64,000 bases of DNA, taken from the NCBI GenBank assembly GCA_049512075.1, contig JBEKXL010000002.1:96001-160000 (forward strand). The letters run 5' to 3'. The translations under genes and the position numbers were made by a program. Under the pieces are notes generated by a model that was given only the letters and a program-made list of their open reading frames with translations, was not told the origin of the DNA and searched no databases. Positions 1 to 64,000 of this stretch are shown piece by piece. The DNA is from Candidatus Bathyarchaeia archaeon (lineage in GTDB: Archaea; Thermoproteota; Bathyarchaeia; Bathyarchaeales; Bathycorpusculaceae). Position 1 is the stretch's first letter; each line of letters starts with the position of its first letter.

Positions 1-2
1 GA

Positions 3-461
3 GTGTCCGAGGCAATGGTCTATACGGACGTGCCGAAGTCGATTCGAGCTTGGCTCAACCAAAGAAAAAGATGGTGGTACGGCAACCTGCAACTCTGGAA
101 GAAACATGGAGAATGGGCTAAACGAAATCCATGGATGATCCTGAATTACCTCGCGTTTCCCATTAGCATTCTATCTATCCTTATGACGATTCTGCTTCCC
201 TATCTCTTCTCGACGTTTGACAACTTGAACATGATCTTGCTTCGAGGGATACTATACCTCGTCACTCCCTGGATGTTGTTCACCCTTTTCACTTGGCCTT
301 TTTTCGTCAAGAAGAACAGAAAACTTTTGTTTATGCTAGTGCCCTACTACTTGATATACGCAACGATGAAAATGCTGCTGATCGCCTACCTGTACATCTG
401 TTATTTGTCGCGAAGGGGTGTCGTAATAAGATTCGGTTCAAAGGATATGCGAGTGAGGTGA
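3..461 (+). CDS. Processive family-2 glycosyltransferase, C-terminal part (runs off window start)
   Basis: QRKRW (QxxRW) motif followed by several transmembrane helices. Confidence 0.8.
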   Translation: MSEAMVYTDVPKSIRAWLNQRKRWWYGNLQLWKKHGEWAKRNPWMILNYLAFPISILSILMTILLPYLFSTFDNLNMILLRGILYLVTPWMLFTLFTWPFFVKKNRKLLFMLVPYYLIYATMKMLLIAYLYICYLSRRGVVIRFGSKDMRVR

Positions 462-485
462 ACAGGAACGAGGTTCTCTGCCATT

Positions 486-2132
486 TTGCTTGCTACGTTG
501 CTGCTGGGATCATGTTTTGTCTTTTCCTCGGTGCGCGCTGCTCAGAGTGGGCCCTTGCTAGGTGTCTATCCCGATTTTGATTTTTCAAAATCAGCTGATT
601 ACTGGTCCAATCTAGCCAGCAGCATAGGAGGCGGCAATGGGTTGATCGACTTGACCGTTGCCGAGGCAACAAATGAAAGCATCGTGATACTGCCTTTCCC
701 CTTCGAGCCAACTGGTTATCTGGAAAGTTCCAGTCAGACAGATCTGGTTGAACCTTATCTTGACAGGTTCGAATCTGACGGCCTCAAGGTAATTCTTTCA
801 ATCCAACCCTTAATGTCAGATGTGACAGAGCTCATAGACATCGTTCTCTCAAGGTTTGGCCACCACTCAAACATTCTTGGGGTAAACGTTGACCTGGAAT
901 GGAAGCAAAGTGGAACTCCTAACTACGTTAGCAACAGAGAGCGAGATCTGTGGCTTAACGAGACAAAGAGCAAGAGATCTGACCTCAAACTGTTTCTCAC
1001 CTATTACAAAGACTACACCCATTTCCCACAAGACACAACCGATCTCGTGGTAATGTTTGACGGAGAGGGAGACACGCAAACCAATCTTCTCAACAAATTT
1101 GAGCAGATTGCAAGCCATTATGATTCGGTAGGCATTTATACAGGTTATTCCTCAAGTGTTCCTCCAACCGCCTCTCTACAAAGAATACTAAGCGCGGTCC
1201 CGAAAACTCAATACATTATTCACGCGTCAGCTGTTTCCTCCGAGATGCCGACCCTCGTGTTTGAGATGGACGGAGTGCAAGTCGACTATCAGGAACACAC
1301 GACAATCAACTTGCTGGATCTTTGTCTCACAAAAAACATGCCTCTCGTATGCGGAGTCGTTCCACAAGGTCTTGACAACCTAAGTCTAGGCGGAGGTTAC
1401 TTGCCCAGCTACCTCAGAGATCTTCACCAAAATTACTTCGACATTTTCGAGATGGCTCAACTCGGCTACACAAACAACGATTCAGAAATACTCGCAGGCA
1501 AGACGTACCAAGAACAAAAAACGGTGATAGAAAAAGGACTTCAAATAATGAAATCCGTCGGAATCTCACCTACGACTTTTGTCCCGCCTTCAGGCTCAGC
1601 CGACGATACGACGCTCACAGTGGCAGAGGAACTTGGATTCAAGAACTTCGTCGATCTCTATGAAAACTTGTCATCTAGCAAACTCCTGATACTAGATTCA
1701 TGGGTCTCGCTCATTGATCAAACCGCAAACGGCACGAAACTGAAATCGCCAGAACAACTGATGGCAGAGATTGATCAGAAAGCCCCCGGTGATCTCACGA
1801 TCATCGAATATCAGATTCAGGATTTCGTCAACAACTCCCGAACAAAAATGACGGCGCTATCTAAAATAATAGATTCTTTGATTTCAAGTGAGAAATACGT
1901 ATTCATGACGGAGAGACAGTATCAAGAGACTCTCGGCTACAATTCCACATCAAACCCGGATGGCACGACGCCGTCGCCGACACTTCCAGAGTGGGAGATT
2001 CTTCTCGCTTTAGGAACTTCAGTAACTATTGCGGTCACTATTCTTTTAGCAAGAAAAACTCGCGGCCTGAAGAAATTGGGCCTCAGCAGGTCACGAAATA
2101 GAAAAAAATCAAGAGCGCGCGCCGCAAACTAA
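486..2132 (+). CDS. Secreted, C-terminally anchored protein: TIM-barrel-like N-domain plus polysaccharide-deacetylase-like (DUF2334-type) domain
   Basis: Signal peptide; FEMDGVQ, QLGYTN, TFVPP segments matching a NodB-like fold; C-terminal TM helix with basic tail. Confidence 0.6.
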   Translation: MLATLLLGSCFVFSSVRAAQSGPLLGVYPDFDFSKSADYWSNLASSIGGGNGLIDLTVAEATNESIVILPFPFEPTGYLESSSQTDLVEPYLDRFESDGLKVILSIQPLMSDVTELIDIVLSRFGHHSNILGVNVDLEWKQSGTPNYVSNRERDLWLNETKSKRSDLKLFLTYYKDYTHFPQDTTDLVVMFDGEGDTQTNLLNKFEQIASHYDSVGIYTGYSSSVPPTASLQRILSAVPKTQYIIHASAVSSEMPTLVFEMDGVQVDYQEHTTINLLDLCLTKNMPLVCGVVPQGLDNLSLGGGYLPSYLRDLHQNYFDIFEMAQLGYTNNDSEILAGKTYQEQKTVIEKGLQIMKSVGISPTTFVPPSGSADDTTLTVAEELGFKNFVDLYENLSSSKLLILDSWVSLIDQTANGTKLKSPEQLMAEIDQKAPGDLTIIEYQIQDFVNNSRTKMTALSKIIDSLISSEKYVFMTERQYQETLGYNSTSNPDGTTPSPTLPEWEILLALGTSVTIAVTILLARKTRGLKKLGLSRSRNRKKSRARAAN

Positions 2133-2379
2133 CCCTCATACTTATTCTCTGAGCGCGCGCGGGCTTCAATTTGTTACGTTTAATGTTTCTTCCAACATTC
2201 TGAGAAGTGCTTCAGAGAGTCTTACTGTTACGTTTTGAATGGTGAAAGAAACTGGGCGAGAGCCAGACACTTACCGATTTCTGAGGTTTTCGTGCATGAT
2301 TGGAAACTGTGAAGGGCCTTGCAGCGCCCGCTGAGCATGTTTTTTAAGCTTTCCAACGATCTTGTAAGAAGGGATAATA

Positions 2380-3966
2380 GTGTACCAAGTCCCTTGGAAG
2401 GAATACTCAGAAGAGGAAATCCAACAAACGCTGTCTTACCTCTTCAAGTGTAAGGGCTATAATGTTTACAATGCTCACAAGGCAGACAGACGCGGCGAAA
2501 TGGGAGCAGATCTAGAATGCACAAGACCCGCTGAAGCCGAGAAAATTCTGGTTAGCGTCAAAAAGAAACCCCAACAAAAAGACATCCTTCAACTTGAAAC
2601 CTTGGCAAAGAGAGACGCCAAGACAAAAATATACGTATACGTCGAGGAACCTTCTGCATCATTCAAGGAAGCAATGAGCAAGAAATCGGAGATTAGCTTC
2701 TGGGACTCTGAGAAACTGACTTCAGAGACTTTTAGAACAGACTTACGTTTCTATCTTTTTCTCATAATTGAGAACAATATCGAAAGAACTAGTTATCGAA
2801 TAACATTCTCTTTCTGCAAATTGTATTTTGATCTAGAAAAGGGTAAGATGAAGATTCAAGAACCCGCGGAAGGAGACGTCGAAATGATGAACCTCCTCTG
2901 GAACGCAAAAGATAGAAGCGCGAGCCTACACAAATCTCTCAGAACACTCCAAGAAATCTACGAGAACACTTACTTAACCTCAGTCGATTACAGGGAAACA
3001 GAGTCAATCGTGAACGGATTCCTAAAGGGACTGTTCAATCTACACATAAACTCCTTGAAACCCCTCGAAATTCTTTTCAAAGAATTCATGACTAAGTATC
3101 CGAATAACTTCGCGCAGTTCTGCCTTCAAACCAAGGATCGTTCTAATTGGGTATTCTTCTTCACACATTTCCCTGAACTTCTTCCAGGCAACATAATCAA
3201 ATCTTTCGAAACCGAGGAAAAGGAAGCTGCAAAACTGCGAAAATTCTTCGACAAGAGTGGAGCCACTCCCACTCCTCCAGAAACTCTGGGTGAGATTTTG
3301 GCGGACATTTCACGAATCCTCGCTAACGGCGCCTATTGGTTAGAAGACGTTGTTGACGACCTTCACAGTATCGCTTTTTTTGGAAAATGGGAGAAAATGA
3401 GGGAAAAGACCCCCAAATGGCTGCGTCTCTGGGAAAATGAACGTGGACTCGGGTATCAATTTGAACTTGATCAAAAGAAAACCACAGATAAAGAAACATT
3501 GCCAAAGATGAGTGAACAGAAGCCATCAAGACAACCTCCAAGAAAATCACTTGTTCATTCAAAAGGGAAGCGTTGCTTCGTGCTGATGCCTTTCAAAGCA
3601 AATTTCCGCAGATTGTATGAGAACCATATTAGGCCTGTACTTGAAAACAACGGCTTCAAGGTCATGAAATCTGATGATATCTACACACCCACAGTTATCA
3701 CAGACGACATTAAGACCTACATAGGAAGCTCCGACCTGGTGCTAGCAGATGTTACGAACAAGAACCCGAACGTCCTGTATGAGCTGGGCCTCGCTCATGC
3801 GATCGGAAAAGAAACAATCATAATAACGCAAAACGAAGAAGACATCCCTTCTGACTTCAGACATTTGCGTTATTTCGAGTACGACGATGACGAAGAAGGC
3901 TGGAAATCGCTGAGAGAATGTCTTGACAAGGTGACGAGTTCAACAAAGACTCTTGGAAAACAATAA
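2380..3966 (+). CDS. Mrr-like PD-(D/E)xK nuclease domain + helical middle + nucleoside 2-deoxyribosyltransferase-like (TIR-like) C-domain
   Basis: N-term E..LF..KGYNV..GADL..VSVKK; C-term CFVLMPF..DLVLADVTNKNPNVLYELGLAHAIGK..IPSDFRHLRY. Confidence 0.65.
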   Translation: MYQVPWKEYSEEEIQQTLSYLFKCKGYNVYNAHKADRRGEMGADLECTRPAEAEKILVSVKKKPQQKDILQLETLAKRDAKTKIYVYVEEPSASFKEAMSKKSEISFWDSEKLTSETFRTDLRFYLFLIIENNIERTSYRITFSFCKLYFDLEKGKMKIQEPAEGDVEMMNLLWNAKDRSASLHKSLRTLQEIYENTYLTSVDYRETESIVNGFLKGLFNLHINSLKPLEILFKEFMTKYPNNFAQFCLQTKDRSNWVFFFTHFPELLPGNIIKSFETEEKEAAKLRKFFDKSGATPTPPETLGEILADISRILANGAYWLEDVVDDLHSIAFFGKWEKMREKTPKWLRLWENERGLGYQFELDQKKTTDKETLPKMSEQKPSRQPPRKSLVHSKGKRCFVLMPFKANFRRLYENHIRPVLENNGFKVMKSDDIYTPTVITDDIKTYIGSSDLVLADVTNKNPNVLYELGLAHAIGKETIIITQNEEDIPSDFRHLRYFEYDDDEEGWKSLRECLDKVTSSTKTLGKQ

Positions 3967-4123
3967 CCCTTGATTCGCATATGGTTTTGGGTTGAAATGA
4001 TCAGCAAATAGTGAGTTAGCGCACGCTCGGAGTGACAAGCTAACCACGGCAGCTCTGCATGAAACCATAGCTCGCGCCCTTCAGGTGAGCGATTTTACCT
4101 ATTCGGCAAAACCTATGCGATCT

Positions 4124-5599
4124 TTATTTCTTCGGCGGATGTTTTGCGTTGAACTTATCTTTTGAGAGGAGTTTTAGGCCATGTTTGACCTGGACAGAAT
4201 TCAAAGCATGCTTGACCCCTAGTAGATACATAAGAGGCAGATTCTCCCCTTCTTCATCGATTACTTTGTATATCTGTTCCTCACTCGACCAACCTTCTTT
4301 TGTAGCCATTCTATCGAATCTCTTTTCCATATGACCGATCATCTTTTTGAACTTCGGCTCAAGTAGTGCATGCCACATCGAAGCGAGATCTTGAACATTC
4401 TGTTTAAATGGTTTCTCTGTTTTCATTTGTAGTAGATTGTCTCTCGTCCGCTTCAGTATTTGGTTTGAAATGCCCTCGAAATCAGCCTCACGCGTGTCTA
4501 TATCAAGAGCTAACATCATTTCTTTGATCTGATCGATCGTTCCTTTCCGACACTTTCCTTTGTCTTGGTGGGAAAAGCAATTGTCGCAGTTAGTGACATA
4601 ATATTCCTCCCCAAAGGGTCCCTTCTTCTCAAAACGGATAACCAAGTTTTTTTCGCCTAGGCTTTTCAACGTTTTTGAAATGGTAGATTTGTCCATTGCT
4701 GTGAAGCTGGCAATTTCAGTAACAGAAAGACTCATATTATCTAACAATCTTAGGCATACTTTAGAAGCCTGGCCTGCCTGTAACCGTGTAGATGAGTCTA
4801 TCTCATGGATTAGCCTTTGAGGGCCGTATACATCGGTAGGCAATTGCCATTGATCTCTTGTCTTTCCAAATCGAAGCCTTTTTAGAAATCTTTCAACGTT
4901 TGCCGTATCGAAAGAGTATACTTGGTCAATTATCTCAAATGTGTCGATTTGATTCTTCTTAGATTTGGCAATCGCAGAAACCGCGTATACAAGTTTCTCA
5001 TATGCATCCTCTGTTATCGATGGGGGTCTATGAGGCAATCGTACCTTGTTCGTGATCTTCCATTTTCCATTATCATGCCCCAACAATCTAACATAATGAC
5101 CCTTTGTGGACAAAACCAGTTTGTCTACAACCTCGGCCATTTCGCTCTGTGGCGGAACTAAGACTTTGGCCACATCTTTACTGGCAAATGCATCTTTGCT
5201 GGCAAGTGAAGAATGCCCTCCCTCCATAACATAGTAAACTGCCCAGCGTATGGCTTTTTCAACATTCGTTTGGACTCCCTCCGTAAAATCGAAGAACATT
5301 TCGAAGTCTTCGCTCTTCCTCAATGTGCGATTTTCATTTCTTACCAATAATCCAGAACCCACAAGAAGATCAACTGCTTGTGGCAGAATCCTCAGCAACC
5401 TTTGCTGCTGGACATAATACTTGTTGATGGAATCGGTGTCCCCTGTCTCACTTGAGAGTGCCCCCTTGATCGTCCGCTCAGAGAAAGACTCGGAATCAAC
5501 TTGAGCGATTTCTTTTAACATATCATTGTAGATACCAAGAGCAAGCCAGGGCGGCACTGTCCTCAGGGTTTTAGTCTTCCAATCTTCCCATATCTGCAT
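4124..5599 (-). CDS. Large winged-helix DNA-binding protein with Cys cluster
   Basis: MarR/TrmB-like HTH LSVTEIASFTAMDKSTISKTLKSLGEKNLV followed by CDNC..C. Confidence 0.55.
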   Translation of the reverse strand: MQIWEDWKTKTLRTVPPWLALGIYNDMLKEIAQVDSESFSERTIKGALSSETGDTDSINKYYVQQQRLLRILPQAVDLLVGSGLLVRNENRTLRKSEDFEMFFDFTEGVQTNVEKAIRWAVYYVMEGGHSSLASKDAFASKDVAKVLVPPQSEMAEVVDKLVLSTKGHYVRLLGHDNGKWKITNKVRLPHRPPSITEDAYEKLVYAVSAIAKSKKNQIDTFEIIDQVYSFDTANVERFLKRLRFGKTRDQWQLPTDVYGPQRLIHEIDSSTRLQAGQASKVCLRLLDNMSLSVTEIASFTAMDKSTISKTLKSLGEKNLVIRFEKKGPFGEEYYVTNCDNCFSHQDKGKCRKGTIDQIKEMMLALDIDTREADFEGISNQILKRTRDNLLQMKTEKPFKQNVQDLASMWHALLEPKFKKMIGHMEKRFDRMATKEGWSSEEQIYKVIDEEGENLPLMYLLGVKHALNSVQVKHGLKLLSKDKFNAKHPPKK

Positions 5600-5617
5600 A
5601 GTGTCAATATTCTCCTA

Positions 5618-5722
5618 GTTGACAAAGAACATCATCTATCAACTAGTTGATATTACGCTCTATTAAATGTTCCAGTTGATTGCCGCTCTATTAGAGGCAT
5701 CCTGTTGATTTCTAGCTCTATT
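5618..5722. repeat. Phased ~29-bp direct repeats GTTGAT-N4/5-GCTCTATT plus a 16-bp palindrome
   Basis: GTTGAY at 5618, 5646, 5675, 5704; GCTCTATT at 5657, 5685, 5715; TATCAACTAGTTGATA at 5637-5652. Confidence 0.8.
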
Positions 5723-5786
5723 GAATCTAAAAAAACGTTTTTCTGCCTCCGATCTAGCTATTGTTTGAGAACAGCGAGGTGTAGAT

Positions 5787-6032
5787 ATGAAATGCAAAAA
5801 GTCTGTCAAAACCTCCACCATGGACACTGTGCAAAAAATGGTCTCAACTGTGAAGTGGATCAGAAATGATTTCCTGAGGTTTTTATTGTTGACAGTAATC
5901 GTGATTGTTTCCGGTAGCGGGGGCGTAGCATACGCTTATGGCTGTAGGCTGGGAATAGTCTTGCTAATCGCAATCATGCTTTTTGTTCTTGCCGCCCTTT
6001 ACATTTTCAATAACTCCAAACGAGAATACTAA
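5787..6032 (+). CDS. Small membrane protein (2 TM)
   Basis: Two hydrophobic stretches; GAGGTG upstream of start. Confidence 0.5.
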   Translation: MKCKKSVKTSTMDTVQKMVSTVKWIRNDFLRFLLLTVIVIVSGSGGVAYAYGCRLGIVLLIAIMLFVLAALYIFNNSKREY

Positions 6033-6302
6033 AATAATTACGGTATTGATTTTTGTCTGAGCTATGTAAAAGTAGGAATACGGCCTTTCTGCCCACACGT
6101 GCGAAGGGGGAAGGGACTGAAACGGTTCAGTAGTTCGAACCGCCAATTATCATTTTGAGGCAATCACAATAGGCGGTGACCGCACGGCAATTAACAGTCT
6201 TTGACAATCCGAAGCTGACTCCGTCGAGTTGTGCGGCCGCGGGCCAGTCATATCCGTATGCTTGTGGTCCGACAACTTCAGAAGGACCTCCTCCAACGTA
6301 GC

Positions 6303-8816
6303 CTATCTGCAACCAGAAATCTGGTATCTGCTGCCATAGGAGTATTGGCGGACGTTGCTCATGCTTGTTCCTGCGTCAAGTTTGCCGAAAGTCCCTGGAA
6401 TTTGTGCACTGACCACGTAGTTGCAGTATATACTGTAGGCACGCGTTTTGAAACCAGAATACGTGCAGGGATTGGCTGGAAAGTTCGTGAGGCTTGTAGT
6501 GCCGTAGATTGCTTGACTTGTGGTGGCGGTACTGTATGCGATTCGAAGGGCTTTGCCCGATGCTATAGCATCAGCAACTAGCCAGTAATAGTTGTTCTTG
6601 ATGAGTTGTGGAGTTGTGGACAAGGCAACTGTTATCCAACCAGAGTATCCAGCCGCGACAGTTGTGGCTCCTTGGCTTAGGAGGGTCGTTGGGACGCCAG
6701 AATTGTCGTTGTATATGGCGACCTCTAAAGCTATGCTTAGTCCGTTGATTTCTTCGACGTAGAGAGCTAGGCTCTGGGCAGTTCCATATTCCAGCATCTG
6801 GTACCTGCTTCCGTAAAAGTATGAGCATAGATTACTCCTGCTGCTGCCAATGTCGACCTTGCCGAATTTTGGGTAAGACTGTTCAGTTGTGAAGCCCCAA
6901 CTGTAAGCGGATGGCATGTTCTGACCTTTCAGATTCATTGCGCCAGATGATATGGTGACTGTGTAGGATGTTTCATAAACCAGGGGGGAATTTGGCGTGA
7001 ATGTCATAACAGCTCCGTCGGGGCTCCAAGTGAACAAGCCAGGAACAGATGGGTTTATGCTAAACGCGTTTTGAACAGAAATCTGATTCATGGCTTCAGT
7101 GAAGGTAACCTGTACTTTTGCAGTTAAAGCGACATTCTGAGCATTTGAATTTGGAACTTGGTTGAGAACGTAAGGTGGAATATGTTCATTGACGAAGTAA
7201 TTGCAGCAAATACTGTACGCGCGGGCGTTGAACCCAGAAGAGACACAGGGATTGGTTGGGAAACTCGCGAAACTTGTCGTGCTGTAAAAAGCTTGATTCG
7301 TTGTCCCTGCGCTATAAGCGATTCTAAGCGATTTGCCAGAGGCAATTGCGTTAGCAACCAGCCAATAGTAGTTGCCTGGTAGCAGGTTTGGATGTGTTGA
7401 GAGTGTGACAGTTACCCAGTTTCGGTAGCCTGCGGGAATATTAGTTGTTCCTTGGGCTAAGAGAGTGCTCGGTTTGCCCGCGTTGTCGTTGTATATTGCC
7501 ACTTTCAGAGGTCTGTTTTCGCCGTTCATTTCCTCAACGTAGAGAGATATGCTTTGAGCGAAGCAGTCTTCTAGAGCTTGGTATTTGCTGCCGTAGGTGT
7601 ACGTGGCGAGGTTGCTTCTGCTAGCTCCAACGTCGATTTTCCCAAAGTGAGGCGGCATTAGAGGATAATGGTCTATGCTAACGTCATAGACAGTGTAGGG
7701 AGTGTCGCCAATTCCGTCTGGACCTATCACGGTCTGCTGGGGCCATTGGTATAGGTCAGTTCCACCATAATTACTCCAATAGTTGCCACCAATTGGATAA
7801 CTAGAGTTCCAGTCTATAACGTGTAATCCTTCAACATCTTCTGCGGGAACGGTAGCTTGAACAACATTGTTGATGAATCTATTGTGGTAGAAGAGCATAT
7901 TTATGGAAACATATGTTGAGACGTCGAGGTTGACCCCGTAGTTGTTGTCTTCCAGCGTATTGTTGTAGAATGTTCCGCCTATCCAATAGTCGCGTACATT
8001 AGAATAAATGGCGTAAAAGTCGTGCCAAAAGCAATTCCCACTGACTTTTAGATTTGAACAGGTTTGTCCAACATACAAGCCTATTGTACTAAGGTATATT
8101 CTGTTGTTGGTCACTTCCGCCGCTATCTCTGCCGTCTCTGGCACGCCACCGAGACTCAATGCGGTGTCACATCTTTCAAATAAATTCCCAGTGATGTTCT
8201 GGGTTCCTCCCGCAATAAATATGCCCGACTCTTTCAGATAATTGTCCATAATGGTGACAGAAACGGTGCCGGTAGTGCCAGAGATTCCTACTAGACCGTT
8301 TTCTACTGTATTGTTTACGAGAGTGTAGGGACCAGGTAATATCCAGTCATCTGGTCCGCCTGGAATGAACCCTAACTCTATAGACGCGTTCCTTACTAGG
8401 TTGTTTTTGATAACAGTATTCTGTCCGCCATCGTCGATTATCGAACCGTTCTGGATAGTGAAACCGATAATTTGAACGTTAATCGCCTCCGCATGCTCTT
8501 TTATCATTCTTACCCGAAACGTGTTTCCTGTCTTTCTTCCGTCCACTATAGCGTTTTGGTTTTCAGCGATTAGTGTGAGGTCAAGTTTTCCAGTAAGAGT
8601 CACTTCTTCGTAGTAGGTTCCTTGCTTCACGAGAATGGTGTCTCCATCGCCTGCAGCATTGACTGCTTCTTGTATTGTGTGGAAGTCTGCTGGTCCATTG
8701 TCATCTACAATCCAAGTCTTAACAGCCTTAGATGGCGGAACATATGCAGCTAAAGTCAAAATTCCTACCAAAATCACCATTACTAACAGCTTAGAAAATG
8801 ATTCTCCAATCCTCAC
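6303..8816 (-). CDS. Secreted NosD/parallel beta-helix protein with Ig-like (Big_5) domain and repeated ~150-aa modules; 3' end damaged
   Basis: Signal peptide, IQEAVNAA..GDTILVKQGTY, GGNYWSNY..GIGDTPY; repeats starting FGK(I/V/L)D.G.S.SN; third repeat truncated. Confidence 0.8.
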   Translation of the reverse strand: MRIGESFSKLLVMVILVGILTLAAYVPPSKAVKTWIVDDNGPADFHTIQEAVNAAGDGDTILVKQGTYYEEVTLTGKLDLTLIAENQNAIVDGRKTGNTFRVRMIKEHAEAINVQIIGFTIQNGSIIDDGGQNTVIKNNLVRNASIELGFIPGGPDDWILPGPYTLVNNTVENGLVGISGTTGTVSVTIMDNYLKESGIFIAGGTQNITGNLFERCDTALSLGGVPETAEIAAEVTNNRIYLSTIGLYVGQTCSNLKVSGNCFWHDFYAIYSNVRDYWIGGTFYNNTLEDNNYGVNLDVSTYVSINMLFYHNRFINNVVQATVPAEDVEGLHVIDWNSSYPIGGNYWSNYGGTDLYQWPQQTVIGPDGIGDTPYTVYDVSIDHYPLMPPHFGKIDVGASRSNLATYTYGSKYQALEDCFAQSISLYVEEMNGENRPLKVAIYNDNAGKPSTLLAQGTTNIPAGYRNWVTVTLSTHPNLLPGNYYWLVANAIASGKSLRIAYSAGTTNQAFYSTTSFASFPTNPCVSSGFNARAYSICCNYFVNEHIPPYVLNQVPNSNAQNVALTAKVQVTFTEAMNQISVQNAFSINPSVPGLFTWSPDGAVMTFTPNSPLVYETSYTVTISSGAMNLKGQNMPSAYSWGFTTEQSYPKFGKVDIGSSRSNLCSYFYGSRYQMLEYGTAQSLALYVEEINGLSIALEVAIYNDNSGVPTTLLSQGATTVAAGYSGWITVALSTTPQLIKNNYYWLVADAIASGKALRIAYSTATTSQAIYGTTSLTNFPANPCTYSGFKTRAYSIYCNYVVSAQIPGTFGKLDAGTSMSNVRQYSYGSRYQISGCR

Positions 8817-8911
8817 AAATTCTCTCTCCGGTAGCGCGCGTGGTATACTAGTAGTTCACTCAGGGGGATAAGATTTATGGAACCGTCTTCTATGTCACTC
8901 TCTTACGCGCG

Positions 8912-10567
8912 TGTTATCTCGTAGATAACCCCCAGCATACGCTATGCAGTAACCTAAAGTAGAAAGAACAGCATAATGTTTGGTGGATTTTGCAGAAGTC
9001 TGAAAACTATGGGAACGTGCACTTCGGTGACCTCGACTAAATTCATTGTACTATCCGTTTGCTTGCTGATGCTGACATTGAATATTGAAATCTCTGCAAC
9101 AATCGAAACCAGCTATGCCGCGCCTAACGAAAATGTGAACGTCACTGACATGGGATTTGGAATAAACTATCTCTCGACCCACTATCACTACGAAACTCAT
9201 TACCTCTTGAATGAAACGATTGAAAGAGATTTTGAACTGTTCAATAGCCATGGCCTTAAATATGTCAACTTGGTTGCTGTTTGGAAATATTTGGAACCGA
9301 GCCTTGGCTATTACAACTATACGGCACTCAACGATCTAAAAAGAGTGTGTAACTATGCCTTACAGTATGGTCTTTCAGTTATCATAGATTTTCACACGAG
9401 TGTGAAGAAAACCAGTGATGGCTACTGGACCATGCCAGATTGGCTTTCTCCCCGCTGCTTTGAAACCGTGTTTAATAATGCTACTGCAAGGGGGGCATGG
9501 CTGGATTTCCTTGGAAATTGCACTGCTTACCTAGACAGTGAAGAAAGCATATACAGTTGGCACATGATGAATGAACCAGCGATAGGGGATTGGGCGTGCA
9601 ATGTTACAGTTGATGAATTTGTTGAACTCTGGGCTGAAATGAAAAATACGATTCGGGCGCAATCGGCAAAACCGATTTCAATAAGATTTGGAGCGAAAGC
9701 CATAAGCGATGATTTTGGACTTGACCCGAGAATATACGATTTGTGCGATTACGTGTCTTTGAACTGGTATGAAGAAAATTGTAGCCGCTATATCCTCGAA
9801 GAAAACGTTAGGAACATCTCTCAGCATAAGCCAGTGATGATCAGCGAATTCGGATACAAGACAGACGACGACCAGCTTCAGGCAATTGCATACAGCGACT
9901 ATATTCATTTGTTCAGGTCTTTAGGCATCAAAGACTGCATTGCCTGGTACTGGAGAGCAGACAACGATAGGGGAGACGACCCTCCTCAAGCAGGCAAAGG
10001 GTATAATTTGGCAAAAAACCTTCAGGGGGAACCTAGGCCCGCATTCCTTCTGATGGAGAATGTCCCCCCAGAAATCAACAATGTATCTCAGAGCCGTTCT
10101 GCAGATAACGTCGGGCCTAATCGTGAAGTCAGAGTTAATGCGTCAGTCACAGATGCGTCCGGCGTAGGATCGGTGGTTCTGAATTATACAGTCAACGGCA
10201 CCGTGCAAATTTCTATTAACATGACAAGCATTGAACAAGACAGCTGGAATTGCGCTATCCCTGCCTTTTCGTGTGGTACGAATGTTTCCTATGTGATAGT
10301 TGCACATGACAAGGCTGGCAACGTTGCTACATCAGAAGAATATCGGTATGAAGTGGGACTCTTGCTTGCCATTTTAGCAAACGCTTATGGTTCACACTGC
10401 GCCAACTACCATTACCAAGAAGAACCAGCCTCGCCAAATTGGAACCCCAACGCGGACCTGAACAATGATGGCATAGTGCGCCTTCAAGATCTTGTCCTTC
10501 TGGCTGTACGATACAGGCAAGACGACCCCTAACCCCTTATCGCGCTTTGATGTTATCACGTAGATAA
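8912..10567. repeat. 17-bp near-palindromic direct repeats flanking the glycoside hydrolase gene
   Basis: TGTTATCTCGTAGATAA (8912-8928) and TGTTATCACGTAGATAA (10551-10567), 16/17 identical. Confidence 0.7.
8976..10532 (+). CDS. Secreted clan GH-A (GH5/GH42-like) glycoside hydrolase with C-terminal dockerin-like motif
   Basis: IIDFH, MNEP acid/base, ISEFG nucleophile; C-term NWNPNADLNNDGIVRLQDL EF-hand-like repeat (first half of the dockerin appears missing). Confidence 0.8.
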   Translation: MFGGFCRSLKTMGTCTSVTSTKFIVLSVCLLMLTLNIEISATIETSYAAPNENVNVTDMGFGINYLSTHYHYETHYLLNETIERDFELFNSHGLKYVNLVAVWKYLEPSLGYYNYTALNDLKRVCNYALQYGLSVIIDFHTSVKKTSDGYWTMPDWLSPRCFETVFNNATARGAWLDFLGNCTAYLDSEESIYSWHMMNEPAIGDWACNVTVDEFVELWAEMKNTIRAQSAKPISIRFGAKAISDDFGLDPRIYDLCDYVSLNWYEENCSRYILEENVRNISQHKPVMISEFGYKTDDDQLQAIAYSDYIHLFRSLGIKDCIAWYWRADNDRGDDPPQAGKGYNLAKNLQGEPRPAFLLMENVPPEINNVSQSRSADNVGPNREVRVNASVTDASGVGSVVLNYTVNGTVQISINMTSIEQDSWNCAIPAFSCGTNVSYVIVAHDKAGNVATSEEYRYEVGLLLAILANAYGSHCANYHYQEEPASPNWNPNADLNNDGIVRLQDLVLLAVRYRQDDP

Positions 10568-10581
10568 TCTAAAGGTTATGA

Positions 10582-11388
10582 TCAAGTGTCTCCTCTATAT
10601 ACATCTGGCTCTGTATATCTTTTGCCCGCATCAGGTGGAATATAGTTTCTGCTTCTGCTACTGCCACTGCCGGAATGCTTTAGATTTTCTTGTCTGGCTT
10701 GCTCTATTTGACGTTTCTCCATTATACGTCTTGGAAGGCAATTCTTGCGGAAATTGCGATAAGTCTGAAGACAAACTTCTTTTGGAATCTTCTCTCTGTT
10801 GCAGCACCATTGTTCTCCTGAAAAAGCATGATATTTGCATTTTGGAGCATCTGGATCCTGTGGAAGCTCCTCTTTATTCTCTGGTTTGAGAAGGTTGTTC
10901 ATCTCTTTTGCATGGAAATACCAGTTCCAAAAGGTGATAAACTGCTCTTTTTGATTTCCTCCATCAAAAGTCTTCAGCTCTTTTTCAAGCTGTGTCATAA
11001 GCTTTGACGGAATCCAAACTTCGAAAAGTCGATTCTTCTTTTTGAAATCAGACACAGGATCGTCAGTATTAGTATTGTGTAAGAGTTCAAGTCCTTTTCC
11101 CAGGCATCGAAAAGCTAGAAAAGAGCTTCTTTTCGGAGGTTCGGAACATCGCTCATCCTCCTTTTTGGCTTTGGAGCTTGATTCAGCAGCGTAAAAAGCA
11201 TGGGAAAAATCGAAAAGCTCAAAATGAGGAAAAACGTCGTGCACATCGAGCAGATTTTGTTCCTTTTTGGGAATGGAGCATAATGCTCTTCGAAAAACTG
11301 TGAGAAAACAGTCAGTTGAAAACCTTGATAACTTTGTTATAATAAAAAACAAGGAATAGTCCATCCGATTTCCAGAAATTCGACTCAT
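10582..11388 (-). CDS. Hypothetical protein with Cys-rich C-terminal half; true start probably near 11000-11050
   Basis: CKYH..WCC..C..C segment; the N-terminal ~120 codons look like intergenic sequence. Confidence 0.4.
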   Translation of the reverse strand: MSRISGNRMDYSLFFIITKLSRFSTDCFLTVFRRALCSIPKKEQNLLDVHDVFPHFELFDFSHAFYAAESSSKAKKEDERCSEPPKRSSFLAFRCLGKGLELLHNTNTDDPVSDFKKKNRLFEVWIPSKLMTQLEKELKTFDGGNQKEQFITFWNWYFHAKEMNNLLKPENKEELPQDPDAPKCKYHAFSGEQWCCNREKIPKEVCLQTYRNFRKNCLPRRIMEKRQIEQARQENLKHSGSGSSRSRNYIPPDAGKRYTEPDVYRGDT

Positions 11389-11664
11389 TCCTTAGAGAAC
11401 TGGTTTTTGTGGACAACTGCAAAAAAGGGCCAGAAAACACCATCAGTTATATTGTCTTTTTGAAAATTCTCGAAAAAGCTGACTGTTACGTCATTGTTAC
11501 GCCGAAATGTTACAAAAGCATGGTATTCTCCGTATATTCCATGTTTGCGCGCGCTTGAACTTCTTTAGCGCTGCGCGCGTACTGTTCGCATGGAACTGGT
11601 TAACCCGCGACAGACGCTGGCAAAACGTGTTTGTTCTTCATAAAAGAAGGGGAGAAAGGAGGGC

Positions 11665-13644
11665 CTAGCTGAGGCTGATCTCCTTGAGGAGGGACAGGTC
11701 GGCTAGGCTGTTTAGCTCTATCTTTCCTTGTGAAACCGTGTAGAGTACGTCGCCAATGTACAGTGCCCTGTTCACGATGAGTGTGCTCGGGGGCATTCCT
11801 GCCGTCTCTGCGTGAGTGATGTTGCCTTTCAGCACGAGTCCGTCGGAGAGTGTGATGTTGTAGACGTACACGCCTTGCCACATTTGCGTGCCGTAAGCGC
11901 CGTCCGGTATTCCTTTGGGATACAGGCTCGTGGGATACTGGCTTGGGTCTATTTCTGCGACTGTAACGGGGATCACGAGCAGGTCCATTTGTTTGTCGAA
12001 CAAGAGCGCCTTGTGATCGTAGAGGACGGGTGAGTCTGAGCCTCTGTCGCCGATTGTGACACTCGACATCTGCACTGGGTTGCTGACGTTTGAGACATCG
12101 AATATGGAGATTTTGATGCCTTGGTACCAAGCGAAGTATCCGCTTTCCGCTTCAACAGTCTCTTTGCCGACGCCGATCAGGTGGTTCTCGTCGTAGGGTT
12201 GCAGATAGTCCGAGTAGCCCGAAACTGTCAAGTTGCCAAGAACCGTGGGTGAAGTTGGATCTTTGAGGTCGACAACGAACAGCGGGTCAGTCATCTGGAA
12301 GGTCACGAGATAGCATCTGTCTCCAGTGAACCTTGCTGAGTGGAAGTTCTCTCCCAATGAGATGTTTTCAAGTCTTCCGACGATAGTGAGGTTCATGTTC
12401 AACACGTACACGTTGGTGCTTTGCATGTTCGAGATTATGGGTGTGCCTAGTGGCTTGGTGATGTTGACGTTTTGGGCTTCTTGGGTCCATGTAGTTGTTG
12501 CTATTCTGAAGTAGTCGCCGTATTCATCCATTGAAAACTGGTTCAGCACTTGTCCGGGCACTTCTCCCTGCGCCACTGCTGTCAGGTTGTTGTTATGCAC
12601 TTGGACGCGGCATATTGTTGTTTCTTCGGTCGTGTTGGGGAAGGTCACGTACATGTTGCTGAGTGAGACGTACATGTTGCTGGCTTGGCCCATCATGATT
12701 GTCATGGTTGTGGGCTCTTCTGAAGCGTCCTGCACGTTCAGAGCGACGAAAGTCGAGTATGCCAGGTAAGCGTCGGAAACGTTCGAGTAGTAGATTGCCG
12801 TGGCCGGGATTTCCTTGGCGTTCTCGTTTGAGTAGATCGTTGGATGGATGACCGTGTCGTTCAGAAGATAGGCTGGCGTGGTTGTCACAAGGTAGACGTA
12901 ATCTCCTATCATCCGCGAGTCCAAGTAATCAGCCGTCATCGTGAAATTCCTCAAAAGACTAGGGTTAGCCCTGTTAGAAACGTCGTAAACCCTCACGTAA
13001 GTCTGTGTCTGACTCACATACATGTTGTACGTGCCCTGGGAAAACGCCGTTAGCAAGGGTAGGCTGTAGTTCGAGCCGACAACAGCCAATCTCTCACCGC
13101 TGACAAAGATTCCAGCCGGAGCAAAGTCATCACATTCTATTCTTGAGACCACTCCTGCACTCGGCAGAGAAGCGTTCACGATGAAAACAGTGTTTCCCGA
13201 GACCGTGTAGATGTATTCTCCGTCAGTCTTCACAGTATCCAGTTCATCAACCCCCGCAACTTGGACGTTTGTAGTCGAGTAAGAAGATATGGCGAGGTTT
13301 TGACCGGTCGTAGGCGCGGAGGCAGGTTGAATTATATCGAGAGGTGAGAGGATGGCGGGCGAGGCCGAGAATACCCAAACGTTTGTGCTGTTTGAGGCGC
13401 TCGGGATCCATGTGTTTAACACGCCGGACGATCCCAAGATTGGGACGTACTGGTTCCGATTTGCGTTAGATTCTAGGAAGCTCTTGAGGTCGGCTTCTGA
13501 TGAGAAGGTTTTAAGGGTTGAAGCCGACGTCAGAGGGATTTCAGGTACGAAACCAAGGTTGTAACAGAGTACTCCGAGAATCACGGCGAGAAGAACCGCG
13601 ATGACACCGTAGGTTCGAGCTTTCTTCTTGATTTCCTTTTGCAT
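11665..13644 (-). CDS. Membrane-anchored beta-propeller domain protein (COG4880-like)
   Basis: YSTTNVQVAGVDELDTVKTDG, LNQFSMDE, DPLFVVDL, GYSDYL motifs; N-terminal TM. Confidence 0.85.
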   Translation of the reverse strand: MQKEIKKKARTYGVIAVLLAVILGVLCYNLGFVPEIPLTSASTLKTFSSEADLKSFLESNANRNQYVPILGSSGVLNTWIPSASNSTNVWVFSASPAILSPLDIIQPASAPTTGQNLAISSYSTTNVQVAGVDELDTVKTDGEYIYTVSGNTVFIVNASLPSAGVVSRIECDDFAPAGIFVSGERLAVVGSNYSLPLLTAFSQGTYNMYVSQTQTYVRVYDVSNRANPSLLRNFTMTADYLDSRMIGDYVYLVTTTPAYLLNDTVIHPTIYSNENAKEIPATAIYYSNVSDAYLAYSTFVALNVQDASEEPTTMTIMMGQASNMYVSLSNMYVTFPNTTEETTICRVQVHNNNLTAVAQGEVPGQVLNQFSMDEYGDYFRIATTTWTQEAQNVNITKPLGTPIISNMQSTNVYVLNMNLTIVGRLENISLGENFHSARFTGDRCYLVTFQMTDPLFVVDLKDPTSPTVLGNLTVSGYSDYLQPYDENHLIGVGKETVEAESGYFAWYQGIKISIFDVSNVSNPVQMSSVTIGDRGSDSPVLYDHKALLFDKQMDLLVIPVTVAEIDPSQYPTSLYPKGIPDGAYGTQMWQGVYVYNITLSDGLVLKGNITHAETAGMPPSTLIVNRALYIGDVLYTVSQGKIELNSLADLSLLKEISLS

Positions 13645-13716
13645 CTTGAATCGCCACCACAATGCTATGTCTTCATTGGATTTTATCCTAAGCCTTAGTA
13701 CATCGTGTTCCAGAAG

Positions 13717-14163
13717 CTAGTACGGTTTCAGAGACCATATGCGGAGGGCTTCAAACCAGAAGATTGACGTTACAATGGCTCCGAACGTGAGGATGAACAG
13801 GTTTTCACGCGTGAACCCCTGCATCAACACGAACACGTAGAAAAGATAGAAGGAGGTTGAGAAGAGCGCGTAGAAAAAGTACCTCGGAAACAAGAGCCTC
13901 CCCAGCTTGACAAAATGGCGAAGCACTCCAATCTTGACTTCGCTGGTTAACGAATAATTGCCGCCGACCTCCTCCTTCTTGACCAATCCCAACTGCCGAA
14001 GCTGTTCAAGATGATGTTGCGCCACGCTCGGGCTGCTGAAACGCAGCGTTTTCTGAACTTCACGAACGCTCATAGCGCGACCATTCCTGAGAAGAAGCCA
14101 GTACACGTTCCAATCCTTTCCACGAAGCGCGTACTCAAAGACAGCGTCATCTTCAGCGTTCAA
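13717..14163 (-). CDS. Membrane-tethered HTH transcriptional regulator
   Basis: SVREVQKTLRFSSPSVAQHHLEQL HTH followed by two TM helices. Confidence 0.8.
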   Translation of the reverse strand: MNAEDDAVFEYALRGKDWNVYWLLLRNGRAMSVREVQKTLRFSSPSVAQHHLEQLRQLGLVKKEEVGGNYSLTSEVKIGVLRHFVKLGRLLFPRYFFYALFSTSFYLFYVFVLMQGFTRENLFILTFGAIVTSIFWFEALRIWSLKPY

Positions 14164-14220
14164 AGAACAACATGCCTCTCCACCATAGTACCTACCCAGT
14201 GTTGCTTATAATTCCAGTTA

Positions 14221-14545
14221 TTAGAACGGTAGACGGAGAGTATCTGCAATTGCTCTTTCGACGTCTTTTGCGGCTTTGTTTCCGTCTATTATTCTCCAGT
14301 TGCCTGTCGACACCAAAGAAAGGGTTTTTCTCCTGACCCGTTTAAGGTTCTCCAAGCTTTCGAACACTTCCATCGTGCTGCTCGTTCGTAGTATTCTTCT
14401 ATCCGCTTCTGGACGTACGTCGAATAAGAACATGTAACCTGATGCTGGAACGATGGAGGCGAGAAGTCGTAGCCAATCTTGTACAACGGTGACGGCAGAT
14501 AGGCGGTCTCGAGCGGGTATCGAACAAAAATCATGTTGTCGTATC
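14221..14545 (-). pseudogene. Frameshifted C-terminal remnant of a thymidylate-kinase-like gene
   Basis: IFVRY..TAYLPSPLYKIGYDF in one frame continues as ASIVPASGYMFLFDVRPEADRRI..IIDGNK in another; no P-loop N-terminus. Confidence 0.5.
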
Positions 14546-14549
14546 TTCT

Positions 14550-15127
14550 CTAAGGAAGGTTTCCAATCATTATGTGCATAAACTTCGCGCTCCACCACGT
14601 AAGACAATTCCCACACGCCCCCCAAATTTTGGCAGCATCAAGCCGCCATCTCACGTCGCCCTCCACCAGAAACCTCTCGCCAACGAAACACCACACAGCC
14701 CCAACCTCGACCCTCAACACCCAACCCATCCTGCACCGCCAACGGAACAAACAGGAGATTTGAACGCCGCTTCCGTCCTGGGCCTTGAACGTTGCAGGCT
14801 CGACGAATCGCAACAACCGACAAATGCCTTTCCATTACTTTCCAGTACTAAAAATACCTTTTCTCGCCTTTCCCAGCCTTTTCAGGACGCGGTCCAAGCT
14901 TAACCCAAGGCCCACGGTTGGAAAGAAACCTAAAACAGGCTTTTCAAAATCAAGTTGCACCGCGGATTTACAACGAGACTTCTGGCCGTCCACGCTAGAG
15001 AGCGTGCGCTCTTCCGTGAAACATGAAGCGTCTTATCCATCTCTCCTGACACAACGATTAAGGCCAGCACGCAGGCGTAGCTGAAAAACATTAGGAGAAC
15101 GTTTGAAAAGACATCTTCAAAAAGCAA
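14550..15127 (-). pseudogene. Split and truncated polyprenol/phytol kinase (SEC59/DGK1/VTE5-like) N-terminus
   Basis: ..LHVSRKSA (15127-15006) rejoins KFMHIMIGNLP (14586-14553) once the 419-bp insert is removed. Confidence 0.6.
14593..15011. mobile_element. 419-bp insertion with duplicated GCGCTC
   Basis: GCGCTC at 14587-14592 and 15006-15011; removal restores the reading frame; hairpin CACGCT-AGAG-AGCGTG at the right end. Confidence 0.6.
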
Positions 15128-15131
15128 CGTT

Positions 15132-15983
15132 TCACCTCACAGCGCCGACGATGAACGCTACCAGTCCGATAATAAACCACAGAAGCACGTTTTTCTTGAT
15201 CTTTCTAGCGTTTTCCCTTGAATAATCCTTGAGGAGCATGAAGGATGACGCTGCAAGTCCAATATCAGTTATGAGCACTAGGGGAATGAACCAGAAGGAT
15301 ACAAGGTTAAGAAGCCAAGGTATCGGACTCAGCAATACGGCAAGGACGTAGAATGAAGCGGCTGCTATTGCGGCTCTCTTTTCTCCGTAGCGCACAGCCA
15401 TGGTTTTAACGTTCGCAGCCATGTCTCCTTTCACATCAACTATCCCCTTGGTTATCTCTCTTCCAGTGTTTGAAAGAAAAGCCATGGAAGCAAAAAGCAG
15501 AACATTCACTCTGACCTCAGCCATGATCGCTATACTTCCGTAAATGAAGGGTATTGCCACACATATGCTGACGAGAAAGTTACCTGGCAGGCCGATTCTC
15601 TTTCCAACGGTCGTGTAGCCGGCGAAGACCATCCAAGCGACTATGGCGGTGATGAGGCAGTACGGATTTGTCAAGTACGCTGCGACGAAACTTAGAATTG
15701 AAAGGATTGCGGCAAACATCAGGGCATTTCTGGGTTTAATTAGACCGCTCGGGATGGGACGTTTCGGTTCATTTACAGCATCGATCTGCCGGTCGTAGTA
15801 ATCGTTTATCGTCATTGAGGCAGCGGTCAGCATGAAGCCGGTGAGAAAGCCATAAGCAAGGCCTTGCCAAGAACTTTCAACATTAGTCGGGTTGGCAAGC
15901 GTTGCTCCAACGATGACAGCGACTCCTATCATTATACAGTTCACCGGACGGATTAAGCGTGCGTAGCCGCCAAGTTTGCTCAT
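15132..15983 (-). CDS. UbiA-family prenyltransferase (digeranylgeranylglyceryl phosphate synthase)
   Basis: NDYYDRQIDAVNEPKRPIPSG and REITKGIVDVKGD motifs; multi-TM. Confidence 0.9.
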   Translation of the reverse strand: MSKLGGYARLIRPVNCIMIGVAVIVGATLANPTNVESSWQGLAYGFLTGFMLTAASMTINDYYDRQIDAVNEPKRPIPSGLIKPRNALMFAAILSILSFVAAYLTNPYCLITAIVAWMVFAGYTTVGKRIGLPGNFLVSICVAIPFIYGSIAIMAEVRVNVLLFASMAFLSNTGREITKGIVDVKGDMAANVKTMAVRYGEKRAAIAAASFYVLAVLLSPIPWLLNLVSFWFIPLVLITDIGLAASSFMLLKDYSRENARKIKKNVLLWFIIGLVAFIVGAVR

Positions 15984-16111
15984 AATCGTTCAGACCTTGC
16001 CTCGATTCTTAAGGTTTTCAGCAGAGTGGGTTTATAAAATTCGCGGATGAATTCGAAAGTTTAATACGTTTCACGTGAATAATCCATTGAAAGCTTGTTG
16101 GTGATGACATC

Positions 16112-17383
16112 TTGAGCAGCAACTATTCGTTGGACAGGTTGAGAGTCATAATTCCAGTCGGGGGAAAAGCCACTCGCCTCCTACCGCTTACGGCGGAGAC
16201 CAGCAAGGCGTGCCTGCGACTGTTGAACAGGCCAATGATAGATTTTTCGTTGTTACCCCTTGCACGCCAAGGCATTAAGAACTTCATTTTCGGTGTTAAG
16301 GGCTACACTAACTACAGGGATTTGCATGATTATTTTGAGTCGGGCTACGGGTTTTCTGCTAGGTATGGCATAACACCGCGAGTTCACATAAAGTATCAAC
16401 CAAACGTGGACGATTTTGGAAGCGCAAGCTCTGCCATGATAAACATGGAATACTACGATGTCCAGGATCCGGTTTTCGCAGTTCAAGGCGACAACATTTT
16501 TGATGTCGACGTGAAGAAACTCGTGAAGTTTCACGAAAAAAAGGGCGCCCTCATGACCATAGCGTTGAGGAGAGTCGAAAACGTCGAAGGCTACGGAATA
16601 GCTGACATAAACAAGGAAATGAGGATTTCCAGGTTTGTTGAAAAACCCACGCCCAAGGAGGCTCCCTCAGACCTTGCCAACACCGGTCTGTACATGTTTT
16701 CTCCCGAAATAAGGAAGATATTCAAAGAAAAAGGAGTCACGCAGCTAATCAAAGAGAGACATCGCTTAGACTTCGGCTATGATTTCATTCCCTACTTGAT
16801 AAGCACTGGCAGACCAGTTTACGGCTTCGCCTTGGAGGGAAGCTGGTACGATGTGGGAACACCTCGACGTTATTTGGAAGCCATGCATGACATGCTGGAC
16901 GGACGCTTTTCGTCACTGACCGATTTCGGTGGAAGAATCGATGAGGGAAAACGGATATGGGTCCAGGGAGAAAGCACGGAGTCGATGAAGAGAAGGAGGG
17001 AAATCCTCCGGAAAATCAAGCAGAAGAAAATAGAGATTGAAGGATCTGTCCTCATCGGAAGACACTGCAAGATAGCAGACGGAGTGAGAATAGTCAACTC
17101 GTGCATTGACAACTACACGCAAGTTGGCAAGAACGTGGAAATAGAAAACTCCGCAGTCATGGACAGGGTCATAGTGGGCGACAATGCTGAGGTGAAAGAG
17201 AGCATCATAGGACGACACGTAACCGTCCAATCAACCTCGAAAAAACCCACAAAAATAGATTCAACCACGGTCATAGCCGACGACGTGGTAATAGCTGAAG
17301 GCTGCATGCTGGAAGGGACGAAAATCTATCCACATCAATACGTAAGAGGAGAGTTCACAAACCAAACACTGATGCCCGGCTAA
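16112..17383 (+). CDS. NDP-sugar pyrophosphorylase (nucleotidyltransferase + left-handed beta-helix)
   Basis: GGKATRLLPLT, FVEKP, WYDVGTP, hexapeptide repeats. Confidence 0.9.
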   Translation: MSSNYSLDRLRVIIPVGGKATRLLPLTAETSKACLRLLNRPMIDFSLLPLARQGIKNFIFGVKGYTNYRDLHDYFESGYGFSARYGITPRVHIKYQPNVDDFGSASSAMINMEYYDVQDPVFAVQGDNIFDVDVKKLVKFHEKKGALMTIALRRVENVEGYGIADINKEMRISRFVEKPTPKEAPSDLANTGLYMFSPEIRKIFKEKGVTQLIKERHRLDFGYDFIPYLISTGRPVYGFALEGSWYDVGTPRRYLEAMHDMLDGRFSSLTDFGGRIDEGKRIWVQGESTESMKRRREILRKIKQKKIEIEGSVLIGRHCKIADGVRIVNSCIDNYTQVGKNVEIENSAVMDRVIVGDNAEVKESIIGRHVTVQSTSKKPTKIDSTTVIADDVVIAEGCMLEGTKIYPHQYVRGEFTNQTLMPG

Positions 17384-17480
17384 ATCCAATCAACGTGCCA
17401 TATCAATCTTGTACGGGACCGCCAACGTTTAAATCTGTTTTTCCAGATTAAGACAACATTCTCAACGGTGAAGATCCAAC

Positions 17481-17951
17481 ATGCCTGTCAACTTGATGGA
17501 AATCAGGACGAGAACGGTTTCGGCAAACGATTACCTCAGCAATTTGGAAGAGCCTTTCAATGAGAAATTTTTGACGAGGAAACAAACATATCAGCTTAAT
17601 CGAGAAGCAATCAGTCAACTCAGAGCATTTGCGGGTAAATACGTGATCATTGCTTTTTCAGCAGGATGGTGCACGGACTGCGCAGTAAACGTTCCAGTTT
17701 TGGCCTTGATAAATGAGGCCGCAGGACTGGAGGTCAGAGTCTTTGGGGGTCTGAAGAAAGATCCGCTGGGTCAAGGACACAAATGGCGAATCCCACCTTC
17801 GCCGCAGGAAGTGGAAACATTCAACGTTGAAAAGATTCCGCTAATCATACTAGCTGACACAGATGGGAGAGAAATAGGCAGAATAGTTGAAAACCCCTCG
17901 CACCAACCTACTCTAGAACAAGAAATCAGCGAAATCATCAAGTCCAAGTAA
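17481..17951 (+). CDS. Thioredoxin-family protein
   Basis: WCTDC active site; EIGRIVENP. Confidence 0.85.
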   Translation: MPVNLMEIRTRTVSANDYLSNLEEPFNEKFLTRKQTYQLNREAISQLRAFAGKYVIIAFSAGWCTDCAVNVPVLALINEAAGLEVRVFGGLKKDPLGQGHKWRIPPSPQEVETFNVEKIPLIILADTDGREIGRIVENPSHQPTLEQEISEIIKSK

Positions 17952-17993
17952 TAGTCGCGCTCTGCAACTCTTTACACTGTTATGATTGCGTGT

Positions 17994-18551
17994 TCAGGCT
18001 TTGAACCATTTGAAGATCAAATATTTTATCTTGTCCTTCTCTAGGCCGGGTACTGCTATGATGAATCTTTTTCGAACGGTGGTTGCTAGTCTTCCAGCTT
18101 TGACAATTTCTGTGGCCGTCATCTCAGAGTCGGCCAGTTTCACAGAGACCATGTAAGGGGCGTGTTCTACGCCTGGTCCGTGTTTGTAGACTGCGAAGTC
18201 GCATCCGAACTTTATTCCGGGTGTTACGACGAGGCCGTTGTCGCGAAGGTCACGATAGACAGAGTATTTTTCTTCAAACTCATCGTACAGTTGCTTGGCC
18301 ATCTGGCGGAGTTTTTTGAGGCTTACCTTCTTTTTTGCGGTTCCTTCATACACGGTTATGTTTTCTTTTTCGACAAGGTACAGGCCTTCCATCAGATCCA
18401 GAATGAGGGGAACGGTGAATTCTGGGATTTTGGGTTTGGCGATTCCAAGGGGTTTTCCGTAGAAACCTTTCTTGTAAAGTTCCGAGCCTTCTTCTGGGTT
18501 CCAAACCACCAGGAAGTTTTCGATTAGCTCCACGCCGATCTTCTTGCGCAC
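17994..18551 (-). CDS. endA: tRNA-splicing endonuclease, catalytic subunit
   Basis: VYRDLR..GIKFGCDFAVY..GPGVEHA..RLATTVRK with the Y/H/K triad. Confidence 0.93.
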   Translation of the reverse strand: MRKKIGVELIENFLVVWNPEEGSELYKKGFYGKPLGIAKPKIPEFTVPLILDLMEGLYLVEKENITVYEGTAKKKVSLKKLRQMAKQLYDEFEEKYSVYRDLRDNGLVVTPGIKFGCDFAVYKHGPGVEHAPYMVSVKLADSEMTATEIVKAGRLATTVRKRFIIAVPGLEKDKIKYLIFKWFKA

Positions 18552-18566
18552 CGTCTTTCTCGCCCT

Positions 18567-19226
18567 TTACATCATAAACGAGAGAATTCGCGCTGCGTCG
18601 GAAGCGTCTTCTGCTTTGTCCGCTGAGTCCTCCAGCAACTGCAAAACATCTCTCAGCAGGATCAATGCGGGGAAGTCCACTTTGCTGCCGAGGAGTTTTA
18701 TCTCGAGGTCCCGGTAGAGCGCGTCAACGTTTTGTTCGGCAATCTCTACGTCTCTGGCCTTTTCCATGGTCTTGGTTGAGCCGTAGTTGAGTGCCATTGC
18801 CATCTCTCTGAGCTTGAGCACCGTTTCGAAAACAGCCTCTGAAAGCTTCAGCAAATCCTTCTTTATGTCCATCGGCACGTTCCAGTTGTGCTGCATGATC
18901 TCGACAAGTCGGAAGGCTATGCCTTCGGAAAAATCTGCGATTTCACTGGTCAAGTTCGTGAACCTTAGGAAATCCTCTCTGCTGAGCAGGATTGCTCCTA
19001 TTTCGGCGAGTTCCTGTGAAACCAATCGCCTTGCCTTGTCCACTTCAGCTTCGCCACCTGTGACTTCGTTGAAAAGCTGTGTTGCCCTGTCCTTGTCGTT
19101 CTTCATGAAGTAATCTATCATCTGAGGGACTTTTCTGGTCAGGTCTAAGACCTTCCGTAGGTGGTCTTGGCAAACGTTTAAGGCTCTGCGCTTCACGCGT
19201 TCTTCAGTTTCTGCTGGAAGTACCAA
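18567..19226 (-). CDS. DUF47/PhoU-like phosphate transport regulator
   Basis: E.EVD..R, REDF, SADKAEDASD helical repeats. Confidence 0.8.
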   Translation of the reverse strand: MVLPAETEERVKRRALNVCQDHLRKVLDLTRKVPQMIDYFMKNDKDRATQLFNEVTGGEAEVDKARRLVSQELAEIGAILLSREDFLRFTNLTSEIADFSEGIAFRLVEIMQHNWNVPMDIKKDLLKLSEAVFETVLKLREMAMALNYGSTKTMEKARDVEIAEQNVDALYRDLEIKLLGSKVDFPALILLRDVLQLLEDSADKAEDASDAARILSFMM

Positions 19227-19311
19227 TGGTTTTTCCCGCCCGCAAAAAGGGCCGTTTTTCCCTGACTTTAGATATGCCTAATTGTTAAAAAAGGTAACGA
19301 AAGCTTCGCGT

Positions 19312-21069
19312 TCAAATCGGAGTGCCCAGCTCTTCAAAGTTGATTTTCCAACGGAAATACTTGCGCAGAAGCTCGGGTAACTCTTCGATTCTGCTTCTGA
19401 CCTGCTTCCAAGTGTCTCGGTCGCGGATCGTCACGGTTTCATCTTTGAGGGTGTCGTAGTCAACTGTGATGCCCAGGGAAACGCCGACCTCGTCTGCACG
19501 CGCGTACCGTCTGCCAATAGACCCCGCATCGTCATACTCAGCCACGAAACCTTCGTTAAGCAACATTCTGTGCAGCTCCAACGCCTTTTCAGGCAGTCCG
19601 TCCTTGTTCATGAGAGGGTATATGCCGACTTGTACGGGAGCAATGTCTCTTGGAAAGCTCAGCAAGGCTCTGTCCTCTTTGAGTTGGTAAGCATATTCAA
19701 AAGCTACGTAGAAGAGTCGGTCGGAGCCGAAGGTCGGTTCGATGACGTAGGGTATGAAGCGTCTTCCGCGTTCAAGGGTTTTCTCACGCTTGATGTCTAC
19801 GTGCTCCGGCAGAACTCTGTACTCGTCGAGCACAAAGTAACCGTCCTTTTTCAAGGCCTTTTCTAACTCTTCTGGGTCTGTTTTGGAAAGCATTTCAGCG
19901 ACTTTTCCAGCTTCTTTCTTGAAGGCAGGTCCCAGCTTGGCCATGACAGGCTTAATGACGATTTGTTCTCTCTCAATGGGCTTTTCATATTCTTTGAAGA
20001 CGTGCATGTCCTGACCGCTGAATTCCGCGTGTCGTTTCAAGTCGTAGTCTGTTCGGCAGGCGCAAGCGTTCACTTCAAGCCAGCCCCATCGTTCAACGAG
20101 GACCTCTTGGTCGAAGGTTTCTGATGAGTAGTGAGCTCTCTCCCACGGATGCTTTTCGATGAAACGCTGTTTTTCAGCCGGGACACCCAAATCGACGAGC
20201 AACTTCTTTTCCAGCGCCATGAAAACCGCTTGCCACTCAGCCTTGACGTACTTCTTTTCCAGCGCTTCCTTCACGGTTACCTCGGTGATTTGCTCCGAGC
20301 CTTCCAATCTGTCCTTTGCCAGAAGCAGCCGCAATGTTTCATTTTCCACGTTTTTCAGCAGGTAACAGTCCGGCTCTTCAGGATCATAGAAGAATTCCAG
20401 GTCGGCGATGGTGAATTCCCTTAACCGCACCAAGCCCTGTCGCGGTGAAATCTCATTCCTCAAGGCTCGGCCTATCTGCATCGCGCCAAAGGGAAGCTTC
20501 TCACGCGCCATTTCATAGAGCCGCTTGAACTCTACAAATATGCCTTGCGCGGCTTCGGGCCTTCCATAGCCCACCGCGTCCGAATAAGGACCTATGCTTG
20601 TTTTGAACATTGTCAGAAACAATCTGGGCTCGTTGAAGATTCCGTCACACTCTGGACAGCGAATCTTCAGCTTCTCAATCGTCTCCTTCAGTTCAGCCAA
20701 GCTCATTTTTTCTGCTTCTGACTCGCTTATCTTTGCAACGTCACGAAGCAGGTGATCAGCGCGAAACCACTTTTTGCATGTCGAACACTCAACCATGGGT
20801 TCCTTGAAATGCTCAATATGGCCTGAAGCCTCGAAAACCTTTTCAGGAGTGATTACGGGGGACTCTATCTCCATGATTCCAAGCTTGTAAACAAAGAGCT
20901 CCCTGAGTTTTCTCTCGATGTTCTGCTTCACTCTAGCGCCTAAATAGCCATAGGTTGCGAAGCCACTTGCGCCGCCGTAGATTTCGTAGGATTGCCAAAA
21001 AAAGCCTCTTCGACGTGCCAATTCATTTATGGCCGTGAACTTGTCAAATGTCTTCGTTTCATCCGCCAT
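19312..21069 (-). CDS. glyS: Glycyl-tRNA synthetase (alpha2 type)
   Basis: RPEAAQGIF, RNEISPRQGL.RLREF, VIEPTFG, GSIGRRYARADEVG. Confidence 0.97.
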   Translation of the reverse strand: MADETKTFDKFTAINELARRRGFFWQSYEIYGGASGFATYGYLGARVKQNIERKLRELFVYKLGIMEIESPVITPEKVFEASGHIEHFKEPMVECSTCKKWFRADHLLRDVAKISESEAEKMSLAELKETIEKLKIRCPECDGIFNEPRLFLTMFKTSIGPYSDAVGYGRPEAAQGIFVEFKRLYEMAREKLPFGAMQIGRALRNEISPRQGLVRLREFTIADLEFFYDPEEPDCYLLKNVENETLRLLLAKDRLEGSEQITEVTVKEALEKKYVKAEWQAVFMALEKKLLVDLGVPAEKQRFIEKHPWERAHYSSETFDQEVLVERWGWLEVNACACRTDYDLKRHAEFSGQDMHVFKEYEKPIEREQIVIKPVMAKLGPAFKKEAGKVAEMLSKTDPEELEKALKKDGYFVLDEYRVLPEHVDIKREKTLERGRRFIPYVIEPTFGSDRLFYVAFEYAYQLKEDRALLSFPRDIAPVQVGIYPLMNKDGLPEKALELHRMLLNEGFVAEYDDAGSIGRRYARADEVGVSLGITVDYDTLKDETVTIRDRDTWKQVRSRIEELPELLRKYFRWKINFEELGTPI

Positions 21070-21237
21070 TTCTGTTCAGTCTCTTCTAGACTAAACATTT
21101 CGGAGACTTTAAGCTTACTAGAACGATACACAAGCTTCCACTCTTCAGTTCTTAATAGCCTCTAATCTGCATGGGCGACAGCGTAGCATTTTTTAAGTCA
21201 CGTGCTAATTAAGAACTGCAAAACAAGGTGTCACAAC

Positions 21238-22296
21238 TTGCAGAAAATCAAGGTTGCACTGGTCGGTGTTGGAAACTGTGCATCAGCCCTCGTTCAGGGC
21301 TTGCAGTACTATGGTACTCTCGCCAAGGAAGAACGTGTCGGCCTGCGGAATCCCGTGCTCGGAGGTTTTCATCCGAAGGACATCGAAGTCGTCGCGGCGT
21401 TCGACATAGGCGGCCGAAAAGTGGGCAAAGACTTGTCTGAAGCCATCTTTGCGGAGCCCAACAATGTCTCAAAACTGGCTGACGTGCCACCGTCTAGCGT
21501 CGTCGTGCGTAAAGGTCCTGTTCTTGACGGGTTGGGCGAGTACACCAAGCATGTTGTCCAGATAAGCCCTCATCCCGAAGCAAACGTTGCAGCGGTTTTG
21601 AAGGAGAGCAACGCTGATATTGTACTTAACCTGCTTCCGAGCGGAGCGGTGAAAGCTTCTCAATGGTATGCTGAGCAAGCCTTGATTTCAGGGTGTGCCT
21701 TCGTGAACGCGCCCCCCAGTTTCATCGCCAGCGACGCTGTGTGGGCTCAGAAATTCGAGGCGGCTGGGTTGCCGGTTGTGGGAGACGACTTGATTGATCA
21801 GGTTGGCGCGACCACCTTGCACAAGACATTGTTGCGGCTTTTGTCGATGAACGGTGTTCACGTTACTGAAACTTATCAGCTTGACGTAGGTGGAGGCACA
21901 GAGTCATTAGATACGTTAGATCGGACCAGAGACGTTAAACGTGCTGTCAAGACTCAATCTGTTGAAGCAGCGTTGCCTTACGCGGCAGCTGTTGTTGCTG
22001 GTTCCACGGATTACGTGGACTTCCTGAAGAACAGGCGTGACAGTTACTTCTGGATCAGGGGGGTGCACTTCTGCAACGTGTCGGTTCAGATAGATCTGAA
22101 GCTTTCAACCGTTGACGCGCCGAACGCGGGTTCTGTTCTGCTTGACGTGTTGCGGGCGGTAAAAATGGCTCTGGAAAGAAAGATGAAAGGTGCCCTAATG
22201 CCCGTCTGCGCCTATGGCTTCAAGCATCCGCCTCAGTTAGTGACGCTTGACATGGCTGAAAAAATGTTCGCCCAATTTGTCGCCGAGGAAGAGTGA
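21238..22296 (+). CDS. ino1: Myo-inositol-1-phosphate synthase family
   Basis: IKVALVGVGNCASALVQG, VGDDL..QVGAT, DAPNAG. Confidence 0.85.
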   Translation: MQKIKVALVGVGNCASALVQGLQYYGTLAKEERVGLRNPVLGGFHPKDIEVVAAFDIGGRKVGKDLSEAIFAEPNNVSKLADVPPSSVVVRKGPVLDGLGEYTKHVVQISPHPEANVAAVLKESNADIVLNLLPSGAVKASQWYAEQALISGCAFVNAPPSFIASDAVWAQKFEAAGLPVVGDDLIDQVGATTLHKTLLRLLSMNGVHVTETYQLDVGGGTESLDTLDRTRDVKRAVKTQSVEAALPYAAAVVAGSTDYVDFLKNRRDSYFWIRGVHFCNVSVQIDLKLSTVDAPNAGSVLLDVLRAVKMALERKMKGALMPVCAYGFKHPPQLVTLDMAEKMFAQFVAEEE

Positions 22297-22306
22297 ACAG
22301 GTCCCT

Positions 22307-23419
22307 CTACTTCAGGGCAAGCCTTTGCAGTTCGCGCAAGACTTTTTCTTTCACGCCAGTCTGCTCTAGCTTTTGCTTCAACAGCGTTATCGTCTTCACC
22401 GGCGTCGGGTCTATGCCGCGCAGGACGGCCAAGTACACGCTTGTGAAATCTCCAGTGCAAATGACGGAAGCCATCTTTGCCAGGCGGCTCTCTCCGCGGC
22501 TGTGAACGTCGAAGAGCTTCTCTATCTGTCGGCTCATCAATTCTTTTGTAACCTCGATTCTCCGGCGTATTTCAGGCGGTTCTTCAGCGTCGCGGATGAA
22601 GATTACGGAGAAGTGCTCTGCGAATTTTTCCGCTTCTTCCCAGCCTACGATCTCGTTGTGGTCAAGTTCGGGAAAGAATTCCCATTTTGCCGGGTTCTTG
22701 CTGTTCTCGTTAAACTGCGTCTTAAGCCGCTGGGCAACTGTTCGATGAAACCCGAAGCCGTATATCGCCGGAACGGTTCCATTGATGTTCACTGCCAGCT
22801 TCTTTGAGAAGTTGCGGTCTGATGGCCTCTCAGGAGAGTTGTCCGCGCTGACTTGCTCCAGTACTCTGATTGTTTCCAGAATCTCATCATTAGCGCCGGA
22901 AATCAAACCGATTTTTTCAAGTGTAGTAATCAAGGGCAAGAAAAGGTATGGGAGAGTTGCGCGTGGCGCCATTCCTGAGGGGACGAGTATATGAGGAAAA
23001 CCCAGTTTTTCAGAGAACTCGTGCAGTTTTCCACCCGAACTCACGCAGACAATCATGCATTTTCTTTTGATGGCGTCACGGAAGACGCTGAGGGTTTCCT
23101 CAGTTTCCCCCGAGTAACTGACTACGAGCACGAGTGTGTGCTTGTTTGCATACGCAGGTAGCGAGTATTCTTTGCACACTTCGACGGGAACGGTGATTCT
23201 GTCTCTTGTCCAGTCTTTTAGCAGTTCGCCGCCTATGCCAGAGCCGCCCATGCCTGCAACGACTATCGTGTCAGGTTTGGGGTAATCGATCAAGAGGGTT
23301 TTGGCGAGTTTTGCGGCTTGTGCATAATGTTCAGGAACTTCAACACAGAAGGAAAGCATGTCGCTCTTGTCGATTCTTCTGATCCCGTCGGGATCATCAA
23401 CAATTTCCAGTCTTGTCAT
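22307..23419 (-). CDS. Bifunctional phosphoglucose/phosphomannose isomerase (SIS)
   Basis: GMGGSGIGG, SYSGETEET, QFNENSK, PELDHNE. Confidence 0.93.
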   Translation of the reverse strand: MTRLEIVDDPDGIRRIDKSDMLSFCVEVPEHYAQAAKLAKTLLIDYPKPDTIVVAGMGGSGIGGELLKDWTRDRITVPVEVCKEYSLPAYANKHTLVLVVSYSGETEETLSVFRDAIKRKCMIVCVSSGGKLHEFSEKLGFPHILVPSGMAPRATLPYLFLPLITTLEKIGLISGANDEILETIRVLEQVSADNSPERPSDRNFSKKLAVNINGTVPAIYGFGFHRTVAQRLKTQFNENSKNPAKWEFFPELDHNEIVGWEEAEKFAEHFSVIFIRDAEEPPEIRRRIEVTKELMSRQIEKLFDVHSRGESRLAKMASVICTGDFTSVYLAVLRGIDPTPVKTITLLKQKLEQTGVKEKVLRELQRLALK

Positions 23420-23521
23420 CTCCTTGTTCTCCTTCCCCTGTTCTGAAAATAATGTGATGCTTCGAGTTTTTAAACAAATTGCTCAATAATAGTCTTCACC
23501 AAGAGCAGGAAGGAAACCGCG

Positions 23522-24382
23522 TTGGCGAAGAAGAGACTTTGCATAGCAATACCTATCTCCGTCGTGTCTGATACGCCGCACTTACGTGAAAAGACTTCCA
23601 AAATAGGCTTAATAGGCAGAGCAGCTGCTATTTTCAGAGTTGACGAAATCGTAGTCTTCCCAGACGCTCCTAGCGGCAGTCAGAAGACTGAGGCAGATTT
23701 GGTTTCGACGTTGTTGAGCTATCTGGAGACCCCGCAATATCTGCGGAAGAGACTGTTCAAGCTGAACCCGCATCTGCAGTACGCAGGCATACTCCCGCCT
23801 CTGCGGACACCGCACCATCCTCTGAACCGTCGAGTGAAGGAATTGAGAGTCGGCGAATTTCGTGAGGCCGTCACATTATCCAGGACAGAGAAGCAGACTT
23901 TCGTGGATATCGGTGTCGAACAGCCGGCGTTAATCCGAGGCAAAGATTTGGCCGTCGGCAAGCGGGTCACTGTCAGGGTCGTCAAAGTTGGGAAGGTTGT
24001 CGAGGTCGAGCTGGCGAATCGAGATGAAGCACCCTCGTACTGGGGTTACACTGTCACGGTGGAAAATCGTCCGTTCGGCAGTTTCGTGGAAAAGAGGGGT
24101 TTCGATCTGACCGTTGCCACTTCCAGGTACGGCTCACCTTTTGCCGATGTGACTGGAGAAATCGTTGAAAGATGGAAAGCCGCAAACACGGTTCTGGTGG
24201 CTTTTGGTGCCCCCGGCCAGGGTTTGGGCGACATAGTTAAGCGTGAGGGTCGCCGGTTGAGTGAGCTTGTGGACTTTGTCGTGAACACGGTTCCCATGCA
24301 GGGAACGGAGACTGTTAGGACCGAAGAGGCGCTCGTCGCTTCTTTAGCCATCTTTAACCTCATTCTCGAGTTGAAGAGATAA
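23522..24382 (+). CDS. SPOUT RNA methyltransferase (DUF171/MTH1-like)
   Basis: YLETPQYLRK, AGILPPLRTPHH, QGTETVRTEEA. Confidence 0.9.
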   Translation: MAKKRLCIAIPISVVSDTPHLREKTSKIGLIGRAAAIFRVDEIVVFPDAPSGSQKTEADLVSTLLSYLETPQYLRKRLFKLNPHLQYAGILPPLRTPHHPLNRRVKELRVGEFREAVTLSRTEKQTFVDIGVEQPALIRGKDLAVGKRVTVRVVKVGKVVEVELANRDEAPSYWGYTVTVENRPFGSFVEKRGFDLTVATSRYGSPFADVTGEIVERWKAANTVLVAFGAPGQGLGDIVKREGRRLSELVDFVVNTVPMQGTETVRTEEALVASLAIFNLILELKR

Positions 24383-24617
24383 AGCCACGTTTCGGTATAT
24401 CGCTACCATAGGCGAGATGCAGCAACGATATAATTCTCAAGTTCAATTCTTGAAGAAGGGTCATAAAGGATGTTAAGAATGTCATTTTCCCGTAAAATGC
24501 ATTGAAGGTGCAAAGCTGTTTTCTTTGCATAAAGAGATAAATGTGCGTTGTACGTATGTGCCCGTATGCGTTTCGCATCTGATAGCGACTTTGACGGAGT
24601 AAGCCTTCGTATGATGG

Positions 24618-26030
24618 ATGAGGGCTAATCAAATGGTGAAGGATAAGAAGTTCGCATTTCTTGCAATAATCCTGCTGTGTGCTGCTGTGTTCTTAGCGGT
24701 GTCAGCTGTCAGGCCAGCTTTTGCAGCAAGTGATAGCGACGCCGGAACAAATCGGATACAATTGGTCGTTAGGCCCTTGGTTGTATTGAACTACTCGGCA
24801 GTTCCAGGCCAGGGGTTTGGTGTCAGCATTAATGTCACCGCATTAGGAACGCTTGACCTTCACGGGTTCACGATGAGATTGGGCTACGATCCAACTCTGA
24901 TTAACTGCACATATGTTGGAGAGGGTGATGTCTTCAAAGGCTTCAGTATCACTAATGCCTCGCTCATAGACAACGCTTTAGGCAATGTATATGTTTCTAT
25001 GAATCTCACGTCTCAAAGTGCGACGGTCAACAACAATGGGACTCTGTTCACTCTTACGTTTCAGGTGAAGGGCACGGGCGAGACGAGCCTTCACATCTAC
25101 GATGCTGTTCTGTATGGTCCTGGGAGTACGTATATTCAGTTTACGGCGTATGACGGGTATTTTAACAACAAATTCAAATTTGACCTAACGATGCCTCTGA
25201 CTCTTCTGGCAGTCACGTTCGCCTCTATGTTTCTAAATCCTAAGATCGAGAACAAACTCAAAGGAGTGTTTGAAGAGACTGAGTTTCGGGTCCGGGACGC
25301 TGTTTTGCTTGTTGGCGTGATGGTCGTCATGATCACCCTGATAGTTATCGTTCGACAGCTTAGTACCGTTTTGACGGTGCTGTTTCTGTTTGCCTACTCT
25401 CTGCTGCTCTACACGTTTAGTTATCTACTGTCCAACAAGCGTTGGTACATAGGAATCATAGCGCCGGCGGTTTTCATTCTGTTATACGTGTTCCTAAGAG
25501 ACAGTTTTATCTGGACCTATTACCTGTCTAACGTTTACGGTCTTGTTTTCGCCATCTTGATCACTCTTTACCTAGCAGGTCTGTTTAACTGGAAAACCAC
25601 GGCGGTTTTCGGCGTCCTGATAACAGCCATGGACATAGTTCTGGTCTTGGTGACGAAAACGATGGTGCAGGCTGCCAGTGCAGTGGCGAGCCTGAGTCTT
25701 CCAGTGCTGGTTTCTCTCCCCCTCGTTCCGTTGATTACGACCGGAACAGGCTTATTGATACTGAGCCTAGGCCTGGGAGACTTTTTCTTTGCGGGCTTGC
25801 TTGCCATTCAAACATACAAGAAATACGGGAAACGCTTGGCCATCGCCTCGGTCGTGGGAATGACCATATCGTTCTCCATTTTCGAAGCGTCAATTCTGAC
25901 CTACAATATAGGAGCGTTTCCAGGCACCCTTATGATTATCTGCGGATGGGTACCTTTCGTGCTGGTCCAAACTTTGAGAAACTGGAGAAAGACTAAGGGC
26001 GCGAACCTAAAACAGGTGGTTCCCAGTTAG
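24618..26030 (+). CDS. Cohesin-like domain fused to presenilin/SPP-type GxGD intramembrane protease
   Basis: Signal peptide; L.YDP.L..V.EG..F..GTLFTLTFQVKGTG.T.L cohesin pattern; TM domain with MD, LGLGDF and FPGT. Confidence 0.7.
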   Translation: MRANQMVKDKKFAFLAIILLCAAVFLAVSAVRPAFAASDSDAGTNRIQLVVRPLVVLNYSAVPGQGFGVSINVTALGTLDLHGFTMRLGYDPTLINCTYVGEGDVFKGFSITNASLIDNALGNVYVSMNLTSQSATVNNNGTLFTLTFQVKGTGETSLHIYDAVLYGPGSTYIQFTAYDGYFNNKFKFDLTMPLTLLAVTFASMFLNPKIENKLKGVFEETEFRVRDAVLLVGVMVVMITLIVIVRQLSTVLTVLFLFAYSLLLYTFSYLLSNKRWYIGIIAPAVFILLYVFLRDSFIWTYYLSNVYGLVFAILITLYLAGLFNWKTTAVFGVLITAMDIVLVLVTKTMVQAASAVASLSLPVLVSLPLVPLITTGTGLLILSLGLGDFFFAGLLAIQTYKKYGKRLAIASVVGMTISFSIFEASILTYNIGAFPGTLMIICGWVPFVLVQTLRNWRKTKGANLKQVVPS

Positions 26031-26972
26031 AAATGGCTTTTCACCGACCGTGCTCAATAGCACGTTCTTGAACCCCATCTCACGGAATTGTTCAGCTATT
26101 CTCCCAGCATTCTTCTTGTAGGTGTTGATGAAGACTGATGGGCCAGTGTCCATCGAGTACCACGCCGGGGTTCCTTCTTCTCTCATTCGGATAACCTCTT
26201 TTATTACGCGAACCGTGTCTGGCTCCCACAGCATCATGTGAGACTTGCCAGTCATAGTGATTGCATGAAGATTCAGCGTGTCTTCCTCAGCAAGCTTGCC
26301 TATCGTTACCGTGTCTCCTTTCCAGACGGCTTTTTTCATTCTCTCAAGCAGACTCTTGATGTTTTTCAATCTTGCCTTGAACAGACATGAGCTGAGCACC
26401 TCTGCGTGTGCCTCGTCAGTCTTCACGTCCGAGCGAACGGGTACGATTACCATCGAAAAATCTATGCTTCTTGAAGTTTCTAACTGTTCAGCGTATGACC
26501 TGCCGTTTCTGTTGACGTACCATATTGCGAAGCCTCCGGCCAAGCTCCTTGTGGCAGAACCTGCCCCGAGCCTGACGATTTCTGAGAGTGAAACGGCGTC
26601 AATGTCGAGATCGAGTGCTTCTACTGTGGCGAGGCCTAGAGCCGCGAAACCGGAGGCTGAAAACCCCAGGCCCTTACCTGTTTTAAGGCTGTTCTGAGAG
26701 ACGACTTTGAATCTGCCAGAATACTCCGCGAGTTCTTTGAGTTTATCAAGTACGGTTTCAACTCGCCTCCTTTCAGTGGCGTCTGGCTGTCTTCCGTTGA
26801 TTGTTATTTCGCTTTTCTTTGATTCTTGCAGAGTCTCAACGGTCGTCATGGTGGACAAGGCTTGCATACAGACGGATATGCTGTCATGGTAGGGGATCCT
26901 CTGCTTAGGATTCTTCAATCCGTGATACTTTATCAGTCCCTGTATTGGGTGAGCTGCAACAGTAGCTTTCAA
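26007..26972 (-). CDS. mvaD: (Di)phosphomevalonate decarboxylase, haloarchaeal-like
   Basis: AHPIQGLIKYHG..PYHDSISV, GLGFSASGFAAL, SMDTGPSV. Confidence 0.88.
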   Translation of the reverse strand: MKATVAAHPIQGLIKYHGLKNPKQRIPYHDSISVCMQALSTMTTVETLQESKKSEITINGRQPDATERRRVETVLDKLKELAEYSGRFKVVSQNSLKTGKGLGFSASGFAALGLATVEALDLDIDAVSLSEIVRLGAGSATRSLAGGFAIWYVNRNGRSYAEQLETSRSIDFSMVIVPVRSDVKTDEAHAEVLSSCLFKARLKNIKSLLERMKKAVWKGDTVTIGKLAEEDTLNLHAITMTGKSHMMLWEPDTVRVIKEVIRMREEGTPAWYSMDTGPSVFINTYKKNAGRIAEQFREMGFKNVLLSTVGEKPFLTGNHLF

Positions 26973-27057
26973 CGCTGATCGCCCGAGAAAATGCTGGAAT
27001 ATGAGCTAGTAAACTCTTGTTATTAGTGTGACTTAGAAAATGGAATAAAGGGAGGTT

Positions 27058-27372
27058 TTAACCGAATAATGCGCCTAGACCTTCAAGTGCTGCTTCTTCT
27101 TTCTGTTTCTCGTCTTCCTTCTTTTCCTTCTTTTCTTCCTTGGGTTTGGCTTCTGCTGCTGGCGCTGCTGGAGCTGCTGCTGGTGCGGCCATCATCGTTG
27201 AGGCTGACTTGATTGCCTCGTCAATCTTGACTTCAGCCAGAGAAGCTACGAGTGCTTTGACGCGCACTGTGTCGGCGTTCATGCCTGCCGCCGTCAGGAC
27301 CTGTGTCAAGTTTGCTTCGTTTATCTCTTTTCCTGCCTTGTGAAGGAGCATTGCAGCGTAAATGTATTCCAT
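27058..27372 (-). CDS. rpl12: 50S ribosomal stalk protein P1/L12
   Basis: [18 protein letters not shown]. Confidence 0.97.
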
Positions 27373-27399
27373 ACTTTTTCACCTCTCAACTCAACTATT

Positions 27400-28284
27400 T
27401 TAACTTTTTTCAGTTGGCGCAACCTTTTGCTCTAAGGTGGACAATCTACTACTTAAACTTAACATTTCAGCATGGGCCTTTCGAACCAAGTCCTCTATCG
27501 TCTCCTTAGTGGGTATCGCCGCGTTTATTGAAAGCGCGTATGCTTGTCTGTGGGCTATCTGCAATAGTATAGCCATGTTTTCTTCTGTCGGATAGGCAGC
27601 GCTCAGAGAAAGTGCAAGAGAATCGGCGTAGGCTCTTTCAATGTCATGTTTTATTTCATCCAGGTCTAGTCTAAGCTGCTCTTGAGTTATAATTAGGCCC
27701 TCTTCGAAAACGTAGGTCATCGCCAGGCCGGACTCAACGGGTTTGATTCCGAGTTTTGACAACATGCTGGCAAGCCTTTCATTGATTGCTTCACCTTTCT
27801 TGACGACCAACGTGTCCTTGTTTATCCAGACGCTTCCAGATTCAATTCTAGTTGGCAAGCCAACAGCGTTCAGTTGACTGATTATCGGTCCAGGAGGTTG
27901 GCCGGTGTTTCCCGCTGGGACTACTACGTCGAAGGCTGCTACGTCCCCTGATTTGGCCGTTGTCTTGACCTTTCCCCTTTCCAGAATCAGGGCCAGTTTG
28001 AACGGATCCTCATCTGTGAATATGTAAACATTCGACCCCTGAAGGTGTTCTTCAAGTCTCTTCAGGTCTGGCTTCTCCTTGCAGTTTTCTATCGCCAGTT
28101 TCATCAGAGTGTTCTTCATGACTCTCATGTACACCTTTTCCGCCAAGTTCTTCTTGAATTCCTGCATTTGCGCAGCCCTGACCTTCTGCAGGCTGGCGAT
28201 GCCGACGACCTTGTATTTCTTTATAAGGTCTGTTATTTCTTCGACATCTTTGATTTTTTGTTGAAGAACTTGTTCGGATGGCAT
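27400..28284 (-). CDS. rpl10: 50S ribosomal protein uL10/P0
   Basis: KNTL, PAGNTGQPPGP, LSKLGIKP. Confidence 0.96.
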   Translation of the reverse strand: MPSEQVLQQKIKDVEEITDLIKKYKVVGIASLQKVRAAQMQEFKKNLAEKVYMRVMKNTLMKLAIENCKEKPDLKRLEEHLQGSNVYIFTDEDPFKLALILERGKVKTTAKSGDVAAFDVVVPAGNTGQPPGPIISQLNAVGLPTRIESGSVWINKDTLVVKKGEAINERLASMLSKLGIKPVESGLAMTYVFEEGLIITQEQLRLDLDEIKHDIERAYADSLALSLSAAYPTEENMAILLQIAHRQAYALSINAAIPTKETIEDLVRKAHAEMLSLSSRLSTLEQKVAPTEKS

Positions 28285-28299
28285 TCAGTTCCACTCTTT

Positions 28300-28950
28300 C
28301 TAAGGTTTAATCTTCACGGGCGCGCCCATGGCTGTTTTGATGTAGGCAAACTTGATATTTTTCATTCCTCTCTTGAGCTTTCCTTCCAAAACCCTCAGTA
28401 CCGCCATGATGTTGTCGGTTATTTCTTCGTCTTTCATGTTCTCCATTCCGATGCGAGACTGCAGAGTAGGCTGGTTGCGCATTCTTATCGTAACGGTTTT
28501 TCTGTGCTTCGCTATCAGGCTCGCTATGTCTGCTGACGGTGGCACTGGTACAGGCATTTTTCCTCTTGGACCTAGGACAGAGCCTAAGGTTTTTCCGATT
28601 AGGGGCATCAATGGGGCTTCGGCTATGAAGAAATCGTATTGATTGGCTATCTTGCGCATTTCCTGTTTCTTGCCAGCTAGGCCTTCAAGCTCAGATCTTT
28701 CAAGAACATGATCCGCGTTTGCCTTTTTCGCTTTCATTGCGAGTTCTCCTTGGGCGATGACGCATATCTTGTTTGGTTTCTCAAGAGCGTGTGGTAGCTC
28801 GACGACTTCTTGGATTTTGGCCTCAGGCGATTTCATGTCGATGTCTTGCAGTTTCAGGATCAGCTCTACGGATTGGTTGAACTTTCTCTTTTCAGATTTC
28901 TCCCTTGCTTCTTTCACTGCGTTTAGTATGGTCTTTTGGTCTAAGGGCAT
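28300..28950 (-). CDS. rpl1: 50S ribosomal protein uL1
   Basis: RKFNQSVEL, LGPRGKMP, KTAMG. Confidence 0.97.
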   Translation of the reverse strand: MPLDQKTILNAVKEAREKSEKRKFNQSVELILKLQDIDMKSPEAKIQEVVELPHALEKPNKICVIAQGELAMKAKKANADHVLERSELEGLAGKKQEMRKIANQYDFFIAEAPLMPLIGKTLGSVLGPRGKMPVPVPPSADIASLIAKHRKTVTIRMRNQPTLQSRIGMENMKDEEITDNIMAVLRVLEGKLKRGMKNIKFAYIKTAMGAPVKIKP

Positions 28951-29009
28951 TTTTGGGTCCTCGTGCCAGTGAGGGAATGGAACGGGGTTATAAAAGTATT
29001 CGCTTGATT

Positions 29010-29498
29010 CTAGTTCTTACTAAATATTTCGTCGTACTTGCCGTCGTCAATTTCCCGTTGCACTTCACGGGGATCTTTGCCTTCGGCGGTCACTCCCATG
29101 CTGACGCAGACTCCGAGAATCTCCTTTGTTGCTGTCTTGAGGTTTCTTGCTAGAAGTTCTGCGCGTTTCATTTTGGCTATGCGCACGACCTGGTCGATGG
29201 TGAGGTTGCCTACTTTCTGCGTGCTTGGAGTGCCCGAACCTTTCTCGATTTTGAGTTCACTGACAATCAGGGCGGATGCTGTGGGCGTTCCAATGGTCAC
29301 GTCAAACTCTTTGGTATCGGGGTCCACGAGTACTTTAACTGGAACCTTCATTCCGGCATAGTCTTTTGTCAATTCATTTATCTTGTTGACGATCGCCATG
29401 ACGTTTACGCCTAAGGGACCGAGCGCTGGGCCCAAGGGCGGTCCGGCGTTTGCTTGTCCTCCGCTAACGAGGAGTTCGATGGTTTTCTTGTCAGCCAT
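29010..29498 (-). CDS. rpl11: 50S ribosomal protein uL11
   Basis: GGQANAGPPLGPALGPLG. Confidence 0.97.
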   Translation of the reverse strand: MADKKTIELLVSGGQANAGPPLGPALGPLGVNVMAIVNKINELTKDYAGMKVPVKVLVDPDTKEFDVTIGTPTASALIVSELKIEKGSGTPSTQKVGNLTIDQVVRIAKMKRAELLARNLKTATKEILGVCVSMGVTAEGKDPREVQREIDDGKYDEIFSKN

Positions 29499-29499
29499 C

Positions 29500-29988
29500 T
29501 TATATTTCACTACCGCTTTTTGTTTTTGATTTTTCAACGAGCTTTACGTAATCGGAATTCACGGTTATCGGCAGCGTGAAAGTTGCTTCGAGAAGCTCGA
29601 GGGTGACCTCTGCCTTGGTTTTGTCGATTCGAGTTATTTTTGCCCGCATGCCCTTGAAGGGTCCACCGGTCACTTCGACTATGTCGTTTTCACTTAACTC
29701 TTCAATAATCGGTTTCTTAACGATGTATCTTTCAATCTCTGCAAAGCTCACGATGCCCGGTATCCTTGACCGTACGTGTTTCACGCCTGTTATTGCTTCT
29801 TCCACCAGATGCGGGCCTTGAGCCTCTATGAAAACGTACCCCCTTAATGCTTCGGGCACGAGAATGGCTTTTACAGGTATCTTGTTCATTTCGACCTTTG
29901 CGGCAACGAGCCTGGCGACGTTCCTCTCCTGGCCGGTTGTTGTTTTAACGGCGAAAATCTTCGGCTGGATTTCCTCGTGCCCTTCCAT
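29500..29988 (-). CDS. spt5: Transcription elongation factor Spt5/NusG
   Basis: KTTTGQE, RGYVFIEA, KOW motif GGPFKG. Confidence 0.96.
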   Translation of the reverse strand: MEGHEEIQPKIFAVKTTTGQERNVARLVAAKVEMNKIPVKAILVPEALRGYVFIEAQGPHLVEEAITGVKHVRSRIPGIVSFAEIERYIVKKPIIEELSENDIVEVTGGPFKGMRAKITRIDKTKAEVTLELLEATFTLPITVNSDYVKLVEKSKTKSGSEI

Positions 29989-30008
29989 GAACGTTTCTTC
30001 CTTCTGTC

Positions 30009-30191
30009 CTAAGCTGCGGAGCTGCCAGGGTTCAAAACGGCTGATAACACTTTTATTACAAACCCTATCAATCCAATTGCTGAGATGCCAAGGAGACATA
30101 TTTTTATTGAGAGCCAGAGTTCGCTTCTTCCAGGTTTAATAGCAAGCCTTAACGTTCTTCCACACTGAGACAGGAAATCTCTTAAGCCCAT
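30009..30191 (-). CDS. secE: Protein translocase subunit SecE/Sec61-gamma
   Basis: LRLAIKP..E..GLIGFVI; directly upstream of spt5. Confidence 0.9.
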   Translation of the reverse strand: MGLRDFLSQCGRTLRLAIKPGRSELWLSIKICLLGISAIGLIGFVIKVLSAVLNPGSSAA

Positions 30192-30243
30192 GGTTCATCG
30201 CTTCCTCAACATTCCAATCTGATATAAACGTTACTATAGTCCG

Positions 30244-31050
30244 CTAGATAAACCCGCGCGTTTCTATTAACTTTTCCCTTTCGTCTCTTTGATAGGGAGA
30301 AAAATCGGTCTTCGCCAAGGTAGGTTTAGCGTCGCTTTTTCTGCGGAGCTTTTTCGAGGCGCTTCTTCTTCTTGAGGATAACACACCGAGTGCAATAGCT
30401 ATTGCGACGGTGACCCACAGCAACAGCCACCATAAGATTGGCGCGCTCCACATGTTTGTCTCGCTCACGAGCACGTCTGTGTACCCGGCCCCAAGGTACT
30501 TCAATCCCTCTGTCAGAACGCCTGACTGTTTGTCCCAATAGAAGACGTAGTTGTTCCCTTGCCAAGTGAAGTTTGTGAAGATGACTGTTCTGTCTGCACC
30601 AGCATAGGATTTCGTTGTTTCGCCAAAGACGGTCTGGTTGCCAAACCCTTGGCCTAAGTAAACGGAATCATTTATGCCCAGTCCTGCAGGAATGAAATAC
30701 ACGCGTGCATTGAACCACGGGTCCATCATAATATCGTCTTGAGCGTCCCGGGACGTCAAATCAATAGTCTTTGTTTCGTTCATTATAGTCAAGCTCGAAG
30801 TGTAAAGTGTAGCGTTAACCGTGACATTCGCTCCTTCAACACTCAGAAACTCCATTCTCACCAATTGATTACTTGGCAGACCACTTGCAATTTGCATCTC
30901 GTCTTGCAACTCATATTCTATCCAGTCTCCACTCTTTCCACCGAACGTGAGGCTTGCCAAGGCTGAGACACTGGCAATTGAAAACGCAAGAAACAACATG
31001 ACAATGATTGTGCCTGCTTGAATTGTTTTCATCTGATTCTTCCCGTTCAA
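30244..31050 (-). CDS. Secreted, C-terminally anchored hypothetical protein
   Basis: Signal peptide, GDWIEY..YWDKQSGVL..ETNMW pattern, TM helix plus basic tail. Confidence 0.7.
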   Translation of the reverse strand: MNGKNQMKTIQAGTIIVMLFLAFSIASVSALASLTFGGKSGDWIEYELQDEMQIASGLPSNQLVRMEFLSVEGANVTVNATLYTSSLTIMNETKTIDLTSRDAQDDIMMDPWFNARVYFIPAGLGINDSVYLGQGFGNQTVFGETTKSYAGADRTVIFTNFTWQGNNYVFYWDKQSGVLTEGLKYLGAGYTDVLVSETNMWSAPILWWLLLWVTVAIAIALGVLSSRRRSASKKLRRKSDAKPTLAKTDFSPYQRDEREKLIETRGFI

Positions 31051-31075
31051 ATGGAAATGTGGTTCAAGGGAAGGG

Positions 31076-31900
31076 TTAAACTTTTTGGATATGGAGGTGT
31101 ATTTTGTTGAGCATTTCGAGGACTGTGGGTTTGTCGTCTCCCTTTATTCCTTTCCAGTCCAGAACTGCATATTCCACTTTTTCCAGTGTCCTATTGATAC
31201 ATTGCTGAAGGATTCCTGAGTCTATCTGCGATACAGAATGCTTCGGTATAATATGGCCGAATGCAACCTCCGTTTCCAGTGCTATTTTAGTGAACTTGCT
31301 GTTGTAGTGGGGTCCACCTATGCCTAACACTGTCTCGGCTGAGACGATTCGGAATTTTGAGACCGCTCCCATTGCGGCGTGAGCAACGGCTTCTGCAGCT
31401 GCCGTATCGTTCCATTGCTCAGGCGAGCTTCCGAGTTCGGCAAACATGGTGGGGGTATTCAATGATGGTCCGTGATGAGTGCCTTCGTACGAAACTTCGT
31501 ACTTGAGCTGCATTTCTTCTCTCATCTTCGACATAACCTTTAGAGCCTCTCGCATGGCATTGCCTGGAGAAACTGAAACTTCCCGTGGCTTACCTCCTAA
31601 CTCTGCCGGTCCTAAATTGCCTGGTGTGTGAACTGAGAGTGTGGGTGTGCCGCTCATGCTGCTGTGTCTTGAGATGAACACTATTAGCTCGGGATCGATG
31701 AAGAATGTGGTCAAATCCTGCGCGTATATGGACTCTTGGTTCAGAGTTATGAGCTGGACGTCTTTGCCGTTAACTTGGCCAGCGTATGTCGTGTTTTCTT
31801 GAAATCTTGCTGTTGTTTCATTGAAACGGTATTTGGTCAACAGCTGTTTCTTGATGTTGAGGCTTGCTGGATCCTTGTTTGAGGCTACGACCAAAATCAT
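31076..31900 (-). CDS. dtdA: D-aminoacyl-tRNA deacylase (archaeal/GEK1 type)
   Basis: SRHSS, HTPGN, YEGTHHGP, ELGS, GIGGPHY. Confidence 0.92.
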   Translation of the reverse strand: MILVVASNKDPASLNIKKQLLTKYRFNETTARFQENTTYAGQVNGKDVQLITLNQESIYAQDLTTFFIDPELIVFISRHSSMSGTPTLSVHTPGNLGPAELGGKPREVSVSPGNAMREALKVMSKMREEMQLKYEVSYEGTHHGPSLNTPTMFAELGSSPEQWNDTAAAEAVAHAAMGAVSKFRIVSAETVLGIGGPHYNSKFTKIALETEVAFGHIIPKHSVSQIDSGILQQCINRTLEKVEYAVLDWKGIKGDDKPTVLEMLNKIHLHIQKV

Positions 31901-32009
31901 CGGCTATTCTTCCGCATGTAAGGTGTAGTGTTCTGGAAAAAAGGTTTCCATAAAGCTTATAATTCCCGAAGTCGGTTGAAGCGTTGAAAGTTCAGCCAAG
32001 GGTGAATAC

Positions 32010-32924
32010 ATGCATCTGATTAACTTCAAGGAATTGACTGGACAACAACTCGCTGAAATCGTCGACAAAGGTGTCGAAATCAAGCGTGACCCAAACAAGT
32101 ATCGGAAATCGTTAGATGGCAAGTCTCTGGCACTGATTTTTCAGAAGACCTCAACTAGGACACGGGTTTCCTTCGAGGTAGCCATGACTCAGCTCGGCGG
32201 TCACGGGTTATTTATCGACTGGAGGACGACGAACTTTGCCCTCGCAGACATAGGCGACGAAACTCAGTATCTCTCACGCAACGTTGACTGCATAATGGCC
32301 AGACTGCTGAAAAACGCAGATCTGCAAAGCATGGCCAGGAATTCACGCGTCGCTGTTATCAACGGCTGCGACGAGAAGTATCATCCCAGCCAGGCAATCG
32401 CCGATTTAATTACGGTCAAAGAGAACAAGGGCAACTTGAAGGGTGCCAAACTCGTGTACATAGGCATCCATAACAACGTTTGCAACTCGCTCGTGGAAGG
32501 CTGCACCAAGACGGGCGTCAGAATAACGACTGTGACGCCAATATTCAATGAGCCGGCACGTGACAAGGAGCTTCTGGAAGAGGCTCAGAGAACTGATCTT
32601 TGGGAAACCACGCTTGACGTGAAGGCAGCCGTCAAGGATGCAGACTTCGTTTACACTGACACTTGGGTGGATATGGAATTCTTCACGGACCCGAAATTCG
32701 CCGCGGAAAAGGAGAAACGTGTCAAGCTGATGATGCCCTACCAGTTGAACAAGGAATTGTTGAAGAACAGCAGCGCCTACGTGATGCACGACATGCCTAT
32801 CCACAGGGAATACGAAATAACCGCGGAAGTTATTGAATGTCCAAAATCCGTGATATACGAACAGAGCGAGAACAGACTGTACTCCGCAAAAGCAATTCTG
32901 CTGAAACTGTTAGACAAGTACTAG
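32010..32924 (+). CDS. argF: Ornithine carbamoyltransferase
   Basis: STRTR, HPSQ, YTDTWVDM, HDMP. Confidence 0.9.
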   Translation: MHLINFKELTGQQLAEIVDKGVEIKRDPNKYRKSLDGKSLALIFQKTSTRTRVSFEVAMTQLGGHGLFIDWRTTNFALADIGDETQYLSRNVDCIMARLLKNADLQSMARNSRVAVINGCDEKYHPSQAIADLITVKENKGNLKGAKLVYIGIHNNVCNSLVEGCTKTGVRITTVTPIFNEPARDKELLEEAQRTDLWETTLDVKAAVKDADFVYTDTWVDMEFFTDPKFAAEKEKRVKLMMPYQLNKELLKNSSAYVMHDMPIHREYEITAEVIECPKSVIYEQSENRLYSAKAILLKLLDKY

Positions 32925-32955
32925 GCTGTTGGATTACAACATCCTCGTGCTAGGC

Positions 32956-33861
32956 TCATTTGAGGATCATTTGGACGAATCTTTCTGGATCGAACTCTTC
33001 TAAATCGTCGTACCCCTGCCCTGTTCCGATGAATAATATCGGTTTCTGAGTGACGTGCGTTACGCTCAGGGCTGAGCCGCCTTTAACGTCAGCGTCAACC
33101 TTGGTTAATATTGTGGCGTCTATTCCCACGCACTTGTTGAACTCTTCTGCCTGCATTACAGCATCGTTTCCGATGAGGGAATCCACAGTTAATACGGTCA
33201 GGTCTGGGTTTACGACTCGTTTGATTTTTGCCAGTTCATTCATCAGGTTCTGGTTTGTCTGCATTCGCCCCGCAGTGTCTATTAGGACGACGTTTATTCC
33301 GTGTGCCTTGGCGTGGCTTATCGTATCATACGCCACTGCGGCGGGGTCGGCGCCGTAAGCGTGCTTGATCATCTTTGTTCCCAGTCTTCTAGCGTGTTCC
33401 TCCAGTTGTTCGATGGAACCGGCTCGGTAAGTGTCGCTGCAGGCAATGACCGCTGAGTATCCTTTCTTGTTCAAGAACCGACAGACTTTGGCGATGGTTG
33501 TGGTTTTTCCCGTGCCGTTTATTCCTACAAAGACTATGACGTACGGTTCGCCCTTGGTTCGTTTCTCTTGAATGGCCTTCAGCAAATCTATCTTGCTGTT
33601 CGTCTGCATGGTTTCCAAAAGTACTTCTCGGAGGTTTTTCTCCACGATTTTTCTGCGATCTTCGAGTCGTTTGACTTGAACTTTGTCCAGACGTTTTTCC
33701 ATCTCGTCGCAGACCAGTTCTGCAACTGGGAAGGCAACATCGTTCTCGACGAGGTTCATCTTGAAATCGGAGAGCAGTGGCCGCAGGTTTTCAGGCTTGA
33801 GTTCAATTGTTGTGACCTTGTTTACGAGCCCTTTTAACCCAGATTTCAGCTTTTCAAACAT
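32956..33861 (-). CDS. ftsY: SRP receptor FtsY
   Basis: GINGTGKTTT, DTAGR, TKVDADVKGG. Confidence 0.96.
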   Translation of the reverse strand: MFEKLKSGLKGLVNKVTTIELKPENLRPLLSDFKMNLVENDVAFPVAELVCDEMEKRLDKVQVKRLEDRRKIVEKNLREVLLETMQTNSKIDLLKAIQEKRTKGEPYVIVFVGINGTGKTTTIAKVCRFLNKKGYSAVIACSDTYRAGSIEQLEEHARRLGTKMIKHAYGADPAAVAYDTISHAKAHGINVVLIDTAGRMQTNQNLMNELAKIKRVVNPDLTVLTVDSLIGNDAVMQAEEFNKCVGIDATILTKVDADVKGGSALSVTHVTQKPILFIGTGQGYDDLEEFDPERFVQMILK

Positions 33862-33862
33862 T

Positions 33863-34300
33863 TTAGGAAGTTTTCTCTCCTCTAACCGTGGCAGCTAGCT
33901 CCTCGAATCTTTCTCTGTCTTCATTGATTTTCTCTGCAACATGGGCGAATTGCTGCTGGGTTGATGTTCTTGCCTTCTCCAAGTCTTCCAGACGCTTTTT
34001 GATGGCATCCTTTGCTTCTTGGCGCGTTTTTTCAACCGAGACTCCCGCGCCTATTCCAACGATTATCTTGTCTGGATTGTCCAGTTTTGCCCTGATGTAC
34101 GAGGTGCCGCCGATTGGGACAAGAAGCTCAGAGTTCTCTTTTTCTTTTTCCAAACTCTCCAACGTCATGTTCGCATAGGTCAAGTCCTGGGTAACAGCGT
34201 TTAACATGCTAAGTCTAGACTGTAACGCCTCTGCCGTCTGCTCGAGAAATCGTAGTTCAACGCTTATCTTTCGAATCTCTTCCTCGTTCTTGCTAGCCAA
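33863..34300 (-). CDS. pfdA: Prefoldin alpha subunit
   Basis: ELLVPIGG..VGIGAGVSVEK hairpins between coiled coils. Confidence 0.93.
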   Translation of the reverse strand: MASKNEEEIRKISVELRFLEQTAEALQSRLSMLNAVTQDLTYANMTLESLEKEKENSELLVPIGGTSYIRAKLDNPDKIIVGIGAGVSVEKTRQEAKDAIKKRLEDLEKARTSTQQQFAHVAEKINEDRERFEELAATVRGEKTS

Positions 34301-34541
34301 CCTGTTCCTCACCAGTGACTAATTTCTTCAGCAACGGATTCTCTATCTGGTCAGGAGGGACCTCTTCGACGCTTGTTATCTTTATGTGGCAACGCTTAAC
34401 ACGATGTTTGCTTCCTATCTCAGCATAAACCTTTTCCACGGCGTGCTCGGGTTTCTCCGCCACGATCTCCTTTCCAAAAGGAGTCTTCAGGTTCGGTTTC
34501 AGGATTTCACCTGTTACTCTGAAAACTTTCAATCTCTTCAT
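34293..34541 (-). CDS. rpl18a: 50S ribosomal protein eL20 (L18Ae/LX)
   Basis: EKVYAEIGSKHRVKR..IKI. Confidence 0.92.
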   Translation of the reverse strand: MKRLKVFRVTGEILKPNLKTPFGKEIVAEKPEHAVEKVYAEIGSKHRVKRCHIKITSVEEVPPDQIENPLLKKLVTGEEQVG

Positions 34542-35214
34542 CCTCTTTTACAACATCCAAAGCATTCCCAATTATAAACATCTCGGGTCCTGTTGTTAGC
34601 AGACCAGCAACGGCGGCATGGCTGTTTGCGATGAGACCCGTTCCAACATAGGGTATTCCACAGTTTATCGAGCCAACATCGACTGGAACTTTCAACACAT
34701 CTTCCAAGGTTTTCCTTTCCTGCTCCTTCAACAACGGATGCGCTAAAACGCCTTTGTTTGTGGCCACTGCCAGGGAGCCAACATAGGGCAGTCCGGCAAT
34801 TTCGCTCGGAACCGTCTCAACGCACAGAGTCTCAGATATGGTCTGCACGTCCGAACTCTTCAATCGTGGATCAACGATTGCGCCGTGATCGTTTGCCAGA
34901 ACCAGGTTTCCATACGCGGTTTTCCTGGTCTCCATTATCGTTATGTTCCCTTCAAAGCCGCACCTTATGCTTTGAAGCTCCTCTTCTCGAACGAAGCTGG
35001 GAAGCAGGATTCCGTTTGAATTCGCATAGGCAAGCGCACCGGCAAGGATTGAGCCTCCGATTGCCGTGTGTACTAGCTTGACTCTTAACCATTGGCTGAG
35101 TCTCTCAGCCTTTTTTGTTGGTACCGATTTTGGAACTATGAGCATCTTTTCTGTTGCCAAGGAGTAGACACCTATGCTCGGGGTTCCGATAAGGCTCGAC
35201 AGGTATATGGCCAA
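34507..35214 (-). CDS. eif6: Translation initiation factor 6
   Basis: GNLVLAND, GSINCG.PYVG.GLIAN, TTGPE. Confidence 0.95.
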   Translation of the reverse strand: MAIYLSSLIGTPSIGVYSLATEKMLIVPKSVPTKKAERLSQWLRVKLVHTAIGGSILAGALAYANSNGILLPSFVREEELQSIRCGFEGNITIMETRKTAYGNLVLANDHGAIVDPRLKSSDVQTISETLCVETVPSEIAGLPYVGSLAVATNKGVLAHPLLKEQERKTLEDVLKVPVDVGSINCGIPYVGTGLIANSHAAVAGLLTTGPEMFIIGNALDVVKEDEEIESFQSNR

Positions 35215-35217
35215 GGA

Positions 35218-35730
35218 TTAATCTCCTTCGGCCAGATAAACCGTGATATTGCCATCCTTGTCTTTTGCAGCCCTTACCCGAATTTTCCTCGGAGGCTTCT
35301 CCACGCCCCTTTCCCAAACCTTCTCATTCACTTCGTTGCTGATAATGAGTTTTGGAGGTTCTTCTTCTTCCTCTTCTCCTTCTTTTTTGGCTTCCAGCTT
35401 CATGTGTTTTGTTATGAAGGCTCTGATCATCCGCATCGCTCTGGGCGTTCTTTTCCTCGGCGGCATAATCCAAGCTTTCCCCAGTGGAACCGTGTAGATT
35501 CTTTCTTCAACTATTTCTTCTTCCTCAGGCTTCTCTTCCCGTAAGGGCGGCTTGCCTTCTTCCTTTTCCTCGCTGGGTGCCTGCGCCTCTTCCTCCTTGG
35601 GTTCAGCTTCTTCTGGAGTTTCCTCTTCTTTTTCTGTCTTCTCTTCCAGTGTCTCTTCAGCAGTTTCAGTCATTTCTTCTTCTGTTTCTTGAGCTTTCTG
35701 TTCTTCTTTTTTGCTCTCCTCTTCAGCCAA
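35218..35730 (-). CDS. rpl31e: 50S ribosomal protein eL31 with long acidic N-terminal extension
   Basis: ERIYTVPL..RTPRA..NEKVWERG..PPRKIRV; likely TTG start after the rpl39e stop. Confidence 0.93.
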   Translation of the reverse strand: MAEEESKKEEQKAQETEEEMTETAEETLEEKTEKEEETPEEAEPKEEEAQAPSEEKEEGKPPLREEKPEEEEIVEERIYTVPLGKAWIMPPRKRTPRAMRMIRAFITKHMKLEAKKEGEEEEEEPPKLIISNEVNEKVWERGVEKPPRKIRVRAAKDKDGNITVYLAEGD

Positions 35731-35741
35731 GCCTTTCCCTC

Positions 35742-35897
35742 CTAGGCCCTTATTTTCCTCTGTCGCCATTGTCTTCTCTTGGGGTGTGCTCTGAATTTGC
35801 CTCCCGTTCTGGCCATAACCCACGTTGGCACTGGTTTCTTCTCCTTTCCCGCTTTTGCAAGCCTGCGTTTCTTTGCCGTTGGCTTATTTCGGGTCAT
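35742..35897 (-). CDS. rpl39e: 50S ribosomal protein eL39 (missing from the ORF track)
   Basis: MTRNKPTAKKRRLAKAGKEKKPVPTWVMARTGGKFRAHPKRRQWRQRKIRA, 51 aa. Confidence 0.95.
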   Translation of the reverse strand: MTRNKPTAKKRRLAKAGKEKKPVPTWVMARTGGKFRAHPKRRQWRQRKIRA

Positions 35898-35899
35898 CT

Positions 35900-36238
35900 T
35901 TATCTCCTTCTTATTGTGGTTTCTCGCTTACGCGATTGAAGCTGGGCCAGTATTTTCTTGAGCTGCTCATCCGCCAACGGGATTGGTATTTTCCCCTGCT
36001 GTGCCAACTGGATAAGCTGCAACTCTAGTTGATCTGTGAATTCAGGCTTTACCATTTTCAGGTTCGTCAACCTCTGCCTGGCCTCGGGCGATAATATATT
36101 TCTCAGCAATGCCTGTTTCTGCTGTTCCAGCTGTTGCTCCATCTGGGCGCTTCTCTGCTCGTCCGACATTTGTCTCTGAAGCGCTGAGAGTTTTTTTCTG
36201 CGGAGTTGTTCCAGTTCTTCATCTGACATTTCACTCAC
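35900..36238 (-). CDS. PDCD5-like DNA-binding protein
   Basis: ILSPEARQRL.NLKMVKPE..LIQLAQ.G. Confidence 0.92.
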   Translation of the reverse strand: MSEMSDEELEQLRRKKLSALQRQMSDEQRSAQMEQQLEQQKQALLRNILSPEARQRLTNLKMVKPEFTDQLELQLIQLAQQGKIPIPLADEQLKKILAQLQSRKRETTIRRR

Positions 36239-36698
36239 CTTTTTGGTACTTCTCCAGTTCTGGAAGCTCCTTCACCAATTCTCTACTCAGCTCTTCAGCC
36301 AGTTCCTGCAGAAGCTTTCTTCCCTCTCGGGTCAGTCTCCTTCCGCGGGGTTTGAACGTTTCAATGTAACCAGCAGTTTCCAACTGTTGAAGTGCCTTTC
36401 TTATCGTTGAGCCGCCTGCTTTGGCTGCATGTCCGGGTTTGACTCCGTAGTTCTTTCTTCCGCCGTAGTCAGCTCTCAGTTTTTCAATACCTATCGGGCC
36501 GTGGATGTAGATTTTTCTCAGCAAAGAAGCCGACCGCACGTACCACCAGTCTGGATCCTGTGGCTGCTTTTCAACGTGGGTGCCCGTTTTTGCCATGCTC
36601 GCCCATGCTGGCGGAGTTACAGTATCCACGTTTTCTTTCAGGTACTTGGCTAGTTTTTCTATGAGCTTGGACGCTGGAACATCGTTAGGGGTTATCAA
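36231..36698 (-). CDS. rps19e: 30S ribosomal protein eS19
   Basis: WWYVRSASLLRKIY..YGG..IRKALQQLE. Confidence 0.96.
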   Translation of the reverse strand: MITPNDVPASKLIEKLAKYLKENVDTVTPPAWASMAKTGTHVEKQPQDPDWWYVRSASLLRKIYIHGPIGIEKLRADYGGRKNYGVKPGHAAKAGGSTIRKALQQLETAGYIETFKPRGRRLTREGRKLLQELAEELSRELVKELPELEKYQKGE

Positions 36699-36757
36699 GA
36701 CTCTTTGTCCTCTTGGCGTTTCTTCCAGTAAAATCATGAAGCCTCATATAAAGGCTT

Positions 36758-37039
36758 TCACTTTTTGTCAGATTTGTAAAGCATGAAGGTGTGGCCTCTA
36801 ACTTCAACCAATGATGCTGCTGTTTGTTCGGCAATCTTCATGGCAATCTGCTTTGCTTCTTCATGGGCAAGGGCGGTTTTCAAGATCCTAACCTTAACCA
36901 TTTCTTGTCTCTTCAACTGTTTCTCGATTTCCTCCAATACGTCCTTTGAGGCGCCGCTCTTGCCAACGCACACCGCGGACTTTCCTTGGGCAAGCGTGCT
37001 TTTAACGTACCGTTTCTTTGCAACAGTCACTTTGCTCAT
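36758..37039 (-). CDS. YhbY/CRM RNA-binding protein
   Basis: VGKSG..EMVKVRIL..RGHTFMLY. Confidence 0.88.
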   Translation of the reverse strand: MSKVTVAKKRYVKSTLAQGKSAVCVGKSGASKDVLEEIEKQLKRQEMVKVRILKTALAHEEAKQIAMKIAEQTAASLVEVRGHTFMLYKSDKK

Positions 37040-37380
37040 TGCTCTCTTCTTCCTTCTCTTTTTGAAAGGGGGATTCGCGTCTGTCTCCCACAGTTGAGAC
37101 AGGTAATCACGACGTGCGGTTCTCTCAGCTGCTTTACTCGCACGCGACAGTTGACACCGGGCAAGATGAAGCTTTTGCAGTGCCTGCAGATTTGACGTCT
37201 GTACTGTGTTGGTAGACGAATCTTTGCCGCCATAGCTATTCTTCTAGCTATATTCACGTATCGTTGGGCCAGCACTGGGTCTTGATCCACAGTTTCTTCT
37301 GCCAAGCCGAAAAGCGTTTGAACACGTTGCCTCGCTATGCTTCTGGTGTTGTCGTTCACCCTGCCACCCTTCTCTGCCAA
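37036..37380 (-). CDS. rnp4: RNase P protein subunit Rpp21
   Basis: AQRYV..ICRHC..PG..ITCLNCG zinc ribbon. Confidence 0.93.
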   Translation of the reverse strand: MAEKGGRVNDNTRSIARQRVQTLFGLAEETVDQDPVLAQRYVNIARRIAMAAKIRLPTQYRRQICRHCKSFILPGVNCRVRVKQLREPHVVITCLNCGRQTRIPLSKREGRREQ

Positions 37381-37599
37381 GTCTCTGCTTAATACATCTG
37401 ACGTAGTTGCTCTTCCAATGTAAACGTTTCTCAGACTCGTCTTGTTTCTGGCCCTGCGTTTCCCCTTTCTTTGGGAGCGCGCGCCGGTTCTGTGTCTTCC
37501 GTTTGTAGATAGGTTAGGAGAGTTCCAGTAGCGCTCTCTCTCGTCTACCTCCTAGCAAGACGAAGACGGATGCAACGTGGGAAGCTTGGCTTCTGACTG

Positions 37600-37710
37600 C
37601 AAAATGTTTGGTGTCTGAGTGTGCGGCTTTGCTTCAGGAAAACTCTGTGACCTCTGAAGGCTTCGGCGCTGACCCCCCCCTCCTTTTTCGTAACATCACA
37701 TAACATTGTT
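37600..37710 (+). repeat. Degenerate copy of a dispersed repeat also found at 61298-61478
   Basis: AAAACTCTGTGACCT exact at 37639 and 61333, followed in both by a C-run/T-run and GTAA motif. Confidence 0.55.
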
Positions 37711-37823
37711 TTGTCACGAGCCTCGAAGGGATAGGCGCGCGGGGGAAAGAGCTCAAAGAAAAAGGAAGCTTATCTCGACAGGAAAAGATTTGAATAGGCT
37801 CAGGTTTCTCTTAAAACTGGTGT

Positions 37824-38072
37824 TTGGAATTGGGTGAACTCAAGACAATAGTTGCGAAGATCGAATCTGACATGCTGAGTGTTCCTGAAGAGGTTAGGGA
37901 GATACTCGGCCACGACACCAGGCTCATCGTTGGCACGGCCGCAGTCCTCGCGTTTTCAGCTGGCACTTCTTACGCAGATATCCTTAGGAGTGTCGAATTA
38001 ATACAGGATGACCTAAAACTTCGTATGGCCAAGGAAAAATCAGGAACATCAAAACCAAGACGTTCCAAGTAG
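37824..38072 (+). CDS. Small hypothetical protein
   Basis: 82-aa ORF, TTG start, protein-like composition. Confidence 0.45.
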   Translation: MELGELKTIVAKIESDMLSVPEEVREILGHDTRLIVGTAAVLAFSAGTSYADILRSVELIQDDLKLRMAKEKSGTSKPRRSK

Positions 38073-38273
38073 AGAGTAACAATCGCTGAGAACCGTGTTT
38101 TCTTGAAATGTGCAAATGGAATAATCTAGGAGGTCCTAGACTCTTAACAAGCGTATTGAACTCTATTGTTGTCCGCGAAGAACCATGTTCCATGGGATTG
38201 TGGGCGTTTTGATTATTGGTTTGGCGCTTCTCGAGATTTAATGTTTATATGTTCTAATGTCTAAGATTCTTTC

Positions 38274-39158
38274 ATGCAGCGTAGGCGTAGGAAGTCTCAT
38301 AACCTCAGGAATGCAGTAATCGTCATAATCCTATTGATCTTTATCATCAGCGTAGTCGTAGTGGCCTACCAGATGGGTGCGCGCGCGGGGCCTCCGATAT
38401 ATTCCGATGTCTCAACCACTTCAACGAAGGCGGCTTCCGCGTGTGCTTTCAGTGTTCTGTGGGCGGGTAACACGAACGTGAGCGGCTACATTTTTGGAAC
38501 GAACAACACGGGCGCATTCGTTAATGACACTTGGACGCCGTTCATCGATTTCGCGAATCAGACTTCCGCTTATTCCAGGGTGACGGAGACCTTGGACAAC
38601 ACAATTGGCGATGTTGTTAGCTGGGGCTTCTGGTGTAATGATACGAGTAACCGCTGGAGCGAGATTCCATTGCAGACCCTTTATGTCGTCACAGACAAGG
38701 TTCTCATCGAGACAAACATGGGAAACATAACGATTCTGTTGTTTGACGACATGCCCATCACAACGGGAAACTTCAAGAATCTGGTAAGAACAGGAGTGTA
38801 TGACGGAACAAACTTCACCCGAGTTGCTCCGGGTTTTGTGATTCAAGGCGGGGACGCTACGCCTAAGGCAGTGCAGAATATTACTGATGAACTTCCTAAC
38901 AAGCACAGCAACCTGCGGGGCTACGTGGCCATGGCGAAGACAAACGAGACCAACTCTGCTACGAGCCAGTTTTTCATTAACTTGAACGATTCAAACGCTG
39001 CCTTCTTGGACAGCAATTACTCGGTGTTCGGCAAAGTAATAGCAGGCATGGACGTCGTGGACGCGATCAGCCAGGTGCCATTCACTCCGGTTCTATCCGC
39101 GACTGATGGCACACCGATACAGCCAGTGACGATGATAAAGGTAATGTTCATAAGCTGA
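38274..39158 (+). CDS. Membrane-anchored cyclophilin-type peptidyl-prolyl isomerase with extra extracellular domain
   Basis: N-term TM; FTRVAPGFVIQGGD, SATSQFFIN, YSVFGKV. Confidence 0.9.
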   Translation: MQRRRRKSHNLRNAVIVIILLIFIISVVVVAYQMGARAGPPIYSDVSTTSTKAASACAFSVLWAGNTNVSGYIFGTNNTGAFVNDTWTPFIDFANQTSAYSRVTETLDNTIGDVVSWGFWCNDTSNRWSEIPLQTLYVVTDKVLIETNMGNITILLFDDMPITTGNFKNLVRTGVYDGTNFTRVAPGFVIQGGDATPKAVQNITDELPNKHSNLRGYVAMAKTNETNSATSQFFINLNDSNAAFLDSNYSVFGKVIAGMDVVDAISQVPFTPVLSATDGTPIQPVTMIKVMFIS

Positions 39159-39211
39159 CTGGGTCGAGCAGCCTATCACATGTTCCAGCATACACACGGG
39201 ATTCTTATGAA

Positions 39212-39574
39212 GTGGAGAATAACCTAGCGGACAGCAATATCCATGTGTTGCTTGCTGAAGCAGATGGCGAGATAATGGCCTATGTCCAAGGCGAAGTTAC
39301 GAGCAGAAGTGACTACATGCCAAGGAATGTTGGTCATGTCCCGCTTATTTACGGCGTGAAACAGTTCAAAAGAAAAGGTGTTGGAAGACTTCTGGTGAAG
39401 GAACTCTGCAGATTCTTTAGCTCAAACAACGCTGAACACTTGACTGTAAGATACATTATCGGCAATAAGGAAACTGAGAGTTTCTGGAGAAAGCTTGGGT
39501 TTGAGTCAATAATAACGACGAGTGCCACTTATCTAAAGAAATTGGATTTCAACCTGAAAGCCATGGCCATCTAG
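39212..39574 (+). CDS. GNAT acetyltransferase, probably N-terminally truncated
   Basis: FKRKGVGRLL acetyl-CoA motif, N..FWRKLGF. Confidence 0.7.
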   Translation: MENNLADSNIHVLLAEADGEIMAYVQGEVTSRSDYMPRNVGHVPLIYGVKQFKRKGVGRLLVKELCRFFSSNNAEHLTVRYIIGNKETESFWRKLGFESIITTSATYLKKLDFNLKAMAI

Positions 39575-39784
39575 ACAGATGAGTTACAAGTAACAAGAAC
39601 AGTTTTCTTGCGCGCGCGTAAATTAGTGCGGGGGGTGGGATTCGAACCCCCAAATAAGTGGCGATATCGCCAATTAAGCGTTTCTTCGCAGCTTCTCTCC
39701 CTTTTTTCCAAAAAATCGAATCTGGGCTCTGGCTAGGTGCTGTTTTTGGCTGAGTCTAGTGCAAGTAAAAATTTTCGCTCTCGG

Positions 39785-40639
39785 ATGTCAAAAGTCAAAT
39801 TTGACTTCAGTACTGTTCGGACCCGCGTTATTCCGATCCTGAAGCGGGTTGAGGTTGAGGACTACCCAGCTAAGATTGGGCGCATGTATGGTTGGAGCCG
39901 TCAACATGTATGCTACTACTTGAGGAAGCTTGAAAAGTGTGGTTTGGTGAAGCGGAAGGTTCGCAGTCGTGCCGTTTTCTATGAGTTGACGGGTCGAGGT
40001 AAAACTTTTCTCGCATCATGTGAGGACGTCGTCTTCGGTAGCGGTGTGTACCGGCTAGATAGGTGCCAGGTGCGGTTTGTGATTGTGAGTGAGGGTTGTT
40101 TGCCCGTGGATTTTAGGCGTGTGGAGATGGTGAATTGGACGGCTTTGTTGGGGTTGGAGCAGGGTGTTAGGGTTAGGCATACGAGTCGGAGTTGGATTGT
40201 GCACGTGGAGACCTTGTATGGGAAGCATCCGGGAGAGTTGTTTGTCTCGGCGAAGAACCTTGCTGACCGTGTGGCCAAGAGTTTGATGATGAAGTACGGT
40301 TGCAAGTTGAGTGACGGTGAAGTTTGCAGGGGGTATGAGCTAAAGGTTGATGATCCAGTGGCCAGGCTGCTTGCAAGGTACTTCTGCATTAGCACGCCGG
40401 AGAGAAAGATAGATCATAGTCCAGGCGTCGGGGAAGGTGAGCTGGAGCATTTCAGTAGAGACGCTGCGGTTGAGTATTTGCTTATGCCGGAGCGTGTGAA
40501 GAAGCTCGAGGGTCAAGTGCAAGCGTTGCATGTGGATCTGGAAGAGCGGCTAACCGGGACTCTCCGAAAACTGTTGAATATTGAAGGCGCTGCGGGGCCG
40601 AGTTCTGATCAGGGCAATCTGGATAGATATGTGAGTTAG
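39785..40639 (+). CDS. Winged-HTH protein with uncharacterised C-terminal domain (element core gene)
   Basis: YPAKIGRMYGWSRQHVCYYLRKLEKCGLV..YELT.RG; C-term IDHSPG.GELE and coiled coil. Confidence 0.7.
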   Translation: MSKVKFDFSTVRTRVIPILKRVEVEDYPAKIGRMYGWSRQHVCYYLRKLEKCGLVKRKVRSRAVFYELTGRGKTFLASCEDVVFGSGVYRLDRCQVRFVIVSEGCLPVDFRRVEMVNWTALLGLEQGVRVRHTSRSWIVHVETLYGKHPGELFVSAKNLADRVAKSLMMKYGCKLSDGEVCRGYELKVDDPVARLLARYFCISTPERKIDHSPGVGEGELEHFSRDAAVEYLLMPERVKKLEGQVQALHVDLEERLTGTLRKLLNIEGAAGPSSDQGNLDRYVS

Positions 40640-40813
40640 GGGTGTTTCGGGAAGTGGTATTGTGTTCAAAGTCTGTTTTGGAGCTGGCGTTTAGGCATGG
40701 TAAAAGTCCATGCTTTTTGGGTTGTGCGTTTCTTGTCCTTGTCAATGTAGGTTGGCCATGCTCAGGTTTCACTTTCCTCAACATTGTCACTATACTATGG
40801 TGAGCTTTTCGGT

Positions 40814-41281
40814 ATGGAAGTGAACGCTGAGCCTGTTCCAACACCGAGAAAAAAGCGTTTGCAAGAGATGAAAATTGGCCGAGTCAAGTACACTTTGCAG
40901 TTGGTTAAAGGGATTCAGCGTGACATCGAAGAGATTAAGATGATGCAACGCACCATTCTTGCGGGTCTCAAAGGCCTCTTTCATTTTGAAAAGCCCATGA
41001 TTCAGAAGATTGCTTGTGTCGACGAGGTTGACATGGAGTTGTTGGAACTGCTCTTTGAGGCGGGCAACGCCGGGCTGTTGCCAAAGGACCTTGCAACCCG
41101 TTTGGGTCGGTTCAGAGTTAGGCGACACCAAGTCAGCCGGAGAATTCTCAGAATGAACAAGCGCCTCGAGCGGGAACTTGGTGAACGAGTTGCAGAAAAA
41201 AGGGGATGGCACTGGGCTCTAACTGGTTTCGCATTCGAGGTCTGGGGAGACGAGGAAACACAAGAAGGCAACGCATTGTAG
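40814..41281 (+). CDS. HTH-containing hypothetical protein (element core gene)
   Basis: GLLPKDLA..RHQVSRRI..KRGWHWALT. Confidence 0.6.
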   Translation: MEVNAEPVPTPRKKRLQEMKIGRVKYTLQLVKGIQRDIEEIKMMQRTILAGLKGLFHFEKPMIQKIACVDEVDMELLELLFEAGNAGLLPKDLATRLGRFRVRRHQVSRRILRMNKRLERELGERVAEKRGWHWALTGFAFEVWGDEETQEGNAL

Positions 41282-41381
41282 GAAACATCGGTCCATTTGT
41301 GCACACACTGTTAATGCGATTAGCGCGCGCGATAGACTTTATATTCACATGTTTTTACAGAGTAGATTGGTGGGAAGAGAA

Positions 41382-42698
41382 ATGCTGGTAAGGTTGGTTG
41401 CTGTCGTGTTGCTGGTTCTTCTGTCAGCCAGTGCGTTTCAACTGGCTTATAACGTGCAACTGGTGTGGGCCGATAATCCCAGTTCTTGGCCAATGTTTGG
41501 CCACGATCCTTTGCACTCAGGGTATTCAAGTTCAACAGGACCGGCTACAAACCAAACTCTTTGGAGCTATAAGACTGGCGGCTGGGTTGAATGTGGTCCT
41601 ACCGTCGCTAATGGCACTGTCTATGTGGGCTCTGATGACGGCAAGGTTTATGCACTGAACGCTTTGACGGGCGCGCTGGTGTGGGAATATCAAACTGTTT
41701 TCTTCGTGTATTCTTCTCCTGCTGTTGTAAACGGCATAGTATACGTGGGCTCAGGCGGCAACGTTTACGCCCTGAACGCCACGACGGGCGCCTTGATGTG
41801 GCTCTACCAAACTGGCAGCTCTGTGCGATCTTCTCCTGATATTGCGAACGGGATAGTCTATGTTGGCTCTGGTGACGAGTCTAGTTCTCCTGCCGTTGCC
41901 AATGGGACGGTCTATTTTGGCACGGAGAACGACAATGTTTACGCCTTGAACGCTACGACGGGCGTATTAGTCTGGAAATATAATCCTGCCGACGCAAACG
42001 GCACAGTCGTTGAACCGCCGTTAAGCATGCTCTTCACCGTTTATGCATTGAACGCTTTTACTGGCGCGCCCGTGTGGAATTACACGACCGGCAACTATGT
42101 GGATTCTCCTGCAGTTGCCAACGGCATCGTCTACGCAGGCTCATGGGACCACAACGTTTACGCGTTGAATGCTGTGACAGGCGTGCTCGTGTGGAAATAC
42201 CCGACCAGCTCCTCTGTGACTTCTTCTCCAGCGGTTGCTAATCTTGTCGTCTACATTGGTTCAGGTAGCAACGTTTATGCCTTGAACGCGACAACAGGCG
42301 CACTGATGTGGGGCATCGCGACCAGTTCCATTCAGGTTTATTCTCCAGCTGTTGCTGGTGGTGTTGTCTACGTGGGCTCATGGGAGGGCCATGTTTACGC
42401 TTTGAATGCTACAACGGGCGCATCAGTGTGGAAATACGAGACTGGCGGTGGCGGCGGCGAGGTGGGTTCTTCTCCAGCTGTTGCTAACGGCGTCGCCTAC
42501 GCGGGCTCAACGGACGACAAGGTCTATGCCTTTGGCCCGCGGTCTCAAGGGACCGACTATACTGTGCCATTCGTCGTTGCAGCAGTCATCATCGTTGCCG
42601 CGATTGCTTCGTTCGTTGTCGCTGTAGTGAGACGTGAAAGAAAAAGACCGCCACTAGACAGCGCGCTGTCTCGCCCCGAAAATGGTCCGAAAGAGTAG
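41382..42698 (+). CDS. Secreted PQQ-like beta-propeller repeat protein with C-terminal TM
   Basis: WPMFGHD start; repeated SSPAVANG.VYVGS..VYALNA.TG..W. Confidence 0.92.
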   Translation: MLVRLVAVVLLVLLSASAFQLAYNVQLVWADNPSSWPMFGHDPLHSGYSSSTGPATNQTLWSYKTGGWVECGPTVANGTVYVGSDDGKVYALNALTGALVWEYQTVFFVYSSPAVVNGIVYVGSGGNVYALNATTGALMWLYQTGSSVRSSPDIANGIVYVGSGDESSSPAVANGTVYFGTENDNVYALNATTGVLVWKYNPADANGTVVEPPLSMLFTVYALNAFTGAPVWNYTTGNYVDSPAVANGIVYAGSWDHNVYALNAVTGVLVWKYPTSSSVTSSPAVANLVVYIGSGSNVYALNATTGALMWGIATSSIQVYSPAVAGGVVYVGSWEGHVYALNATTGASVWKYETGGGGGEVGSSPAVANGVAYAGSTDDKVYAFGPRSQGTDYTVPFVVAAVIIVAAIASFVVAVVRRERKRPPLDSALSRPENGPKE

Positions 42699-43002
42699 CG
42701 CGCTGCCTTGTCCCGAAATTGGTGTAAAATGGTGATAATTCCTGTTTTCGGGTTTAGGGACAGTTTTGAGGCGCATATGTGTTTTTAGCCCTCCTCTGTG
42801 CCTCGACGTCCCAGACGGACTAGACGTAGCTTCAACAGCTTATGGGAAAACTCCACTTCCATCCCGCTTTGATGGAACCCCGTGATTTGCCATCTTTCAA
42901 CGTGGCCAAAAATAGCCGCCAAACAAGCTCAAATGACGCTCCAATTGACAAAAGAAGAATTATGACCATTTTTAACCATTTTAGGGACAAGCCAGCGCGC
43001 TA
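42696..43002. mobile_element. 307-bp MITE-like element with 46-bp terminal inverted repeats
   Basis: 42696-42741 vs reverse complement of 42957-43002: 40/46 identical; both ends TAGCGCGCTG. Confidence 0.75.
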
Positions 43003-43034
43003 GTCTCATCTGTTCTAAAGCTTAGACTTAATTA

Positions 43035-44351
43035 ATGGAACTGTACGTGTTTATTAGGGGAAAGATTGTGTCGAAGTCTGTCAGGTCCCTTAGGATACGT
43101 AGACTTTTTATTATTTCTTTGACGTTGGTTTCGATTATTTTAGTTAGTTATGTTGCCCATGTGTATTTTTCGGGGAGTGTGGAAAATCCTGTTTACGCTG
43201 CTTCTGATGAAGAAGCAGGATCTGTCGACAAGGCACTGGTCTCTGCGAATACAATGTTTGCGTTTAACTTGTTCAGAGAACTCGTATCAGAGGATTCTGG
43301 CAATGTTTTCATTTCTCCTCTGAGCGTTTCGATGGCCTTGGCGATGGCTTACAATGGGGCAGAGGGCACAACGAAGGATGCTATGTCTAACACTCTCAAT
43401 TTTGGGGGTATGAGTATTGATAAGGTGAACCAGGAGTTCTCTATGTTAATACAAAGCTTGGGGAATGTTGATCAATCAGTTAAACTGCTGATTGGAAACT
43501 CTGTCTGGATAAGACAAGAATTCGGACCTAATGTTAACGCAAGTTTCGTTCAGAGAGTGCAAAGTTCGTATGATGGTGAAGTGTTCACACGGGATTTCAG
43601 CAGTTCTCAAACTGTCAACGAAATCAATAATTGGATAGATACCAAAACAAACGGTAAGATAAAGGATGTAATTTCGCAATTAGACCCACAGCTTGCAATG
43701 CTCCTGATCAACGCCATCTATTTCAAAGGAGAATGGGTAACATCCTTCAACAAGAACGAAACAATGCAACAAGATTTCTATGTTTCTCAAGGAAACACGA
43801 TGCAAGTAGACATGATGCAAACGTCGGGTCACTTCGAATACTATTCAGATAAGAATTGTGAAGTCGCAAGACTTCCATACGGAAGAGACAAAGTCGCGAT
43901 GTACATCTTCTTGCCGAATCAAAGTATGTCTCTCGGCTCGTTCATTGACAACATTAACCAAACTGTCAACGACAAATATATCAGCGAACTTCAATCCGTA
44001 AGCAACCTCGTTGTCGAGCTTCCTAAATTCAAGGTTGAATACGATGCAATACTCAACGACGCTCTAACGAGGCTGGGGATGGGAATAGCCTTCGACACGC
44101 GTGCTACTGCAAACTTTAATGGAATGGCTCCAGGTCTGTTCATATCATCTGTGCAACACAACTCAGTTGTTGAAGTGAATGAAGAAGGAACCGAAGCAGC
44201 GGGAGTGACCAGCATCTTCATGAGTTTTGGTTTATCTCACGGTCCGACACCTATATTTTTCATCGTGAACAGACCATTCTTCTTCGAAATCAGAGACGAC
44301 CGTTCAGGCTCAATCCTATTTATGGGGGCAATCTCCAATCCCACTGATTAA
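43035..44351 (+). CDS. Serpin (serine protease inhibitor), secreted or anchored
   Basis: NVFISPLS, INAIYFKGEW, LPKF, hinge EEGTEAAGVT, NRPFFF. Confidence 0.96.
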   Translation: MELYVFIRGKIVSKSVRSLRIRRLFIISLTLVSIILVSYVAHVYFSGSVENPVYAASDEEAGSVDKALVSANTMFAFNLFRELVSEDSGNVFISPLSVSMALAMAYNGAEGTTKDAMSNTLNFGGMSIDKVNQEFSMLIQSLGNVDQSVKLLIGNSVWIRQEFGPNVNASFVQRVQSSYDGEVFTRDFSSSQTVNEINNWIDTKTNGKIKDVISQLDPQLAMLLINAIYFKGEWVTSFNKNETMQQDFYVSQGNTMQVDMMQTSGHFEYYSDKNCEVARLPYGRDKVAMYIFLPNQSMSLGSFIDNINQTVNDKYISELQSVSNLVVELPKFKVEYDAILNDALTRLGMGIAFDTRATANFNGMAPGLFISSVQHNSVVEVNEEGTEAAGVTSIFMSFGLSHGPTPIFFIVNRPFFFEIRDDRSGSILFMGAISNPTD

Positions 44352-44387
44352 TAATGTACAGCCCCGCGCGAGCTAAACAAACACTAA

Positions 44388-44639
44388 CTAGTTTGGCAGC
44401 AGTTCGTTGCAGGCGCGGTAGTGTTGCAAAAATAGGCGTCCTTTCTCTGTGAGGCTGGGTCGAGTTCGGTTTGCTTTGATGTTTTCCTTTTTGAATAGAC
44501 CCGTGGATTCTAGCTTTCTGACTTGATTGTAGTTGACGCCTGCCCTGGCTAGGACCCTTGTTGGTGCCAGGTTGGGCGATCTAACGATTTCCTCCAGAAT
44601 AGCAGCGGCTTGGTCCTTCTTCCCTCTCAGCACACCCAT
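44388..44639 (-). CDS. Small winged-helix protein
   Basis: PTRVLARAGVNY..LTEKGRLFL. Confidence 0.65.
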   Translation of the reverse strand: MGVLRGKKDQAAAILEEIVRSPNLAPTRVLARAGVNYNQVRKLESTGLFKKENIKANRTRPSLTEKGRLFLQHYRACNELLPN

Positions 44640-44868
44640 TATCTTGATTTTCCGGATTTATAGAACTTGTTGATTTTGAAGAAGTACAGACGTGCAACAA
44701 GGTTCTTTTGTCGGTTCGGCTTCGACTTTATCTCGATTCGTCTGTTTCGTTTCGCTCTCATCGCCTTTGAGTGATGGTAGCTAAATTCTTGTTGGTGTAA
44801 AGCTTGCACAGGAGAAGCAGGGCTAATATCCAGAAGAATAGCGCGCGCGGTCATTTTACTTATAAAGG

Positions 44869-44983
44869 TGCGGGGGGTGGGATTCGAACCCACGGAGGCC
44901 TTCGCCAGAGGATCTTAAGTCCTCCCCCTTGTCTTAGGCTTTTTCTGGCCCTGCCTATTTAGACCTGGCTCGGGTACCCCCGC
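44869..44983 (-). tRNA. tRNA-Leu(TAA) with 30-nt D-loop intron (44929-44958)
   Basis: GCGGGGG acceptor, GAGGA-CTTAAGA-TCCTC anticodon arm, long V arm, GTTCGAATC; BHB motif GTCT/AGAC with 3-nt bulges. Confidence 0.93.
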
Positions 44984-45086
44984 GCTAGCCACTTAGGTTG
45001 ATGTTCCTTCGTAGTTAAAGTTTTTCAGAGGGACGGCATTAAGTTAAAATTCATAATCGTCTAATGTTCTGGATGTGTAAAGGCTT

Positions 45087-45161
45087 GGGCGAGTAGCTCA
45101 GTACGGATAGAGCACCAGCCTCCTAAGTTGGGGGTCGTGGGTTCAAATCCCACCCCGCCCG
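45087..45161 (+). tRNA. tRNA-Arg(CCT)
   Basis: Cloverleaf; CCAGC-CTCCTAA-GTTGG; GGTTCAAATCC; A6-C67 mismatch. Confidence 0.92.
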
Positions 45162-45343
45162 CCTACAACAAACCCCAAACCCAAACAGATTTCCTATAAG
45201 TGTTCATTTTCGCTTCCTGAATACTTCGTCTCTTGGCAGTCGCGCACGTATTCGAAGCCTGCGTCTGTTAATTGGCAGACTTCTTGCTCCGAATGCGCTA
45301 TTTTAGCGATGTGTTCGTCGTCTTTGAAGCGTGCGCGCGGAAA

Positions 45344-45526
45344 CTATGTGCCGAAGTATTCCCTGACACTCTTCCGCAAAACATACACCAGGCAGATGAC
45401 CGGATACAGAAGTGGAAATACGAAGAACAGAACAAGCCAAAACCAATTGCTTTGGTTTATAGCGATTCGTCCAAGAGCGATGAGAGCGATGATGATGCCC
45501 GTTATCATCATGAGCGCATAGGCCAA
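45344..45526 (-). CDS. Small 2-TM protein or fragment between two (GC)n runs
   Basis: Strongly hydrophobic 60 aa; bounded by runs at 45333 and 45534. Confidence 0.45.
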   Translation of the reverse strand: MAYALMMITGIIIALIALGRIAINQSNWFWLVLFFVFPLLYPVICLVYVLRKSVREYFGT

Positions 45527-45835
45527 TAATACAGCGCGCGCGCTCGTTGAAATCGGCCTCAGGGATGAAGTTGGCGCGCGCGCTTCCGAAATGCTCTGCT
45601 ATCCTGCGTTCATACGGTTGTTGTCTGACACAGGAACCATAACTGTAGTTTTCATAGTGTCGACAGATCGCCGTCTACGAAAAAGATACAGGTTTTTGAG
45701 GATGAAGAAGATGAGCACTCAGAAATACTCAGAGTGCGAATTGACCCTCAGAAAAGAAAGCTTGGAAACGCAGAACAGAGAAAGAAACGGCTAAGCCAAG
45801 TCTTCGAGTTCTCGAGCTTCTCTGGCGCGCGCGAC

Positions 45836-46594
45836 CTACTTCTCGCCGAACAACGGCATGTTGGCGAAAACTTCAATGCCGTTCCGGTCTATTGAGTATG
45901 GCACGAGGCTCGGGTTAACCTTGGCTCCTCTCATCTTTTCAACTTGTATCGCTCTCGTTGTGGTGCCTCCTGAAAACAGCGTTTGCATCATGATGACTCC
46001 ATGAACCAGAAATTCTTCTTCCAACGCACTTCGTTCAAGACTCAGGTATCCCAGCTCCGTGGTTACGAGACTCGTAACTTTTAGATCTGCCAATGATTCA
46101 ATCAGATCCACGACTGTAGTCCTTCGTTCTATGGGATCTGGAAATCGGTAGACAAGTGCTGCTAACGTGTCTACTACGACTCTTTTCGCGTTGGTCTGCT
46201 GGATTTTCGCTTGCAACTCTTCGATCAATTTGTCAATAGATAATTGTTTGCCTCTTAGGCTTTTTGCCTCTTCCTTGTACAGTTTCTCTTTAAGCATGGC
46301 TACTCGAGACATTCGCGTGGCATCTACGAAGGCGAATTTTCTCTCTTCCTCAGCTTTCCGAAAGTCCCACCCAAACTGTTGCATCTCAGAGTAAAAACTG
46401 TCTTTGCTTTCATCCAGACTGACGAAGACTGCATTTTCTTGGTTTTCATAGATACCCTTGTACAGGAATTGGCTACACAAGATGGTCTTCCCAGAACCAG
46501 GTCCTCCGACAACTAGGATAGTTCTTCCTTCAGGAAAGCCGCCGCCAACAAGCTCGTCGAGGCCATTAATCCCTGTCGAGATTTTTCTTGACAA
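45836..46594 (-). CDS. KaiC/RAD55-like single-domain ATPase
   Basis: STGI.GLD..GGGFP, GGPGSGKT, RVVVDT, VEKMRG. Confidence 0.92.
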   Translation of the reverse strand: MSRKISTGINGLDELVGGGFPEGRTILVVGGPGSGKTILCSQFLYKGIYENQENAVFVSLDESKDSFYSEMQQFGWDFRKAEEERKFAFVDATRMSRVAMLKEKLYKEEAKSLRGKQLSIDKLIEELQAKIQQTNAKRVVVDTLAALVYRFPDPIERRTTVVDLIESLADLKVTSLVTTELGYLSLERSALEEEFLVHGVIMMQTLFSGGTTTRAIQVEKMRGAKVNPSLVPYSIDRNGIEVFANMPLFGEK

Positions 46595-46700
46595 TATGTC
46601 TCCTCCGAAGTAATCTCAGATAAGATTCTATCAGTATTTATAACTTACGTGAAATAGCAGAGCGCGCGCTAAAGCCTGTTTTGATAATGGTATATGTGTC

Positions 46701-47213
46701 TTATGCTATTCTTTTTCCGAACCGCGTTGGAGATGGACTGTTGTCGTAGACTTCATGCACGTTAACAACGTAAACGGGTCTTTTTCTCCTTGTCTCTTTC
46801 GTTAGCGCATAATGAAATGAATCATGAACCAAGTTTACAAACTCGCTATACGAGTCATTTTTGTGGATTTCAATCTTTCCGCGGATCTCAAAACTGATTG
46901 AAGGCGGCTGATAAAACAGCAGGCAAGTGCTCAGATTGTGCTGAACTATCTGCCACGTGTGCTTTGAAGAGTGCGGTTTCGACAGGGCAAGCTCGATTGT
47001 TGACATCTTGCTAAAATCCACACGTTCCTGAGCAATTTTGGGATCTTCAAAATACAAGTACTCAAGCAAAAGTGAAGCGCCTGTCCTCTGATATTCTCTC
47101 GAATTCTTCTCTATTTCGTCCCTAGTCTGATTCTTCCCGAACAACTTGTCTCCGTACTCGAGGTGTTCATCAAAAGCCCTTATCGCAGCATCCATGTATT
47201 TCTTTCTCGTCAC
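46701..47213 (-). pseudogene. C-terminal half of a gene split by the transposon (FMN-binding split-barrel-like)
   Basis: Begins VTRKKYM at the target duplication; contains HTW, LLFYQPPSISFEIRG, V.EVYDNS. Confidence 0.8.
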
Positions 47214-47294
47214 GGCTCTGTGAAGTCTCCGTTGGTTTTGGGGTTCATGTGAAAAACCGTTTGGTGAACAAAACGGATAAAGGTTCTAGTACTT

Positions 47295-47349
47295 GGTTCT
47301 GTCAAGTCTTCGGTTGATATGCCTTCTTGTGAAAAAGCGGTTGATAACT
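47295..47349 (+). repeat. Inner (second) left end of the transposon
   Basis: GGTTCTGTCAAGTCTTCGGTTG..TGTGAAAA.., 43/55 identical to the reverse complement of the outer right end. Confidence 0.8.
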
Positions 47350-47391
47350 GTTTTGCCTTAGTTATCAAGGCTCTTTCCAAGAGAAAATTCT

Positions 47392-50067
47392 CTAAAAGAT
47401 GCTTGGGAATATATCTGAAATTACTTCTTTCATCAGAGCTTCTTCTTTTGAGACTGATTCGGTAATCAGCGTGTTAATCTGTTGTTTCTTTGATTCGTAT
47501 TTCTCGACGATTTCCCGTTGCTTGTCAGTCTCGTAGGCAGGGATTGCCAATCGCCCGAGGTCATCTTCAGACATTCGCCCATACTGCCCTGTGAAAGTGG
47601 AATTAACAAGATAGTTGATGGGTTCTGATGTTAAAACGATTCTAAGGTACTTCCGCAGAACCTTTTCCTTCCCAGTGGTTGCGTCCTTCTTGGGTATGAG
47701 CTTATAGTATTCATCCGTAGCCCTAATTTCATCCAATTCGTCAGGTATGATTCCAACAATTCCATTCTTCAGTTGTATCCTTGAAACTACCAAATCTCCC
47801 TTACGGAAAATCTGAGTCTTTTTCAGTTTCGGGTCATGAGTTCCATCTATGACCCCGTACTCGACATCTCCCGACTTTGTAATGCGCTCTATATATTTGC
47901 TTCCAAATTGATTCACGTCTTCAGCGACCTCTTCTCTTTCGAAATTCACGACATTCCCGATTTTGTCTGCCTTGCCAGTCGCCATTATTATTTTCTCTAT
48001 TTCCTTCAGTCGAGGCGAATAGAACTTGGGGTCAAGTCGGTTATTGAATTGCTTTGTCTCTTCATCATGATAGTTTTCGAGATCTTCAGCTTTGCAAATA
48101 AAAGAATACTCGGAAAATTTCGTTTTCCTCCCCATACAAAAAGCACGATAATCCGCAAGAATGTCCGTCAGATTGTTCGGCATAACTCTCGTGCTCTTGC
48201 CATAGTTTTCGCCACAGTACTTTGCAATGCCCATAAAAATATCATTATCTTGAATTATACCGTCACCTTTCTTTTGAAGCAATAAAATGCTTGTGAAATT
48301 GTTTGCGTCTTGTTCCTTGAAAACTCCCCAAGGTAGTGAAACTATTGCTTTTATATTGAAGTTTCTTTTGATGAAATCCCTGACGTAACTTTCTCTTGGA
48401 TTATTGACTACGCCATCGTCTACTACTATTCCAAGGATTCCTCCGTTCGCCAATAGTTGGTAACAACGTTCGATAAACAGTATCTTAGAATCCCGCGAGC
48501 GGATGTCCTGTTCTCTTTTTGAGTATACGAACCGCCTTTGTTCTGGGTTGTATTTGTGAACGTGCGACAGCTCATACCCTTCGAGGGCATCGCGTCCATC
48601 TATGTCAATATGGCTTTTAGGCTTAACAGTAGAACTGAAGGGTGGATTTGTCAATGCAAGCATGAAGTAATTTTCTATGAGAATTGTCTTGAAGGCTTCT
48701 CTCTTCAATGAGTCGCCAAAATTTATTCCAGTGCTACCGTCCCCATGAACACTCATATTCATTGCTGCAGTCTTCGCAACATCCTCTTCATTATCAAAAC
48801 CTATGAGTAGTTCCTCACATAGTCTCCGCTTAGCTACCTTATGCTCCCTTTTGGCATCTTCATTCAGAAAGGTTTCTTCCCCTTTCCCTTGCTTGACCAT
48901 AAAGCGTGTTTTCAGTTCGTTATCAAGAATCGAGAAGACTGAAAGAAGGAAACCACCACTCCCGCAAGCTGGGTCAACACAGCGTACGCCAGATGCACCC
49001 CAAGAAACACCGACCATGCCCACTAGAAAATCTACAATCCTCCTTGGAGTAAAATATTGCCCGTTCTCCCCACGAAATATCGTACTAACAAAATTCTCGT
49101 AAACGTGAGCAACTGGTGGATAGACTTTCCCGTCTTCATCAACCATGAAGATTCTTTCTAGTTTTTTCACAATTCTGTTTATAGTTACGTCATCGAGTAG
49201 TAACTTATCTTCGGTCTTGAAAATTCTTACATTTTTTTGGCGGTAATGGGTTTTTATATCCTCGAAGAGAGTACCCCCGATATAGTTTTCCCCTTCTTCG
49301 AGAACCTTTGTGTAGGTAAAGCGGTTCTCCTTACCTTCTCTCTCACGTCTGTCTTCGTACAGCTTAATGAAGAGAAGCTTATTCATCTCAGCGAAAGCAC
49401 GGATACCAGTCTTCGATTCACTTGCTTCTCGCATCTCATCTTGACAGTTAAAAAGAATACGTTCAAACTCTTTCTGGTTGAGCATTGGCGCTCTGAATAA
49501 GGGAGGCTGGCTGACCCGTTTTCCCAATGGAATGATATTTTTCTTTCCCAGCACTTTTTCTACAATTTCAAATTTGTCAAAAATCTCCCGCTCATTCACT
49601 GGAGAGAATGGAAGCTCCTGTCGCGTAAGCGTTTCATAAACATGAGTTTCTTCAACATTGGTAGCGACGTAATACTTCGGGCGAGGTTTGAGTTCATTGG
49701 CTTGTGAATAATCGTAGGCCTGTCCTTCCGCATTCTCGGTAGCGGTTTTCAAAGGATGACCGTAACTCTTGACTTCGATTACAATAACAGGGTCGCCGTT
49801 CTTGCGGACTATGACATCGCTCTGACCCCCAATTCTATTGACCTGCCTCCCTTCGTTCTTCGTAAGATGTTGTTTAACATCAATATCAGTGATGGCATAA
49901 CCTAAAGCGTTTCGAAGGAACGGGACAAGAAAATGGGTTATGGAAGCATCTTCTGATGGAGATAGATTCAATGCTTTTTCCATTGTAGTTTTGTTGTCAC
50001 ACCATAATTGCCCTTCAGCCTCTGGGATTCCGAACCATTCACACATGCGTTTAGCTATTCCGGTCAA
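47392..50067 (-). CDS. Fused restriction-modification enzyme (nuclease + N6-adenine MTase + TRD; type IIG-like)
   Basis: SDVIV..IEVK..QAYDY..ATN; GQYFTPR, DPACGSGGFL, NPPF; C-terminal HsdS-like domain. Confidence 0.9.
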   Translation of the reverse strand: MTGIAKRMCEWFGIPEAEGQLWCDNKTTMEKALNLSPSEDASITHFLVPFLRNALGYAITDIDVKQHLTKNEGRQVNRIGGQSDVIVRKNGDPVIVIEVKSYGHPLKTATENAEGQAYDYSQANELKPRPKYYVATNVEETHVYETLTRQELPFSPVNEREIFDKFEIVEKVLGKKNIIPLGKRVSQPPLFRAPMLNQKEFERILFNCQDEMREASESKTGIRAFAEMNKLLFIKLYEDRREREGKENRFTYTKVLEEGENYIGGTLFEDIKTHYRQKNVRIFKTEDKLLLDDVTINRIVKKLERIFMVDEDGKVYPPVAHVYENFVSTIFRGENGQYFTPRRIVDFLVGMVGVSWGASGVRCVDPACGSGGFLLSVFSILDNELKTRFMVKQGKGEETFLNEDAKREHKVAKRRLCEELLIGFDNEEDVAKTAAMNMSVHGDGSTGINFGDSLKREAFKTILIENYFMLALTNPPFSSTVKPKSHIDIDGRDALEGYELSHVHKYNPEQRRFVYSKREQDIRSRDSKILFIERCYQLLANGGILGIVVDDGVVNNPRESYVRDFIKRNFNIKAIVSLPWGVFKEQDANNFTSILLLQKKGDGIIQDNDIFMGIAKYCGENYGKSTRVMPNNLTDILADYRAFCMGRKTKFSEYSFICKAEDLENYHDEETKQFNNRLDPKFYSPRLKEIEKIIMATGKADKIGNVVNFEREEVAEDVNQFGSKYIERITKSGDVEYGVIDGTHDPKLKKTQIFRKGDLVVSRIQLKNGIVGIIPDELDEIRATDEYYKLIPKKDATTGKEKVLRKYLRIVLTSEPINYLVNSTFTGQYGRMSEDDLGRLAIPAYETDKQREIVEKYESKKQQINTLITESVSKEEALMKEVISDIFPSIF

Positions 50068-50264
50068 TTTGCTCCCTCAGTACCTTTCTCTGTATTTTTC
50101 TTCTCTTGAACAACCAGTTGCCCATCTTTGACGTTAATTTCAAGTTCTTGCCCACCTTTCCACCCCAACTGGTTGATGGCATCGTCGGGGATTATAATCA
50201 CGTGCTTATAGTGTCGCTTGTCCTTATATTTGTAAGCGAGTTGTTTTTGGAGTTTAGCTTTCAT
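50064..50264 (-). CDS. AbrB/MazE-like DNA-binding protein
   Basis: IIIP..INQLGWKGGQELEINVKDGQLVV. Confidence 0.8.
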   Translation of the reverse strand: MKAKLQKQLAYKYKDKRHYKHVIIIPDDAINQLGWKGGQELEINVKDGQLVVQEKKNTEKGTEGAN

Positions 50265-50410
50265 TTTTGGGATTCCTCAAATTTGTCAATCAGGAAGGAA
50301 ACAACTTCGTGGTAAGGCACTTCCTTTTTCTTTTTCTGTTCTGCCAAGTAGCGAGCGATTTTATCCAATCTTTCCTCGTCTTTTTGCTCGATTCTGATGG
50401 GTTTCGTCAG
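50261..50410 (-). CDS. 49-aa ribbon-helix-helix-like protein, CTG start (not in ORF track)
   Basis: (M)TKPIRIEQKDEERLDKIARYLAEQKKKKEVPYHEVVSFLIDKFEESQK; its TGA overlaps the AbrB ATG. Confidence 0.65.
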   Translation of the reverse strand: MTKPIRIEQKDEERLDKIARYLAEQKKKKEVPYHEVVSFLIDKFEESQK

Positions 50411-50430
50411 CGTTGTTTTCCTTCTTCTTT

Positions 50431-50498
50431 GTTTACAGCGTTTACTTCGTTAACTATGTTAACTTGTTTACAATGTGAACGCTGTTTACGCTGTACAC
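50431..50498. promoter_or_regulatory. Eight GTNNAC hexamers at 9-bp period
   Basis: Starts at 50431, 50440, 50449, 50458, 50466, 50475, 50484, 50493. Confidence 0.8.
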
Positions 50499-50506
50499 AG
50501 GGTTAA

Positions 50507-50603
50507 TGGTACCATAAAACTATTTAACATTTATGGTGTTTGTGGTACCACAACGCTTATATTATTGTGGTACCATAACAATTATCAGTGTAGTGTGGTA
50601 CCA
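50507..50603. promoter_or_regulatory. Four TGGTACCA palindromes across the transposase promoter and start
   Basis: At 50507, 50543, 50568, 50596; the second extends to TTGTGGTACCACAA. Confidence 0.8.
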
Positions 50604-51739
50604 TGATGACAATAGAGGAACTGGAAAATCTCCGAGAGCTAAGAGGCTCAGAGATTGTTCGTAAAAAAGGAAATCAAATTAACCGCATAGATGATTGCCT
50701 TTACACCGTTAAGTCTCAGTCTGGAAACGGTGAGTATGCTGTTTGTCAAGTTGACAATGAATTAGTCTGCGAATGTCCAGACTTCCAATTTCGCAATGTT
50801 AAATGCAAACACATTTTTGCAGTAGAGTTTTCTAAGTCGCTAAGAGAAGCAACTCAGAGAATTGCTCCAATAGAAAACCTTTCAGCATGCATCTATTGTA
50901 ATTCTTCTAATTTGATGAAATATGGCTTACGAAAAAACAAAACTGGAAATCTCCAAGTATTCTATTGCCGAGATTGCCACAAATACTTCACTATCAACAT
51001 CGGTTTTGAGAAAATGAAGCACAACCCTCAAGCAATCACAAGCGCAATGCAACTATACTTCTCAGGTGAGAGCCTAAGAAATACTCAGAAGTCGCTTAAG
51101 CTCTTAGGAGTCGAAGTTTCGTACAGATCAATCCTAAACTGGATAAAAAAATACGTTAGTCTCATGAAAAACTATGTTGAAACCATTACTCCAAACGTAA
51201 GCGACACATGGAGAGCAGACGAAATATACATCAAGGTAAAAGGTGACATGAAGTACCTTTTCGCTATGATGGATGATGAAACACGGTTTTGGATTGCTCA
51301 GGAAGTTGCAGAGACTAAATACACTCATGATGCACGGAAACTTTTGCAGATGTCCAAACAGTTGATGGGTAAGAAACCTATGACCTTCATTACTGACGGT
51401 CTTCCAGCGTACCATGATGCATACAAGAAGGAGTTTTGGACACAGAAGAAAGAAACTCGAACAGAACACGTTAGGCATATCACTTTGAGAGGAGATCACA
51501 ACAATAACAAAATGGAACGCATGAACGGAGAAGTACGAGACAGAGAAAAGACTATGAGAGGATTAAAAACCAAAGACACAGCGATTCTCTCCGGTTATCA
51601 GATTTTCCACAACTACATCCGAGGACATGAAGCACTTGACGGTAAGACTCCTAGTGAAGCTTGTGGAATAACGGTAGAAGGAAAAAACAAATGGCTAACC
51701 CTAATCCAAAATGCTAAACTATCATCAGTCGAAAAATAG
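50603..51739 (+). CDS. IS6-family DDE transposase with N-terminal SWIM finger and zinc ribbon
   Basis: CECPDF..CKH; CIYC..CRDC; HTH; WRADE, ITDG, NN.MER. Confidence 0.9.
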   Translation: MMTIEELENLRELRGSEIVRKKGNQINRIDDCLYTVKSQSGNGEYAVCQVDNELVCECPDFQFRNVKCKHIFAVEFSKSLREATQRIAPIENLSACIYCNSSNLMKYGLRKNKTGNLQVFYCRDCHKYFTINIGFEKMKHNPQAITSAMQLYFSGESLRNTQKSLKLLGVEVSYRSILNWIKKYVSLMKNYVETITPNVSDTWRADEIYIKVKGDMKYLFAMMDDETRFWIAQEVAETKYTHDARKLLQMSKQLMGKKPMTFITDGLPAYHDAYKKEFWTQKKETRTEHVRHITLRGDHNNNKMERMNGEVRDREKTMRGLKTKDTAILSGYQIFHNYIRGHEALDGKTPSEACGITVEGKNKWLTLIQNAKLSSVEK

Positions 51740-51822
51740 ATTGACAATATTGTCTGTCGCCAACAGACACACTTAAATAGTTAAATAGTATGCCGCCCTA
51801 AGTCTATTGGGAGAAAAGAGAG

Positions 51823-52128
51823 ATGATGAAGGTAAATTTGTACAGTATGTTTTGCACTGATACTCTTAGGCATAGAGAGACTGCTAGGAATATTCTAGAG
51901 AAGCTGTCCAAAACGTCAAAAAACGACGTAGTCATAATTGACTTTGATAAAATAGAGTTTGCCTCACGGTCTTTTCTTCATGAACTTATGAGTTGCCTTG
52001 CGGATAGAAAGGTTGAGTTTAGGAACCAGAATGAAGAAGTCGCAAGAATGACCGATGTTATTTCGAAAAGCATTGAGGCTTACTCTGAAGAAAGACGCGG
52101 AAAACACTGTATAGCAACTGCACAGTAG
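51823..52128 (+). CDS. STAS-like (DUF4325-type) protein
   Basis: VIIDFDKIEFASRSFLHEL. Confidence 0.75.
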   Translation: MMKVNLYSMFCTDTLRHRETARNILEKLSKTSKNDVVIIDFDKIEFASRSFLHELMSCLADRKVEFRNQNEEVARMTDVISKSIEAYSEERRGKHCIATAQ

Positions 52129-52130
52129 GT

Positions 52131-52964
52131 TTATCGCAGGTATTTATAAAATTCAATCTTTTTCAAATTGAAATTAATCCCTACCAAAGCGCCCTGCCAC
52201 TGCGATTTCAATTTCCACTCTTTTCTTTCCCCCAACTTATCATAGATGAGTGATTTCCCTGACATTATTACCAGCTTTCCACCATAGCCGTGGATGAACA
52301 TTTTGGCTATACTAGGGATACCTGTTCCTCTGAGATTTTCCTTTTTAGAAGATTTCCCAACCAATGCGTTAATGATGGCTTGTCTATCACTTTTTACTTC
52401 ATACTTAGTCCCTTTGTATGAAGCCTTATACCCAATGCCACAATCTGCAATTACAATCTCGCAGGTTCTATGTGGCCTTTCCCAAAATTGAGCCAACAAC
52501 CAATAATGATCTATGTTCGCATGTTCATTGACATTGTTCACCAATTCGCTAGTTAGATGTTTCAAGCTTAGCTTGAATGAGGATGAGTATTCGTCTGAAC
52601 TTGCCATTTCCAAAATCAAGTCTTCATACTTGCCCAAGACCTTATTCTGTTCAATCGGCGGTAGCCTTGTTATTGGCAGATAACGCTTTTCATCACTTGG
52701 TAATTCCTCAAAACCATTTGGAAAACCGATTGTACTAAGATAGCTTTGGACATCATGGTCTTTTTCTGAACAAGTCAGATTCATTCTGTTATGAGAAGCA
52801 AATACGGCCAAAGGAAGTATTGAAAGTGGTGTAACAAAATCTGCTCTACACAAATCGGTATAAGGAATGTCGTTGCGTAAAGCTGAATTTAATTCCTCCA
52901 AATTCTGAACAAGTTCATCAATGCGTTCAGATATTCCGTAGTGATGTCTTATCTCCATGGACAA
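52131..52964 (-). CDS. GHKL/histidine-kinase-like ATPase (anti-sigma-like)
   Basis: SELVNNVNEHA (N box), IADCGIG (G1), RGTGI (G2), WQGALV. Confidence 0.8.
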   Translation of the reverse strand: MSMEIRHHYGISERIDELVQNLEELNSALRNDIPYTDLCRADFVTPLSILPLAVFASHNRMNLTCSEKDHDVQSYLSTIGFPNGFEELPSDEKRYLPITRLPPIEQNKVLGKYEDLILEMASSDEYSSSFKLSLKHLTSELVNNVNEHANIDHYWLLAQFWERPHRTCEIVIADCGIGYKASYKGTKYEVKSDRQAIINALVGKSSKKENLRGTGIPSIAKMFIHGYGGKLVIMSGKSLIYDKLGERKEWKLKSQWQGALVGINFNLKKIEFYKYLR

Positions 52965-53061
52965 AAGCTTTGACAGAAGTATGATATAACATTTGGTTTA
53001 CTCTAAAATCTGATTTTTGCAGAGGTCGTGAGACTTTACAGGAACAAAAACAGAAATTTTA

Positions 53062-53271
53062 TCATGAGTGCCAGCGTTTTCTTCTCCATCCTTTCTTGCG
53101 GACCATGAATTTGACATCAGAACCCTTGTACGCCTTGTTCAATTCCCTAGCTTCTTTCTCAGCTTTCTTCTTCGTCCTGAAACGTTCTCCAGCAACAACA
53201 CGAATAGGACTCTTTCCCTTTCGTCTAACAACAAGCCACTTCTTAGGGTCAGGTCGCCTTTGATAACCCAA
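53062..53271 (-). CDS. Small basic hypothetical protein
   Basis: Very K/R-rich; FRTKKKAEKEAREL helix. Confidence 0.45.
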   Translation of the reverse strand: MGYQRRPDPKKWLVVRRKGKSPIRVVAGERFRTKKKAEKEARELNKAYKGSDVKFMVRKKGWRRKRWHS

Positions 53272-53385
53272 AAGGATTCACAGAAGAAAAATCTGAAAAC
53301 TACATAGGGCTCCTTTTGAGTTTAGCGTGCATTTGAAACAAAAAGCTTAACAGTGTTCCATGCGCAATGATTGTGAGTTGGTATT

Positions 53386-53904
53386 ATGAAAGATGTTGAG
53401 CTGAGATTGATTTCTGAGTTGATGACAAACAGTTGTAGGAGCGATAGACAGCTTGCCAAGGCATTGGGAGTTTCTCAGCCCACAGTGTCACGAACAAAAG
53501 CAAAGCTGGAAAAAGAAGGCTACATCTCTGAACACACGATTATCCCCAATTTCAACAAAATAGGTTATCACCTGTTTGCATTAACTTTTTTCTCGTGGAA
53601 ACAAGGTATCAGCAAGAGCGATAAGGAAAAGGCAATCAAATACGCTCAAGAGAGGGCTTCCTTTCTCCCATCTAACATAGTTCTCGTTGAAAGAGGAATC
53701 GGGATGAACTACGACGCATTCATGGGGTCATTCCATAAGGACTACTCATCTTACAGGGAACTCATGAATGAAATGAAAGAGAGTCAATACACAGATGTGA
53801 ATAGGATGGACAGCTTCATTGTCGACCTTACCGACAAATTCCACTATCGAACCTTAACCTTCTCAACCCTTGCCAAACACCTAATAGAAACAAACCAAAA
53901 GTAA
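53386..53904 (+). CDS. Lrp/AsnC-family transcriptional regulator
   Basis: SDRQLAKALGVSQPTVSR..LEKEGYI..IPNFNKIGY. Confidence 0.88.
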   Translation: MKDVELRLISELMTNSCRSDRQLAKALGVSQPTVSRTKAKLEKEGYISEHTIIPNFNKIGYHLFALTFFSWKQGISKSDKEKAIKYAQERASFLPSNIVLVERGIGMNYDAFMGSFHKDYSSYRELMNEMKESQYTDVNRMDSFIVDLTDKFHYRTLTFSTLAKHLIETNQK

Positions 53905-54063
53905 ACTCGTAACTGTGATAGGACTCTTTCCCTTCCGCTTTGCAATAAGCCACTTTCTTTTTAGCCAATTATGCGAATAAGTCGTATGGGCTCCCAACAG
54001 AAAAATCAACATGGGCTCGTTCGTGGTGAAATGTTAAAATAGTCTTGAAGTTCATTTCCATTT

Positions 54064-54246
54064 ATGTATCCAATAGTGGCCAGAAAACTCATAATAAGTG
54101 CCATTCTATCAGTCTTGGCCTTTTATCTGTTCGTTCTAGGGGCGAGTGCTTACCAAGGACTAGACGGGGAGATGGTCAGAGCTGTCTACTTCTCCGGAGC
54201 AGCGATAGTGTTTGCAATTGCCATTATTCCTTGGATGACCAAATAA
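54064..54246 (+). CDS. Small 2-TM protein
   Basis: Two hydrophobic helices, ATG start. Confidence 0.5.
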   Translation: MYPIVARKLIISAILSVLAFYLFVLGASAYQGLDGEMVRAVYFSGAAIVFAIAIIPWMTK

Positions 54247-54689
54247 TGATACTCGCTAGAGTGAGACCACACAAATAACTTAACGGTATCTAGTATGTGG
54301 GCTCGTTTTACGATAGGTCAGCAGACGAAAAGTAACAAGGAGATCAAGCAGACGAAGAAGTACCAGAACCTCGCCTACCACCCGACCTGTAACACGAAGG
54401 TTAGCCACTCTGATGATAGACCAGAACCAGAAAAATCGTCATGAGTGCACGCGAAACTACTTTAAGATTACGTGCACTTGTTTTTGCAAGCGTTCTTGAA
54501 CCTCTACGGTTTCTCTGATTTCTTTGTTCTTGGCCTCTATCAATTCATGATAGTGCTGTTTCAATAGTTGTAGCTTCCCTGCGTCTTGAAGGTCTACTTT
54601 GCTCAATCTCTCACATTTGATTAAGGAACTAGATAATGTTGACCGATTCTTAAAAAGAATATGCAACAGTGTAGAACACTAAAACAATG

Positions 54690-54744
54690 AGTCATCCCCC
54701 GACAGTTAACAAGGAAACAAACCAAACAAAGAGTTTACAGAACC
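54690..54744 (-). repeat. Inner (second) right end of the transposon
   Basis: ACCAAACAAAGAGTTTACAGAACC is 21/24 identical to the outer end 55283-55306; similarity extends colinearly to 54690. Confidence 0.75.
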
Positions 54745-54890
54745 TGTTTTTTGGAAAATTAGAGACATAGTTGTATGGAAAGTCGTGAATAAGCAGTTTG
54801 GGTTTGGGAGCAGAAATCAGGTCAGTTAAGCCTTATCTCGGATACATAAGAGGTTTATACTGAGAACTTGCAATAGTTGAAGACACACGA

Positions 54891-55199
54891 ATGAAGGGGT
54901 CCAAGATGGCACGTTCTAAACTTGAGACGTACGTTGACATTCTCAAAGTGTTGGCTCATCGTGGACCCTTGAAGCTAACGCATATAATGTATAAAGCAAA
55001 CGTGAATGGTAGCATTCTGAGAGAGTATCTGGACTTCCTGCTCAAACAGAATCTTGTTGAAGAAAGAAACGTGGGGAAAAGTAGAACCGTCTTTGCTGTA
55101 ACTCAAAAAGGCATAACGGTGCTCAAGAACTTCAGGGAACTGCAACAAATATTGCCAATCATTGAAGAAACAAGAAATATGATCCCAACACCTATTTGA
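54891..55199 (+). CDS. Winged-helix transcriptional regulator (HTH_45-like)
   Basis: RSKLE..DIL..LTHIMYKANVN..YLDFL..VTQKG. Confidence 0.88.
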   Translation: MKGSKMARSKLETYVDILKVLAHRGPLKLTHIMYKANVNGSILREYLDFLLKQNLVEERNVGKSRTVFAVTQKGITVLKNFRELQQILPIIEETRNMIPTPI

Positions 55200-55306
55200 T
55201 TTCGCTTAAGTTCAGGGAATCATCAACCGACTTTTTACGTGGGCTCGTTTTAGTCACCAAACGAATTTTCACAACAAAACCTACCAAACGAAGACTTCAC
55301 AGAACC

Positions 55307-55530
55307 CTCGTCACGTAGCCCACCCCAACGATTTTGGCATTGACGAATATCTGACCGTCTTCTTTCTGAAAAGCGGTGCATAATGCAGGATTGTGGCGCG
55401 TGCTTTCCAAGAAGAAGCGGTCCGCATCCACTATCGAATGGCGATTAACCAGGTCGAGCAACGCTTTTCTTCTTGGAAAATAGTTCCATCGCAAGAAACT
55501 TTCGGGAAGAGCTACCGTGAGTCTTCAACA
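55307..55530 (-). pseudogene. N-terminal half of the gene split by the transposon
   Basis: LPESFLRWNYFPRR..TRHNPALCT..NAKIVGVGYVTR joins KKYM.. at 47205 in frame across the TSD. Confidence 0.8.
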
Positions 55531-56084
55531 CCCCACAGGATGCACTTAATGATCTCTGAAATAAACTAATAGCTTCACTTCTGAGGTTTTGAACAGCGTG
55601 TTTTCTATGTGCCAAGTGGCTTTGCTTCACGTGGGAGCGGAAGACTTTACGCCAAAAACAATAACACTTTTCGAGGTTCTTTCAAAACCGATGAGCCGGT
55701 TGCCGGGTTTGAATGACGCTTGCTGTTCGATGTTGCCCAGATGATGCTTAACGATGAGTCTGATGACATCCTTGGAGCATGTGCCCAAGGCTGGAGGTTA
55801 CAGCAGAATTTCAATAACTATGCTCCCGCATACTCAAGAAAACAGATGATCTTGGGGAGATTGAGCTATCAAGATCAGAAGTCATCAAAACTTGCGAATG
55901 CTGCCTAGATGATGAAAAAATAGTCGATGATATTTACGCTATGAAGCAGAGGAGGATTAATCCGGATGAGCTATGGCGACGACATGTTGAACGCATCAAC
56001 TGTGAGACTGATGGCTATTGCAGATACTGTGGCAAGAAATTTCGGAGTTATCGAGGTGCCGCTTCGGGTGGTTTGTGCTTTGGG

Positions 56085-56290
56085 ATTCACGACTCTGAAC
56101 ACATCTTGTTCTGTTGCTTCCTTGAACGGTTTCTTTATAAATAGGTCGTACTGTTTGAAATGTCTAAGGTGTAATCGATGGTACATTTGCCCTGCTCGTT
56201 TACGCGCTTCATCTCCACGAAGCGTTCCAAATCAACCTTGTCTTGGCCGATCGTGTCACTCGCAGGGCGCATGCGCTCCACTACTTCAGC
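56085..56290 (-). pseudogene. Frameshifted remnant resembling the N-terminal (SAM-like) domain of a tyrosine integrase
   Basis: DLERFVEMKRVN..TIDY / LRHFKQYDLFIKKPFKEATEQDV across two frames. Confidence 0.4.
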
Positions 56291-56358
56291 TATGACCTGT
56301 CCGAATGATCGGAAACAGAAATCAAATTACCAGGAATGACATGAACTAGGAAGGATGT

Positions 56359-56679
56359 GTGATGAGTAAGATCGATGTCGAGTATGGTCTTGATGATATG
56401 CTGAAATCTAAAGACAGAGTTGTCGTTCTTTTCTATGCTTCCTGGTGCCCCTTTTCCCAGAGGTTCCTGCCTATATTCGAAAGGTATGCGCAAAGCAAAA
56501 CGCAGACGTGTCTGCAGGTCAAGACCGATGACAAGGCAAGTCTCTGTGAAAAGTATTCCGTGGAAGTGGTGCCCACAGTGCTTCTCTTCGAAAAAGGGAA
56601 AGTCAAAAAACGATTGGACGCGGTGCCGGGAGTGGGACTGGAGGAAGGGCAACTGACAAGTCTGACTAATGTACGCTGA
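56359..56679 (+). CDS. Thioredoxin-like protein (CxxS)
   Basis: [19 protein letters not shown]. Confidence 0.85.
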
Positions 56680-56716
56680 ACAGGCTTCAATTCTGCGTTC
56701 TTACGGGTTGATATTC

Positions 56717-57292
56717 ATGAGTCAAGAAAAGTTGAAAACGGCTGCCACAAGACGAACGGAAGCAGCAACTCTCGCGGGAGGCTGTTTCTGGTGCATCGAA
56801 GCAGTTTTCAGCCAATTGAAAGGCGTAGAGAGGGTCGAATCTGGCTATTCTGGCGGCAAACTTGAAAACCCGACCTATGAGCAGGTCTCTACCGGAAGAA
56901 CAGGGCACGTGGAAACCGTGCAAATCACCTTCGATCCTGACGTGATATCCTATAAGGAAATCTTGGAAATCTTCTCTTCAACCCACGATCCAACGACCTT
57001 GAATCGTCAAGGTCCTGACGTCGGCACTCAATACCGCTCAGTAATATTCTGCCACAATGATCAACAGAAGGCAATCGCTGAACAAGTGATCAAAGAACTC
57101 ACTGAAGAAAAAGCCTTCGATGCGCCCATAGTGACACAAGTAGAGCCCTTCAAAGCCTTCTACGAGGCTGAAGACTACCACAAAGACTACTTCAAGCGTC
57201 ACCCAGAACAAGCCTACTGCAGTCTGGTCATCGCGCCGAAAATCACAAAGCTACGAGAACTCTACCTGAGCAAATTGAAACTGCAACTATAG
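56717..57292 (+). CDS. msrA: Peptide-methionine (S)-S-oxide reductase
   Basis: [29 protein letters not shown]. Confidence 0.96.
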
Positions 57293-57504
57293 CAAATGTG
57301 CGCGCCCGTTGTGCTGGCGATATGAGCAGTTAACCTGCGGGGTATGCGACGAATGCTGCAGTTCTCCCGACGACTGGCGCTTCGGAACCGTTTTTTAACC
57401 CAGCTTCTTCGGATAACCCTCGTCTGTGGTGCACGATCGCTCGAGGTAGGTAGGTCGAATGTCACGGCAAGTCTTAAAAAAGATTTTCAACTATAGGTTC
57501 GTCC

Positions 57505-58329
57505 ATGAACTATAAAGAGAGACAGGAAATAATCGCTCGTTCACCTATTTCTTTTGCGTATCTGAAGCGTTTCAACGCTGCTGCAGGTGTTGTACATTTC
57601 ATCCAAGGAATTCTAATGTTGACTTTGGGTCTTATGTTGACTTGGCCAATACATGTGCACACGTCCTATCTGAACATAGCAGGCCCTGATTCATCATTAT
57701 GGTTGCCAGGTGTCCAAGCTCTTTTCACATTCAATAATCTAGGAGTGATCCTGGCATCTTTTCCTCTGATTTCTGCGATAGCGCATTTCACGATTGCTTA
57801 TCCGAAGAACAAAAGCTACAATGAGAACCTGAAGAAGGGCATGAATCCTTACCGCTGGTACGAGTATGCCTTCTCAAGCTCCATAATGATAGCCCTAATA
57901 TCAACGTTCGTCGGCATCTTGGATTTCTGGTCGCTCGCAATGATTTTCGTCTTGAACGCGATGATGATAATGTTCGGGTACCTTATGGAGCTGATGAACC
58001 AAAAAACCGAAAAGACAAACTGGTCCGCCTTCAACCTGGGCTGCATCTCCGGCGGCCTCCCATGGGTCGTGATTTTCGCCTATTTCACAGGCGCTGTCAC
58101 GTCCGCAAGCGCAGTTGCAGGCGTGCGCGTACCAACCTTCGTGTACTTCATACTCTTCACTTACCTCGTCCTCTTCATGGTCTTCGCAGTCAACATGGTT
58201 CTGCAGTACAAGGGCGTCGGACGCTGGAAAGACTACCTGTACGGTGAAAGAACCTACATAATCCTCAGCTTCGTAGCAAAAACACTCCTCGCATGGCTCG
58301 TGTTCGCCGGAGTATTCATGCCACACTAA
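57505..58329 (+). CDS. heR: Heliorhodopsin
   Basis: N..AG..H..Q, AHF, NPYRWYEYAFSSS.M, E..YIILSFVAK (retinal Lys); 7 TM. Confidence 0.93.
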   Translation: MNYKERQEIIARSPISFAYLKRFNAAAGVVHFIQGILMLTLGLMLTWPIHVHTSYLNIAGPDSSLWLPGVQALFTFNNLGVILASFPLISAIAHFTIAYPKNKSYNENLKKGMNPYRWYEYAFSSSIMIALISTFVGILDFWSLAMIFVLNAMMIMFGYLMELMNQKTEKTNWSAFNLGCISGGLPWVVIFAYFTGAVTSASAVAGVRVPTFVYFILFTYLVLFMVFAVNMVLQYKGVGRWKDYLYGERTYIILSFVAKTLLAWLVFAGVFMPH

Positions 58330-58555
58330 GCACGCCAACGCAACTCTCCTTTTTTTCTCCACAAATTCAGATTGAAAAAGGAACACTCTTTGAGAGTGCA
58401 TAACAAAAAGCCCTTAGCGGGCGAAGACCCCAACAATCCTCTAGGACTCGCGAACCCATCCACACAGCTTCTCTACCTCTCCAGGATCTGCTATCAAACA
58501 ACCATCACAATCGACGCAAGCAGAAAAGGGAGAGGGCATGAGACAACACTGCAAC

Positions 58556-58617
58556 GTTATAATTCACATTACTTCTGACGTTACAAACAAAAAGAGGGGG
58601 GGCCAAAAACCCAACAT
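58556..58617 (-). repeat. Left member of inverted repeat pair (partner 61418-61478)
   Basis: 62 bp vs 61 bp, 5 mismatches + 1 indel; weaker similarity continues ~60 bp inward. Confidence 0.85.
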
Positions 58618-58801
58618 CGCGATCTTGCAAAGCATAATGTTGGAGGTTAACAAGAAAAAGGCGGGGGTCAACTCGCGCTCGCTTCATCGTTTCGTGAAGT
58701 TTGCACTTGTGTGTAATTTGTCCTCATCGTTTCGCAACGTGTGTGTACGATGAAAAAGGAGTATAGACACTCAGTGTTGGGAAGCGCGTTTTTATTTGTG
58801 G

Positions 58802-59200
58802 TTACAGTGACATGAAAAGTGCCTTTACTTGTTGAATGCCTCGCATTCCTCTGACCCTTCCGATTAGGTCGAGAATTCGCTTGTTCTTTCCTTGGGCGAT
58901 GAAGATTTCCAGGCAGTACTTGTCGTCGATGTGTCTGTGCACGTTCTCCACCACTACGTCGTCAAATTCGTGCCTGACCTCGGTCATCCTTAGGTCAACG
59001 TCTCTTCTTGCGTAGTCGCAGGTAATCATTATCGTCGCTGCCACTTCACCGGTCTCCGTCTTGGCGATGTCCGATTCAACGATGAGATTTCTGATCGCGT
59101 CTCGAAAGGCTTCTGATCGGCTGTAGTACCCACGTGTCTTCATGAATTCATCGAACTTTGTGAGAAGCTCACCTGGAAGAGTTATGCTTATCACCGTCAT
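58802..59200 (-). CDS. nikR: NikR-family nickel-responsive regulator
   Basis: RHH ISITLP..SRSEAFRDAIR; metal ligands H, HRH, C (HEF..HRHIDDKYCLE). Confidence 0.88.
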   Translation of the reverse strand: MTVISITLPGELLTKFDEFMKTRGYYSRSEAFRDAIRNLIVESDIAKTETGEVAATIMITCDYARRDVDLRMTEVRHEFDDVVVENVHRHIDDKYCLEIFIAQGKNKRILDLIGRVRGMRGIQQVKALFMSL

Positions 59201-59318
59201 CCAAACCGCCTCGGCTATTAACATAGCGTCTTGAGACTATTAGCTTATTAATACTTCGTCCGAAGTCGTTAGCACTAGTTTAATATGATAACCTGCATCT
59301 TTCGCATTATGATTACGG

Positions 59319-61268
59319 ATGAGCTGCCCAGAAAAAACCGAACTGGAAGAGCGTGAGCCCCGTGAAAGCAAGAGAGTCTGGATTCTTTTAGCATTGGCCT
59401 TTGGTCTAACCATGGTCATTTCAGGTTTGCTGGATCTCTTGCTGAAAGGAGTACCGCTTGGTTTTGTGATACCGTTGCTGAACGAACCTGCAATCGTATC
59501 GAGGGCAGTCTACTATGTTTCTGTCATCGCAGGGGGAGTGTATGTTGGCGTTCTGGGGTTGAAGGAGCTCATCATAGAGAAAAGGTTTTCTGTGGAGTTT
59601 CTCATGTCCCTTGCAGCCTTGGGCGCGGCCTATTTGGGTTTTCTCTTTGAAGCTACGACCGTGCTTTTTCTCTACTCGTTGGCGGAGTATTTCGAAGAAT
59701 ACATTCAAGATCGAGCGACAAGAACGGTTGAGGGGCTTTCGCGGTTCATGCCTGACAAGGCTTCAGTAATTGTCGATGGTTCTGAAAGAACGATTGATGT
59801 AAAAGCAGTCCGGCCGGGAATGACGATGATGGTAAGACCGGGCGAAAGAATTGCAATGGACGGCACTGTGGTTGAAGGCTATTCCTCTGTTGATCAGTCT
59901 CTTGTCACCGGGGAGTCCATTCCAGTTGTAAAGAGAACCGGCGACTGCGTTTACGCGGGCACTGTGAACTCGGGCGGCATCCTCAAAGTGGCTATCAACA
60001 AGGGCGCTGAAGATACGTTGGTGTCCAGAATCGTGAAGCTTGTCATTGAATCCAGAAAGAGAAAGGCGCACATTGAAAAGTTGGTTGATAGGTTCGCTCG
60101 TTTCTACGTCCCGGTTGTTATAGGTCTCGCAGCTTTCACGGCGCTCGGAATCCCAAGGTTGACCGGTGGAGCGTTCAGCACGTGGCTGTACAGGTCGTTG
60201 ATTCTCTTGGTGGTTTCTTGTCCCAGCGCCTTCGTTATTTCGGTTCCGGCAACCATCTTTGCAGCCGTGACCGTTGCCGCCCGGAAAGGAGTCCTAGTTA
60301 AGGGTGGAATCTGCATTGAAAAGCTGGCAAGAGTTAGGGCTATCGTCTTCGACAAGACTGGCACGTTGACTTTGGGCACGCCGGTGGTGAATGATGTTGA
60401 TTCTGTCGAAAAGTCTGATCAGCGAGCGTTGAAATATGCAGCCGCTTTGGAACAGTTCTCGAATCATCCGCTTGCTCAAACCATCGTCAGGAAGGCGAAG
60501 GAGCGCAATCTGGACTATAGTGACCTCAAGGTCGAGGAGGTGGAAGAGGTTCCGGGCAAGGGCATGGCCGGCTATGTTGACGGCGTTCACGTTGTGGTTG
60601 GCAACATGGAGCTCATGAAACAGCACGGTTGCAACTGCGAACAGATAAGCGAGAATTATGAGAGTGAGAAGCACACTGCGGTCTGCGTTTCGATGGACAA
60701 GACTGCTGTGGCCTCTTTCTGTGTCATGGATGAGGTTAGGGGGGACGCGGCTGAAGCGGTGAAAGCCTTGAAGAAGTCGGGGATTCACACGGTGATGTTG
60801 ACGGGGGACAAACGGGAAATAGCGGATGAGGTTGGGAGGAGACTTGAGATTGATGAGGTGCATTCTGAGCTCTTTCCTGAAGACAAGCTGAGGATTCTTG
60901 GTCAAATCAAGGCGGAGTATGGGACTGTTTCGATGGTGGGCGACGGTGTTAATGATGCTCCGGCTCTCGCTGCGTCGGACGTGGGAATCGCGATGGGAGG
61001 CAGCAGAGTGGACGTTGCCTTGGAGTCGGCCGACATCGTGCTGGTCAAGAACGAGTTGTCTCAGATTCCCTACCTGGTTAGGCTCAGCGGCGAGACCGTG
61101 AAAATTGCTAAACAGAACATAATGGCGTCGTTAGCCGTCAAAATCGTTCTCGGCGCCCTCGGGCTCTTCGGGTTTGTTCCGCTATGGTTCACCGTGGCCT
61201 CGGGCGACGACGGCGTGACCATGCTTCTGCTCCTGAACACTCTGCGTCTGGCACAAGTGAAGATTTAG
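59319..61268 (+). CDS. Heavy-metal P1B-type ATPase without N-terminal HMA domain
   Basis: TGES, SCPS, DKTGT, HP, GDGVNDAPAL. Confidence 0.93.
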   Translation: MSCPEKTELEEREPRESKRVWILLALAFGLTMVISGLLDLLLKGVPLGFVIPLLNEPAIVSRAVYYVSVIAGGVYVGVLGLKELIIEKRFSVEFLMSLAALGAAYLGFLFEATTVLFLYSLAEYFEEYIQDRATRTVEGLSRFMPDKASVIVDGSERTIDVKAVRPGMTMMVRPGERIAMDGTVVEGYSSVDQSLVTGESIPVVKRTGDCVYAGTVNSGGILKVAINKGAEDTLVSRIVKLVIESRKRKAHIEKLVDRFARFYVPVVIGLAAFTALGIPRLTGGAFSTWLYRSLILLVVSCPSAFVISVPATIFAAVTVAARKGVLVKGGICIEKLARVRAIVFDKTGTLTLGTPVVNDVDSVEKSDQRALKYAAALEQFSNHPLAQTIVRKAKERNLDYSDLKVEEVEEVPGKGMAGYVDGVHVVVGNMELMKQHGCNCEQISENYESEKHTAVCVSMDKTAVASFCVMDEVRGDAAEAVKALKKSGIHTVMLTGDKREIADEVGRRLEIDEVHSELFPEDKLRILGQIKAEYGTVSMVGDGVNDAPALAASDVGIAMGGSRVDVALESADIVLVKNELSQIPYLVRLSGETVKIAKQNIMASLAVKIVLGALGLFGFVPLWFTVASGDDGVTMLLLLNTLRLAQVKI

Positions 61269-61417
61269 CACGTGTCATCTCGGCTCGTAGTCCCAAGAGG
61301 TTAGTGTCCAAGGTTGTGAGGAGTACTTCGACAAAACTCTGTGACCTAGATAAGCCTCGAAGTTGCCTCCCTTTTTGTTTATTTACGTTTTTTGCAATGT
61401 TGATTTGTAAAATTGTA

Positions 61418-61478
61418 ATGTTGTGTTTTTGGCCCCCCTCTTTTTGTTTGTAATGTCAGAGGTAATGTGGATTGTAAC
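61418..61478 (+). repeat. Right member of inverted repeat pair (partner 58556-58617)
   Basis: ATGTTGTGTTTTTGGCCCCCCTCTTTTTGTTTGTAATGTCAGAGGTAATGTGGATTGTAAC. Confidence 0.85.
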
Positions 61479-61671
61479 AAACCATGAAGAAAACAGGCCT
61501 GGACCTCCCTCCAGAGCTAATCCGTTCCGTTTATTTGTAACGTCAGATGTAGTGTTGCTTTGTAACGTTTCTTTGTCGGCCTCTTACCGTTTCTTGGTTA
61601 CGTCGGATGTAGTCTGCAATCGTAATCTGTGGTGAGAAACCCTGAAAAGGTGGACAGGTGCACCGTGCGGA

Positions 61672-61745
61672 TGCGGTCGCCGGGATTTGAACCCGGGTCG
61701 TCGGCGTGGGAGGCCGATGTCCTAGCCAGGCTGGACTACGACCGC
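61672..61745 (-). tRNA. tRNA-Gly(CCC)
   Basis: GCGGTCG/CGACCGC acceptor, TCGGC-CTCCCAC-GCCGA, GGTTCAAATCC. Confidence 0.95.
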
Positions 61746-61804
61746 ACAATGTCTTGGAAGCTGACAAGATGGAAAATGGGTTTGAACTTTTATTTAGCTT
61801 TCTC

Positions 61805-63547
61805 TTATACAAGGTTATAGACGGCAGAATCGGCAGACTGGCTCAGAATCGCTTCTCTCTTTTCGGAGGCTTCTTTTGGCCGCGAATACATTCTTTTTGA
61901 GAAGTAAACTGTAGCTACTATGAGAACTGCTGTGCCGGCCGCGAAGATGTACATTAGGCTGCGTACGTTCTGCAGATTCTGGTTGTCGCCTGACAGGTGC
62001 TGTTGATAAGAAGCGTTCAAATCCTGATAGCTTTGTTGAAGCTGACTGTAGTTTCCTAACAGATTGGCGTAGCTGTTGAGGAGTGCGTTGTAGGTGCTGT
62101 TTAGGTTGTAGAAGCTTTTTATGATGGGCAGTTGGGCAGTGTAGTTGCTGAGGAGTTCATAATAGGTTGCGTTCAACGCTAGGAAATTGCTTAGAAGCTG
62201 ATTATACAGATCCAGAGTTCTCGAAGAGATTATCAGAACTGTCTGATTGCTGTGCGAGTAAGTGAAATACAAGTAGCGAAATGCGGCGTCTTGGCTGCTC
62301 ACCCAAGTCGGAGCAATTTCTCTATCGCCAACGAGTACCATAACCGAAGTGTTCATTAACCCCGTTGGAATCGCAACCCGCGAAAAACCAACAGTGCCTT
62401 CTACACCGGCGACATTAAACAGTATTATTCTGTTTCCCGTTTCTATCCCAATTTCAAATTCGAAGCCAGAGACTGTAGAATTGCTGACAACTGAGATTTG
62501 GTAGGTTTCACCGACAAAGGTTGCAGTGGAGCTGGAGAATTTTCCCATTAGAGGATGATTGTCTCGGTTGTTTGGAGCTACGGTGTAGCTCTCGATGCCT
62601 ATTCCGTCTCCGCGATTATGTCCCGTATAGTTGCTCCAGTAGTTCCCTTCACCGCCGAAGTCCCATATGTTGGAAGGCGAAGTGCTGCTAACCTGAAATG
62701 CGTCGAAAAAGTTATTGTCGTAGAAGATATTTTGATAGCAATACAGCGAAATAGTCTCCCCTGCAGGATAATTATCATCAAGAGTGTTGTCCGAAAACAC
62801 GTTGCCCCCAGAAGAGTACAGATAAAGCCCTCCGTAGGCACCATAGTTGTTTGAAATCGCGTTTGCTGAAAACATGTTGTTGCTCGAAGCGATAAGGGCA
62901 ATCCCGCCCTGGGAATTCCCTGTTATCACATTATCCGAGATTGCGTTGCCGCTTGAGGATGAGAGGGTGATTCCCTGTTGATTGTTCGTTATTGTGCTGT
63001 CCGAGATTGTGTTGTTGCTTGAGGATGAGAGGGTGATTCCCTGTTGATTGTTCGTTATTGTGCTGTCCGAGATTGTGTTGTTGCTTGAGGATGACAGATT
63101 CATTCCCTGTTGACAATTACTCACCGTGTTTCTATCTATCGTACTTCCTTTCGAAAGCGTCACACTTATTCCGCTGTTGGGGTTTAGGTTAAGGGCGCTT
63201 TGAATCGTGAAGCCTTCGACTGTAACGTTGTCAGCCGTTATGCTGATGACGAACTGGCTATTCTGTCCGTTTATGATTGTCTGATTTGGGTCTTCGCCGA
63301 TTAGAGAAATGCTTTTGTTGATCTGCAAGCTTTCGTTGTACATCCCTGCACTCACAAGGATGGTGTCTCCCGCCGTTGCGTTGTTGATGGCTGCCTGAAT
63401 CGACTCAGACGGGCTCACTGTTACACTTGTCGAGCCTGCCTTTGCAGACAATTCGAATCTCGAGGGTAATGCCAAGAGCAAGCAGAAGACAATACAAAGA
63501 ACTGAAACGATTTTTTTCAATCTGAACGATTTCTTCTCGTTGCGCAT
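61805..63547 (-). CDS. Secreted NosD/parallel beta-helix protein with coiled coil and C-terminal TM
   Basis: SIQAAINNA..GDTI, SSNN.I..N repeats, GNYWSNY, heptad LN..Y..L stalk. Confidence 0.88.
   Translation of the reverse strand: MRNEKKSFRLKKIVSVLCIVFCLLLALPSRFELSAKAGSTSVTVSPSESIQAAINNATAGDTILVSAGMYNESLQINKSISLIGEDPNQTIINGQNSQFVISITADNVTVEGFTIQSALNLNPNSGISVTLSKGSTIDRNTVSNCQQGMNLSSSSNNTISDSTITNNQQGITLSSSSNNTISDSTITNNQQGITLSSSSGNAISDNVITGNSQGGIALIASSNNMFSANAISNNYGAYGGLYLYSSGGNVFSDNTLDDNYPAGETISLYCYQNIFYDNNFFDAFQVSSTSPSNIWDFGGEGNYWSNYTGHNRGDGIGIESYTVAPNNRDNHPLMGKFSSSTATFVGETYQISVVSNSTVSGFEFEIGIETGNRIILFNVAGVEGTVGFSRVAIPTGLMNTSVMVLVGDREIAPTWVSSQDAAFRYLYFTYSHSNQTVLIISSRTLDLYNQLLSNFLALNATYYELLSNYTAQLPIIKSFYNLNSTYNALLNSYANLLGNYSQLQQSYQDLNASYQQHLSGDNQNLQNVRSLMYIFAAGTAVLIVATVYFSKRMYSRPKEASEKREAILSQSADSAVYNLV
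62951..63113. repeat. 66-bp tandem repeat (2 exact copies + partial) within the beta-helix gene
   Basis: 62951-63016 identical to 63017-63082. Confidence 0.9.
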
Positions 63548-63552
63548 ACAAA

Positions 63553-64000
63553 TCACCTTGCATCTGGTTGGGCACGCAGGTCTAGTCTTGACAGCATCCT
63601 TCCGAGAGCAACAGAACCTGCTATTGCGATCGAAAAAGCAGACACAAAAACTATCGCACTGATAGCCGGCTGCATAACCTCCCAAACAATAGCCGCGTAC
63701 GATCCGACAACTGCCAACACAAGAGTAAACGTGTAAACCCTGACCTTGACACTACCGAGTTTGCCCGACCCTTCCTGAAGCTGACTTAGCGCCGAGTTCA
63801 GCAGGTTCTGCGCCTGTTCAATCTGTTCGTCCGTTGCCAAAGCCGCCATGTTCTTGTCGATGTCTTGGAATTTGAAGCTTAAAAGAGCGTATTTCTGCAG
63901 TTCCCAAGGTTTCTTCTTTGGCAGGATCTTGACTATGCCGCTCTTCTCCATTTTCTTCAATATTGTCTGGATTTTCCGTACAAGCTGAACGTCCGCTGTT
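63553..64000 (-). CDS. C-terminal part of a membrane protein (runs off window end)
   Basis: Frame open to the window edge; two C-terminal TM helices. Confidence 0.55.
   Translation of the reverse strand, partial: TADVQLVRKIQTILKKMEKSGIVKILPKKKPWELQKYALLSFKFQDIDKNMAALATDEQIEQAQNLLNSALSQLQEGSGKLGSVKVRVYTFTLVLAVVGSYAAIVWEVMQPAISAIVFVSAFSIAIAGSVALGRMLSRLDLRAQPDAR

Follow-up and report, generated by a model that had tools for sequence, protein, structure and literature searches.

A probable cargo transposon of the zinc-finger IS6 branch in a Candidatus Bathyarchaeia archaeon

The 8,093-bp segment at positions 47214-55306 of the window (the whole 64,000-nucleotide stretch of a Candidatus Bathyarchaeia archaeon contig that was analysed) is very probably an autonomous archaeal cargo transposon of the zinc-finger IS6 branch, putatively mobile, which inserted as one unit into a gene for a protein of 238 amino acids (Table 1). 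It is the largest element seen here of a large group and not a one-off.

Insertion site, ends and relic ends

An exact 8-bp duplication had been proposed on both sides of the element, as had a split gene that rejoins in frame once the element is removed, and both claims were borne out. In G002, a genome of the same genus, the rejoined gene has a full-length homologue, an unbroken 238-aa open reading frame (ORF) encoding exactly ...VGVGYVTRKKYMDAAIRAF... across the join, and its DNA alignment has one GTGACGAG at the insertion site with both flanks matching, i.e., a clean empty site. Both host-gene halves remain open reading frames with 94% identity to the orthologue in G002, which together with the perfect duplication points to a recent insertion. 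G002 also carries a sibling element (89% identical) at a different locus, its own target gene being intact. Both junctions are crossed by contigs in two runs, which may be the source of the assembly; the left is spanned by X1 contig 1 (5,126 nt) and the right by X1 contig 8, with no differences. No empty-site or excised form was seen among the contigs of four runs, in which rare variants are dropped.

No evidence was found for a non-transposon origin, be it an island brought in by a site-specific recombinase or homologous recombination, or an assembly chimera, which is considered solely because the junction-spanning runs may be the assembly's own source. This explanation is effectively refuted. 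Inverted repeats together with an 8-bp duplication whose sequence occurs once in the empty site are characteristic of DDE transposition, the element ORFs scanned gave no match to any integrase or recombinase family, and the same architecture recurs in 37 further copies from other assemblies.

Inverted repeats of ~61 bp had been claimed at 47214 and 55306, and alignment gives repeats of ~54-62 bp that are 76% alike (allowing one gap, identities number 42 of 55 aligned columns across 54 nt and 48 of 63 across 62 nt). At the tips, GGCTCTGTG and GGTTCTGTG show the GG and cTGTt motif of IS6 ends. The end 15-mer, allowing up to two mismatches, occurs four times in the window vs. 0.39 expected, a count that 0 of 100 shuffles reached. 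End alignment also upheld the presence of two sub-sites at each end. These co-vary, with an end's own 8-mer recurring at 7/8 positions or better in 43 of 68 ends, compared with 207 of 1,319 for control 8-mers taken from other elements. The end type TGTGAAGTC/T...CGTTTGG accompanies all four transposases at 87-89% identity (loci L023-L026), and transposases at 75% identity or less are found with other end subtypes. The outer left repeat matches in type the end that lies downstream of the transposase in these four elements, and from the outer right repeat community contigs exit at 55306-55308 into five different flanks.

The element is also a mosaic, holding relic ends of other subtypes. Three of these were detected (47295, 54370, and 54744), none of which featured in the original prediction. 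The end at 47295 was absent from the end HMM that detected it, and no duplication partner was found for it. The inner ends at 47295 (+) and 54744 (-) share the polarity of the outer ends, which raises a two-step history: an outer element of ~640 bp (47214-47294 plus 54745-55306), carrying the winged-helix gene only, came first, followed by a 7.45-kb element (47295-54744) that landed immediately inward of its left repeat, such that the 8.1 kb never moved as a unit. The 81-bp offset is what a 73-bp end and a further 8 bp would give, comparable offsets occur on contigs C12 (95 bp) and C22 (71 and 88 bp), and the empty site alone fits one step or two. However, the 8 bp before 47295 (TAGTACTT) are not repeated after 54744 or 54370 or elsewhere in the element, and the inner ends differ in subtype, so they form no matched pair. 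Moreover, the resident transposase groups with elements of the outer end type (4/4 at 87-89% identity) and would, in such a nest, sit in an element with non-cognate ends. We consider this two-step history very improbable and favor insertion of the 8.1 kb as one unit.

Table 1. Positions in the window of the element, its genes and the interrupted host gene.
Feature	Position	Strand	Remarks
Host gene, C-terminal part	46701..47213	-	Reads (VTR)KKYMDAAIRAF...
Left target-site duplication copy CTCGTCAC	47206..47213	.	Exact match with right copy; single in G002
Outer left terminal inverted repeat	47214..47275	+	Sub-sites TGTGAAGTCTCCGTTGGT and TGTGAAAAACCGTTTGGT; starts GGCTCTGTGAAGTCT
Relic inner left end, CGGTTGA sub-site subtype	47295..47350	+	nhmmer with end HMM, E 8e-9
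Single-chain restriction-modification enzyme, putatively Type IIG-like, 891 aa	47392..50067	-	HSDR_N, N6-adenine methylase, specificity domain
AbrB/MazE-like DNA-binding protein, 66 aa	50064..50264	-	Marginal match
RHH-like frame upstream of AbrB	50261..50368 (open frame 50261-50440)	-	Authors' reading
Four TGGTACCA palindromes	50507..50603	.	Last overlaps transposase ATG
Transposase, 378 aa	50603..51739	+	Intact ORF; SWIM finger, Cys4 zinc ribbon, IS6-type DDE
DUF4325 (STAS-like) protein, 101 aa	51823..52128	+	Profile match
Probable GHKL-type ATPase, 277 aa	52131..52964	-	ESM Atlas neighbors
Very basic protein, 69 aa	53062..53271	-	No Pfam match
Regulator with Lrp/AsnC-type HTH, 172 aa	53386..53904	+	Profile match
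Relic inner right end, GGTTCTGGTAC / CGTCTGC subtype	54308..54370	-	nhmmer E 7e-6; alignment
69-aa ORF between two relic ends, possibly coding	54457..54666	-	One homologue, in L030
Relic inner right end, TGTAAAC subtype	54688..54744	-	nhmmer E 8.5e-8; alignment
Winged-helix protein HTH_45, Sso10a-like, 102 aa	54891..55199	+	Profile match
Outer right terminal inverted repeat	55245..55306	-	Two sub-sites; starts GGTTCTGTGAAGTCT on reverse strand
Right target-site duplication copy CTCGTCAC	55307..55314	.	Exact; 8 bp
Host gene, N-terminal part	55307..55494 (ORF 55297-55494)	-	ORF ends ...NAKIVGVGYVTR

Transposase and cargo

The element contains one transposase gene, with 3,389 bp between it and the left tip and 3,567 bp on the right side, in agreement with the claim of a single DDE transposase in mid-element and more than 3 kb from either tip; the other copies in the genome lie on other contigs. 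Its DDE domain is of the IS6/IS240 type, matching Pfam PF13610 (DDE_Tnp_IS240) at 62.1 bits (cut-off 27; E 8e-17) and NCBIfam IS6 (NF033587) at 120 bits, just below the cut-off of 125 (E 1e-34). The next-best NCBIfam model is IS1 (52 bits, E 6e-14), and the best plasmid matches are annotated as IS6 or ISCpe7. The DDE residues D206, D265, and E305 do not vary across an alignment to which ISCpe7 was added, and the position seven residues after E305 is occupied by R312 here and by K in ISCpe7. The four cysteines C96, C99, C122, and C125 are likewise invariant with ISCpe7, and NCBIfam zinc-ribbon domains match residues 96-130.

In the four closest elements the transposase gene lies 73-563 bp from the window-left-type end and points toward that end; its placement relative to the two end types differs here, and the element is therefore rearranged. 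Together with a left tip of GGC (GGT in 4/4 close relatives), an RHH-like frame that has no start codon and a transposase type present in one copy in the genome, this layout could mark a dead fossil that transposed in the past but today either cannot move or depends on help in trans, and whose genes are retained because they benefit the host or are not retained. We regard this as unlikely, given the intact transposase ORF with conserved catalytic residues, the perfect duplication, the open host-gene halves at 94% identity to G002 and the five other flanks to which the same end type is joined in community contigs. An autonomous element remains the preferred reading.

The proposal of a fused restriction-modification enzyme was confirmed by matches to HSDR_N (residues 84-151, 28.9 bits vs. 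a cut-off of 25.1), N6_Mtase (residues 320-664, E 1.5e-26), and, at the C-terminus, Specificity_I (residues 744-881, E 7e-8). Nuclease, methylase, and target-recognition domains in one chain are the arrangement of a predicted Type IIG enzyme, and a homologue with 60% identity is found in the L025 element. The RHH/AbrB regulators suggested in the original prediction fared less evenly, as AbrB is a marginal match (23.1 bits vs. a cut-off of 24.7), and for the RHH-like frame no tool supported RHH identity. The latter may be a remnant, since its putative strand is not preceded by a canonical start codon. The stop of the AbrB gene overlaps the start of the restriction gene, and in 8 of 10 matching loci AbrB homologues lie immediately upstream of, and divergent from, the transposase gene. 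AbrB looks like a core regulator and not cargo. Between the AbrB-restriction operon and the transposase gene is an array of TGGTACCA palindromes, which the first reading of the sequence had missed. The array accounts for four of the five copies in the window, with 0.49 expected across the whole window, and is likely an operator array. The closest AbrB, at L047, is accompanied by the same four-palindrome array, which is present in 1 of 85 relatives and is therefore not a family feature.

A STAS/GHKL pair had been put forward, of which the STAS-like DUF4325 protein was recovered. Its 277-aa partner is without Pfam match, and a GHKL identity is suggested by ESM Atlas neighbors named as ATP-binding (HATPase_c in 10-18% of members) and by motifs which we take to be GHKL-like. 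The DUF4325 gene is paired with a homologue of the 277-aa gene in the L051 and L045 elements as well. The Lrp and winged-helix genes were both identified as proposed; a 95% identical copy of the Lrp-type regulator adjoins a solo end at C22:32854, and the HTH_45 protein has chromosomal paralogues (34-79% identical) on C10, C14, C1, C4, and C20. The very basic protein recurs at six relatives' loci, namely L045 (twice), L023, L026, L069, L050, and L099, and on contigs C32, C4, and C12 of the same genome.

Related elements and known systems

The group to which the element belongs comprises 345 relatives, mostly in Bathyarchaeia and Nitrososphaeria with some in Asgard archaea. A motif-free search for bounded elements, which required 22 or more of 30 terminal bases to match and an 8-bp duplication to be exact, found such flanks around 37 of 85 transposase copies, all 37 starting with GG, compared with 0/85 in a reversed-flank control. 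The bounded relatives measure 2,332-7,638 bp. Their transposases lie within GG-tipped repeat pairs of the same type, 2.3-7.6 kb apart and with exact 8-bp duplications, and not within tight, unrelated inverted repeats, which would have spoken against the proposed ends. Four further bounded elements exist in the same genome; the 8-bp duplication is exact in three of them and matches at 7/8 positions in the fourth. Of 36 related elements, 9 carry genes for restriction or methylase functions; the four closest relatives all have such genes, each in a different system, which supports the original prediction of a unit-transposon form of IS6 with defense cargo in archaea.

No description of the architecture of such large cargo-carrying elements was found in the literature searched. 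Canonical IS6 elements (IS26, IS257, and IS6100) are given in one review as 0.7-0.9 kb long, with a maximum of 1.76 kb, and as having one ORF and inverted repeats of 15-20 bp with GG tips and a cTGTt motif (PMC7986276). Our element resembles these in its best-matching DDE models, GG and cTGT tips, K/R seven residues after E and 8-bp duplication, the last also found in 37 relatives. In contrast to them it measures 8.1 kb (other group members, 2.3-7.6 kb), has two-part repeats of ~54-62 bp and 8-10 further ORFs, carries its cargo within one element and not between two copies, and encodes a transposase that is <30% identical, with extra SWIM and zinc-ribbon domains. For archaeal or long IS6 members, experimental data are lacking according to PMC6807381.

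The 'long' zinc-finger branch with ISCpe7, termed clade h in PMC7986276 and clade VII in PMC6807381, includes the best-scoring annotated relatives of our transposase (~30% identity, E about 1e-22). Both share an N-terminal Cys4 zinc ribbon before HTH and DDE, the zinc finger that marks clade h. A SWIM finger is additional in our transposase, and the second ribbon insert of ISCpe7 is missing from it. ISCpe7-type elements are 1.2-1.3 kb, cargo-free and hosted by Clostridia in place of archaea, and the element falls outside the 1.23-1.46 kb, cargo-free range of clade h. ISDsp3, described as 1,456 bp long (PMC6807381) and with one hypothetical passenger gene (PMC7986276), is a parallel in layout, as our element shares with it and with the tIS concept (PMC7986276) a single IS-type transposase and passengers within one repeat pair. 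Unlike ISDsp3, it has 8-10 genes, among them those of a complete restriction system, and belongs to a whole lineage whose cargo varies.

As in pseudo-compound IS26 transposons, accessory genes are moved by an IS6-type transposase, although here there is no second transposase and the element has one inverted end pair with a single 8-bp duplication. Classification as a compound or pseudo-compound transposon was rejected on the finding of one transposase gene in place of two flanking IS copies. Cargo-carrying Tn7-like transposons (PMC8649781) and Tn3-family unit transposons are further parallels, being unit transposons with multi-site ends and variable defense cargo. They differ from our element in having unrelated transposases, a 5-bp duplication, extra core proteins (resolvase, TnsBC) and bacterial hosts.

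Proposed mechanism and implications

Transposase molecules would bind the two sub-sites, ~27 bp apart, at each end, and the ends, once paired, would be joined to a target cleaved with an 8-bp stagger. Analogy with IS26 makes a replicative cointegrate resolved by host recombination possible, and cut-and-paste fits the observations equally well. Binding of the four TGGTACCA palindromes by the AbrB-like protein is probable and would let this protein regulate both the AbrB-restriction operon, to which its own gene belongs, and the transposase gene that diverges from that operon. The cargo may have been assembled before insertion out of parts of other members of the family, with host DNA a possible further source, which would explain the three relic ends.

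A broader and more tentative possibility, which we hold to be somewhat doubtful, is that these elements constitute an undescribed archaeal group of unit transposons, separate at family level and arising from IS6 stock, whose long two-site ends attract further insertions. Neighboring element tips are exactly 8 bp apart in five of six cases, and relic ends are nested within the present element. Ends of this kind could therefore allow elements to grow by accretion and to swap whole defense modules. If this is true, a single AbrB-type controller with a shared operator array would, in the present element, couple expression of restriction to that of the transposase, and restriction system and transposon would together act as one selfish unit.

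Boundaries of the element and the gene it interrupts

The 8,093-bp element is bounded on both sides by CTCGTCAC, a perfect direct repeat in agreement with the exact 8-bp duplication that had been predicted. The left junction (47206-47214) reads ...TTTCT CTCGTCAC and then GGCTCTGTGAAGTCTCCG..., and the right junction (55306-55314) reads ...CGAAGACTTCACAGAACC and then CTCGTCAC GTAGCC.... The predicted terminal inverted repeats were also recovered, as a one-gap alignment with 42 of 55 columns identical over 54 nt and 48 of 63 over 62 nt. A 15-nt tip motif (up to two mismatches) occurs four times in the 64-kb window against 0.39 expected, a count reached in 0 of 100 shuffles, and all four matches fall within the element. 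Two minus-strand ORFs meet the junctions: one has ...NAKIVGVGYVTR as its end on the right, and the other reads (VTR)KKYMDAAIRAF... on the left. When the 170-aa C-terminal piece of this split host gene was searched against 41 genomes (the window's own and 40 relatives), five contained a match. The uninterrupted gene anticipated by the original prediction is found in a same-genus relative (G002), where the match (94% identity) lies within an intact 238-aa ORF reading ...FVNAKIVGVGYVTRKKYMDAAIRAFDEH..., flanked by thioredoxin-like and KaiC-like genes as in the window; the 238-aa homologue of a more distant relative (G025) is likewise intact. In a three-way DNA alignment, G002 has one GTGACGAG, with its left side running into the right junction of the window and its right side into the left junction. 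Because this empty site holds a single copy, the inserted DNA comprises 8,093 bp and one of the two 8-mer copies. The 238-aa host gene is without a match in Pfam, NCBIfam or PADLOC. This gene (46701-47213 and 55307-55494 in the window; 1297-2013 at locus L014) is conserved in three or more other genomes, where a KaiC-like ATPase gene is its neighbour.

Contigs assembled from two public sequencing runs (X1 and X2) bridge the junctions as predicted, although this support is not independent, as the runs may be the source of the assembly. Contig 1 of X1 (5,126 nt) spans the left junction and contig 8 the right, both with 0 differences, while contig 9 of X2 passes the left junction by 52 nt. Among other public-run contigs, five distinct flanks are entered from 55306-55308 and one more from about 47217, and contigs sharing only the terminal 51 nt of the element enter at 55255-55256. 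These departures fix the element boundary and show the same end type in several other contexts in those communities. The joint 47213-55315 of an empty or excised form is absent from the contigs of four public runs, from which rare variants drop out. A 54723-to-55256 joint in run contigs (sides of 22-34 nt) is best read as repeats of other elements.

Features of the element (left to right), of further elements in the same genome (G000) and of related loci
Feature	Position	Size, strand	Remarks
Outer left repeat	leftmost part; tip 47214		
Second, different left end	47295		
Single-chain restriction-modification enzyme		891 aa, (-)	HSDR_N, N6_Mtase, C-terminal specificity domain
AbrB/MazE-like gene		66 aa	stop overlaps start of restriction gene
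Putative RHH-like frame			canonical start codon absent; RHH assignment is our reading
Four TGGTACCA palindromes		within 97 bp	last one over transposase ATG
Transposase		378 aa, (+)	
DUF4325 (STAS-like) gene	beyond transposase gene		
277-aa gene		277 aa	no Pfam match; ESM Atlas lead only
Basic protein	between 277-aa and Lrp-type genes	69 aa	
Lrp-type HTH protein		172 aa	
Two further right-end-like sequences	54370, 54744		69-aa ORF between them
HTH_45 winged-helix gene	just left of outer right repeat		
Outer right repeat	rightmost part; tip 55306		
G000 element	C12:48747-51917	3,171 bp	duplication AGTTGCAA
G000 element	C14:53462-56068	2,607 bp	duplication GTCGCGCG
G000 element (locus L020)	C1:204565-210383	5,819 bp	duplication GGTATTCC; transposase gene broken
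G000 element	C5:9664-10712	1,049 bp	duplication 7/8
Cargo of close relative	L023		split HSDR_N + N6_Mtase protein, specificity subunit
Cargo of close relative	L024		BsaWI-type nuclease, N6_N4 methylase
Cargo of close relative	L025	894 aa	60% identity to window enzyme
Cargo of close relative	L026	840 aa	28% identity to window enzyme
Tip-to-tip 8-bp pairs	L026:1648/1657; L030:8908/8917, 12419/12428; L050:13051/13060; L073:7780/7789		

The transposase and its two-part ends

The predicted IS6-type DDE transposase with a SWIM finger and a zinc ribbon matches IS6 models best. In Pfam the protein scores 62 bits for DDE_Tnp_IS240 (threshold 27) and 24.9 bits for SWIM (threshold 19.6), and NCBIfam zinc-ribbon domains match residues 96-130. 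Its best NCBIfam family, "IS6 family transposase" (E 1e-34), scores 120 bits, five bits short of the curated cut-off, and the next is IS1 at 52 bits. Compared with 72,556 plasmid records, 22 of the best 25 matches listed are annotated as IS6-family transposase or IS6-like element, or lie over unannotated DNA; the strongest per residue among those listed are ISCpe7-type Clostridium entries (30-31% identity over residues 130-365, E about 1e-22). D206 (WRADE), D265 (ITDG) and E305 (NNNKME) are invariant in an alignment with five archaeal relatives and one ISCpe7 transposase, as are C96, C99, C122 and C125. The R312 of the window at +7 stands opposite K in ISCpe7, which has no counterpart of the SWIM finger (residues 48-77).

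Each end of the element holds two similar sub-sites, TGTGAAGTCTYCGTTKGGT and TGTGAAAAnnCGTTTGGT, and this predicted arrangement was examined in 68 ends of 34 elements. In these, the 8-mer at positions 17-24 was sought further inward: the own 8-mer of an end recurs (at least 7/8) in 43 of 68 ends vs. 207 of 1,319 for the 8-mers of other elements, and the offset is 26-28 nt in 46 of 68. Inner end-like sequences of the window, here termed relic ends, also repeat their own words (CGGTTGA twice at 47295, CGTCTGC twice at 54370). End subtype tracks transposase kinship, with the outer type of the window in 4/4 copies at 87-89% identity and other types at 75% identity or below. The recurrence of the sub-sites and the tracking of subtypes are together good indirect evidence that each end would offer two transposase-binding sites and that the resident enzyme would have the outer ends as its cognate pair. 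Several ends of different subtypes share a third conserved word, AAAACGAGCCCAC(A/G)T, immediately inward of both sub-sites (55232-55250 and 54294-54310 in the window; about 32915 on contig C22 of the same genome).

The element presents a DDE enzyme with conserved catalytic residues, cognate ends of two sites each and a target join staggered by 8 bp. Several transposase protomers would bind the four sub-sites and pair the ends, and the product would be either a cut-and-paste insertion or, as with IS26, a cointegrate subsequently resolved through recombination by the host; one flanked copy fits both. For the archaeal and long branches, a passage of PMC6807381 states that experimental data do not exist.

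Related elements and their exchangeable cargo

In the genome of the window, the transposase has 12 matches (three full length), and four additional bounded elements were identified, of which three show an exact 8-bp duplication. At L020, a TGA or frameshift divides the transposase gene into two parts, and among the cargo are a weak PIN-like protein and several ORFs without a Pfam match. Across the 41 genomes, 14 encode the transposase at E of 1e-30 or below. In public genomes, 386 stretches fit our search patterns and a relative of the transposase is encoded in 345; record titles of the best 80 loci are mostly Bathyarchaeia and Nitrososphaeria, with a few Asgard (Atabeyarchaeum, Sifarchaeum) and one Methanoperedens. 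Five loci (L026, L036, L043, L052, and L071), with transposases 65-87% identical to that of the window, are titled as bacterial MAGs (Saccharibacteria, Pirellulales, Limnocylindrales), reflecting either mis-binning or inter-domain transfer.

A motif-free search looked for transposase genes flanked left and right by one and the same exact 8-mer, with 22 or more of 30 terminal bases identical in inverted orientation. Such a pair occurs at 37 of 85 transposase copies (31 of the 55 whose flanks each reach 5 kb or more) vs. 0 of 85 in a control for which the downstream flank was reversed. GG begins every one of the 37 pairs, which delimit 2,332-7,638 bp (median 3,629 bp), and tight, unrelated inverted repeats surround the transposase in none of the 85 copies. 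Among these elements, that of the window, at 8,093 bp, is the longest. G002, the empty-site genome, itself carries an 89% identical transposase in a 7,638-bp element (C14:2421-10058, duplication TCTAATTG). A reciprocal empty site for this sibling in the genome of the window was rejected, as only its right flank is syntenic (96%, from 58 bp past the tip) and the left is not.

Defence cargo had been predicted to spread with these elements, and in a scan of 150 of the 159 ORFs of 36 related elements (the nine shortest dropped), restriction or methylase families (E of 1e-5 or below) were found in nine (L023, L024, L025, L026, L043, L045, L047, L049, and L051). Each of the four closest elements (L023-L026) carries a different restriction system. 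Restriction-modification is the commonest recognisable cargo of the group, further examples being Fic/DOC, GNAT, NOV_C, a proteasome-like protein and a TBP paralogue; a Pfam match is absent for most scanned ORFs. The TATA-binding-protein paralogue (Pfam TBP, E 1.3e-29) is cargo of the 7.6-kb sibling (L023:2961-3521, also on C14 of G002). In the window, the fused restriction-modification enzyme is present as predicted, with its HSDR_N nuclease-like domain above the Pfam cut-off and N6_Mtase at E 1.5e-26.

The AbrB regulator, by contrast, had been counted as cargo and looks like a core gene instead, because its homologues lie directly upstream of and divergent from the transposase gene in 8 of 10 loci matched, including the 2.8-kb element L054. 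The closest AbrB (64%) is that of L047, which shares with the window four TGGTACCA just upstream of the transposase gene and the order restriction gene (-), AbrB (-), transposase (+); the transposases of the two are only 64% identical, and the L047 ends are of another subtype. The whole window holds five copies of TGGTACCA vs. 0.49 expected. As a family feature the array was rejected, since at least two copies precede the transposase gene in only 1 of 85 relatives (L047); for this reason AbrB, the putative TGGTACCA operator and the restriction gene are a portable module rather than a family constant.

The DUF4325 gene and the 277-aa gene are found again as a pair in the L051 and L045 elements. 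ESM Atlas neighbours of the 277-aa protein are "ATP-binding" clusters with HATPase_c in 10-18% of members, one cluster being fused to DUF4325, a lead toward an ATP-binding, HATPase_c-type protein; its sequence contains what we take to be GHKL motifs. The 69-aa basic protein also occurs at six loci of relatives and on three further contigs of the same genome. Pfam, NCBIfam and PADLOC returned nothing for the 277-aa, 69-aa and 60-aa ORFs of the element, and Rfam no family at gathering score within 46500-56000. Adjacent chromosomal paralogues of the winged-helix gene (61% identity) and the Lrp-type gene (47%) lie at C1:261226-262209 of the same genome, and a host gene pair may be the origin of the right portion of the element.

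Relic ends, neighbouring elements and the IS6 family

An end profile built from 68 ends, including the two outer ends of the window, whose scores are thus by construction, finds the relic ends in a whole-genome search at 47295(+) (E 8e-9), 54744(-) (E 8.5e-8), and 54370(-) (E 7e-6). They share polarity with the nearby outer end and belong to three other subtypes. Their duplication partners were not found: TAGTACTT, which precedes 47295, is nowhere else in the element and is unmatched after 54370 and 54744. The layout is also rearranged in comparison with L023-L026, in which the transposase gene lies 73-563 bp from the end matching the left end of the window and points toward it, whereas the window has it pointing away from that end, at a distance of 3.4 kb. 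The Lrp segment (53255-53904) shares 96% identity with C22:32947-33596 of the same genome, which abuts a solo end of the window type. At that locus (L021, C22:32343-33596), four tandem end-like sequences, all (+) with tips at 32343, 32414, 32502, and 32854, precede the Lrp copy, and a transposase was not found nearby. The same-polarity relic ends could stem either from a member that inserted just inside the repeat and was later partly lost, or from use of a more distal end, capturing flanking DNA. Arrival of the 8.1 kb at its present site in two steps finds little support, since the inner ends lack a duplication and do not match each other, and since the outer ends are the ones cognate to the transposase.

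Among the 80 loci, neighbouring tips face each other in six pairs. Because the gap is exactly 8 bp in five of the six, elements seem often to land in the 8 bp flanking the tip of another member, which suggests that insertion is targeted to the duplication beside a resident end. At L030, L045, and L094, both neighbouring elements are flanked by the same 8-mer.

IS6/IS26 elements are textbook insertion sequences that move cargo only as two-copy arrays. Passages of a 2021 review describe the IS6 family as homogeneous at about 800 bp, with seven members of 1,230-1,460 bp and three of 1,710-1,760 bp, inverted repeats of 15-20 bp with GG tips and cTGTt, an 8-bp duplication, a zinc finger in clade h and a single member with one passenger gene, ISDsp3 (PMC7986276). 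The archaeal and long clostridial groups are argued, in part of another paper, to be only distant kin of true IS6/IS26 (PMC6807381). Our element resembles IS6 in transposase, duplication and tips but departs from it in its size, in the length of its repeats and in having more than one ORF. Although it works in the manner of IS6, its form is that of a unit (tIS-type) transposon. The proposed unit-transposon form of IS6 is supported, and the element itself is real. A literature search of main texts, with ISfinder entries outside its reach, found no description of this archaeal group, and passages of a 2026 archaeal IS survey mention neither terms beginning with Bathyarchae nor passenger nor SWIM (PMC13343696).

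This archaeal lineage (Bathyarchaeia, Nitrososphaeria, and some Asgard and Methanoperedens contigs) does the opposite of two-copy IS6 cargo movement, in that exchangeable genes amounting to several kilobases travel with a single transposase and a single pair of long two-site ends. To our knowledge, few mobile elements have been characterised in uncultivated archaea. Unusually full documentation exists for the window copy: a sister species has both the empty site and, at a different locus, a sibling element, and the relic ends record the assembly of the copy. Natural variants, pairing end subtype with transposase clade, are usable to learn how IS6-type transposases read their ends, and the group offers a concrete vehicle by which defence genes spread among uncultivated archaea.
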